From NCBI GenBank assembly GCA_964252035.1, contig OZ176201.1: a DNA stretch of 64,000 nucleotides; one strand, written 5' to 3'. The position numbers were made by a program, and so were the translations under genes. The notes beneath the pieces were generated by a model, which had not been told where the DNA came from, ran no database searches, and worked only from the letters and a program-made list of their open reading frames with translations. This DNA is from Podarcis erhardii (lineage: Eukaryota). Of the stretch, positions 1-64,000 are shown in pieces (position 1 is the first letter of the stretch; every line of letters begins with the position of its first letter).

Positions 1-544
1 GAGCTGAGCAAGAACAAGTGGGTGGTCCAAAACAGGGACAGTAGCTTAGGGTGCAGGCATCACACCAGAGAAGAGTCCTTCAGACTGGGGCTAAGGCTTT
101 ATTGGGCCTAGTGGGCAGGGATTGGCCTTTGAGGGTCACCTGACTGAATGCTCAGGTAGACCAGTATTACATGTAGTTGAAGCAGAGTTCGGCCTGCCAA
201 ACATGCAGTTAAAGCAGAGTCCTGGTGCTGCAGAGATTAAGACACCAGTCTGCTGGGAATCCTGGTTTATGCACACACAGTGGGTGCCATGTAACAGGGC
301 TCTGCCTCCAGAGAGCTTGCAGCCTACAAGAGCCAGTATGCTGTGATGGCTATCATGTTGGTATTACACCAGGGATACCTGGATCTTCAAACTGACCTGT
401 ATCAACTTGTGTGCCCTTCCCTTTCTCCTGTGTGGCTAGAGTTTCCATGTGCGTCACATTCTTCAAAGTTTCAATTAGTCCTTGATTCATTCTGAAAACC
501 TTTTAGCCTCTTTATTTCACAGTTGTGTAATGCAGGAACAGATT

Positions 545-660
545 TCTTGCTCAAGCCACTCCACCCACCCATGATGACCTTATGGCTGTTATTATCAGCC
601 TTCCCTACCTCACAGGGTTGTTATGAAGAGAAAATGAAGGCAGGGGACTATGTTTTGTGG
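545..660 (+). mobile_element. MIR-like/core SINE fragment
   Basis: Contains CCCTACCTCACAGGGTTGTTATGAAG, the conserved core motif of MIR/core-SINEs; boundaries approximate. Confidence 0.45.
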
Positions 661-700
661 GTGAGAAGTTCTCTAGTGGTTTAGTGGTCTTAGCTTCGCC

Positions 701-740
701 CCTTCCTTCCTTCCTTCCTTCCTTCCTTCCTTCCTTCCTT
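701..740. repeat. (CCTT)10 microsatellite
   Basis: Ten consecutive CCTT units read directly. Confidence 0.95.
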
Positions 741-849
741 CCCCCCTCTCGCACATTTTTCCACAGTGAGTTACAGAAGACAGAATAAGAAGTGTGAGTG
801 AGGGAGTTTGTCACAACTGGTAGCGATCCCTTTGCAAGCAAATGAATCC

Positions 850-1063
850 CGAGCAACGAGTTTTGCTTCCCTCCTCCTTCCTCCAGTCCTTTCGTCCTGC
901 CTGGAGCTGCCATGGAAACGGAATAAAGCCTCTTGCACTGAGTACAGTGTGGTGTGCAGGCTTAATGCACAAGCAAAGGAGAGGGTCTGGGAGAGGAAGA
1001 TCCTTGCAGACAGGAGAGAAAAGAGCAGAGGTTGTGCATGAAGAGTTCTAGAACCGCCTGCAG
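850..1063 (+). other. Putative non-coding first exon of the LRRC8D-like gene
   Basis: Ends in a strong donor CAG|GTGAGG at 1064 and contains an X-box-like GCTGCCATGGAAAC (906-919). The 5' boundary is a guess. Confidence 0.25.
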
Positions 1064-1489
1064 GTGAGGAATTGATGCCAAATGGGATAAGGAAGTCAGA
1101 GAGGGAGAGAAGGTTGGCATGTAACCCACGACCAGTGTTATAACCACAGCCAAAAAAATGTTTGTGTCTGTGCATGCTAAAACCACCCTTCTAAATGATA
1201 TTTAAGGACAGCCTGCTGCAGATCTAGCAACAGTGAAGTGGTTCTGTTTCAAGGCTAAGTGTCTGGGAGTGCATGTGTTTTGTTGGTGGATGTTTTAGAG
1301 TGCCCCCAAACTGTTTATATTTTGTGGGAGGAATACAAACACATCCTGGAACTTTAGGTTTGCACAATTAAAGTGGATTGCAACCCTCTGTCATCCTAGT
1401 GTCACAAATCCATTTTAAATAAACAACAATGGACTTTTTGCAGTTTGCAAAGTGATGGGGAAATGCATTCAAAAGTGTAGGATGAGTGA

Positions 1490-1570
1490 ATTATTATTAT
1501 TATTATTATTATTATTAATTTATTTATTTTGTACAACACCCTATACTTGCACGTCTAAGGGTGGTTCAAT
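1490..1570 (-). mobile_element. (ATT)n microsatellite plus L2-type LINE 3' tail
   Basis: ATT repeat followed by TTTATTTATTTTGTACAACACCC...TAAGGGTGGTTCA, the typical inverted LINE tail seen repeatedly in this window. Confidence 0.45.
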
Positions 1571-3157
1571 GACACGTAAACACCCTGCACGCAAATAAGG
1601 GTGAATGTAAGATAAATACTCTTTTTCGTATAACTACCCCATAAACAAATCAGAACAAATGCTCAATGAAGATCAGACATTGTCCAACTATTGTGTAAGC
1701 TTTGTGCAAGCATATCAGGATGAATGTTGAATAAACTGGTTCTCTGGAGGAGCCCCGAATATTGTGGACAAACAACAACATTTTCAGCAGCAACAGCCAA
1801 AAGGAATTGGAATCTAAAGCAACAGCTTCTTTCAGAGACACCAGGATTAGATCCTCTCACAAACAACTTTTAGCACAAATGTGCAAATCACTTATTGGTA
1901 TCTCTGCTTTTCAACTTCAAGTAACAATAATTCTTCCATCTACTCAGAGTAGGATATCATTAAGCCTAGGCAATTTCCCACTTGCCTGATCCACTGTAGG
2001 ACGTGGAAGGCAAAGAAGGGGAAATGGAAAGTTGCCTAAACGCCACAGAGTAAACCACCCTCTGTATGGCCTTAAGGCATTTTTCCATCTTTCCGCTTTC
2101 CACAAAGCGAAGTCTGGTTACCGGATCTAAGGAGAAAACTGTGAGTAAGGAAGTGTTGTTGCTATTCATGACTTGGAGATAGGTCTTGCTAGGTGAGCAT
2201 CTCGATAAATGGCTATATGAATTATATTCTTAGAATTTTTTTTTAAAAAAACCGTATTGAATATTTTTCAAGCCACTCCATCTCATTGCAATTATTCTTA
2301 TTCTGTCAATTAGGTATATATATCCTGCTTTCTGCGCCAAAAGCATAATCAAGACAGCATGCAGGATAAAATAATAACAAAAACAAACTAAAATGCAATG
2401 TTAAAAACAATAACAAGGAAGCCACAATAGCAGTAAAAAAGCAGGGTTATTTTTTAAAAAGTAAGAGTCCATAGGTCAGGGGTGGGAAACCTGTGGCTCT
2501 CCAGATGTTGCAGACTCCTCAGTGGCAAAGGTTGATAGGAGCTTGAGGACGCAGCTACATTAGTAAGGAAAAGGTGTTTTATATGCATTATAACACTGTG
2601 ACACCAGATAGCACTGTGGAATTCCGTCTTTAGCCAACATGCTTTCCCGCTATGTTGTTTTACAACGCGTTTTCCTGAAACACTTTTTTAATGTGTCTAG
2701 ATCCAGCCTAAGACCAGTGACAACCGGAGGGCAACAAGCCCCTCCCTGCCCTAGATAATTATTTTTTCACATTTGGAATGGCAGTTCCAACTCAGCATCC
2801 ACAGATGCCCTGCTGCCCACATTGGTGTCCCTGGGCAGGGGAGGACAGATTATGAGTTTTCATCTTTTTCTTTTTTTAAAAAGTAAGGCTCTAGCCTTCC
2901 AGGAAAGTTATGAAGCAAAACATACAGGTACGCTTCTAAGTGATTTCTGCAAGATGGGGGCTGCTGCCTGTCAATGCTTTTAACCAACGAGTGAAGCTGT
3001 GATTGATAAATGTGTTGCTTAGACACCAGGCATTAGGAATCCCTGGGATCCTAAAGAGCTAATGTTTTCCCCTGTCCTTTAGCACACTTTTCCTGTTTCT
3101 GTCTGTCTTATTTCTAGTCTTTGGATTCTCTTTAGTTTGCCCTTCTTTTCCCCGTAG

Positions 3158-3213
3158 CAGCCAGGATGCATCTTCCCTAAGGTCTCTTAGTGTTTACTAA
3201 GGCTACCACCCAG
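3158..3213 (+). other. Putative non-coding 5' UTR exon of the LRRC8D-like gene
   Basis: Pyrimidine tract plus tandem acceptor TAG|CAG (3155-3160) and a consensus donor CAG|GTAAGT at 3214. Confidence 0.35.
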
Positions 3214-3439
3214 GTAAGTGGGTGCAGGATGGCAGCCTAGACTTTGGTTTATGGTTGACACTCAGGAAACAGGAGGTTCTTGTGTCTTTGGCAGCTGTAT
3301 GGCAGGCAGAAACTCAACAGGTTAAGGCAAGCCATTCCTAGTATGGAAAGCCTTGCCATAACTGTACTGTCTCTAAGTTTTGGTTATGCCTGACCACTTT
3401 GTTCATCAATGACAGTGCTATCAATAGTGCCACACAATG

Positions 3440-3680
3440 CCCGCTGTACAACTACCAGGAGAGGAGCATTCAGTGTGGCAGCATCAAAATGATGGAACTC
3501 CCTCCCAATGTGCATTATGCAAGTGCCTTCTGTTTTATAATTTCAAACACATTTCTGTTTAACTAAGCCTTCCTTGAAGTGTGACCAGTTCTGTATTTTA
3601 GTCATTTATCGCTGAACAGTTTTAATGTTTAACTTTTTATATTGTTCCGTGTAACTTTGTATTGCTCACAGTTTAGGTAT
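3440..3680 (+). mobile_element. Old L2-like LINE 3' fragment
   Basis: GAGGAGCATTCAGTGTGGCAGC...TGGAACTCCCTCCC...TTTTAATGTTTAACTTTT resembles squamate L2 3' ends; boundaries approximate. Confidence 0.45.
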
Positions 3681-3802
3681 ATAGAGAGAGAGAGAAAAAG
3701 AGAGAGAGAGAGCACTAGCTAAATGTGCTAAACAAGCAGACTTTGTTTCAGTGCAATAGCCAAGGATGTTACTCAATTCCCACTTACCATTTGCTTCTAG
3801 TG

Positions 3803-4969
3803 ATGTTTAACCTGACAGAAGTGACCTTCCTCGGTGATGCCCACACTCGGTTCCAGACTCTAAAGCCTTGGTGGGATGTCCTGATGGACTACTTGGTAGT
3901 AGCGATGCTGATGGTCTCTCTCCTCTCAGGTACTCTGCTGATTTCTATTGACCATATGACCTGCTTGCCTCTGAATTACAAGCTAAATGAGACCACAGCA
4001 GCTATGCTCAAGCCTGGAGCTATGGACAGTGCCACCACCAGGGAAGAGTTTTCTACTGAGAACAGTGGACGCCCAATCAACCTTGACTACCAGCAGTACC
4101 TGTACATAAACCATGTCTGCTATCAGAATGCTTTGCCTTGGTTCTCCAAGTATTTTCCTTACCTAGCACTTGTCAACTCACTGATTTTAATGGCAAGCAG
4201 CAACTTCTGGTTCAGGTACCCTAAGACGTCCTCAAAGATCGAACACTTCTTATCCATCCTCATGAAATGCTTCGAGTCACCTTGGACCATCAAGGCCGTC
4301 TCTGAAATGGTCTGCCAGAATTCCCTAGACCTACCCAAAACCACGGATACTAGAGGGTGTCAAGAACAATTTATTTCCCCTTCATCCTCTCCTATCCTTG
4401 ACTGGAAGGAGAGGGAGCAGGGCCGGGCACTCTTTGAGAAGATCTGCAGATTCAGGGCACATGTTGAAGGTGCCAGCTTGATTTATATGGTCTACATGGG
4501 ACAAACAATCTTCAAAGTTGCCAAGATCCTAACTGTGCTGGGCTACACCTCCAACTGCATAGGAGCCATCTCCTTTGAACATGTTTGCTGGCTGGACACA
4601 GAGAACCTCACCGGCTACTCTGTTTTCCTCTGTAATCACAGCTTGGCTTTCATTCTGCAGAAGTTGATGGTGACCTACCTGTTCTTGGTATTCCTCTATG
4701 GGGTGGTGGGGGCTTACCCACTGGTGTGGCTGCTGCGGCAGCCGCTGCAGAAGTATTCCTTTAAGCAAATGCGAGAAGACAGTCACTTTCTTGGCATCCC
4801 AGATGTCTACAACGACTTTGCTTTCCTCCTGCACATGGCTGATCAGTGCGACCAACTATACTCCTGGCGGTTTGCCATCTTCCTCTCAGCCATGAGCAAG
4901 AGCTCTTTGCTGGATGTGGGCCTTGAACACAAGGCAAGTACTGAAGGGCTGCAGCTGCATGTGCATTGA
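3803..4969 (+). CDS. LRRC8-family volume-regulated anion channel subunit, LRRC8D-like paralogue; pannexin-like TM domain only, LRR domain lost (388 aa)
   Basis: Acceptor TTGCTTCTAG at 3800, ATG at 3803. MFNLTEV..LKPWWDVLMDYL, CYQNALPWFSKYFPYLAL, KCFESPW, AISFEHVC, DFAFLLHM and DQLYS.RF match LRRC8 motifs. The MF.L.EV start, CFESPW, AISFEHVC and DQ.DQLYS are D-type rather than A/C/E-type. The stop at 4967-4969 falls just before the LRRs. Confidence 0.9.
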   Translation: MFNLTEVTFLGDAHTRFQTLKPWWDVLMDYLVVAMLMVSLLSGTLLISIDHMTCLPLNYKLNETTAAMLKPGAMDSATTREEFSTENSGRPINLDYQQYLYINHVCYQNALPWFSKYFPYLALVNSLILMASSNFWFRYPKTSSKIEHFLSILMKCFESPWTIKAVSEMVCQNSLDLPKTTDTRGCQEQFISPSSSPILDWKEREQGRALFEKICRFRAHVEGASLIYMVYMGQTIFKVAKILTVLGYTSNCIGAISFEHVCWLDTENLTGYSVFLCNHSLAFILQKLMVTYLFLVFLYGVVGAYPLVWLLRQPLQKYSFKQMREDSHFLGIPDVYNDFAFLLHMADQCDQLYSWRFAIFLSAMSKSSLLDVGLEHKASTEGLQLHVH

Positions 4970-5245
4970 TACTCAAGGGCATCAGAGAACTAAGGCTTCA
5001 CAAGCTGCCAGGCTATCTAGGGCCCTCTTCTGTGAAATGGAAGTCCTGAAGCTTGCAAACAGTCCCAGCCAGAAAAATAGGTATACTAACCTTTCTCAAT
5101 CCGCATTGGTCAAGATGGGCCCCGCTGACCTAAGAAGGCCCACAGTATTCCACATCACATTTCCTGACATTACAACCTGGGGTTGTCTCTCTCAGGGGTC
5201 TCCACCAGTATCTCTCTAGCAACTTTGGCAAGATGAAAGATGCAC
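4958..5245 (+). pseudogene. Frameshifted remnant of the LRRC8D-like LRR-coding region
   Basis: Alternating frames give CIDTQGHQ / ELRLHKLPG / ALFCEMEVLKL / YTNL / FHITFPDITTW / VVSLRGLHQYLSSN, colinear with LRRC8D ISRNAQDKQ-ELHLFMLSG-AVFDLTDLDVLKL-MTNL-LHVKFTDVAEIPAW-VYLLKNLRELYLIGN as recalled. Confidence 0.75.
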
Positions 5246-5314
5246 TGTTCAGACCTGTCCTTGTTGGGCTGGGATTATGAATATGGATTTCATATGGATA
5301 TGAATATAGAAGAA

Positions 5315-5497
5315 GGGGTACAGCTCAATAGTTAAGCATGGGCTTTGTATGCAAAAGATCCTGGGTTCAATTGTTGGCATCTCCAGTTAGGGCTAGGAAA
5401 GGCTCCTGTCTGAAACCATGGAGAACTGCAGCCGGTCAGTAATACTGACCTAGACAGATCAATAGTCTGATCCAGTTTAAGGAGCCTCTGATATTCT
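5315..5497 (+). mobile_element. tRNA-derived squamate SINE (Squam2-like)
   Basis: tRNA-like head (AGCTCAATAGTTAAGCATG...CCTGGGTTCAA) followed by GGCATCTCCAGTTAGGGCT...GAGAACTGCAGCCGGTCAG; related copies at ~55385-55510 (+) and ~58373-58530 (-). Confidence 0.7.
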
Positions 5498-5591
5498 GAT
5501 TAACTGAGGGCTGAAGATAAGGCAAATTCACAACTGGATCCTTTAACTTTCGTTTCTGTTTTAATGCAGTAGTTTTTATTAGCTGCTCTGC

Positions 5592-5597
5592 AATAAA
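5592..5597 (+). terminator. Candidate polyadenylation signal of the LRRC8D-like transcript
   Basis: AATAAA about 620 nt after the stop, followed by a U/GU-rich stretch. Confidence 0.35.
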
Positions 5598-6149
5598 AAC
5601 AACAGGTACCTGCATTGCCTGTGAACTTTCCTCCCTGGGGTTAATAACAGCGCTCTCTCTCTCTCTCTCTTTCTCTGTGTTTTTTTTTGGGGGGGGGGAG
5701 GGATCAAGGAATTGGCACCAATAATTGGAAAACTTCAATAGAAACCAAAGCCTCTTCTGTATTCCTGCTTAAAACAACAACAACAAATAATACACTGACC
5801 TGGGAATAAGTGCAACAGGGACATACTTTTGAGTAAATATGCATAGGATTGCTGTAGCATTTATTACATCTGCTCTAGCCCTGGGATATTAACAGAGAAG
5901 CAGATTTGAGCTGGCATGATTTCCCTGAGCTATGCTGAAAGTAAACATATGAGCACATACAAATTAATGTATAAAACTGGAACATTGTCTCCAAATGATC
6001 TTTTCAATGTTTGTTTGTTTGTAAAAAAAGAATCGCAGGACTCTAAGTTTCAATTTAAGAGTATAAGGAGTTGTAGGTAGTGAAGTGATCCACTTTCTGA
6101 AACCAAAGGAGAATATTAGTCATATGATGGCACAATGGGCCATCAGTGT

Positions 6150-6264
6150 GCCTGGCTGTTAACCAGAAGGTTGGGACGGCTGCGGGCAGGATTCCTGCAT
6201 TGTGGGAGGTTGGACTAGATGACCCTTGGGGTCCCTTCCAACCGTATAATTCTATTATTCTATT
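6150..6264 (+). mobile_element. Squam3-like SINE (CR1-type tail)
   Basis: GATTCCTGCATTGTGGGAGGTTGGACTAGATGACCCTTGGGGTCCCTTCCAACC...TTCTATTATTCTAT tail. Confidence 0.75.
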
Positions 6265-7647
6265 TCCAAGCCGCTCATATGTTAATGAAGCAAGTGTGGG
6301 TTCAACAAGCCCTTCTGCCAAAACAAAGAAGATATGTCCTCCTGCACCTCCCTTTCCTGCCTGTCTTAGAGGAATGACACTTTAAGGATATATGAAAAAT
6401 GTGTCAATGAGGCACTGACATAAGAAAAGAGGTGTTTCTTACAGCAAGAATCAAAAATCACCATAACCTATATAAAAAAGGAGAGGCCTTGTAGCCCTGC
6501 AGTCAGAAACAATGATTTACAGTACAATCCTATACATGCCTATCCAGAAGTTCTATTGTGGTTAATGGAGCTTCCTAAAGTAAGTGGATATAGGATTGTA
6601 GTCTTCTTAACTGGGAAGCAGATTGACAAAGGGTTAGTCCACACTTTCACTTATGTCATGCATAGAAAGCATGGGTCCAAGTAGTTTCCTGCAGATTTCT
6701 GCATGACCCACACTTTCAAGGCATGGGTCCAAGCAGTCCTTTCCAATTGAAAATCTGCTCTTTAGCAGCAGGATGAGAGGAAGTGTGGATAAGCTGGGAG
6801 AGCGAGCTCACAAAGTAACCTTAGTAGTCTCTAGTTAAATGAGACAGCTCTGTGGTGTCCCCAGTTCCAAAAACAATTCAGGACAATGTCCCTTATTTTA
6901 AACACAAACAAAGAAGAATGCCAAAAACAGAAAGGAGCAACATAGTGGAACTCAGAAGACAAAAAGTACTGTACTCCCATAGAAATGAAATGGCCTGTTA
7001 TGGTTTGCATTTTGCTGGAAGAAACCTATATTATCAGAATGTTCTGGCTGAAGGCAAAGCATCCTTAACTATAGCTAAAGTCACACAGGTGATGTTATCT
7101 GAATTAGAGGTGACGGACCATGGCAGGAAAGTCAAAGGAAAACCAGTACGTAAAACTAATTAACGCATCTTGCCCCCCCACCCGCCAGCATTGCACCTTC
7201 CACAGAAAAATTCTAAGAGTCTGTAAGGATTTGACATTTCCTTCTGATACAATCTGTATATGTATTTTTATGTAGGTAAGAATCAAGTTGGTAAGGTGTG
7301 GGGAACCCATGGTCCTTCTCCACACATTTCTAGACTACATGTCCTATCATCCTTGATCCTTAGTAATGTCAGCTGATGGTGACGGGAGTTGGAATCCATC
7401 ATCTGGAGGGTCCGAGGTTCCCCACCCCTGAAGCAGAAGGCATATATTTAAAATTAAAGATGTGTGTGTCTTAGGATGGAGGAGTGTGTGCATGTATATA
7501 CATGCAGTTTTCTTCTTAAACCCTAACTTGATCACCATCTAAGAGAATGCAATAATGGCTTGCTTTGCTCTGTACTTTGGTAGCTGCTATCTCATAACAT
7601 GCTTTCCCATGTACTTCTTCATGCAGTGCATAGTTAAACTATGAAAC

Positions 7648-7912
7648 AGGAGGCAGTGATGGACAAAATGTTGGACAGCTTTTGAAGAGGATTAGACAGA
7701 TTCATGGAGGATGCTGTCAGTGGCTACTAGCCATGATGGCTACTAGCTGTGCCTCCACTGCTGGAGACAAAATACTTCAGAATACCAGCTGCTGGAAACC
7801 ACAGGCAAGGAGAGTGCCCTTGTCCTCCTTGTGAGTTTCCAACAGGCGTCTGGGTGGCCACTGTGAGAACAGAATGTTGGATTAGATGGGCCAGAAGGCT
7901 CTTCTTATGTCT
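7648..7912 (+). mobile_element. CR1 LINE 3' end fragment
   Basis: GAGGATTAGACAGATTCATGGAGGAT...GGCTACTAGCCATGATGG...ACTGTGAGAACAGAATGTTGGATTAGATGGGCC...TTCTTATGT, typical of a CR1 3' UTR. Confidence 0.75.
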
Positions 7913-8464
7913 GCACCAGACCCTTAAAAGTCAGCAGTTCACACTTTAGTTGGGAAACAGATCCGCAGCAACTCTAAGGAATATAAACCCAGCTCCTTCG
8001 ACTCCCAGACCTGTACTCTGTTACACTGGATGTCCCTGCAAACATTCTATTATGGGTACTCCACAATACCAAGAAATAGACAACCTTATAAAAAACTTAG
8101 CAAACTGTGATTCCCAGGGGCCTTTCATGAGGTTGTAGCTGGTTCCATTGGTTCCGTATCTGCGCTTCCTAGTTTCATATTTGATTCAACAGGTCGGACC
8201 TAGCAGAAGCTAGTGCGACAGCTCCCACTAGTGCAATGCCCTGCAGTGCAATGCATCCTGCTCCGGAGTGTGGGGAGAACCCCCAGAATAGTGCAGGCGG
8301 GGGGTTGGGGAGAGAAAGACGGGAGAAAAGGCGGCATATAAATGCAACAAGTACACAAATTATAAAGAAGCACAAAGGAAACCCAAGCGCAGGCAGGAAA
8401 AAATGCTCTTCCATATTTGGAGCAGTTCAGCTCCGGCTGGTCTTCAAGTGTGAGAGGTACGTGC

Positions 8465-8611
8465 CATAGAATCACAGAACTGTAGAGTTCGATCCAGAGG
8501 GTCATCTTCTACTCCAACCCCTGCAGTAATACTGTATTTTGCTCCCCGCGGAACTTGCACCCAGGACCCTGAGATTAAGAGCCTCAGGTTCTATTGACTG
8601 AGCAACCGGGC
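8465..8611 (-). mobile_element. Squam3-like SINE with tRNA-Lys(CTT)-derived head
   Basis: Reverse complement begins GCCCGGTTGCTCAGTCAATAGAACCTGAGGCTCTTAATCTCAGGGTCCTGGG (tRNA-Lys-like) and ends in the CR1-type tail ...CTCTACAGTTCTGTGATTCTATG. Confidence 0.75.
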
Positions 8612-8969
8612 AGCATCTTCTAACAGCCCTCCGACCCGTCATGACTCCCAGACATGCTCCCTAGTCCCCATCAAAGCTGAGTGGAGATGCACGAATATTG
8701 GCGAGGAGAACGTCCAAAATATCATTGGCGGCGCTGATACTGAGCTCGGGCAGCGTTTTGGTGCCCTCGCGCATGCGCGAGCGGGGAAAAGCCGCGAGGC
8801 AAAACAAGCACAGCGGGCAAAAGTGAAGCCGTGCCTTTGCGGTGGGCGGAGGAGGAGGATGATAATATGGTGGCCTGGTTGGTCCTTTCGGCGCGTGCGC
8901 ACTGCGGTGTTTGTGTATTCTGGCTGCGCGGTGGCGGCAGCGTCGGCGGCTCCGGGGGAGGGGGGGAAG

Positions 8970-35766
<26,797 letters not shown>

Positions 35767-38700
35767 CCATGTAGAGTGGCTATTGTGCCAAGGAAGGACC
35801 CCTTGGCAGACAGAGCTTGCAAGGTGGGGCAAGAGAGAGCACCACAACAGACACCTGCCCTCACAGCAGCAACTCTTCAGTGGCATGAATTGTTTGCTTC
35901 ACCTGCTCAAATCACCCTTGCCCATGTTGTCTTTTCCTTCAGTATTGCCATGAAGAGATGGGGTGGCTGTCTGGTCTTTCTGGAATGTGGGTGTGTTCTA
36001 GAGCCTTTGGCATTTCTGGCACCAGGCAGCCCAAGAATACAAGGCCTTTTCCAGCCTGTGCTTGTTATCTTTCTGTGATAGAGCGCCTGCCATCCGGAGT
36101 TGCCACGAAGTGACAGCTGCTCCCTGCTTGTCTCTCTCCACCTTGTCTGGAGGCTCAACAGTGACCCTTGCTCACACACTGTGAACAGACACAAAACACA
36201 CAAAAGGAAAAAGAAGATATTTTTTTTACCACTTATTTATTAAGTTTGGACTTGTGGTGCTGCGGGCCGCCTGCTGCACCCGTTCACCCATCCCTGCGTT
36301 ATTAATGTCTGTTTTTGTTTTTTGTTTTTTCATTTGTGTTTTTGGGATTGTATTTGCTGAGGGGGAATGGGGCTGGACGTAGATGGGTCGTCTGCTGCTT
36401 TAGATTCTGAGCTTAGCTGTTGCTGTTGTCTTGGTTTCATTTTTTCTTAGCGCTTAGGGAGACAGGAAAGTGTAGGTTTGAGAATTATTCTCATCCAAGA
36501 GTAGCTCAGTTAAAGTGATTTTTTTCCCTCTTCAATTCTTTTTGAACTCAGGGGTTCCTATCTTTTGTTTTGAGCGTGAACAAAGTTTTGTCAGTGGTGT
36601 TTTATTTACCAAAGTGTGTGTTTGGTGCTAGGATAAATGCTTGTTCATTTTCTTCCAGTATTTAAGAAAAGGAAAAGCAGAACTTAAAAGATAATCCTGG
36701 CATCAAGAAAGCCATTTTTAAAAAAAGATTCAGCCCAAATGATTCTTACTGCTGTGTCTTAGGGATTCTTTAATATATTTAAATAGAAACACATTTATGC
36801 CCTATTGTGGACTTAATGGACTCGATTCTTAACTGGTCACAAGTGTGTATCTCCAGTTGAGAATTGGTCAGAGTTTGCTCTTTGGAAATCATGGGCTAGA
36901 ATCTGCACTGTCTGTCTAGATGCTCAGACTTCATGGAATCTCAGAGGCGGGATTCTAAATTATCCAAAAGGCTTGGAGGATGAAGGCTGAGCACCCTCCT
37001 CAATCCTACTCTTTCAGAATAAAGCTTTTTTTCTGCTAGTGTTTTTAACAGGATAAGAAGCCAGAAGGGACAGAATTCCAGTCAACTCTAATTGACAGGC
37101 ATTCCCAAAGTGTTGGGGCCATGCTGTAGGCACCAAGGTCTCTGGGTCACTGAAGTTGTCATATAAACCTTTAGGGGCAACAATTGCCACCATCAGCCTT
37201 GGGAATGAGCGGTGGTCAGAGACTTTGGGAATGAATTCTGGTTTTCTTCTTGAGTCAATTCTGCCAATAACAATTGCATTTCAGGTAGTCCAGAGGTTAA
37301 AGCACAGCCCTGAAGCTCTGACTGTTAACCTAACTGAAGGTGAGGCTTATTCCTGCTTTCTCTTGCTGGCAAAGGTTGGAGTACCATAATCTTAGCTCTT
37401 GTCTCAATCCTATGGATATTTGGGTTAGTGTGGTTACTTGTGGTGCAGGGATGATGGTGCACTGCACTGTCAGATGCCCTACTATACTAGATGTATAGAT
37501 CAACTTCATAAACCCAACACACACACGCACACAGAAGTTTTAGACTAAAGTCATAACAGTACTTGGGATGTCCTGAAAAGGAGATGCTCCTGTGGTCATT
37601 GATGATGCTGGGCTGTCTGCTTAGTACAACTCCTTGAGACATGATTCCATCTATATTCTGGCTGTTTCCAAGGGGATCTCCTATATTGTATTATGTTTCC
37701 AAGGGGAGCCAAAATTAGGTACATTCAGTGGCAGAATTAGTGGAGGGAGGAGCAGTTATAGCATAATCCATGTCCAGGCATGTCCTACAAAGTGCTTGGG
37801 GGTGCTGGACAACCTGCCAGAAAGTCAGACCAGACCAAGAGGGTCCTTTGAAAATGGGGCAGTTGCTTGACTTGTGAAGAAGTAGGTGGGTGTTTTCTGT
37901 GACTGATTAGATTTTTAGAGTGGATAGTTGCTAACAAAATGAGGCAAGTTACCAAAGAGCTTGGAGGACACGGAGAGTTCATTTCCTGAGAGGGTGGAGG
38001 TCTTCATTCCTTGTGACTGGGACATCGTTACAACACACTGTGGAAGTTCAGTTATTCTGCTGACCTCAGTAGTGACTGTTAATGTGGCAGCATTTTTTGG
38101 AATATGAAGGAAGGCAATTTCATTTGCACACAGGCTTTATGAGTAGGTGGTTTTGTGCCTAAAAGAAAATGGATGGAGTGTATTATATGAAAAGACATTT
38201 GCTGTATGAGAGAAAGTTGGAAGTGAAGAGCTGGTGAAAACTAAAGGGCAGTGAGCAGAGAAAGCAAGTTTCTGATTTAAGATGCGTCCAGACAGTGAGT
38301 GAATATTAATGGTTTTATGGAAGTGGAGTAGGAAAAGCAATGAAGTTTACCTGTGGGTGTCTAATGAAAAACAGAAGGTGGTGCTGCGGTGCATATTTAA
38401 GAGATGCCTAGCCTCCAAGATGAATTCCTTTAGTATTGTGGAGGTTCAGCAAGATGTTTATTTAGCCTCTTCTGTGAACTTTGGCTATGATGTCTTCCTA
38501 AACTCTCCAGAATTTTAAGAAAATCTGAGTGTTTTCCAAAGACATTATGCCACAGTTTGAAAGTAGCTTGAAAATAGTGTGCTAAACCATAGTTTGAGAA
38601 CCAGGAACAAACAACAAACTCACACACTTACCTTTCCCATTAGTGATCTGATCTTGTTGGAATAAACTACAGCTTCCCATTGGATCTGAAATAGTAAACT

Positions 38701-39471
38701 GAGCTGTTACAGTTCTCTAGCAGTAATAATAAACCATGGTTTGATCCTGGTTAGTAAAATAACAGTTTGCCAATTCAGACACAATGGGGAATTGCAGCTG
38801 AAACTAACCAGGATCTCTGCACCAACACAGGGTGGGGGTAAAGGGGGAGAATGCATGCCTGATGTTTGCTGACTTCCTAAACTTTGATTTAGAGAGTCAG
38901 TAATGCACATTTTGATTTCAAGATACTGAGTCGTGCTTTTCAAATAAATAAATAAATGGGTGGTTCCGCATAGGCAAAAGACTTTGTTATTTTCAATAGC
39001 AAGATCTTTTTGCCGTATTGGAAGCTCTATGGGTAGAGGACAAACATAGTAGAAATGCAGTTTTGTGTTTCCTTTGAGCAAAATAACAAGAAAGCTCATA
39101 TTAAGACTACTTGGAGATATCATCTGTCGGGGTGAAGGGCATAGGAGATCATTTTGCCACAGAAATGTGTTTTGGTTAGGAATTGTTCAGGCCTCCCAAC
39201 TTCAAATTGATACAAGAATGATCCCATAAAGATGCAGATTTGAGATGTCACTTGCACACAAAAAATGGTTTGGAGAAGAGTAAAGCATGCTTTCTAGGGC
39301 ATCTTCCACAAGATTACAAGAAGAGCAGTACACTGTCAAAATATTGAACTGCCTAGAGAAGGAGTAGAGTGTCTGAAAGATATAATGAGAAACTCATAGG
39401 AGAACTAAAGCCCTGGTGACCAGTAGGACCAGTTGCAGTAGTCTTCTCCATGGATGATCAGGGTGGCCTGT

Positions 39472-39792
39472 CTATCTCAGTGATAGGCCCTCACCCTTCT
39501 GCTTGCTTTTGAAAAGTCCAGCAATTGCGGAGTTAATCACCACTTTTGAGAATTCATCTTGGAAAGTAGGCTGGTAGTCATCAAAGGTCTGGGCATGTTT
39601 TGTCGGGGAAGTGAAGCACCTTGGGTAGAGAATGCTGGCACAGGTGAGGGAACAGAGGAGATATTGGAAGTGTGAAAAGTTGGACTCGAGATCCAGGTGG
39701 AAGAACAGCACGTGCAAGTTGAGAATGGCACTGGGCTGCGTGTAGAAGAAAGTGGTGTTTAAATTGGATGTCAAGTTAATGTGCGGAGTGTA
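39472..39792 (-). CDS. Unidentified minus-strand terminal coding exon or coding relic (106 aa + stop), tentatively leptin-like / long-chain helical cytokine-like
   Basis: On the minus strand: TACTAAC branch point (plus 39835-39841), long pyrimidine tract and CCCAG acceptor, then a phase-0 open frame YTPHINLTSNLNTTFFYTQ...HLDLESNF...LLCSLTC...VVINSAIAGLF...LSLR*. About 60% GC3 by hand count in ~40% GC surroundings. Identity is not established. Confidence 0.45.
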   Translation of the reverse strand, partial: YTPHINLTSNLNTTFFYTQPSAILNLHVLFFHLDLESNFSHFQYLLCSLTCASILYPRCFTSPTKHAQTFDDYQPTFQDEFSKVVINSAIAGLFKSKQKGEGLSLR

Positions 39793-42700
39793 CTGGGAAG
39801 TACAGAAGGTGTGGGAAAGAGATAAATAGAAAGGGTTAGTAGAAGCAGTCCAATGGGAGCCATTTTATTGCCTTGTCCTAAAAGCTGGGTGTGCCCTCCT
39901 TTTGGCTCTACAACCTGTTCTTCCATTGGACTTCTATGAAATGTACTTTAGCAAATGAAGTATACTAGTTGGCAGAGAATTGGTGATACATAGTATGACA
40001 ACTGGCGCTGGTACCTTTCCAAAGTGGCTGATATCTAAAAGTGGAGCTAGGAGTGGATCTACCTTCTGGCTTGACCTAAAAACCATGGTTTAGCTTTAGA
40101 GCACAGAGCCTCTCAAAACTTTTTTATTAGCCATTGCCAGCATGAATTGGTTAGATGTGCACCACAGCCCTAATCTTTAGTGGCTGGCTAGGCCCTGGAA
40201 ATCAAGAAGCATTGGTTGGAAGAAGATAGTTGAGAGTACAAGAATGTTATTAGAGCACTGGGTTTTCTAGTGCTAATGGAAAGCAGGTGCCCCTAATGAT
40301 GGGATTGGCTTTGCAACGATGAGATTTTTCTCTTTAAAGATGGCTTTTGGGTTTTGTTTCTTCTTAGTGTTTAAGAATTTGTAGGTATCTGCTTTGCTGC
40401 TCCTAAAAGCTTTATTCCGTTTAAGATTCCAAGTGATGGAACTGTCAGGTCCTATGAATAAGTGCCTCCTGTAATGTAACTCCTGAAAAGTCCTTTGATT
40501 TTTTTTAGTGGATATTTATTGAACATTTGTGTCGTATCTTGTGAACTTGGAATTTAAGAAAAGAGCCCTTTAAAAAAAAAGTTGCTTAAAATAAGTAACT
40601 TCAGCCTTGCGCTGTTTTAACTTTCCATCTGGAAGCTTGTTAAATAAGCCATTAAATAAATATATAAATCTTTTGGCTCTCCTTTCTCTAGTGCCTCAAG
40701 ACATCAAGGTTTAGAAGTGCTCCTCCCACAAAGTTGTGAAATAAATTTGCCTACATGTTTGGAAATGTGACGTATGAGATTTTTCCTGCACATTTCATCA
40801 TATGTACAGCAGAGCAGTAGCTAGAAGAGATACCAAGAGATTTCTCCAGGTGTCTTGAGTTTGTGTTCTTGTCTTAGCAAGGCAAAAGATACCAGCAAGG
40901 GTCTTCAAGGGAATTAGACTGTTTGCATGCAGGTACTTCAGTACATAGTGAAGTATGTACTTGAGTATTTATAAAATGACTATTAGATGAAACGCAGTAC
41001 AATGACTTGGTAAAGTCCCAGAACTAAATCAGATTTTTTTTGTTATAAAAAAAATAGAAGTTGTGCAAATGTCAATTAAGGTTAAAATTCAAAATTGAAA
41101 ATATTTCTCATGAACTGAAAATTTATCCTGATGGAGAACATGGCCGAAGTGTTCAAAAAAAATGGGAGGGGGTAGATTATAAAACATAATATTTACACAG
41201 GTTCAGAATTATTAGATTGTTGTTCAGCATTTGAAGCGGAAAGCTTCTGGGTTCACTTTAAAAAATTGCACATTTGTCCCTTTCAAGAAATGAGTTTGGA
41301 TACAGTATTCTATTTCCCTTTGGACTTGAAGCTCTCAAACACGGCAGACCACCCAAAAACAATTGACCTCTTGAAGAGCCTGGTTCATCTTCCCTTTACT
41401 TCAAGAGAAAGCAAGAATAACCTCTTATCAGGAGATTGCCTAACTCTCAAATGTGGAAGGGTGTTTTCCATTCTCAAAAGAAGGTTATAATTTAGCTTGC
41501 CATGGTGGGGGGAGCATACAGGGGTGGGATAGGTTTGGGAAACGTTAAAGGTTTTTTCAAACGTTCAAAAACACGGGATGTCTTTTCAAGAAAAATTGAG
41601 GAAAAAAATGCAGTTTTATTGCATTTTTTAAATTATTTTTTTAATGTATTAATTTAGAACAAATCTTTGTTAATGTTATTTTTAATCTGGATGGCTAAAT
41701 GTTTACAATCGCCTGCCTGACATCTGCTCTTAAAGTGTGTGGGGATATTGGGGTGGGTGGGGCACAGGTCTGCAGCGTGTGGTGCATGCAATTCAAATGG
41801 GGGGTTTTAAAACAAACAAAACTGTAAAAAAAAAAATCATGCCAAAGGTAAGGCAGAGACTAGCTGGGTAGATGGTTATATTCTAGACATTAGCATTTCA
41901 CTATATTCTCTATATACCATATATTATAAATTTGCATGTTAAAGTAAATAGAAGTAACTTCTATCTTATACAGAAAGGGACTTTAACTTTGGATTACTTG
42001 TAAATTTGGTCACTTGTCTTGATTCAGGACTGCCTGAACACCTTAAGCTTTAGGGGCTGCTTGATTTTGTTTTTGTATTTTGTTTTATTTTTGTAGCCAC
42101 CAAACTTTTGCTTTGCTGCCTTTTCATTAAAAAGGGCATGATCCAAAGTTTCATAGAGGGGTTTGAGAGCAGAGCTACTGAGTGGTGGCAGCCAAATTGA
42201 CTTGAGTTGCAGCCACCATAGAACTAGTAGCCAATTTGCTGCATCTTCTCCAATGCTGTATCTTCCTTTGCTGACCTGTTATACTGAAATCGGCGTCATG
42301 GAAACACCTGGAAGCTTTGTATCACGGACATCCACCAGGACAATGCTGTACTCATGTGAGCAGTCAGAAGGTTTCAGACGGCCAGCAGTTTAGCTTTGCT
42401 TGCTCAACCAACCTTCCTCATGTTAGTTCCAAGTATTCAAAGCTACACTTTTGTGCACATTTATTTATTGCCCACAGGGAACTGTGTGTGTGTGTGTTTA
42501 ATTTATTTTTTAAAACTTCCCTTTCTTTGACTTCTTATGGAGGGTGTATTTTTCATTTATAGTATTTGGTGAGTAGACTGTTTTCTCAAAGTGGAGGAAT
42601 GGAGCATCACAAACAGATTTAATTTCAGGTTGCAGACCACAGTCAAAATTAATTCCAGTGCTTGATTCTTCTCTAAGGGGCTTGAAGTGCTCGGGCTGTG

Positions 42701-44758
42701 GTTGGGCACGCAGAGTCTTGGAATCATGTAACTTTAAAATTCCCAGGATTCAATACCATAAGGCTAAGAGTCGGTGAAGTTGCTCATAGGTAATATTGGA
42801 AGAAGGACTGAGGCTGGAAATCAAGAGAATCATGATTATGCAGATTGACCAAACTCTGTGTTGAAGAATTCATGAATTTTGCTTTAAAATGATAATTAAG
42901 CTGATAAGTTGAATATTTATGCTTGCCTGCTGGCTTCGGAATTTTAATTTAGAACAAATGCTAGTCAGTTACCTTTTAAGAATTTTTTTTCCTAATGTAG
43001 ATCAAGCTGTTCTAGGTTATTTTCCAAACACCTGATTCACAAGAGTTGCAGTCAAAAACATGAGAATTTATAGCCCTGTAAAATAGGAAGATTGACCAGG
43101 AGATGAGTTGGAGAACTTGCAGACACCCTGCCAATATTGAGTTTTATTCCCAAGTAGAGAGAAAATACTGTTCCTCTGTAGCTGTAGTGGATTTTGCCCA
43201 AATACAAGAACACAATATTTCAGAATGGTAGCACAGGAATTGGCATGCGACATGAACTGATGGGGTGTGCCTGTAGGTAGAGGAAGGGGACTTAGGAGAG
43301 ACAGTTCACATTACTTGTTTCTGTCACATCCTAGTTTTAGAGATGGTTTGTACACTCACACAGTGAAGTTTGGAGAAATGGTTATCTCTGAGAACTTTGG
43401 GATCAGGTCTGGAGAGAAGTCCTGTTTTGTTTATCCTGCTTAAGGGGAGCTTCTTAGAAACAACAAAATTGTCACCATATATATATACTTACCTGTAGAG
43501 TGGTTCTTAATTTTTTTAAAAAAAAAAATTGGCTCTAGTTTCACATTGGTGCTGTAAACCAAACCATTTTAAAAAGAAAGTAATGCTCTATATACCAAAG
43601 TATTTCAGCTATTTGTTTGGAAGTTTGTAGAGTTTTTAATAGCATAACCATCTCCTTCCTATCCCCACAGCAGGCCATTTTATTAGTAGCTCTCCTTACT
43701 TCCAGTTTAATGTCTGGTTAATGGACACTCTTTATCTTGTTGGAGGGTTTTTTCCCACCAGCACCAGCAGTTGTTCCCAGAGCCATTTGTCACAGGCAAG
43801 AAAAGGTTTAATGTGGCTTAGTATGCTAGATGTTATAATGACGTTCAGAAAGCATGGAAATGGCTTATCCCAGGGATAACATGTTGAGTAAATTCCAATA
43901 AAGTAAGTACTGGAGTTTGTCTCAGAAGAGGAATGTTCTGATTTATGATTTGAATTTAAATGATTTCAGGCTTAGAGTGCCCTAGGCCCTCTGGCCAGTT
44001 TTGGGGGTGAGTGGATAATTTGCTGAGCTCATTGCTTTCCCTACATGCTGAGAAATCCCTTTTTAAAATATCAGTTGTACCTTGGATTTTAAAAGATAAT
44101 AAGAGAATAGTATCTCCCTGGGGTGTCTTCAAGAGTCTTTGTGAAACACTCCTTTCTGTGCCCTATGGGACCCATCCTTGTAGGTTCAGTCCAGCAACAT
44201 AGGACAGTTCAGTGTCACTTATTTCCAGTTATGGTTTGCTAGTCACCTCTCAGTGCGATTTCACTGTCCTAAATTTCACTGCCCACTACTTGGCATGCAC
44301 CAAATTTTAGAGCAGAGACTTTCCTTTTCCTAGTCAGCACCCCACCTCCCTGTCAGCAGTCCAAACAGCTTGTCAGAAGTAGTTGCCTGCCTCCAAGCAG
44401 TGAGGCCAGTCTGATCAATTTTAGTGGAACTTTTGGATTTAGAAACATACCTACAATAGTATAAGGTAAATGACATTCTTGCTTACTTTTGAAAAGCTTT
44501 TTTTTTTACTCTGTTTGTAAAAACCCTCATAGAAGCTTAAAAATAAATCTCTCTTTCCCTAAATGTCTGTTTCTTTCCATTTCATGCACAATTTTAAAGC
44601 AGCTTCCTTCCCCAGAATGAATTTCTAAGTCATGAATCATTTTGTACTTGGAATCAACAAGAAAGGCATCCCGGCAACCTTACGGGATGACTCCATCATG
44701 GTTTAAAATGGGTGGAGAACCTGAGGCTAAGGAGAGTCAGTGCAGCTCTCTCTTTGAC

Positions 44759-44923
44759 CTTCGGGACTCTCCCCAGTCCACACACACTCCGGCCCAGCTT
44801 CTCATCCTCCTCTACTAGTTTTTGACTGTCTGAAATGTGTCCTTGAATTCTTATAGCCCCTCTTGCATGAATGAAGGACAGAGAGGAGCTGCATATATAT
44901 GTGGAAGCTAGCCTACTGTCCAA
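44759..44923 (-). CDS. Candidate upstream exon of the same minus-strand gene
   Basis: Open frame (TTG)DSRLASTYICSSSLSFIHARGAIRIQGHISDSQKLVEEDEKLGRSVCGLGRVPK, ending at a weak phase-0 donor AAG|GTCAAA that matches the phase-0 acceptor at 39792. No ATG in frame. Confidence 0.25.
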
Positions 44924-46279
44924 AGGTAAAGTTCACATTTGTTGTTCCACCCACATTTTGCCTCTGCCCATTGTCTCTGCTGCCCATCCCCAAAGGTCGC
45001 CCAGGAGGGAATGATGTGACCCACAGGCTAATAAAGGCTTCCCACTCCTGATCTAAAAGACTGATATTTCACAGGTAGGAAGTGCCGCGTTATCTGACAA
45101 ACTTGAAGCTTGGAATAAGTAAGTATTATTATTAATTAATAAAATTTCTATACTGTCCTTCACCCAAAGATCACAGGGCGGTTTACAATATGAAAAAACA
45201 AAATGTGTAACATTGTAACAAGCAGAAGAGCGTAGCAATGGTGAATGCATTAATTTGAGCAATATCTGTTTTGCCTTTCAAAGAAGAAGGGAAACATAAT
45301 TTGAAGATGGAGGGAAAATCATATTTGGTCTTTGGGCTGTACAGAGGCCTCCAAGCAGTTTACAATTAAAACTAACGTAGCAGTTTCTGGGTGCAACGTT
45401 AAATCATGCAAATTGACTATTGGAATGTAATGTGCTGAATACATTTGCCACATGACAACGGTGACCTGTTGACCTGTTCCCTGCATTTGTTTAACATGTA
45501 GAGTAAAAATGCTAAAATTGTCATAGAGGTGAGACTCAACTTACATGGGGGTTATGTTCTGGGGATGGCACGTAAAGCCAGAATCATGGATAGTCAATTT
45601 GCCTTACCTTGAGACAGCTGAAAATTGCTGAGGCAAACAGTGATGCAGCAGCAGAACCACTCACAAAATGGAAGCAGAGTTTGATAATTACTGGTGATGG
45701 TTTTTACTGATACCTAATCCATGTTAGAAAATTGACTAAATTCTTTGCTGAAGCATTTTTTGTGTGACTAGGAGCTCATCTTTCCTCAAGTTCAGTACAT
45801 TTGCTCTGGAGGTTTTGTGACTCAGCCTGCCCATTTTAGGCAGAATTTGCTGAATCAGAATCAAAATGCAGAAAGCTTATTCTTTTATATCTTCCCCTCC
45901 CCACCTCCACATTCTTCTCAAAGTATTTTTACCCATCTCCTATAATTTCTTCCCCCATCCTCCTTCAGCTTTCTTTTCAAACCAGCCAGTTATTTCATTT
46001 CTCCTATCTGGGCCTTTTACAGTTGCTACGTCTTCCTGTCACAGCCTTCCTCTCTTATCCTTTTTCTTTTCTGTTCTTGACTTGGAGTCAAATCCCTGCT
46101 CAGCTGTGAAGCTCACTTAGAACACTTTCAAGAAGGACTGGTTTCTCAGCTTTACCTACTGCACCGGGTGCTAGAATCAAAGAGCTGGAAGAGCATCAAA
46201 GTGCATTTAGTGCTGATGAAGGGAACCCACAACAGCAGCATCTGAGATAGCGTAAAAACTGCTTTAAATTCTGTAATAG

Positions 46280-46880
46280 ATGAGAGTCCACCTTCTGAGG
46301 CAGTCCACTGTCAAAACAGTTCAGGACATTCTTCCTAATGTTTGTAATTTAAACCCATTGTTTTGGGTCACACCCTCTGGAGCAACAAACCTGCTCCATC
46401 TATGTGGCAACCTGTCAAATACGTAATGTCCACTCTGCCCCACACAGCTAAACCAGCTCCTTCAACCTTCCCTCATCAGCCTTGGTCTCAGGCTCACTCA
46501 TCATCTTTATTGCCCTCTTACTTAAATTGTAGCGCCCTGTTCCTCAGGTGAACTGACCAAAGCATTCTAGAATAGTGCCATTACTCCTGAATGGGACACC
46601 GAAACTCCTGTTGATGCAGCCTAGGGTTGCATTATTACTTTCAGATAAGCCTCAAGGCAGTTTGCAGTCATACAATAAAAACAAAATAGATTTTAAAACA
46701 ACATCCCCCCAGGCTTAAAAAAAAATACAAATAAACCTCCAATGTACAGATCCATTTGCTTGTCGTTTTTTTCTTCGAAAAAGAGAATCTCAACCCATTT
46801 GGAAACGCTTGTCTTTTTAGCCACTGCATTGAACTCTGACTCCAGTTTAGCTTGTGGTTTGCTAAAACCCTTGTTTGTTT
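46280..46880 (-). mobile_element. CR1 LINE ORF2 3' fragments
   Basis: Minus-strand remnant LANHKLNWSQ resembles the CR1 RT motif LVDHKLNMSQ; GCAGCCTAGGGTTGCATT and CCTTCTGAGGCAGTCC motifs are typical of inverted CR1. Confidence 0.6.
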
Positions 46881-48974
46881 TCCCATGTACTGTACATTTA
46901 GACTAAAATTCCTCTCTGGGCTCTTTGAAGACTGTTTTAACATAAATGCAGTACTGTATGTTAAAACGTTTACAATTTGTGGCGAGGCTAATGTATCTGA
47001 TTTAGTAACAGTCTGAACCACATATTATTGAAGGCAACACAAGCTGCCCTACTGAGCCAGATCATCCGTTTATTAGGATCTGATTCTTGTAGGAAGAAGG
47101 ATGCTAGGCTGAATGGACTCAGGACAGGAAGACCTTGATCACATGATACAGATTCAATTACGGTATGCTAGCAGAAGCCAGTGCAAGGACTTGTCACTAG
47201 CACAACAGGGCTTTGCCCCACTCCTCTAGAACCTCCAGAACAGCAGGCAGGAGGAGGAGAGGAGACTGTTTCATTGCGCAAGCAGAACTCCTTACTCTGG
47301 ATTGTATGCCACATGGCGCTCTCTCTCCTTCCTAACATGAGCTCTCTTGTTCACACTTCCAGCTAGCCAGTCAGCTTTGCCCTCCCTCCAGGATATGCCA
47401 TTTCTTTGCTCCTCGCATATATTTCACATTTTTCATTTCCATCTGACAACAAGGGAGCACGCTTTGTCCTCACTGAACTAAGTATTGATGGGGAAGAGGG
47501 GATCCCCTTTAGATTTTATATTTAAAAGATATTTTTGTACATCTGCAGATTTCAGCCGAGCACGCTCAACCTCCCTCTTGTTTCTTGGTCACTCTGCTTT
47601 GGTTCCCACCATCTTGGATTCATTATTCAGGACACAGATGTTAAGAATAAGAGCTTTAAATAAGTACCTGGGCATTCTCAAGTTTGCTTTTGAAAAATAA
47701 CCTTGGAGCGCAGCTCCGTTTAGCCCATAACTTTGCAAAGGTACAAAGGTCCAGTTAACATGTTGCACTCCACCATTTACAATCAAAGATAATATAGTAG
47801 TAATTTGTTACACCTTCACAATACTTTTAAGACCCAGAGCCTTGTGTTCTTAGCATGTTAGTTATATGACATATATATCTTTGGAACTCTAGTTTATTCC
47901 TCGGTATTACAATACCCAGTTCCCTTAAACTGCAGTTCCTAAGATTATTTGGGGGAAGAGTTATGTGCTTTAGATGTATGCTGTGTATGCCACCCTGTAT
48001 GAGACCCCACAAAACTTCCTCTGTTCCACTACCACTGTATTGTCCAGCAATTTAGGTCAACTCTCTGCTTTCTGTCTGGCTTAATATTTTCTCCTTCCCT
48101 CCCTTCCTCCCTTCCATGTCTGCAAATGAAAAGGCAAAGGCCAATGTAGCCCCACCCATCCGCGGACCCAGAAGTGTATCAGGCATTGGCAAGGAGGGAC
48201 TGACAACTATTTTTGCAAGAAAGGAAGGAATAGAGAGACTCCATGGCCAATTTTGGGGTGGGGGTGGGGGGAGGGAAGAGAGGCTATGAACCTCAATAAT
48301 AAAAAGCAGGGCTGGCTTGACGTTTAATCTTCCATAATTAAACACTTCTGCAGTAGAGAACTCTGCTCACTCAGACATACTTTCCAGAAATGACTATGCC
48401 ACATTCTTATGTACGAGTAGTAAACAAAGTTTATAAGAGAGAGAGAAATTCCATGGATGAGATAGAGGGGGAGGGAGTGAAACAAATCATAACATGGGAT
48501 TTCTAGTCTAATATAAAACGATTGTATGCAAACTAACCAGTTTTGGGTTACTGAGTTTTCAAAGGCAAGGAAGTTCCTGTGAAATTCTTTTCTCAAAGGT
48601 GTTGGATTTATTATTAATCAAATTTATATACTGCCCTAAACCCGCAGGTCTCAGGGTGGTTCACAGGAGCAATCCATACCGTGATTCCCCCAGGAACAGA
48701 CATGGCCAGTAAAAAGTTAATAGGAGTTTTGACCCCCTTTGGAGTGGCAGGGATCAGGTGAGCCCCTGTGGGAGCACCCTCAGGCCAGTCTTGAAAAGCC
48801 ATGAGGCTACTTAACTTTGGGTGTCTGAGGAGTCTGCAACACTTACTGTAGCTTCTCATCTGGAAAATGTTTTATGTTCTATATTCAGTTGTAGGATGAT
48901 GGGGATGATGATAATAATAATTATTATTTATATCCCACCATAACCAGGCTAAGGGCGGCTAACATCAAAATATA

Positions 48975-49340
48975 CCGTATTTTTTGCACCATAACACTCA
49001 CCTTTTTCCTCCTAGAAAGTAAGGGGAAATGTCTGTGCGTGTTATGGAGCGAATGCCTGCGGGTGGCGGGGGGGATCTGCTGCAGTCGTGAGCAGAGGAT
49101 CCATGGTTCCCCTTCCTTCCCCTCCTCCATGGTTACAAAGCATGGATCCACATGGATCCTCAGGATTTTTGCATTGGGCTACTCCAAACTCACTGTCAGA
49201 TCACATGTCTGTGGCCACAGCATGAACCACAAAAATCATATATCCACTATTTCGTTTAGAATATTTTTTTCCTTGTTTTCCTCCTCTAAAAACTACGTGC
49301 GTGTTATGGTCTGGTGCGTGTTATAGAGCGAAAAATACGG
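48975..49340 (-). mobile_element. Internally deleted, inverted copy of the 11980-12837 mariner-like MITE
   Basis: TA|CCGTATTTTTTGCACCATAACACTCAC ... GTGCGTGTTATAGAGCGAAAAATACGG; the body shares the GGATCCACATGGAT...TTTTGCATTGGG and TCACATGTCTGTGGCCACAGCATGAA segments. Confidence 0.85.
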
Positions 49341-49513
49341 GAAATACATTAAAACATAAAATTCAGCAATTGACTGAAATACAGCTTAAAATTGGATTAA
49401 AATCAAATAAGATCAGAAGGCAACCGGCAAATTATGACTATAGGGGTTGGGAACCTTAGGTACACACCAGGTTCAGCTATTTATATGAATCGGTGAGAGG
49501 AATTAGAGAGACC

Positions 49514-50215
49514 CAGTGGCGTAGCGTGGGGGGTGCCAGGGGTGCCGGCCGCACCGGGCGCAACTTGGGCAGGGGCGCACTCGCACTAGCAGCTCTCTGC
49601 CCCTACTAAAATCCACTGGTTAGGGAGCCCGCGCTCGCTCGGCTTGGCGAGGAGGTCGCAGAAGGGGGAGAGCAAAGCCTTCTGCCGCTGGCAAAAAAAG
49701 GAGAGGAAGCCGGGCGGGCGGGCGGGCTGGCTGGCTCGCGGGGGTCTGGCTGCGCCTGCTGCTGCCGTTGCCGCTGCTGCCGGGCTTTGACAGCTTGGCG
49801 AAGCGGAGGGAGAGGTAATTGCGTCTCTCTTTCCACTGGCCGCCTGGGTAGTGAGCCGAGCGGAGCAGGGAGTCTGGCGAGGGGGCGGGAAGAGACTTTC
49901 CCCCCTTTTTCCCACCTCGCCTGGTCAAAAAGGAGAGCGGAGTCTCCTCAGGGTGCCCTCAGGCAGGGCAGGGCAAGGCAAGCAGAGCGAGGAGGAGAGA
50001 GAGGGGAAGGGGGGGGGAGCAGCCAGGAAACGACGCGGTGTGGAGGGGGAATCAATTAAGGAGAGAAGCCTCGCTGCTGCTGCTGCTTGGGAGAGTAAAT
50101 TACTGTACTTGCCTTGCCCCGGGTTAGGGGGCGCAAATTATTTGCCTTGCCCCGGGTTGGGGGGCGCAAATTACTTGCCTTGCCCCGGGTGCTGATAACC
50201 CACGCTACGCCGCTG
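49514..50215. mobile_element. Young CpG-rich hAT non-autonomous element (702 bp)
   Basis: TIRs CAGTGGCGTAGCGTGGG / CCCACGCTACGCCGCTG; perfect 8-bp TSD GAGAGACC (49506-49513, 50216-50223); 33-bp subterminal tandem repeat x2.5 (50108-50190). Confidence 0.9.
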
Positions 50216-50746
50216 GAGAGACCTATTATATGTAGGGTCTTGTAGGAGGAGAGGGGTCAGACTGGGCCCTGATAAAAGGCCTGGTGGAACAGCTCTGTCT
50301 TACAGGCCCTGTGGAGAGATGTCAAGTCTTTCGCGGCAGGGTGTTCCACCAGGCTGGGGCCAGGGCCGAAAAGGCCCTGGCTCTGGTTCGAGGCCAGCCT
50401 AGCCTCCTTGAGGCCCAGGTCCTCCCAAGATGTTATTGTTTGCAGACTCTAGGGTCCTCCGTAGGGCATACCAGGTACTCCTGTTGGAAATCTAGTGAAT
50501 CTAGTTACAACCACTTGTGCAATCCCTTATCCAGACTTTCTCCAACCCAGTCTTAATGGTAACCAAGCACTGCCCAGTGGTCTTCCATGCACCTTATGCA
50601 ATGGACAGCATGCAACGTATAGTCCACAGCATGCTTATGCTACCCTTATATTGATTGCTTTTGCTACAACAGACTTCCGCAGCTGCTCTGTTCAGGAGGT
50701 GTAGGATGGGGCAGTGCATTCTGAGGCCTGCTGCTGCCTTTGTCTG

Positions 50747-50885
50747 TGGCCTTGGATGAATCACCTGGGTTACGTTTATCCCTCCCTGCGTCAGGCTTGT
50801 TCGTTTTTTTCCAGAAGGCCTTGGAGTCTGCCAGAGCATTCTGGGAAAGATGAACATCTTGTAAACAGGCAGCCTGTGGCCTTGG
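50747..50885. promoter_or_regulatory. Cluster of NR5A1/SF-1, forkhead and STAT motifs upstream of TGFBR3L
   Basis: TGGCCTTGG (50747-50755), AGGCCTTGG (50816-50824), TGGCCTTGG (50877-50885); GTAAACA (50861-50867); TTCTGGGAA (50839-50847); TGCGTCA (50787-50793). Confidence 0.5.
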
Positions 50886-51053
50886 AGCCACGTGCAGCCC
50901 TCTCTGCCTAATTTCTACCCAGGTGCTTGGCAGGCAGGTAGAAAGAGAGGCCTGTTCCTCCTGCTTTTTGGGTTCTGTCCTGTCCATCTGACAGGATCTC
51001 TTGCAAAGGAGTTGCGGCACTTGACAGGCAATGATACCTTCCCTGCCTGCTGG

Positions 51054-51061
51054 TATAAAAG
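51054..51061 (+). promoter_or_regulatory. TATA box candidate
   Basis: TATAAAAG about 170 bp downstream of the SF-1 cluster; could belong to a solo LTR. Confidence 0.35.
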
Positions 51062-51492
51062 GGCGAGTTACCTCAGGCCTCCTTGTCGCGACTGGAACTC
51101 CTCTGCTTCCCTGTTGCCTCTTCTCTGTCCCCTGGTTAGTGATCCATTAAAGCCAGGACAGATACCCAGAACGTCTCCTTCCTGGCCCTACCTCACTGGG
51201 GTGGTAGGCAGGTCACGCTGACCCAGATTTCAGCACAGCATACCTGCCGGTGCCTCTCAGGAAGTCTCCTCCTCTGCCTGCGTTAATCATAAATCCACCC
51301 CAATCTCCTTGGTAACCCAAGCGGGGGCTTGCCTTGTGTTTCTCACTCTGTGGGACATCCTTCGGGGTGAAGGTCGCTTGCTTGATGGCTCCCTGCTTGG
51401 GGGGGGGAGCCATCTCCCCGCTACGGGGAGGGGGGTGATGAACCTGCCACTCGCACGGTGAGTTCCTGGGATCTGACAAGGGAGGAGAGACA

Positions 51493-51493
<1 letters not shown>

Positions 51494-51530
<37 letters not shown>
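51494..51530. repeat. (CA)n microsatellite
   Basis: Uninterrupted CA run read directly. Confidence 0.9.
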
Positions 51531-51532
<2 letters not shown>

Positions 51533-51844
51533 GAGAGGGAAAGGGAGCGGATGCTTCTTCTTGTAAGTCTCTGCTTTCTTAATACCTTTCCTCCACTGCT
51601 GAATTCCCTTAGAAATAAACAGCTTGCCACATAAACCATGCCCTCCTCCCCTCTCACTTGTAACTTGACCCTCCTTGTGGGCCTAGAGTTATTTTTAACC
51701 TCCCATTGACCCGCATAACTTTTTTATTATTGTTGTTCATTAAACTATGCCAGTCTGGAGATAGGAGGCCTTGAATTGGCTCACGGTTTCTTCATCCCCT
51801 GGATTAAGCGCTGCGAGTCCTCCCACTTGCTTCCTGTCCTTCAG

Positions 51845-51937
51845 TTCAGGTAGCACTTTGTCCCACCTCCTCCTCCTCTATTTTTCTCCTAACCTGCATC
51901 TAGATCCACTGGCAGTGGGAGAGCTCTGCTGGGCAAG
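51845..51937 (+). other. TGFBR3L: Putative TGFBR3L 5' non-coding exon
   Basis: Consensus donor AAG|GTAAGT at 51938 and acceptor CTTCCTGTCCTTCAG at 51844. A second strong donor ACG|GTGAGT at 51458 suggests another upstream non-coding exon. Confidence 0.35.
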
Positions 51938-53134
51938 GTAAGTGTTCCTCTAGCATTCCCTCTCCACGTTCGGGAGCTTGGCTTGCTGGGAGGTGGAACA
52001 CGTCCTGGGAACTTTTAATTACAGCCAGTCTAATCCTGTAACACTGAATCTTGCTGTCTCAATGCATCCTTCTTTTTAAACAGAGCCATAAAGGTGGGAG
52101 GGAAGTTTTTGTGGGAAACTTGAGACAGGAGGGAAGAACGCCTTTTTGACTGACAGAAGTTGGGACCAGAAGGTGAGGGAGAGTAAGTTGCCTTCAGAGA
52201 AAGATTGCAGATCGAGTCTATAGAACTGAGAAGCAAGTGTTGGGCAAAATCCTTCTGGCTAGAGACAGATCATCACAGTGGATAATACTGAGCAAAGTGG
52301 ACCGATGATCTGGATTAGGCTCACACATCTTCCCATTTTCAAGGAGTAGAAGCCATTAGATAGTAAACAATTTGGAAGCAGGGTAAGCTCTGGGGTCCCC
52401 AATGTGTCACTCATGATCATCATAGTGCCCTCCTCTTGGTGCCAGCCAAGATCCCCTGATCCCATTTTTTTTTTTAAAGAAATTGAGGCTTTTTGTGATG
52501 AGGAGAGTGGGGTTTTTTTGCGGGGGAGACATTGCCTGCTTTTTGTGTCACTTTTATTTCTTTTGAGTGGGTAGGTGTTTAGTCTGGTTTCTGGGGATGA
52601 GGGAGGGGTGTCTGAGCATCACCCATTTTTCTTCAGTGAAATGGGTATTCTTAGATTTCTGACTATTTGCTCAGATTGAAAAGGTTGGAGACCCTGGCTA
52701 TATGCTATACCCTTTCACTTTGTGGTGTTAATTGGAAGGGTGGCCACCGCCTTCCCCTCTGCTTACAATTGCAGAAGCACCCACTGCACCAAAATGAAGT
52801 CCTTCCACCACCCCATCCTGCTATGATTGCGCATATGACAGGATAGTTGAAGGAATGTATAATCCGTATTAAGGGACACTGAGTATGGTCTGTATGCTTG
52901 TTTCTGTAGCAGATAGATCAGGAACGGAGAGAGGAAATGTTGAAGTTCTGTCCCAAAATCCGAACCACAAATTGACTGGTATGAGGTCTTGAGGGCTGGA
53001 AAGTGTTTCCAAGTAGCTCAGAGGTCGTGCAACGGCATTCCCTTCAACTCCTGTGCTTTCTTGCCCTGGCTTTGCTTTCTTTCCTAGGGTGGAACAAGAG
53101 GGAAATCACAGCTTTTCTTTGGGTTCTGAACACC

Positions 53135-53219
53135 ATGCATAGAAACTGCCTGCATATCGATCACCTATGGAGACAGTACCTCCTCCTGCTGCTTGTCGTC
53201 TGGGGGTGCTCTGGGACAG
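53135..53219 (+). CDS. TGFBR3L: TGFBR3L coding exon 1, signal peptide (exon starts 53088)
   Basis: CACCATGC Kozak context; MHRNCLHIDHLWRQYLLLLLVVWGCSGT; donor CAG|GTAAAG, phase 1. Confidence 0.75.
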
Positions 53220-56200
53220 GTAAAGTCTAAAAGAGTGGCTATTGTAAACATTTAAATGGGCTGCACAGTAATTATCCACACCAAAGGTGTAAAACATTTT
53301 GCTAAAACAAAACAAAACAAAAACATTATTGTAGGGGAGCTGTCCAGGATACATTGCTGTATGTATCCTGAAGTGTACATGTAAAAAAGAAATTAGCAGT
53401 CTTAAAATACATTTTTCTTTGCAACCTTGAATGTAGAGCAGGTCTTTCAACTTTGCTAAATAGACATGTGTGCGCTCACACAGAGCCATTTGGACTTGTC
53501 AAATTTTCTTCCCTTGCAGCAGAATAGGTAGATGAAGTTGTCAGAGTATAAATGTATTCAATGGGGTTTTATACTAGGGGTTTGAGGGACGTGGGTGGTG
53601 CTGTGGTCTAAACCACTGAGCCTCTTGAGCTTGCCGATCACAAGATTGGCAGTTCAAATTCACACAATGGGGTGAGCTCCCATTGCTCTGTTCCGGCTCC
53701 TGTCAACCTAGCAGTTCGAAAGCATGCCAGTGCAAGTAGATAAATAGGTACTGGTGCGGCGGGAAGGTAAACGGTGTTTCCATGTGCTCTGGTTTCTGTC
53801 ACAGTGTTCCATTGTGCCAGAAACAGTTTAGTCATGCTGGTCACATGACACAGAAAAGCTGTCTGCGGACAAATGCCAGTTCCCTCAGCCTGAAAGCAGA
53901 GATGAGCGCTGCACCCCAAAGTCAAATTCGACTGGATTTAACCATTCATGGGTCCTTTACCTTTACCTTACTAGGGGTTTCCCAATTCTGCATGATGCTT
54001 CTGATGCCCTTTGTCCTGCTTCTCTTTATTGGATGTACCTTCAGTGAGCAGCTTGGATTTACAGAGTGTCCTTCATTCTGTACCTGCTTATTTTTCACAG
54101 GATGCAATTTCAGTTCCTTGATAACCAAGTACACACAGCTAAGGGCACTTTTAATCTCCAGCTCGGCACTCAGTATTTGTTTTTGACATTGATTACCATA
54201 GGGCAGGTAGATGCTGCCTGTGGGTTGTTTATAGCACAGAGGCTGTTAAGCTATCTGCTGAATTCATAGCCAGCCGACCATGGTAGCTTCCTATAAAGAG
54301 AAGAGCCCAGGCTTCCAAAGTTGACCAGGAGTCATAGTTTCTGTTCTGAATGGTGAGGGGAAGGCACTCTGCACTTGCTGTAAGGTACTTCTGCTATTTC
54401 TTCACATTCCCAAATTGGGGGGAAAACATCCACGTTGAACACTCCTGCAGCTGTACTTTGGTATCTGGTACAGCTCTCTGTGGGACGTGGGTGGCGCTGT
54501 GGGTTAAACCACAGAGCCTAGGACTTACCGATCTGAAGGTTGGCAGTTCAAATCCCTGCAACGGGGTGGCTCCCGTTGCTCGGTTCCTGCTCCTGCCAAC
54601 CTAGCAGTTCGAAAGCACGTCAAAGTGCAAGTAGATAAATAGGTACCGCTCTGGCGGGAAGGTAAATTGCGTTTCCATGCGCTGCTCTGGTTCGCCAGAA
54701 GCGGCTTAGTCATGCTGGCCACATGACCCAGAAGCTGTATGCCGGCTCCCTTGGCCAATAAAGCGAGATGAGAGCCGCAACCCCAGAGTCCGCCACGACT
54801 GGACCTAATGGTCAGGGGTCCCTTTACCTTTACCTTTACAGCTCTCTATTCCTTTCTCATGGTGCCAGAGCATATTCTTTCACATGGAATGTTAAGGCAG
54901 ATTGAGTTGGTAGAATCCTCATGTGCTAAATGGAATTGTACCATTTCAGGCTGCAGATGGTGTGTGTGTGTGTGTCTTTTTTAAACCCCTCCCCCCTAAA
55001 GCTGTCTATGTGTAAAATTCCAGTACACTGAGGAGAAAGAATTAGCTCCCTGGGGCAACTTAATAACTCTGCCCGGAAGCATAGGCAGAAACGAGAGAGC
55101 CCAGGCCAGGCAGCTCCTGAGATCGCCCTGAGAATATTCGGTAGCTTTTGTTCCTTCCAGTATTTTAAATTGAAAATTGCCTTGGTAGAAAGGCAACAAA
55201 CCAGCCCAGCCTGCTCCCTACTGTGTTAGCTTTCCTATTACAAGGAACTTTTTACATTGTAGTCTCAGAATAGTATATAGTCTGGTCTGCCACCACATTC
55301 TCACCCAGTCTTATTGTTGTGTATGTAATGTGTAGCCACCGTGCAGGGCTAGCAGCTTCCCTGTAATTATTTAATTCGTAAAATGAATGGTCAGTGGTTA
55401 GAGCACCTGCTTTGCATGAAGTAGGTCCCAGCTTCATTTCCCAGCATCTTCAGGTAGGACTGAGGTTATCCCTAGAGAACTGCAGCCGGTCAGTGCAAAA
55501 GACAATACTCTCATCTTCATAATGAAAACAGACTTTAAATAATAATTCTCTTTAATAGGGTTGAGTGCCAAACATGACCACTGAAAAACAAGAGGAGTGC
55601 CATCAACATGCCCAGGAGAAATGGGGGGGGATGGAACTAAGAGGGAGGAACCCCCCCCAAAAAAACACCACTTTCCCACCCAGCAAAGGCTCTCCATGCT
55701 GAGTATCCTTTGGAAAAGGAATTTAAAGGGAAGGAGGAGACTGAGCCCCTTACAGTTTAAAGTATCTTGGTGGAGGGAAAGGATAGCTGACTGAAAAAGA
55801 AACACTTTTTTCCCTTGTACAACTTGTACAATCTAAAAATAAGCCAGTAAGCCATTGTTAGGAGCAATTCACAGTGACCCTCCCCCCTCAGTGTGGGGAC
55901 CATGAAATGCACACCAATCCATTTCTGTCCCATCATACCAGTTCCCCCAGAGTTTCCTTGTTTTATTTTTCCCTCCATCATCCTCAGTCATTGGCCAGAT
56001 ATTCCATATTTTTTGTTTCTCAGACACAGAATGAATTATGCAAAAAAGAAAAGAAAAAAAAGTTAAGCTGGTGTATCATTTTGAGCTCAGGCACCTGAGC
56101 ACTTTGTGTTTTGGGAGAAAGGGGATGCCAAATGTACAGAGTTTTGGAAACTACTTTTCTGAAACCCCGTTTCTTCCAGCATTGCTCTTCTCCTTCCCCT

Positions 56201-59200
56201 GCAGCCGCCAGGCACCATCTTGCTTGCCTCCCCATGTCTGCCTCTACCCCACATCCCGTCCTCGGCTTCTGGGAATCACTGCGAAAAGGCACCGGATGCA
56301 CCAGCCGGGGCCGCTCTACCCTGGGACAAGAAGTCCATGTCATCAGCCTGAAGAAGGGATTGCCGGCAAATGGCCAGGTATGAGAGATCCCCATCCATAC
56401 CACCTTCCCATGTATGAGGCTGTATGATGGGTCTTGCTACAGCTCCATTGGATACCCAAACAAGATGGCCGCTCAGCTTGGCACTACAGTTCAAGGTGTC
56501 TCAGTCAGTCAAAAAGGCAAAACTCCATTTCAGTCACTTCTTCACAGTTGTCAGGGCCTCTCTTAAGTCACAGAAGCGTTAGGTTAGCCAAGTTGTGAGA
56601 AGCAAAGAGGAACACTCTTGCGCAGGGCCTGCTTAGTGCTGGGGGTGGGAACATGCCTCACCTGCTGAACATCCAAGGCGGCCGCCTTTGGTGGTATATC
56701 CTACCTTCTCTGGTTCTTTTCCAATCCCTTCTCCATTTCGCTCTTTGATCATGCATGGAGAAGGTACCTGTCCCCTTGATCCTCTTTCAGGTAACTCTGA
56801 TAACTCTGGACCCAGATCCCCACGACAGAGGCCCCATCTTTGTGCTGTATTCCCAAAAGCCTGTGCGCTGGGTGTTGCTGTCTCCCCCTGGAAAAAACTG
56901 GACCTTCCAGGTGAGATGGGATAGAGGGCCAAAGGGCCTAGAGAACATCATGGGGATCACTGAGGGGGTCGTTGGAGCCCCTGCTCTACGCAAGCATAGA
57001 AGATGAGTGGCAGCAATGGGAAGGGTGGATGGAAAAGCTAATTTGCTACCTCCACAGCACTTTTACAAAATACTTTCAGATCTAGCTCTGTTTGTCTTCA
57101 GAAGCATCTTGTGTAGTAAGTTCCTATTCTTCCCATTTTACAGATGGGGGAAATTGAGGCTATGGGAGGCTTGCCTAAGGCCACCCAGTGAATCTGTGGC
57201 TGAAGTGGAATTTAAACCCAGATCTCCCAGATTAAAGTGCAGAACTGTTCTAGTTTAATGCCCTCCCCAGCGTGGGGTGTCAGAGAGGGGGGAGGTTCTC
57301 CAGGCTAGTATATTTTACCTTTGCCTTCCTCCTATCTACAGGTCTCCCCTGGCTCTAATGTTTCAGCCCCGGGGCCAGTGGCCTCTGCTGAGACCAACTT
57401 ACCAAAGACGCCCAAACGCCTGCTGAAGTGGGCACGGAGGGAGCACGGAGGGGTCACCTCTCTGGCTGAATACCGTGGAGTCAACAGAATCTACACACGC
57501 CTGGGGGCTGGCATGGGCAATGAGGGTAGATATCGGCTCTGAGGGAAAGGGTGGCATTATGGCTGTGTGTCCTACAATTCCCCATCCCTGACCACTGGCC
57601 ACCCTGGCTGGGGCTGATTGGAGTTGCAGTCCAGCAACATATGGAGAGACACAGGTTCCCCATTTTCGCTACTGCAGTGTGATAAGCAGGAGGAGGGCAG
57701 GCAGCTGGTCTTTTGGGTCCTGGGCTAATGCAGTAACTTTGCAGAAGTTGTGCAGGTCTGGGTCTGGTCAGTGCTTGGAAGGGAGACCATCCAGGAAGGA
57801 AAGATCTGTGCACTGCAATCATAGAGGGAAGATGGAATATATACACAGCACAGATAAATAAGACTCACCAGTATCAACTGGAGAGCAGTTGCCAAAGAGT
57901 TTGCATTGCTTGCAAAAGAAGAAGAGTAAATCGCAGCAGCTCTTCTGTGACCATTCAGTCCAGATGCTTCATTCCTTTCCTTCTCCAGATAGGATTGCCC
58001 CAGCCACTTGCAGATTAAGTAGGAATTTCCTGACCCCAGTGCACTTTGCCTCCAAGTGCCAACTCCAGCCTCTGAGAGTTTGCCTGCATCCTGACCCTCC
58101 GCAAGTCCTTGAAGTTCACATCATCCTCTCCAAAGGAGTTGCACCAAGGTGCGTGCCAGGGAGGCATCGCCAGATGCGGCTGCTGAACCGGGGGGGGGGG
58201 GGAGCAGGGGGTTGGCAAAATGTTCATAACGAGATGCCGTGTCTTGAACAGGGAGGTTGAAATTGTTCTTAGTGTAGATGGGGAAGGGGGATGGTGAGGA
58301 AGAATGAAACCTATGCAAGAAGCTGTCTATGATAAGTGACCCTTGTGTTGAAATGGATAAGATGTAATAAACAGGAACATGGAAGCTGGTTCATCTAGCC
58401 TGGTACTGCTGACACAGACTGGCAGCAGATCTCCCATGTCTTTCTCAGCTCTGTCTGGAGATGATGGGGATCGAATCTCTGACCTTCTGCATGCAGAGCA
58501 GTTGCCCTGCCACTTAGCTACGGCACTTCCCCCGAAAGTCAAGGCCAGATGGACACTGAGCCAAAAACGAGTAGCGACAGTGGCTAGTATTAGGCCTTGA
58601 ATATTGGGCAGGGATCTCTGAGTTGGGGGACGGGTGGCGTGGGGCTTCACTGGCTTCCATCATGTGCTTAATCCTGTTGTGGGGGGGCAGCCTGCTCTCT
58701 TCTAGGCCCACCCTGGCTCATTTGACCGTGGAACTTCATGCTGTCCGAAGGCCCCCCCACTGGGGACTGATCTTGATACTGAAGAGTGAGGGAGCTGCTG
58801 AGTGGATGGTTCACACCCACCGCCTCACTGGCCGGCTGCATGTACTGGTAGGGGCAGGACCTGCTCTGGGTATAGATCTGTAACGCTCTAGGCCAGCTAA
58901 TACTCTTCTCTCTCTCTCCCCCTCCCCAAGTTGGTGGCAGTGGCACACATCTGGAAGGGAGCAGGGCACACATGTGCTCAAAGCCAGACACAGTGGTACT
59001 TCAGGTTACAGACGCTTCAGGTTACAGACTCTTCAGGTTCCAGACTCCGCTAACCCAGAAATAGTACCTCAGGTTAAGAACTTTGCTTCAGGATGAGAAC
59101 AGAAATCATGCGATGGCGGCGTGGCGGCAGTGGGAGGCCCCATTAGCTAAAATGGTACCTCAGGTTAAGAACAGTTTCAGGTTAAGAACGGACCTCCGGA

Positions 59201-62200
59201 ACGAATTAAGTTCTTAACCTGAGGTACCCCTGTATAGCCAAGTGTGTCATCAACATCAGTACAAAACTGGGTGGGATTTATTCCTTAATTAACCTGAGGT
59301 ACCACTGTAGATGCATTATGCAGAATTGTAACCTTTCCTAGTGGAAGCAGTTTGGTTGGCTTCATGCTATTATAAGGGTTATATTATGGAGGGTTCATTC
59401 TGCTAACTCCTGCCTTCACAGGCCCACTAGTGAGCTTTACCAACCCTCTTCCATAAGCTTCCCCTGCATTCTCCCTATAACTCTAGGTTTGCCTCCTCCT
59501 CCTCCAGCCTTATTTTTTTTTTGCTAAAGTGAGCCAAGGAGTCTTACTTCCTGGCTCCAACTCTCCACCCCACTAGGCTACTCCCTCTTGGGAGTCTGTC
59601 TCCATGCTGCCATTTGATTCCCTTGGACCGTCTCTTGTTTATGGTGTGCCTGTTGCTGCTGCTCTCCATGTCTGGGCCTTGTATTGTAACTCAGGCTGGG
59701 ATTCCTTTCTAGGCTTCGCACAAAGTCACAGTCAGCAGCACAGAAATGGATCTGCCTCTGACTGTGACCCAGCGGACGTCCCCTCGGCTGATGACCCTCG
59801 ACCCTTTGCAGTTTGCAACGGAGCAGAATCTGCCTGCCTTTACATCCTACGTTGAGGCTGAGCGGGTGAACAGGTTTCTCCTTTTTGTTGGGACGAATGG
59901 TAGGTTTGGAGGGATTCAATGGACATGAATGGGAAAAGTGCCCACCAGAGAGCTTAGAGGCAAACCACTAGTGACCGCTGCAGTAGATTCCTGGCATTTA
60001 TATTCCAGTTCCTCCTGCACCATTTTACCCTAGGGTATACAACCTCAGTTTTATTTTAGGAATGCACCAAATCAAAACATTTTCAGCATGAAAAGTATGC
60101 TTCCAAGGGGGCTGAAATGATACACACCCAGCCAAAGCATATATTTTGGTGCTTGTTAACATATTTTGCTGCTTCAGTGCCATTTTCCCAAACCCTTTTG
60201 AGAGCTTATTTCCTAGTCGTTATGTGATCCCAGCCAATCAGGATTCACGTAGGGATGATAAATGGTGTCAAATAAGCAATCAGCTGTGGCTACAATGGTA
60301 AAATCAAGAAGGGCAAATGAAACTGCATTGCATTCTGAATGCTGAGCCCGTGGAAGAGAACAGGAAGGCGTGCCATATTATGTCAGAATGTGCAGACCTT
60401 TCACTTAGGTAACAGAAGGAATAGATACAGGGTTGCCAACATTCTTGGGCCCATGGGTAAGTCTGCAACAGAGAAATTATTGTGAGTCCCCTCCCCTCCT
60501 CTCCTGCAAACTATTCTATGGGCTCCAATAGAATGCTTCTTCTGAGCCTAATTTCAGTGCTGGGAGGGGAGGCTAGCTTGCAGACTGCAGAGAAGGCCTC
60601 TGTGAGCTGGGCACATGTGTCCTTTGGGGCCACACTGGTGATGCTTGGAAGAGATCATATTCTGATTAACAGCAGCAGTGTATAAGGCATATGATTGCAT
60701 CACACCCACACACCTGTATTTCCTTTGTAGGGGCCACACCTCCTCTAGAAGAGCCAACACTCTTTTGGCCCGTATTTCTGCATCCTCCCAGTTTCACAGC
60801 CTCTCAACAGGACTTTGCAGAAGCCAACACAGCTGGCTGGGAGGTGACAAGGCAGGACTTTGGGGGAGAGGATGGTTCCGTTACCTACCCACCGTCTACA
60901 GCCAAAGCAGAGGGGACAGAATCTATCTTGTGTCTTGGGGACCATAAGCCTGTTCTTGAAAACCAGGACACTCAGAGAGTGAGTAGCCAAGGATGGCATC
61001 TCCAGATGGACAGAGGGAATCTATTTCCTACAGTGCCATTTCATGTGGGTGTGGATGGGTGGGTATTGTCTTGCCGTTGTACATCAATACCGCTCCACAG
61101 ACCTGTTTTTCTCCTGCAGGTCTCCTGTGTTTCACCTTCTCCAACCCAGATATCTCCCTCAGAAGCCGCAACGGCCTTCCAGGATCCCCACCTTCACCTT
61201 GGCAATGCCCTCATTAACCTAGAGCTCTACAACACAGAGGCTTTTGCCAAGCAACTTGGACCTTTTGTCGTCTCAGCCAACAGCCTTGTCTTTGTGGAGG
61301 TAAAGCGGACGATGAATATACAAGAGCTGGCATTGGACGCAGCAGTTACACGCCAGAATCTTGTCCCTAAGTGATTCCTCCTCTGTCCAGAGATCTGGTG
61401 GTTTGCAGCACTCCCTGTCTCTCTCAGAGCCTCAAACAGGGCAGTTGACCTGCTTGTTGCTTTATGGGGGGGTGATAAACTTACACTGTAGCTCTCAAAG
61501 GGACGAAGTAACAGGGGTGATTTGCCATCACGTTTTACCAGCTTAGAAGGGCAACGTGCATCCCAGGGAAGGTCATGATTTTGTAAGCAAAACAGCAAGG
61601 AATAGACTTAGCAGATTTCATACTGCGGCCCAATTCAAGGTCCAACTTTATGGTTGGTTGGCAATGAAAAAATAGGTATAAAAAGACAATTCCTGGATGC
61701 CAAGAGCCAAGTTTGGGGCAAGTATTCTTTGGTGAGAGAACCCCAGCAGAAATTTAAAACAACAAACATCTAGCAAAGAAAAGCATGGAAATATAGGTTG
61801 TTATTCTTAGAATATGTCTTTCTAAGTTCCTTCCAAAATTCCCCTCTTCTCCTGGCACAGAAAATACCATGTGTGTGGCAAGTTCAAAATGGTTTACTTA
61901 CAGACTCTCCAATGATCAGATTCATGTGCTTTTCAGTGCAGCATTCAGAAAACGTTGGCAGCAAAACTGGCAGTTGTCTTTGCAGATGGTGTTTCCTTTT
62001 TCCTCCAGGCTTCCTTGGCAACCTATGACTCGTCTCTCAGCTTCACCATCCAGAAGTGCTTCATCTCTAGCTCCTCAGATGCTTCAGAGGCCTCAGTGTA
62101 TCTCCTGGTCCAGCATGGCTGTCCTGTGGCCGCCGCCCAAGTCAGGCTGTGGAAACCTGAGCTGCCAGGCCAGGCCCAGGCGTTGCCTCTGGGGTACCAG

Positions 62201-63722
62201 GAACGCCAGCGACTGAGCTTTGTGTTGAAGCCACAGTCCAATGCCTCCATCCACTTCTTGCACTGCCATCTGACGCTCTGCAGCAGGGGGTCTCAGGACT
62301 CCGTCAGACCCAAGGGCGCAATCCCCAAGGTCTCTGGCTCCCTGGGCTAGGGAACCCTGTCTTCTAGCAGCTATCTGAGGGCCTGATAGCGCTACTGCTT
62401 CAGAATAGGCTCTCCTGATTGGGGATGCTTATGGAGGAAACTGATATGCCACTGCAAGCTCTCCACTTGGCCCAGAGGTAGCCAAAATGGTGCCCTCTGC
62501 TCAATGAGGATGCTGGCTTCCCAATTCCCAGCACCTCAGCTAGCATGGCCATTGGCCAGGGGTGATGAAAATTGTAGTCAATTGGTATCTAGGGGGGGCA
62601 CCATGTTGGTTACCCCTTAGCTTATTATTATTGCCTCCTCTGAACAGCAATATCTCTCAAGTGTTTCAAGCAGAGGTCTTTCCTTTGATGTTTGACTGGG
62701 GGTTGAATGGGGGCCCCTCTGTGTGCTTTGCCCCTCAGCTATGACTGGCCCCTTCCAGAAATCCTTGGACCATCTCTGCTCTGAGGGTGGAAGGGGTGGT
62801 GCCTAAGAAAAGATGGAATAAAGAGGAAAGCGAAACCCCTTGGAGGGGTGAAAACCCTCTGGAATGGGTCTGTGCAAAAGAGCCCCCCAGTTAGCTGTAG
62901 AAATGAGCTGGCTGGGCTTATGGAGAAGCAGGTGGGATATAACTGGGCCAAGGCCTACCTCCCACTGTTGGGATGAGGCACTCTTCTGAGGCAGGTTTTT
63001 GTTTCAGTGTCAGTCTGAGAAGGAGGCCTGCAGGGGAGAAGAGGAGGCGGTCCCAAGCCGCTTCCAGCGCACCATCACAAAGCCTATGCTAGTGACTGTG
63101 GAGACTCCGCTCCGAGCTGCCTCTCCTGGCCCAAAACCAGGTACTTTCCTGTGGGTTCTAGATAGCAGCCAGGAGAGAGCAGTTGGCTTGAAGGCCTTGC
63201 AGTTCAGCACCCTGGCTCCATGCTGGAGAAAACTGTCCTGCAGAGTGAGTGAGGAACTGAAAGAAACTGATGGGGGAGTCCTGCTTGCTGGGGAGATGGA
63301 AGTGTCTCCTTGTGCATCTCTCCAGAGCAGAGGTGGTGGACCTGTAGCCCTCTAGATATTCTTGGACTCCAGCTCCCATCACCTCAAGCCATCATGGCCA
63401 ATGGCAAGGGATAATGGGGCTTGTAGTTCACCAGCATCTCCTACCCAGGAGATTGATGCCTTGGATCTCACCATGCTACAAGCCCAGACTTTGCCAATGG
63501 CATGTTCATCCTGAGTGAAGCAAAGTAGCAATGATGGGCAGTTATGCACTCATTTCTTTTCTCCCCCTTGCCACCCGGAGGCTATTTTCTTCAGACACTC
63601 CCTCAGATTATCTGTTCCTTCCTTGACTTTGGTGTCTTTTTCTGCAGCTAAGGTCCCAGACAAACAACAAGGAAAAGCACCAAAGGATGCAGCCCACAAG
63701 CGGAAGACTCAGGTAGTCCGAA
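53135..63722 (+). CDS. TGFBR3L: TGF-beta receptor type 3-like protein (betaglycan paralogue), first 12 coding exons (~669 aa); TM and cytoplasmic exons lie beyond the window
   Basis: Twelve phase-compatible exons colinear with TGFBR3 exons. ZP-C motifs GPFVVSANSLVFVEASLA, NASIHFLHCHLTLC, CQSEKEAC and TITKPMLVTV are closer to mammalian TGFBR3L than to TGFBR3 as recalled. Position directly downstream of MAP2K7 matches TGFBR3L. Confidence 0.85.
53586..53971 (+). mobile_element. Sauria SINE (full length, older subfamily)
   Basis: GGGACGTGGGTGGTGCTGTGGTCTAAACC head, (CCTTTA)n tail, 12-bp TSD TACTAGGGGTTT (53572-53583 / 53969-53980). Confidence 0.92.
54482..54838 (+). mobile_element. Sauria SINE (full length, lacertid-type)
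   Basis: GGGACGTGGGTGGCGCTGTGGGTTAAACC head with A/B boxes, GGGGTCCCTTTACCTTTACCTTTAC tail, 11-bp TSD TACAGCTCTCT (54469-54479 / 54837-54847). Confidence 0.95.
56205..56377 (+). CDS. TGFBR3L: TGFBR3L coding exon 2 (orphan domain)
   Basis: AARHHLACLPMSASTPHPVLGFWESLRKGTGCTSRGRSTLGQEVHVISL..., matching TGFBR3 LCELSPVSASHPV..SGCASRG..QEVHVLNL. Confidence 0.9.
56791..56910 (+). CDS. TGFBR3L: TGFBR3L coding exon 3 (orphan domain)
   Basis: VTLITLDPDPHDRGPIFVLYSQKPVRWVLLSPPGKNWTFQ, matching TGFBR3 VTLHL..VVFLLNSPHPLVW; phase 0-0. Confidence 0.85.
57055..57240 (-). mobile_element. MIR-like SINE
   Basis: CCCATTTTACAGATGGGGGAAATTGAGGCT...TTGCCTAAGGCCACCCAG, the inverted MIR core. Confidence 0.65.
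57342..57525 (+). CDS. TGFBR3L: TGFBR3L coding exon 4 (orphan domain); alternative GC donor would end it at 57510
   Basis: VSPGSNV...LLKWARREHGGVTSLAEYRGVNRIYTRLG, matching TGFBR3 VSEGSVV...LLNWARKEYGAVTSFTELKIARNIYIKVG. Confidence 0.85.
57989..58148 (+). CDS. TGFBR3L: TGFBR3L coding exon 5 (orphan domain)
   Basis: DRIAPATCRLSRNFLTPVHFASKCQLQPLRVC...EVHIIL, matching TGFBR3 DQVFPPKCNIGKNFLSLNY...GC...EVHIIEL. Confidence 0.9.
58706..58847 (+). CDS. TGFBR3L: TGFBR3L coding exon 6 (orphan domain)
   Basis: PTLAHLTVELHAVRRPPHWGLILILKSEGAAEWMVHTHRLTGRLHVL, matching TGFBR3 NLILILKCKKSVNWVIKSFDVKGSLKII. Confidence 0.88.
58991..59232. mobile_element. Tigger/pogo-like MITE
   Basis: TIR CAGTGGTACTTCAGGTTA / TTAACCTGAGGTACCCCTG followed by TA; internal CTTCAGGTTACAGAC repeats; extra right TIR at ~59289-59307. 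Confidence 0.8.
59713..59899 (+). CDS. TGFBR3L: TGFBR3L coding exon 7 (end of orphan domain)
   Basis: ASHKVTVSS...FTSYVEAERVNRFLLFVGTN, matching TGFBR3 APNSIGF...ITSYTMAPVANRFHLRL; phase 0-1. Confidence 0.85.
60731..60978 (+). CDS. TGFBR3L: TGFBR3L coding exon 8 (linker plus first ZP-N strand)
   Basis: Phase-1 acceptor TTTGTAG; GATPPLEEP...ESILCLGDHKPVLENQDTQR; donor AGA|GTGAGT, phase 0. Confidence 0.7.
61120..61299 (+). CDS. TGFBR3L: TGFBR3L coding exon 9 (start of ZP-C)
   Basis: VSC...GNALINLELYNTEAFAKQLGPFVVSANSLVFVE, matching TGFBR3 FNC...GNITFNMELYNTDLF...VYVE. Confidence 0.9.
62009..62329 (+). CDS. TGFBR3L: TGFBR3L coding exon 10 (ZP-C core)
   Basis: ASLATYDSSLSFTIQKCFIS...HGCP...LSFVLKPQSNASIHFLHCHLTLC...IPK; donor AAG|GTCTCT is weak. 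Confidence 0.88.
62472..62618. mobile_element. Short hAT-type palindromic MITE
   Basis: CAGAGGTAGCCAAAATGGTGCCC ... GGGCACCATGTTGGTTACCCC inverted termini. Confidence 0.6.
63008..63140 (+). CDS. TGFBR3L: TGFBR3L coding exon 11 (end of ZP-C / external hydrophobic patch)
   Basis: CQSEKEACRG...RTITKPMLVTVETP; donor CAG|GTACTT, phase 1. Confidence 0.88.
63648..63722 (+). CDS. TGFBR3L: TGFBR3L coding exon 12 (75 nt, juxtamembrane, phase 1-1)
   Basis: TTTTTCTGCAG acceptor; AKVPDKQQGKAPKDAAHKRKTQVVR; donor A|GTAAGT at 63723. Confidence 0.6.
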
Positions 63723-64000
63723 GTAAGTAAACATCCCCATGCTCTCTTGCTGGCCTTGTTTCCCAGGGATTTGGGGACTGAAATTGGTTTTAGACTGGAA
63801 TTCTACTCCTGGCTCGGGGGGGGGGGGGAGTGGAGTTGAGGATTCCTGCTGCTGTGGGCTGGAGCAAAATCTCTGATCCTCAGACTTTTTCATTCTGTAT
63901 TACCCCATTTTGGGCCCTGGCCCATCTCCCCTTCCTGGACAGAGAGTGAGAATGAATTTTTGTGCTCCTTCTCCACACATCCTCCCCATATCCCGCTTCT

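Follow-up and report, generated by a model that had tools for sequence, protein, structure and literature searches.

Squamates probably possess a functional gene for an LRRC8 subunit that lacks the LRR domain and that alters volume-regulated anion channels (VRAC) from within LRRC8A-containing hexamers, raising their activity more likely than lowering it. The gene was recognized in a 64,000-nucleotide stretch of Podarcis erhardii DNA (assembly GCA_964252035.1, contig OZ176201.1), here called the window, in which the sole LRRC8-type sequence is an open reading frame (ORF) of 388 codons plus TGA at 3803-4969 on the + strand. The ORF was listed as 3725-4969 (+), with the conserved ATG at 3803 and the TGA at 4967-4969. 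Judged by its sequence, the encoded protein is a genuine LRRC8 pore subunit without the second defining feature of the family, the LRR domain: the PF12534 pore domain, E6 and the cysteines are present, and the C-terminal LRRs (~10-17 repeats) are absent.

We evaluated the completeness of the pore domain from the ORF listing, Pfam, phmmer and a structure model. The Pfam family Pannexin_like (PF12534) matched the window ORF with an E value of 3.3e-111 and 372 bits, relative to a cut-off of 25; no other Pfam family matched it at E <= 0.01, and the pannexin/innexin family model was likewise unmatched. In a phmmer search of the PDB the best match was LRRC8D (E 3e-121), with LRRC8A (7e-103) and LRRC8C (3e-95) behind it, and the HMMER alignment to LRRC8D fell into three blocks because EL1 and IL1 of the window ORF are much shorter. 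The protein has a pore-lining N-terminal segment (with E6), all four TM segments (TM1-TM4), an extracellular subdomain that carries the cysteines, and intracellular helices. In 39 aligned sequences E6 was near-invariant and C54, C106, C262 and C277 were invariant. An AlphaFold model built from 39 aligned sequences was of moderate confidence, with a mean pLDDT of 64.7, with values of 70-91 in the TM helices and low values in the loops and termini, and it gave a target-normalized TM-score of 0.81 against the LRRC8D chain 9dx7_E. The first-pass annotation of this DNA had claimed an intact pore ORF of 388 codons, which the ORF listing, PF12534 and the LRRC8D match confirmed, and the residues that it had named (M-F-N-L-T-E6, MTCLP, NHVCYQ, EHVCWL and VFLCNH) were all found. 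Its placement of the ORF end at the pore/LRR boundary also proved correct, as homology continued in frame up to the stop (LLDVGLEHKASTEGLQLHVH before the stop, against LREISLNHEWTFEKLRQHVS in LRRC8D).

Residue 96 of the window protein, a tyrosine encoded at 4088-4090 (+), aligned to position 144 of the LRRC8D chain within a gap-free block of the HMMER alignment, which places it at the extracellular constriction, or selectivity filter, where the LRRC8D equivalent is F143/F144. The filter residues of the known paralogues are R103 in LRRC8A, L105 in LRRC8C, F143 in LRRC8D and L96 in LRRC8E (PMC12182595, Table 1). Tyrosine was common to the aligned LRRC8D-like and squamate sequences, the sole exception being a histidine in Hemicordylus. 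At the other end of the protein, alignment across squamates defined a variable C-terminal tail (residues 360-388; 4880-4966, +), in which conservation stopped near LLDV (residues 370-373) and the sites of the stops varied by lineage.

The segment that follows the stop, at 4970-5225 (+; ~260 nt, the 3' end being approximate), aligned to LRR1-3 of the intact turtle orthologue with seven frame-breaking indels and stops, and this decayed remnant is probably 3' UTR now. The earlier description of at least four frameshifts after the stop was therefore right in that the LRR remnant is frame-broken, but its number was too low, as seven were counted against turtle. The remaining LRRs (~270 codons) are deleted from the window gene. 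We detected no further LRR homology within 7 kb downstream in the window or in nine other squamate loci, and tblastn with either the ORF or the LRR half of a lungfish protein gave no sign of further LRRC8 fragments in the window. A candidate poly(A) signal at 5592-5597 (+) is the first and only AATAAA/ATTAAA between the stop and 7000. Just after the LRR remnant, a repeat-like segment at 5290-5580 matched Rhineura at a non-collinear distance (78%); a tRNA-derived SINE reading of 5316-5490, made by eye, was discarded, as ARAGORN detected no tRNA in the segment. In P. raffonei the LRR remnant contains (GATA)n and other inserted sequence, which the window lacks.

The same single-exon ORF, at lengths of 379-432 codons, was kept in ten independent squamate loci taken from assemblies and read-set contigs (a gecko, two skinks, lacertids, an amphisbaenian, two iguanians and two snakes), of which the nine besides the window were translated from raw DNA and not from annotation. 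These nine ORFs all start with MF(T/N)L(T/S)EV and stop within ~70 codons of the FLSAMS motif, most of them within 30, at TGA, TAA or TAG in differing codons. Pannexin-only proteins named 'LRRC8D-like', 359-432 aa long, came up across squamates in a protein search limited to lengths of 213-679 aa (Podarcis raffonei, Rhineura, Pogona, Phrynocephalus, Sceloporus, Anolis sagrei, Elgaria, Hemicordylus, Lerista, Sphaerodactylus and Python), the P. raffonei protein being 98% identical to that of the window. Annotated proteins of similar length were found in about six more squamate families, and partial database models in Varanus (264 aa) and Salvator (155 aa); the annotated start in Lerista lies too far downstream, with the true ATG at L007:9920. 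A gecko-like contig (L012; Logan SRR13336339) carried a 5-nt deletion at a CTACT/CTACT direct repeat at codon 268, in EL2/TM4, downstream of which the original frame was open and conserved; this deletion may reflect an error, polymorphism or recent loss. On the sequence of these loci, the loss of the LRRs is a fixed evolutionary state and not a defect of one genome.

Selection on the pore half was estimated from 358 gap-free core codons of the ten squamates. The NG86 dN/dS had a median of 0.17 over 45 pairs (range 0.09-0.42), close pairs giving 0.21 (Python and the second snake) and 0.20 (the two skinks), and dS between squamate families and lineages reached 0.7-1.1. Under the GY+F3X4 codon model omega was 0.265 (lnL -5510.1), relative to lnL -5695.8 with omega = 1 (2ΔlnL = 371). 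The first-pass annotation had predicted a dN/dS below 1 for the pore domain, and both the median and the maximum likelihood omega agreed with it. All core indels in the ten loci were multiples of three. Compared with Rhineura, the window has 89% identity in the core, where the only two indels measure 9 nt and 3 nt; 76% at the 3' end of the intron, where none of the six indels is a multiple of three; and 83% in the tail and LRR remnant, two 10-nt indels included. Of the two parts of the gene, the LRR remnant alone thus bears the marks of a pseudogene, as the pore ORF showed an omega of 0.17-0.27 and no disruption in ten loci. As far as selection goes, the proposal in the first-pass annotation of a selected LRR-less subunit was strongly supported by omega, the intact ORFs and the frame-keeping indels.

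The LRR-less protein nonetheless evolves about five times faster than squamate LRRC8D (tree path between Podarcis and Rhineura of 0.28 vs 0.056). Of the alignment columns in which 24 full-length LRRC8D and D-like proteins show at least 90% conservation, squamates retain 134 and have switched 15, a switch being counted where at least 85% of 14 squamates carry the same new residue. The radical switches lie after TM4 (E321K, K336Y, Y349C and K355W) and in the IL1 helix (G204R and A207G), in intracellular helices that connect to the LRR domain in full-length LRRC8 channels. The intracellular subdomain that follows TM4 is an activation hotspot of LRRC8 (PMC13586329), and the switches after TM4 in the squamate protein are compensatory-looking.

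Upstream of the coding exon, blastn conservation in seven squamates and the donor CTGCAG/GTGAGG delimited a putative non-coding exon 1 at 906-1063 (+), namely the window and Rhineura, Lerista, Sphaerodactylus, Phrynocephalus, Anolis and Python, in each of which the block precedes the ORF. The putative intron 1, of ~2.7 kb (1064-3800, +), ends with a polypyrimidine tract and an AG at 3799-3800, and this acceptor (ttctag/NN ATG) lies 2 nt before the ATG in 10/10 squamate loci and in turtle. Translation across the inferred exon 1-exon 2 junction gave RVLEPPAV/MFNL in the window and RVPEQPAV/MFNL, peptides that resemble the N-terminal extensions in the annotated proteins of Elgaria (MRRVPRLPVMFTL) and Hemicordylus (MKSTRLPAVMFTL) and in a Crotalus fusion model (..DWLPAVMFAL). 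Because of this resemblance, the annotation pipelines appear to have used the same splice, and a splice shared by database models would lend indirect support to transcription of the LRR-less gene. Logan contigs did not serve as transcripts, as the two compared (L009 and L010) have intron sequence upstream of the ATG and are therefore genomic. The exon 1 block also holds an invariant, Kozak-like GCTGCCATGG (906-930 in the window; also in L001 and L003-L007), after which a four-codon frame is closed by TAA or TAG in six of seven species (METE, MGTA, METV or METN before the stop); a conserved minimal uORF is one possible reading of this short frame, a promoter motif another. The Crotalus model (P0194, C. 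horridus, 1209 aa) fuses LRRC8E to the LRR-less ORF via the same splice acceptor, which is probably an annotation artefact and could hint at read-through transcription.

The gene in the window is not LRRC8D. It is a distinct LRRC8D-like paralogue, which falls in a separate clade, has a shorter EL1 and IL1, and lies beside LRRC8E. In a tree of pore domains (43 rows, LG+C20) the squamate ORFs were monophyletic (100/100) and joined the turtle sequence (95/94), and squamates and turtle together nested in a 100/99 clade otherwise made up of full-length proteins of the LRRC8D-like type (sharks and rays, coelacanth, gar, lungfish, caecilians and axolotl). True LRRC8D fell apart from these in a group (82/89) that has shark, chimaera, coelacanth and tetrapod sequences of its own and also takes in the teleost 'Db' sequences. 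This topology therefore makes the window gene an old gnathostome paralogue of LRRC8D, on a long squamate stem branch of 0.74 changes per site. Two origins of the ORF that would derive it from LRRC8D were ruled out: a retrocopy, by the intron with its conserved acceptor 2 nt before the ATG, the ancient syntenic locus and the separate clade, and gene conversion keeping the ORF open, by the monophyly of the squamate clade and its identity of only ~50% to squamate LRRC8D. In the same data Protopterus had two LRRC8D-like copies (P0002 and P0192; 72% identical) on one 1.97-Gb record, and a Chiloscyllium protein named 'LRRC8D-like' (P0011) and lamprey sequences fell outside the D and D-like clades on long branches; the LRRC8 family may hold further unnamed lineages.

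The neighbourhood of the gene was the same in Phrynocephalus, Podarcis, Lerista and Caretta, in the order of an LRRC8 with LRRs (~796-802 aa), the gene discussed here, and a kinase gene. The upstream neighbour is LRRC8E-type, according to the Crotalus fusion model. The first coding exon of the downstream kinase lies at 8970 to ~9080 (+), as placed by homology to the start of a 435-439 aa Pkinase gene at six other loci; it sits within a GC-rich island (8000-10000, 56% GC), and its DNA is 82-90% identical from gecko to turtle. We take this kinase to be MAP2K7-type, from its N-terminus, and the human order at 19p13.2 is LRRC8E, MAP2K7, TGFBR3L. We know of no LRRC8D-like gene in mammals at a locus of the 19p13.2 type, and none of the protein database matches was a mammalian LRRC8D-like member. 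Nor was there a bird, crocodilian or tuatara D-like protein among these matches, which is weak evidence for absence.

To place the loss of the LRRs on the tree, as the first-pass annotation had suggested, a shared stop codon was considered and rejected as a dating marker. As stops differ between squamate lineages, the dating rests on the common end of the LRR remnant and on the intact turtle genes. This end is common to gecko, skink, lacertid and amphisbaenian (..CTCTCTGGCAAC...GCAAGATGAAAGA, about LRR3); iguanians and snakes have another, shorter tail, with an AATAAA at the stop in Phrynocephalus and two snakes. Among turtles, Chelydra has an intact orthologue of 791 codons (L011:10001-12376), and full-length proteins of ~791 aa were found in Emys, Chrysemys, Gopherus, Dermochelys, Emydura and Carettochelys. 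With turtles mostly full-length and the remnant end common to four squamate lineages, the loss maps to the squamate stem, and on these comparisons the truncation dates to the time after the turtle split and before the crown-squamate radiation. Squamate dates put it at roughly 200 My or more.

One group of turtles departs from this pattern. In Caretta caretta (L008, 10001-12420) the orthologue has 1-nt indels that are confined to the LRR half (codons 412, 466 and 566), next to an intact pore ORF (459 aa), and dN/dS against Chelydra was 0.30 in the pore and 0.61 in the LRR part. The hawksbill model is flagged LOW QUALITY PROTEIN, and the turtle protein P0013 has the same frameshifted stretch and stop, whereas full-length forms occur in the leatherback and in seven further turtle genera. 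The Caretta-type indels may represent a second independent LRR loss at the same boundary, or an early pseudogene.

Taken together, these observations show that on the squamate stem a premature stop at the pore/LRR boundary and the deletion of most of the LRR domain left the pore half, which purifying selection has maintained since, with a short EL1, a short IL1, the filter tyrosine and fixed changes in the C-terminal intracellular helices. For the mechanism we propose the following model. The LRR-less protein probably enters LRRC8A-containing hexamers as one or two subunits. As it has no LRR domain with which to pack against adjacent subunits, it would make the closed state looser, which would alter volume-regulated anion channels in their basal activity, their swelling sensitivity and their permeation, with raised or constitutive activity likelier than inhibition.

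This model draws on truncated and mutated LRRC8 proteins described elsewhere. A human de novo LRRC8C frameshift (L400I, six further residues and a stop) loses the LRR domain, yet its product folds and multimerizes, and together with LRRC8A it gives isotonic currents, a dominant gain of function that is pathogenic (PMC11729881). An LRRC8C construct 21 residues shorter formed no oligomers, and one extending to residue 419 assembled and gave weak currents (PMC11729881). In LRRC8A, mutations of the equivalent residues V392 and L402 produce strong basal activity (PMC13586329). We aligned the squamate proteins to LRRC8C by counting from a primer sequence (V390 in RFAVFLSEVSENKL400; PMC11729881), which placed the conserved end of the squamate motif RFAIFLSAMS..SLLDV at the equivalent of residues 400-403 and the window stop at the equivalent of residue 419. 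The first-pass annotation had suggested a modulator, a dominant-negative or altered permeation as possible roles. By analogy, the LRRC8C truncation work points towards activation over dominant-negative action; however, as the window stop corresponds to the weak 419 construct, the effect may go in either direction.

Two rival explanations deny that the ORF is a gene in its own right, and we regard both as highly improbable. It might be a unitary pseudogene in decay, with a pore ORF left open by chance or with frameshifts that are assembly errors, and the destroyed LRR part and the frameshift in the pore of L012 fit such a history. Against it stand the values of omega (0.17-0.27 at a dS of 0.7-1.1, with omega = 1 rejected at 2ΔlnL 371), the ten independent loci with an intact ORF and indels in multiples of three, the translation of these ORFs from raw loci that no annotation had corrected, and the exclusion of gene conversion by monophyly and ~50% identity to LRRC8D. 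Low omega, frame-keeping indels and intact loci together therefore exclude neutral decay and chance survival of the ORF, and assembly error, which the first-pass annotation had named as a way in which it could fail, is excluded because the ORF is intact in ten independent loci. The ORF might also belong, as a 3' portion, to transcripts that read through from LRRC8E, and the Crotalus horridus model does join the two via the same acceptor. NCBI models in more than ten species nevertheless make it a separate gene, it has its own conserved exon with a donor beyond the end of LRRC8E, and a second pore domain behind an LRR domain would make no topological sense.

Two further explanations accept the gene and differ from our model in how its product acts. 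A homomeric, LRRC8A-independent large-pore channel, pannexin-like and with gating unrelated to swelling, is suggested by the architecture of four TM helices with no LRR domain, by the homo-oligomers that LRRC8C pore-only constructs form (PMC11729881), and by the filter tyrosine, which by analogy with F143 of LRRC8D suggests a wide pore (PMC12182595). We consider this channel unlikely: LRRC8A is obligatory for the assembly and trafficking of the other paralogues (PMC12182595), and the squamate IL1 is strongly shortened, when it is an LRRC8A-specific IL1 stretch that, once inserted, suffices for functional homomers of LRRC8C and LRRC8E. Quite unlikely, in our judgement, is a selected negative regulator that would co-assemble and lower channel activity or retain LRRC8 subunits, as a dominant-negative or decoy. 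The compromised channels of LRRC8C constructs ending at 379 or 419, the latter equivalent to the window stop, agree with inhibition, and the ebouriffe truncation of LRRC8A is cited there as a related case (PMC11729881). However, the conserved part of the squamate protein ends near the equivalent of residues 400-403, like the gain-of-function variant, and the tails beyond it are unconserved; moreover, a dominant-negative mechanism was excluded for the truncation studied (PMC11729881).

Our preferred reading thus remains an LRR-less subunit that modifies LRRC8A-containing hexamers, and we extend it tentatively. A fixed pore-only subunit may free VRAC in part from gating by the LRRs, with constitutive or otherwise different activity or with changed osmolyte permeation; the LRRs may have been cut twice, the second time in cheloniids; and the gene would add a sixth paralogue to the family. 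If this is true, squamates possess an adapted natural equivalent of the gain-of-function truncation known from human LRRC8C. LRR gating of VRAC has so far been studied via engineered or pathogenic truncations, and the squamate subunit is a ready-made, evolution-tested construct for structure-function work. The sequences also show that the vertebrate LRRC8 family has a sixth, unnamed paralogue, LRRC8D-like and beside LRRC8E. A review tabulates five LRRC8 paralogues, for human and mouse (PMC12182595), and our full-text literature searches found no paper on a sixth paralogue or a natural LRR-less form. The question that this raises is what squamates would gain from it in osmolyte handling, cell-volume control or the transport of signalling molecules.

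Four known systems bear comparison with the squamate gene. LRRC8D shares with the window protein the MF.L.EV N-terminus, four TM helices, the extracellular cysteines and an aromatic filter residue, as well as a single coding exon behind a 5' UTR intron. It differs in that the D-like proteins form a sister clade (100/99) at another locus, the squamate LRR-less gene adjoining LRRC8E, and identity is ~50%; in the squamate protein EL1 is ~48 and IL1 ~38 residues shorter, the filter residue is Tyr and not Phe, and there is no LRR domain. The full-length LRRC8D-like paralogue, which carries an automatic annotation name only, is the orthologue by tree and synteny (turtle and squamates) and shares the filter tyrosine, but it has 790-836 aa with a complete LRR domain, whereas the squamate form ends at the boundary. 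Pannexins also have four TM helices, a large-pore oligomer fold and no LRR domain, and they share a remote ancestry with LRRC8 (Abascal and Zardoya 2012, as cited in PMC6679542); the squamate protein nevertheless does not belong to them by sequence, and its likeness to them is secondary, via domain loss. The truncated human LRRC8C is likewise an LRRC8 subunit reduced to its pore and cut at the same helix, and conservation in squamates ends at the equivalent of its residues 400-403. It is, however, a dominant de novo pathogenic variant of LRRC8C, whereas the squamate gene is another paralogue in which the truncation is fixed and has had ~200 My to adapt.

Follow-up and report, generated by a model that had tools for sequence, protein, structure and literature searches.

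A lacertid lizard very probably carries an ortholog of TGFBR3L, a third type III co-receptor of the betaglycan/endoglin family, that comprises an orphan domain, a linker and a ZP-C domain and is devoid of ZP-N. The gene was delineated in a 64,000-nucleotide stretch of the Podarcis erhardii genome (contig OZ176201.1; hereafter the window), where it lies 17 kb downstream of MAP2K7, both genes being encoded on the + strand (Table 1). The C-terminal exon of MAP2K7 matches the PDB entry of this kinase (E 5e-22) and shares 93% identity with its rhinoceros counterpart, which is found 3.4 kb upstream of the rhinoceros TGFBR3L. The gene order in rhinoceros is MAP2K7, TGFBR3L, SNAPC2 and TIMM44, and the caecilian locus holds a kinase gene followed by a gene encoding ZP-N and ZP-C; compared with both, the window gene occupies the TGFBR3L position beside MAP2K7, on the same strand. 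Among the turtle models, several are read-through fusions with MAP2K7.

Table 1. Annotated features of the window (positions counted from its first nucleotide).
Feature	Position	Strand	Details
LRRC8-type pannexin-like ORF	3725..4969	+	second synteny anchor, upstream of MAP2K7; Pfam Pannexin_like E 4e-111
MAP2K7	8823..35763	+	synteny anchor; first coding exon within ORF 8823-9500, last ends at about 35763
Candidate upstream 5' exon	52894..52978	+	in-frame ATG and GT donor; compared with the P0033 N-terminus
Exon 1: start codon, signal peptide	53135..53219	+	85 nt, end phase 1
Exon 2: orphan domain begins, Cys1 (LAC), Cys2 (TGC)	56205..56377	+	173 nt, end phase 0; profile E 7e-29
Exon 3: orphan domain	56791..56910	+	120 nt, end phase 0; profile E 5e-17
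Exon 4: orphan domain, most conserved segment LLKWARREHGGVTSLAEY	57342..57525	+	184 nt, end phase 1; profile E 4e-31
Exon 5: orphan domain, Cys3 (ATC), Cys4 (RVC)	57989..58148	+	160 nt, end phase 2
Exon 6: orphan domain	58706..58847	+	142 nt, end phase 0
Exon 7: orphan domain end ...TSYVEAERVNRFLL	59713..59899	+	187 nt, end phase 1; profile E 4e-30
Exon 8: linker	60731..60978	+	248 nt, phase 1 to 0; poorly conserved
Exon 9: first ZP-C exon	61120..61299	+	180 nt, phase 0-0; equals turtle exon 11
Exon 10: ZP-C core with SIHFLHC	62009..62329	+	321 nt, phase 0-0; Pfam Zona_pellucida E 1.2e-8
Exon 11: ZP-C end, stalk start	63008..63140	+	133 nt, end phase 1
Exon 12: juxtamembrane stalk	63648..63722	+	75 nt, GTAAGT donor; Tiliqua and Elgaria exon also 75 nt

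Exons 1-7 (53135-59899, + strand) have AG at all acceptors and GT at all donors, end in phases 1,0,0,1,2,0,1 and splice into a single open frame of 350 aa, to which exons 8-12 (60731-63722) are joined in phase, adding the linker and then ZP-C. The resulting 12-exon model is 95% identical to the Podarcis muralis database model, the window ending before the transmembrane and cytoplasmic exons of the gene. Spliced to an acceptor at 53088, the candidate upstream exon would place 44 aa before the MHRNC methionine (compare the Podarcis and Zootoca models), and a methionine of the MHRNC type is the start in 8 other squamate models. Exon 5 also encodes the counterpart of the betaglycan OD2 contact loop, and the start of exon 6 falls within the counterpart of the betaglycan TGF-beta binding loop; another in-frame acceptor of exon 6, at 58691, would add SLLSS to this loop, and such an upstream acceptor is used in the Podarcis, Elgaria and Rhineura models.

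The N-terminus (MHRNC...LLLLLVVWGCSG/T) appears as a signal peptide should, with a positive n-region, a hydrophobic core of 9-10 residues (conserved across squamates and turtles) and small residues at -3/-1. Every orphan exon is detected by a reptile orphan-domain profile (E 1e-17 to 1e-31), and exon 4 alone matches the solved orphan domains of betaglycan (PDB, E 2e-7) and endoglin (E 0.03). The Podarcis protein (95% identical) can be aligned to the rat betaglycan orphan construct of 339 residues from residue 9 to residue 329 (E 2.9e-31), a span that takes in both subdomains; it matches the rat, human and zebrafish betaglycan orphan over the whole domain (E 3e-31 to 4e-28) and betaglycan ZP-C in the PDB (E 1e-22 to 1e-23). 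The LAC, TGC, ATC and RVC cysteines align with those of betaglycan and are invariant in 13 of 13 reptile sequences. In an AF2 model of moderate confidence (mean pLDDT 58) residues 6-24 form a helix and the exon 8 linker is predicted to be disordered (pLDDT about 25); the top Foldseek matches were the betaglycan orphan domain (E 4.5e-17), betaglycan ZP-C (TM 0.82-0.85) and the endoglin orphan domain (E 1e-9), the modelled orphan domain reaching TM 0.42-0.44 to solved structures. Hence, the coordinates, splice sites, 350-aa frame and betaglycan alignments all agree with the sequence-only reading, which had described seven exons with these phases, a signal peptide, both orphan subdomains and four canonical cysteines. 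The predicted splicing of the orphan exons to those of ZP-C is likewise supported, as they are in phase and as gene models of the RefSeq type show this junction in about 30 squamates and turtles. The orphan-containing architecture is already modelled in RefSeq and UniProt for these species, and our literature search found no paper discussing such reptile proteins.

Purifying selection on the orphan exons is as strong as on ZP-C. Maximum-likelihood omega (squamates and a turtle) was 0.30 for the orphan domain, 0.28 for ZP-C and 0.66 for the linker, with 2dlnL values against omega = 1 of 223, 153 and 5.4, respectively; the pairwise dN/dS ranges were 0.14-0.28, 0.17-0.38 and 0.31-0.75. Neutral evolution of the orphan exons, which had been named as an outcome that would overturn the original proposal, is therefore rejected. 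The same values bear on the idea that these exons are decaying or skipped and that the working lizard product is a short, mammal-like ZP-C receptor. As a symmetric cassette of 966 nt in total with phase 1 at both ends (1-1), exons 2-7 could be skipped without loss of the reading frame, and some turtles have shorter database models; yet in the window, in one turtle and in four further squamates the orphan exons keep intact splice sites and frame, the four cysteines do not vary, and the exons are present in about 30 independent gene models. Considering this, we regard decay or skipping as very improbable. Short Logan proteins that match exon 4 are genomic single-exon ORFs and not cDNA.

Alternatively, the gene might be betaglycan (TGFBR3) proper or a duplicate that arose from it recently in sauropsids. 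Compared with the caecilian, lizard, turtle and tuatara genes, bat TGFBR3L reaches 70-102 bits (74 bits for the lizard gene), as opposed to 43-47 bits for the TGFBR3 of human, mouse and rat, which places mammalian TGFBR3L far nearer to the family of the window gene. For human and mouse TGFBR3L, alignment to the lizard-type protein is confined to its ZP-C portion. When the lizard ZP-C is compared, conversely, human TGFBR3 gives a slightly better score (87 bits) than bat TGFBR3L does (68 bits), hence the similarity argument holds only from the mammalian side, a pattern that fits a fast-evolving mammalian gene. In the ZP-C tree neither grouping was rejected by the AU test (p 0.20 and 0.14, the latter for the clade of reptile sequences plus 'TGFBR3'). 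We stress that the sole 'TGFBR3' in this set was an eel sequence (P0080) not orthologous to zebrafish tgfbr3; since the set holds no bona fide TGFBR3, orthology rests on synteny and similarity scores. Although several reptile proteins are named 'TGFBR3' or 'TGFBR3-like' by NCBI, the members from Varanus, Carettochelys, Chrysemys and Alligator bear the official NCBI name TGFBR3L. Furthermore, the orphan domain shares only 25-28% identity with its counterparts in rat and zebrafish betaglycan, true orthologs whose orphan domains share 55.4% (PMC11865472), and its distances to mammalian and to fish betaglycan are about equal (112/107/102 bits). Together with the locus beside MAP2K7 and the missing ZP-N, these observations make identity with TGFBR3 extremely improbable.

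The assignment as TGFBR3L allows its architecture to be set against known systems. MAP2K7 is the immediate upstream neighbour, on the same strand, of the lizard and mammalian genes, and both genes encode type I membrane proteins with a signal peptide and a homologous ZP-C carrying the S[IV]QFLHC motif. Mammalian TGFBR3L is a protein of roughly 295 aa (mouse 297, human 292) made of signal peptide, ZP-C, transmembrane segment and short tail; it is, unlike that of the lizard, fast-evolving and Pro/Ala-rich, whereas in the lizard protein signal peptide and ZP-C are separated by about 405 further residues, of which 322 make up the orphan domain, which is under selection, and 83 the linker. To our knowledge, only mammalian TGFBR3L has been shown to bind inhibin B and to be expressed in gonadotropes. 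The earlier suggestion that a signal peptide sets the lizard gene apart from its mammalian counterpart is contradicted by the mouse protein, which has one (PMC8673766). Betaglycan shares orphan homology over the full length, the four cysteines and a homologous ZP-C, and differs in its locus and in the low orphan identity given above; as the GAG attachment region of betaglycan is located in ZP-N, it is absent from the lizard protein. Endoglin has the same family layout (orphan domain plus ZP module) and weak sequence and fold matches, but is far more distant than betaglycan, and the tails of the TGFBR3L orthologs are unlike the ...SSMA ends of the retrieved fish endoglins.

The residues that betaglycan requires to bind TGF-beta are replaced in the reptile orphan domain (F250 to T/G/S/R, D253 to H, L210 to P/S). 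The counterpart of the TGF-beta binding loop, in the main isoform, falls 5 residues short of the betaglycan loop (loop and essential residues as given in section 9 of PMC11865472). Since neither is conserved, betaglycan-style binding of TGF-beta by the lizard orphan domain is unlikely. Within TGFBR3L the loop equivalent is conserved at 0.91 (domain mean 0.76); as a different, highly conserved sequence has taken the place of the loop, any partner that the orphan domain may have is unlikely to be TGF-beta bound the way betaglycan binds it. We would expect the lizard protein to act as a membrane co-receptor capturing TGF-beta-family ligands, in which ZP-C, by likeness to mammals, may be the inhibin-binding module and the orphan domain would supply another module, kept by selection, for binding or scaffolding.

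Turtle orthologs (e.g. Terrapene XP_029769740, 822 aa) share 52% orphan and 48% ZP-C identity with the lizard protein, and a turtle ortholog has 16 coding exons with all four subdomains, including ZP-N. Turtle TGFBR3L-type genes keep two ZP-N exons (Pfam ZP-N E 9e-7; 162 and 90 nt, both phase 0-0), which squamates and tuatara lack: no counterparts were found between lizard exons 8 and 9, nor any ZP-N match in exon 8 or Pfam ZP-N in P0033. Because both exons are missing, the lizard protein is not the full-size type III co-receptor it had been taken for. End phases are identical in the window gene, the turtle ortholog and an eel gene named TGFBR3 by NCBI, the latter probably not a true TGFBR3, so that the phase comparison was made with an eel paralogue.

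The orphan domain might, alternatively, have been gained, if the short form were ancestral and reptiles later captured orphan exons from TGFBR3. The domain is missing from mammals and from the caecilian model alike, and a profile search over the 10 kb upstream of the alligator gene found no orphan exons. Such a capture is nevertheless highly unlikely. With about 32% identity to the eel paralogue and 25-28% to betaglycan of rat and zebrafish, the reptile orphan domain does not come nearer to betaglycan than ZP-C does (26-40%), so it is not a recent copy, and its equal distance from fish and mammalian betaglycan argues likewise. The turtle gene and the eel paralogue have all 16 exon phases in common, as expected of whole-gene duplication, and a tgfbr3l is annotated in a teleost, in a catfish genome (PMC12003874). 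We therefore favour a long ancestral form. No orphan relics were found in the rhinoceros locus (best E 0.19, versus 1e-10 to 1e-31 in positive controls), and an ancestral long form with later loss in mammals, as first proposed, is the simplest history given the synteny, the selection, the turtle architecture and this rhinoceros result; with the caecilian lacking the domain, it needs at least two independent losses.

Ancestral TGFBR3L would have had its full length and was probably an old paralogue of TGFBR3 and ENG; its phase-symmetric modules may have disappeared in separate events, in which lepidosaurs would have lost ZP-N (0-0), the caecilian the orphan cassette (1-1), and mammals both. Thus, a lizard gene equivalent to the short mammalian inhibin-B co-receptor still encodes a large N-terminal orphan domain of the betaglycan type, and, as this domain is held intact by selection, mammals probably trimmed what was once a full-length receptor.

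The gene was reconstructed in the window as twelve coding exons in continuous phase, of which the first seven encode a signal peptide and an orphan domain (the N-terminal domain of betaglycan, TGFBR3, and of endoglin, ENG), the eighth a linker, the next three the zona pellucida subdomain ZP-C and the last a stalk. Exons 1-7 join into a single 350-aa open frame and exons 2-7 form a phase 1-1 cassette of 966 nt. The open frame and the alignments bore out the sequence-only reading, which had proposed seven exons with phases 1,0,0,1,2,0,1, a signal-peptide-like N-terminus, both orphan subdomains and four cysteines. Judged from the sequence, the N-terminus is signal-peptide-like (a charged n-region, LLLLLVVW, then GCSG/T). 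The middle ZP-C exon matched Pfam Zona_pellucida (E 1.2e-8), and the 12-exon conceptual protein was 95% identical over 671 aligned positions to P0033 (the database protein model of the Podarcis muralis ortholog), an independent gene model with the same exon joins. The transmembrane segment and tail are encoded by exons beyond the window end; a transmembrane segment and short tail are seen in P0033 and in other orthologs.

Coordinates of the features in the window and in the compared loci
Feature	Locus	Coordinates	Strand	Remarks
LRRC8-type ORF	window	3725-4969	+	long single ORF, pannexin-like TM region, Pfam E 4e-111
MAP2K7, last exon	window	ends near 35763	+
Alternative 5' exon	window	52894-52978		in-frame ATG
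Acceptor used with it	window	53088
Exon 1	window	53135-53219	+	MHRNC-type Met at 53135; GT donor, end phase 1
SINE-like copies, intron 1	window	about 53578-53960 and 54478-54840		tRNA-derived, by eye
Exon 2	window	56205-56377	+	AG acceptor, GT donor, end phase 0
Exon 3	window	56791-56910	+	AG acceptor, GT donor, end phase 0
Exon 4	window	57342-57525	+	AG acceptor, GT donor, end phase 1
Exon 5	window	57989-58148	+	AG acceptor, GT donor, end phase 2
Alternative acceptor, exon 6	window	58691		in frame, 15 nt before exon 6
Exon 6	window	58706-58847	+	AG acceptor, GT donor, end phase 0
Exon 7	window	59713-59899	+	AG acceptor, GT donor, end phase 1
Exon 8, linker	window	60731-60978	+	in phase with exons 1-7
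Interval between exons 8 and 9	window	60979-61119		no ZP-N counterpart
Exon 9, ZP-C	window	61120-61299	+	in-phase continuation
Exon 10, ZP-C	window	62009-62329	+	in-phase continuation
Exon 11, ZP-C	window	63008-63140	+	in-phase continuation
Exon 12, stalk	window	63648-63722	+	in-phase continuation
First ZP-N exon	turtle L007	15124-15285		162 nt, phase 0-0
Second ZP-N exon	turtle L007	16279-16368		90 nt, phase 0-0
ZP-N exon matches	alligator L002	9137-9680		E 3e-11 to turtle protein
GenBank model	rhinoceros L001	10001-10270		start MGES...

In eight other squamate models the protein begins with the MHRNC-type methionine. Use of the alternative 5' exon together with 53088-53134 would lengthen the N-terminus by 44 residues ahead of the signal peptide, which is what the Podarcis and Zootoca models show, and the alternative acceptor of exon 6 (used in the Podarcis, Elgaria and Rhineura models) would insert SLLSS (58691-58705) inside the loop equivalent to the TGF-beta binding loop of betaglycan. 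By eye, intron 1 holds two similar SINE-like copies.

The identity of the orphan domain was established at several levels. Exon 4 alone matched solved betaglycan orphan domains (E 2e-7) and, more weakly, endoglin (E 0.03), while P0033 aligned with residues 9-329 of the 339-residue rat betaglycan orphan construct (E 2.9e-31), covering both subdomains, and also matched human (E 1e-29) and zebrafish (2-4e-28) betaglycan. Four cysteines of the window protein (C36, C60, C195 and C219) align with those of betaglycan and are conserved without exception in 13 reptile sequences and in the eel (Electrophorus electricus) protein P0080, and Pfam PF26060 (TGFBR3_N) is precomputed for orthologs of the window gene. 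Single orphan exons (40-60 aa) gave no useful Pfam match because they are too short and the Pfam set searched had no PF26060 model. The structural check suggested by the sequence-only reading pointed the same way: the best Foldseek matches of an AF2 model of the Podarcis ortholog (built on 34 homologs) were betaglycan orphan domains of known structure (E 4.5e-17 to 1e-13, with prob 1.0 over about 340 columns), though with a TM score of only 0.40-0.44 and some low-confidence loops in the model. Its mean pLDDT was 58, with stretches of the orphan domain at 70-90, ZP-C at 80-90 and the linker at about 25. Betaglycan ZP-C matched at TM 0.79-0.85 and the endoglin orphan domain at E 1e-9. Human and mouse TGFBR3L (reviewed UniProt models) matched only the ZP-C part, from their own residues 1-8. 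A protein search with exon 4 recovered reptile proteins only, apart from low-complexity false matches (skate protein P0008 and ENA repeats P0009 and P0018); matching Logan proteins were discarded as transcript evidence, being genomic ORFs that run into introns.

The basis for assigning the lizard gene to TGFBR3L is synteny and similarity in one direction, and not a phylogenetic tree. In the window it follows MAP2K7 on the same strand (last coding exon against solved MAP2K7: E 5e-22), and a rhinoceros contig carries, in this order, MAP2K7, TGFBR3L 3.4 kb further on, SNAPC2 and TIMM44; the last MAP2K7 exon is 93% identical between rhinoceros and lizard. In the caecilian, a TGFBR3L-type gene with ZP-N and ZP-C lies downstream of a kinase gene of the same orientation, and several turtle models are read-through fusions of MAP2K7 with a TGFBR3L-type gene. 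An LRRC8-type ORF lies further upstream in the window, on the same strand. In phmmer searches scaled to a common database size, bat TGFBR3L had higher scores with the caecilian (102 bits), lizard (74) and turtle (72) genes and lower ones with human (47 bits), mouse (44) and rat (43) TGFBR3. The reverse direction does not discriminate, as the score of lizard ZP-C is 87 bits with human TGFBR3 and 68 with bat TGFBR3L, which fits the very long, compositionally odd mammalian TGFBR3L branch in the tree. That the lizard gene might be betaglycan itself, as the higher ZP-C score could be taken to mean, is contradicted by the orphan domain: it shares 25-28% identity with rat and zebrafish betaglycan, against the 55.4% shared between these two true orthologs (PMC11865472), and the lizard gene is therefore not betaglycan.

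A maximum-likelihood tree of ZP-C was rooted on fish ENG and included as its only 'TGFBR3' the eel protein P0080 (so named by NCBI), no bona fide TGFBR3 having come out of the homolog searches. Its base was unresolved, and AU tests on this set rejected neither a single clade of all TGFBR3L-type genes (p 0.20) nor a grouping of the reptile genes with the eel 'TGFBR3' (p 0.14). The eel protein is no ortholog of zebrafish tgfbr3: its orphan domain is equidistant from zebrafish (137 bits) and human (143 bits) betaglycan, and its ZP region scores higher with the turtle gene and with the caecilian gene (117 bits in both cases) than with human TGFBR3 (about 72). Since it is unusable as a TGFBR3 outgroup, the tree and the AU tests decide nothing. 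P0080 may be a teleost TGFBR3L. It shares the motifs SIQFLHC and RDPSCxAQSNG with TGFBR3L-type genes, and a C2H2 zinc-finger gene of roughly 300 aa lies downstream on the opposite strand at its locus (L008), as at the caecilian one; in a paper on a catfish genome, tgfbr3l is listed next to mcoln1 (PMC12003874).

Selection was assessed by mapping the proteins of Tiliqua, Elgaria, Heteronotia, Candoia and Terrapene to their loci, threading the codons onto a MAFFT alignment and estimating pairwise dN/dS among squamates and omega by maximum likelihood (GY+F3X4). For the orphan exons, on which the sequence-only reading had staked part of its case, neutral evolution is rejected in favour of purifying selection (pairwise dN/dS 0.14-0.28, omega 0.30, 2dlnL of 223 against omega=1), at a level close to that of ZP-C (0.17-0.38, 0.28 and 153, respectively). 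Exon 8 is a fast-evolving (0.31-0.75, 0.66 and 5.4), probably disordered linker.

In the turtle (Terrapene) the coding sequence is split over 16 exons, their end phases being 1,0,0,1,2,0,1,0,0,0,0,0,1,1,1,0, and the eel gene is identical in exon number and phases. Squamates, including the window, match the turtle phases minus the two phase 0-0 ZP-N exons, which have no counterpart between lizard exons 8 and 9, in other squamates or in a tuatara fragment (orphan C-terminal end, linker, then ZP-C). Pfam ZP-N is likewise present in the turtle, eel and caecilian proteins and gave no match in P0033; the lizard receptor is thus not 'full-size', as had been supposed. The caecilian gene model comprises a signal peptide, an exon-8-like linker, ZP-N and ZP-C, with no orphan domain. 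A profile built from reptile orphan domains detected all orphan exons of the window and of the turtle locus (E 1e-10 to 1e-31). In the 22-kb rhinoceros (Diceros bicornis) locus, whose spacer contains two small N gaps, its best match was at E 0.19, and in the 10 kb preceding the Alligator mississippiensis gene at E 0.88; neither region yielded an orphan exon. Matches to ZP-N exons immediately precede the annotated start of the alligator TGFBR3L model, which is therefore probably 5'-truncated. The homolog searches found no bird ortholog.

The 16-exon structure shared by turtle and eel, together with the lack of orphan relics in the rhinoceros locus, lends good support to the proposal of an ancestral long form secondarily reduced in mammals. 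The reptile orphan domain (about 32% identity) is no closer to betaglycan-type sequences than ZP-C is (26-40%), which argues against recent capture, and the simplest history would start from a full-length TGFBR3L ancestor whose modules were then lost separately. The classical 1/9/19 paralogy regions include TGFBR3 (1p22), ENG (9q34) and TGFBR3L (19p13), along with EVI5/EVI5L and GFI1/GFI1B, a placement that would fit an origin of the three genes in the vertebrate genome duplications.

The 297-aa mouse TGFBR3L has one ZP domain behind a signal peptide (PMC8673766). The earlier supposition of a mammalian protein devoid of a signal peptide was therefore mistaken; it reflected an outdated human database model, since corrected (PMC8673766). 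The rhinoceros GenBank model and gibbon isoform X3 (start MGES...) show an ORF running into the first ZP-C exon with no signal peptide, the same kind of computational first exon as was corrected for human (PMC8673766); the bat UniProt entry includes the signal-peptide exon. Like mammalian TGFBR3L, the lizard protein has a ZP-C followed, as judged from P0033 and other orthologs, by a single transmembrane segment and a short tail, and it carries the orphan domain in addition. Betaglycan proper has a ZP-N with GAG attachment sites that the lizard gene lacks.

In structures of the betaglycan orphan domain with TGF-beta, binding involves the loop PNSSSAFQ (244-251), in addition to L208, L210 and L213 on OD2 and F49, and mutation of F250 or D253 to Ala abolishes it (PMC11865472). 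In our alignment the TGFBR3L loop (main isoform) appears 5 residues shorter than that of betaglycan, F250 is replaced by T/G/S/R, Q251 by L and D253 by H; L208 is kept, L210 is P/S (L in one turtle), L213 is F and F49 is L/I. The replacing segment LAHLTVELHA is among the best-conserved of the TGFBR3L orphan domain (0.91 vs mean 0.76). From these sequence comparisons, betaglycan-style binding of TGF-beta by the lizard domain seems unlikely, and we infer that the TGFBR3L orphan domain is functional without binding TGF-beta in the manner of betaglycan. The replacement of the betaglycan contacts by a different conserved sequence makes the question of the orphan ligand concrete and testable.

About 30 squamates have automated RefSeq/UniProt models with TGFBR3_N and ZP-C (turtles additionally with ZP-N), some squamate and turtle models bearing the official TGFBR3L name; hence the novelty lies in the interpretation, not in the sequence. 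The literature found on TGFBR3L describes a short, ZP-C-only, inhibin-B-specific co-receptor of mammalian gonadotropes, homologous to betaglycan ZP-C only, whose inhibin B binding and gonadotrope expression are known only for mouse and human (PMC8673766). In the searchable literature, with 116 publications that mention TGFBR3L, we found no discussion of a non-mammalian TGFBR3L or of an orphan domain within it. Lizards, snakes, tuatara and turtles carry a long form at this locus, with an orphan domain maintained by selection; this indicates that mammalian TGFBR3L is what trimming has left of a third, originally full-length type III receptor.

More tentatively, and with rather less than even confidence, we propose that TGFBR3L is an ancient third type III co-receptor, full-length (orphan, ZP-N and ZP-C) from fish to turtles, in which the orphan domain would be a working ligand-binding module, not for TGF-beta1-3 and perhaps for an inhibin/activin-class or other family ligand, and from which mammals, the caecilian and lepidosaurs each dropped different modules via phase-symmetric exon deletions. 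If true, non-mammalian TGFBR3L would be a two-site co-receptor. The family offers a natural domain-deletion set (turtle with all four subdomains, lepidosaurs without ZP-N, the caecilian without the orphan domain and mammals with neither), and these variants can be used to probe the role of each module, the origin of inhibin A/B selectivity and the orphan ligand.

Follow-up and report, generated by a model that had tools for sequence, protein, structure and literature searches.

TGFBR3L of lizards and snakes lacks the two exons that encode the ZP-N core

Co-receptors of the betaglycan family consist of an orphan domain followed by ZP-N and ZP-C, and structural work leaves the role of ZP-N open. 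In the window analysed here, a stretch of 64,000 nucleotides of lizard DNA, the exon that holds the first conserved Cys of ZP-N (Cys1) is separated by only 141 nt from an exon that begins with the last one (Cys4). This raises the question of which gene the window contains, what has become of the remainder of ZP-N, how old this state is, and what kind of receptor is left.

A TGFBR3L gene and its transcripts

When the ZP-C exon of the window was searched against 1.84 billion representative proteins, it matched reptile TGFBR3-like proteins, TGFBR3L of turtles, lungfish, coelacanth, caecilian and marsupials, and TGFBR3 of fish and frogs; the closest full-length proteins were those of Podarcis muralis (86.7% identity) and Zootoca (80.4%), both values being taken over the tblastn matches to the window, which accordingly derives from a lacertid. 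The window exons were searched singly, and the Podarcis database protein, a close ortholog, took the place of the joined window model as a stand-in for the whole protein in fold prediction and tree. A maximum-likelihood tree built on the ZP-C region put squamates, tuatara, turtles, caecilian and marsupials into one clade (support 99/97) and true TGFBR3 into a separate one (support 100/100), a placement by which the gene in the lizard window is TGFBR3L. A turtle gene model upstream of TGFBR3L fuses kinase and orphan exons, and synteny through it is uninformative. Exons between 56.2 and 59.9 kb of the window match the orphan exons of squamate and turtle orthologs (tblastn), so that an N-terminal TGFBR3/endoglin-like orphan domain is present. 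From the last of these onward, the gene reads as follows:

59713..59898, plus strand: last exon of the betaglycan-like orphan domain (approximate bounds, from tblastn)
60731..60978, plus strand: linker exon (from translation, turtle alignment and spliced contigs), with a phase-0 end ..TQR, then GTGAGT
60931..60933, plus strand: Cys1 codon TGT (the Cys of SILC), homologous to ZP-N Cys1
60979..61119, plus strand: 141-nt GT..AG intron with a pyrimidine tract and CAG at its 3' end, skipped in contigs
61120..61299, plus strand: Cys4 exon, 180 nt (from translation), which begins VSC and has a phase-0 end
61126..61128, plus strand: Cys4 codon TGT, two residues into the exon, homologous to ZP-N Cys4
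62009..62329, plus strand: ZP-C core exon, 107 codons, phase 0 at both ends, with four of the six conserved ZP-C Cys
63008..63140, plus strand: ZP-C end exon with the C-x6-C pair and the last strand (from sequence, tblastn and contig joints)

The last orphan exon, whose counterpart in the Podarcis exon map is 189 nt long, is 51-73% identical to TGFBR3L of Tiliqua, Terrapene and Sphenodon (tblastn). The linker exon is open in frame from 60733 and codes for about 64 poorly conserved tether residues, followed by a vestige of ZP-N strand A with Cys1, which is separated from the exon end by 15 residues; searched alone, this exon found no match in Pfam or among solved structures. In the Cys4 exon, the end of ZP-N strand G (VSC, with Cys4) is followed by a short spacer and the first ZP-C strand, and the second half of the exon aligns with the beginning of betaglycan ZP-C as solved in 8DC0, 3QW9 and 7LBG. 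Betaglycan ZP-C also provided the best solved-structure matches for the ZP-C core exon (4AJV, E 8e-13), which matches Pfam family PF00100 as well (E 1.2e-08). The transmembrane exon lies outside the window, which ends at 64000; Podarcis and other orthologs carry the helix.

Spliced contigs place the two Cys-bearing exons next to each other. In each of four public runs, from four studies and two organisms, one contig joins 60978 to 61120, skipping exactly 60979-61119 between GT and AG, with a shorter side of 178 letters. Each of these contigs also contains the linker exon and the 180-nt exon, followed by a joint at about 61299 -> 62009 and the ZP-C exon; contig joints also run from 62329 to 63008 and from 63140 onward. 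The 141-nt intron was retained in none of the aligned contigs from the four runs. These contigs derive from related organisms that differ by about 2-5% from the window and are not certainly of its own species, and the run type of all four is RNA by a guess, read from the clean GT..AG joints and from partial intron retention elsewhere in the contigs; a clean chain of joints in contigs that also enter neighbouring introns is what cDNA would give and a retrocopy would not. Because the reading frame stays open through the 141-nt intron of the window, we considered this intron as hidden coding sequence and rejected it, for it is spliced out in all contigs; the Podarcis muralis intron is also 141 nt long, but with an in-frame stop, and the open frame in the window is due to chance. 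The coordinates and frames of an earlier note, made from the letters of the window alone, proved correct on reading the window and its translations, and the 60978->61120 junction that it drew is found as an exact joint in contigs of the four runs.

The missing exons and the age of their loss

The exon map of TGFBR3L from the turtle Malaclemys (locus L001) shows two core exons, 4480-4641 (162 nt) and 5305-5394 (90 nt), both of phase 0 at either end, which hold Cys2 and Cys3. The turtle linker exon also ends 15 residues past Cys1, and the first three residues of the exon after the core are FSC, the C being Cys4. In the lizard, the 15 residues past Cys1 align with ZP-N strand A of the turtle and the exon ends at the identical residue, and the second Cys occupies the position of the Cys in FSC of the turtle and FNC of betaglycan, with about 20-22 residues between it and the HLG start of ZP-C. 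A bowfin relative (Amia, locus L007) shares this exon plan, its core exons measuring 144 nt and 90 nt, and the plan is therefore old. Judged by these maps, the lizard gene is without exactly these two exons (84 residues in the turtle) and nothing else.

No trace of the missing core was found. The ZP-N family PF23344 had no match on the window exons or in any squamate model, and tblastn with five ZP-N cores gave chance-level matches only, in the window as in the Tiliqua locus. Likewise, a profile built from eight ZP-N cores recovered no remnant on either strand of six loci, the window among them (best E 1.2), and what it matched within the relevant introns did not rise above background. Two single matches were considered as remnants and rejected: window 34482-34550 (E 0.023), which stops flank, and 11386-11460 of Tiliqua (locus L002), which lies inside the right intron and has a chance-level E of 0.49. 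A complete ZP module with a four-Cys ZP-N fold is thus not encoded in the window, where Cys2, Cys3 and their exons are absent. The earlier note had claimed as much: the clean absence, with the frame intact, of two phase-0 exons holding Cys2 and Cys3 is borne out by the turtle and bowfin exon maps and by the frames of the window, the presence of both Cys1 and Cys4 in this lizard by their codons (60931-60933 and 61126-61128) as aligned to turtle and betaglycan, and a product made of orphan domain and ZP-C, with ZP-N absent, by the lack of PF23344 in every squamate model.

The exon loss is not special to this lizard; it is common to all lizards and snakes checked. A word-based search with the skink protein listed 23 squamate species (geckos, skink, cordylid, anguid, monitor, amphisbaenian, agamids, iguanids, lacertids, boas, pythons, colubrids, elapid and viper), whose protein models all have the orphan family PF26060 and ZP-C PF00100, and none of which (0/23) has ZP-N. 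The direct junction was found in genomic DNA of five further squamates, where the intron at the junction measures 141 nt in Podarcis, 531 nt in Heteronotia, about 1.4 kb in Candoia, about 1.5 kb in Elgaria and about 1.8 kb in Tiliqua. In Pfam scans, ZP-N scored in TGFBR3L of turtle, lungfish, coelacanth and caecilian and in TGFBR3, and was absent from the skink, Podarcis and tuatara models. Most turtle models carry the orphan domain together with ZP-N and ZP-C, and the caecilian model has ZP-N and ZP-C without the orphan part. As read from this distribution, the exon loss is older than the squamate radiation. It probably dates to the lepidosaur stem, tuatara being represented by one automated protein model, and may instead belong to the squamate stem only. 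The absence of birds and crocodilians from the match lists is uninformative.

Turtles are closer to lizards than mammals are. Since turtles keep everything, the loss of the ZP-N core in lepidosaurs and the loss of orphan domain and ZP-N in mammals are separate events, and the architecture is not an intermediate in stepwise domain loss, as had been suggested from the window alone: the lepidosaur state is old and parallel to the mammalian truncation. The same exon border was re-used in mammals, the wombat protein aligning from its Cys18 with the turtle protein from Cys4 onward (E 2e-10).

The junction also occurs in predicted isoforms of turtles, among which strand A runs straight into the Cys4 exon in Trachemys X7 and a Mauremys model, as in squamates, and Trachemys X6 skips the first core exon alone; Trachemys X1 and X7 differ in length by 84 residues. 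If these predicted isoforms are real, exon skipping would have preceded the genomic loss.

The two remaining cysteines and the GAG sites

Could the deletion have been tolerated since a Cys1-Cys4 bond remains, closing a 19-residue loop, and would such a bridge be a selected functional feature? The normal pairing in ZP-N is C1-C4 (PMC5464963), and both Cys occur in the window as in the other lacertids, Rhineura, Tiliqua, Hemicordylus, Pogona and six geckos. The number of Cys from Cys1 to the membrane is even in lacertids (Cys1, Cys4 and six ZP-C Cys), and a Cys1-Cys4 loop is therefore possible in this lacertid; moreover, the two Anolis species have replaced both Cys together. However, nine species (Elgaria, Varanus, six snakes and Sceloporus) keep Cys1 without Cys4. 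These losses are real: the DNA of Elgaria and Candoia shows a mutated Cys4 codon and an acceptor shifted 30-33 nt downstream, onto the AG of the old ACC CAG codons. Nor is the segment better conserved than its surroundings: conservation is 0.65 in the strand A vestige and 0.62 where the Cys4 exon begins, against 0.62 for the remaining linker and 0.80-0.86 for ZP-C, the orphan domain standing at 0.78. When AlphaFold2 was given the part of the Podarcis protein that lies between orphan domain and membrane, with 23 aligned orthologs, residues 1-118, which contain both Cys, had a pLDDT below 50 (a low value that is not proof of disorder), and an ordered ZP-C sandwich followed them. We therefore regard a selected bridge as unlikely. 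The notion that the deletion preserved disulfide parity holds for this lacertid and fails across squamates, where Cys4 was lost in nine species and both Cys in Anolis, and a conserved Cys1-Cys4 bridge is unsupported, given the losses of Cys4 and the position of both Cys in a stretch that AlphaFold2 leaves disordered.

A more far-reaching proposal, which we advance tentatively and would not ourselves bet on, is that lepidosaurs fixed a skipping of cassette exons that already occurred in the reptile ancestor, as the predicted turtle isoforms hint, erased the exons, and re-used the thiol of Cys1 to pair chains covalently; if true, squamate TGFBR3L would be a naturally ZP-N-less, dimeric betaglycan-like receptor. 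That Cys1 is a free thiol linking two receptor chains, or another partner, in the manner of the free Cys of endoglin, with Cys4 incidental, appears to us improbable. It would account for the retention of Cys1 in 21 of the 23 squamate species, including the nine that, without Cys4, are left with an odd number of Cys in that part of the ectodomain, and it has a precedent in endoglin, which dimerises via unpaired Cys (PMC5464963). Yet Cys4 is available as a partner in lacertids and geckos, the two Anolis species manage without Cys1, and models differ in how many Cys the orphan part contains, which makes arguments from parity weak.

The deletion had also been credited with removing GAG attachment sites. 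A mammal- or bird-type betaglycan fragment has FNC at the Cys4 position and two Ser-Gly sites in the preceding stretch, but the second core exon of turtle, lungfish and caecilian TGFBR3L is already without Ser-Gly, and among the TGFBR3L compared only that of coelacanth has a betaglycan-like Ser-Gly motif in this exon, as does true betaglycan. The window has no betaglycan-type Ser-Gly GAG sites in a ZP-N loop, the exon of that loop being absent from it, and no Ser-Gly occurs in the window translations of the linker exon, the 180-nt exon and the 63008-63140 exon. As far as these sequences tell, the deletion probably cost the lepidosaur ancestor no GAG sites, and the lizard protein is probably not a proteoglycan, though not owing to this deletion.

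Receptor function and comparison with known co-receptors

We think it likely that the observations as a whole reflect an ancestral loss of the ZP-N core exons from TGFBR3L, with a tethered co-receptor kept. In the squamate ancestor, and probably in that of all lepidosaurs, two symmetrical phase-0 exons encoding ZP-N strands B to G would have been removed, and with them Cys2, Cys3 and the loop that bears GAG chains in betaglycan; the frame closed cleanly because both flanking exons are of phase 0 at the junction. The vestiges of ZP-N would now lie inside a flexible tether of about 108 residues that leads from the orphan domain to ZP-C and then the membrane anchor. Betaglycan does not use ZP-N to bind ligand, and a disordered linker of 85 residues already lies between its orphan and ZP parts (PMC11865472); mammalian TGFBR3L binds inhibin B through its single ZP domain, its inhibin B binding and gonadotrope expression being known from mouse and human only (PMC8673766). 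With ZP-N not involved in binding, the linker disordered and a single ZP domain sufficing in TGFBR3L, loss of the core would spare the predicted binding modules: it would shorten and simplify the tether and leave these modules untouched, and a membrane co-receptor role for TGF-beta-family ligands was most likely kept via ZP-C, and perhaps via the orphan domain too. What the data show is that the exons are gone, how much is gone, that the gene is transcribed in this form and in which species; the flexible tether, the retained co-receptor role and an exon-skipped isoform, like those predicted for turtles, as forerunner of the genomic loss are inferred.

That the gene is instead decaying in lizards, the exon loss being a step of pseudogenisation, is in our judgement very improbable. 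Between the window and Podarcis, three exons differ by 17 replacement and 12 silent codon changes, similar frequencies that may mean weak constraint on parts of the lizard protein, and conservation of the linker is poor; against decay, however, reading frames remain whole in 23 species from across the squamate tree, ZP-C and the orphan domain have conservation values of 0.78-0.86, the six ZP-C Cys are invariant across the squamate models, and the transcripts are correctly spliced. An artefact, be it a collapsed assembly or ZP-N exons that the main transcript takes from another place, has as its sole hint the in-frame open intron of the window and can safely be set aside, since the same junction stands in six independent assemblies, contigs of four studies skip exactly 141 nt, similarity to the ZP-N core is found nowhere in the window or in five other loci, and the Podarcis intron contains an in-frame stop; misassembly, one of the outcomes that the earlier note named as fatal to its reading, is refuted as far as the six assemblies and the spliced contigs reach.

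Akin to betaglycan (TGFBR3), the lizard protein has an orphan domain, a disordered linker, a six-Cys ZP-C, a transmembrane tail and the exon boundaries of ZP-N. Betaglycan differs in having a full four-Cys ZP-N and, in an exon that the lizard is without, two Ser-Gly GAG sites, and the lizard gene falls inside the TGFBR3L clade and outside that of TGFBR3. Mammalian TGFBR3L, the inhibin B co-receptor (PMC8673766), belongs to the orthologous clade and has ZP-C without ZP-N, and the marsupial protein starts at the same exon as Cys4, wombat Cys18 being turtle Cys4; it is, however, without orphan domain, linker and strand A vestige, all three of which the lizard has. Full-length turtle TGFBR3L represents the ancestral exon plan, and its predicted skipped isoforms have the squamate junction, but turtles hold the two core exons in the genome and in most models, whereas squamates are without trace of them. 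Endoglin, too, is a co-receptor with an orphan region, a ZP module and dimerisation through unpaired Cys (PMC5464963). It has a full ZP module (PMC5464963), with a complete ZP-N packed against ZP-C, and is set apart here on the basis of the literature. The claim that this architecture is unlike that of betaglycan, endoglin and mammalian TGFBR3L thus stands against betaglycan, which has ZP-N, and against the marsupial protein, which has neither orphan domain nor ZP-N, and for endoglin it rests on the literature. The squamate domain pattern is visible in the domain lists of public models, where it has gone unremarked, and is not a new kind of system. In the literature searched we found no discussion of the architecture of non-mammalian TGFBR3L, and the only reptile paper there that names TGFBR3L lists it as a differentially expressed gene.

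Squamates are a natural experiment in which both predicted ligand-binding modules were kept and the ZP-N core was lost, in a state that, as estimated from the span of the squamate tree, has lasted well over 100 million years. Together with the caecilian (ZP-N and ZP-C in the model), mammals (ZP-C only) and turtles (all modules), they show that one gene was trimmed at the same exon borders in several lineages, each of which lost modules of its own. These proteins would provide ready-made constructs for asking how ZP-N and the length of the tether affect the capture and hand-off of ligand, and the same constructs may tell whether inhibin feedback in reptiles is wired like that of mammals.

Exon boundaries and the 141-nt intron

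The intron between the exons carrying Cys1 and Cys4 (60979-61119) lies within an open frame:

window 60691-61374, open frame of 227 codons spanning the 141-nt intron

Its retention would insert 47 residues, including two Cys, into the window's product; the corresponding Podarcis intron contains a stop codon, and no intron-retaining contig was present among the contigs of the four public runs. Two other intronic stretches had very high summed contig depth and numerous loose ends in all four runs, a pattern as expected for interspersed repeats:

window 61685-61960, putative interspersed repeat
window 63350-63490, putative interspersed repeat

In the DNA of an anguid (Elgaria) and a boa (Candoia), the acceptor of the Cys4 exon is displaced downstream by 30-33 nt and now coincides with the AG of the ancestral ACC CAG codons:

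L004 (Elgaria locus), about 10876-10908, shifted acceptor region of the Cys4 exon
L003 (Candoia locus), about 13690-13722, shifted acceptor region of the Cys4 exon

As a result of this displacement the former start of the exon, where the Cys4 codon is mutated, is now intronic in both.

The turtle model (P0061, Malaclemys) has an incomplete N-terminus, and an orphan-domain exon matching window 57336-57527 (L001, the Malaclemys locus, 1664-1855) is placed in the adjoining gene model. Since the product of that adjoining model also has a protein kinase domain, the model is probably a fusion.

Cysteines and a Ser-Gly site in ZP-C

Alignment of orthologs revealed two additional Cys in most squamates: the first ZP-C strand carries one (GPC), and the following strand carries the other (DLC). 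Turtles, a caecilian and marsupials have the first only. Both are gone in lacertids, the window included:

window 61264-61266, GPC position, Phe in the window
window 62033-62035, DLC position, Ser in the window

This joint loss hints that the pair forms a squamate-specific disulfide. Directly past the ZP-C C-x6-C pair, the Podarcis database protein P0098 has Ser-Gly followed by three Glu (residue 658), which may be a GAG-type site; in the window, Arg-Gly occupies this position (63026-63034).

Divergence from Podarcis muralis

Across three exons (60733-60978, 61120-61299 and 62009-62329), codon differences between the window and Podarcis muralis DNA comprise 17 replacements and 12 silent changes; these exons diverge by 2-6%, near the intron's 4%. 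These figures suggest that the TGFBR3L protein is evolving fast.
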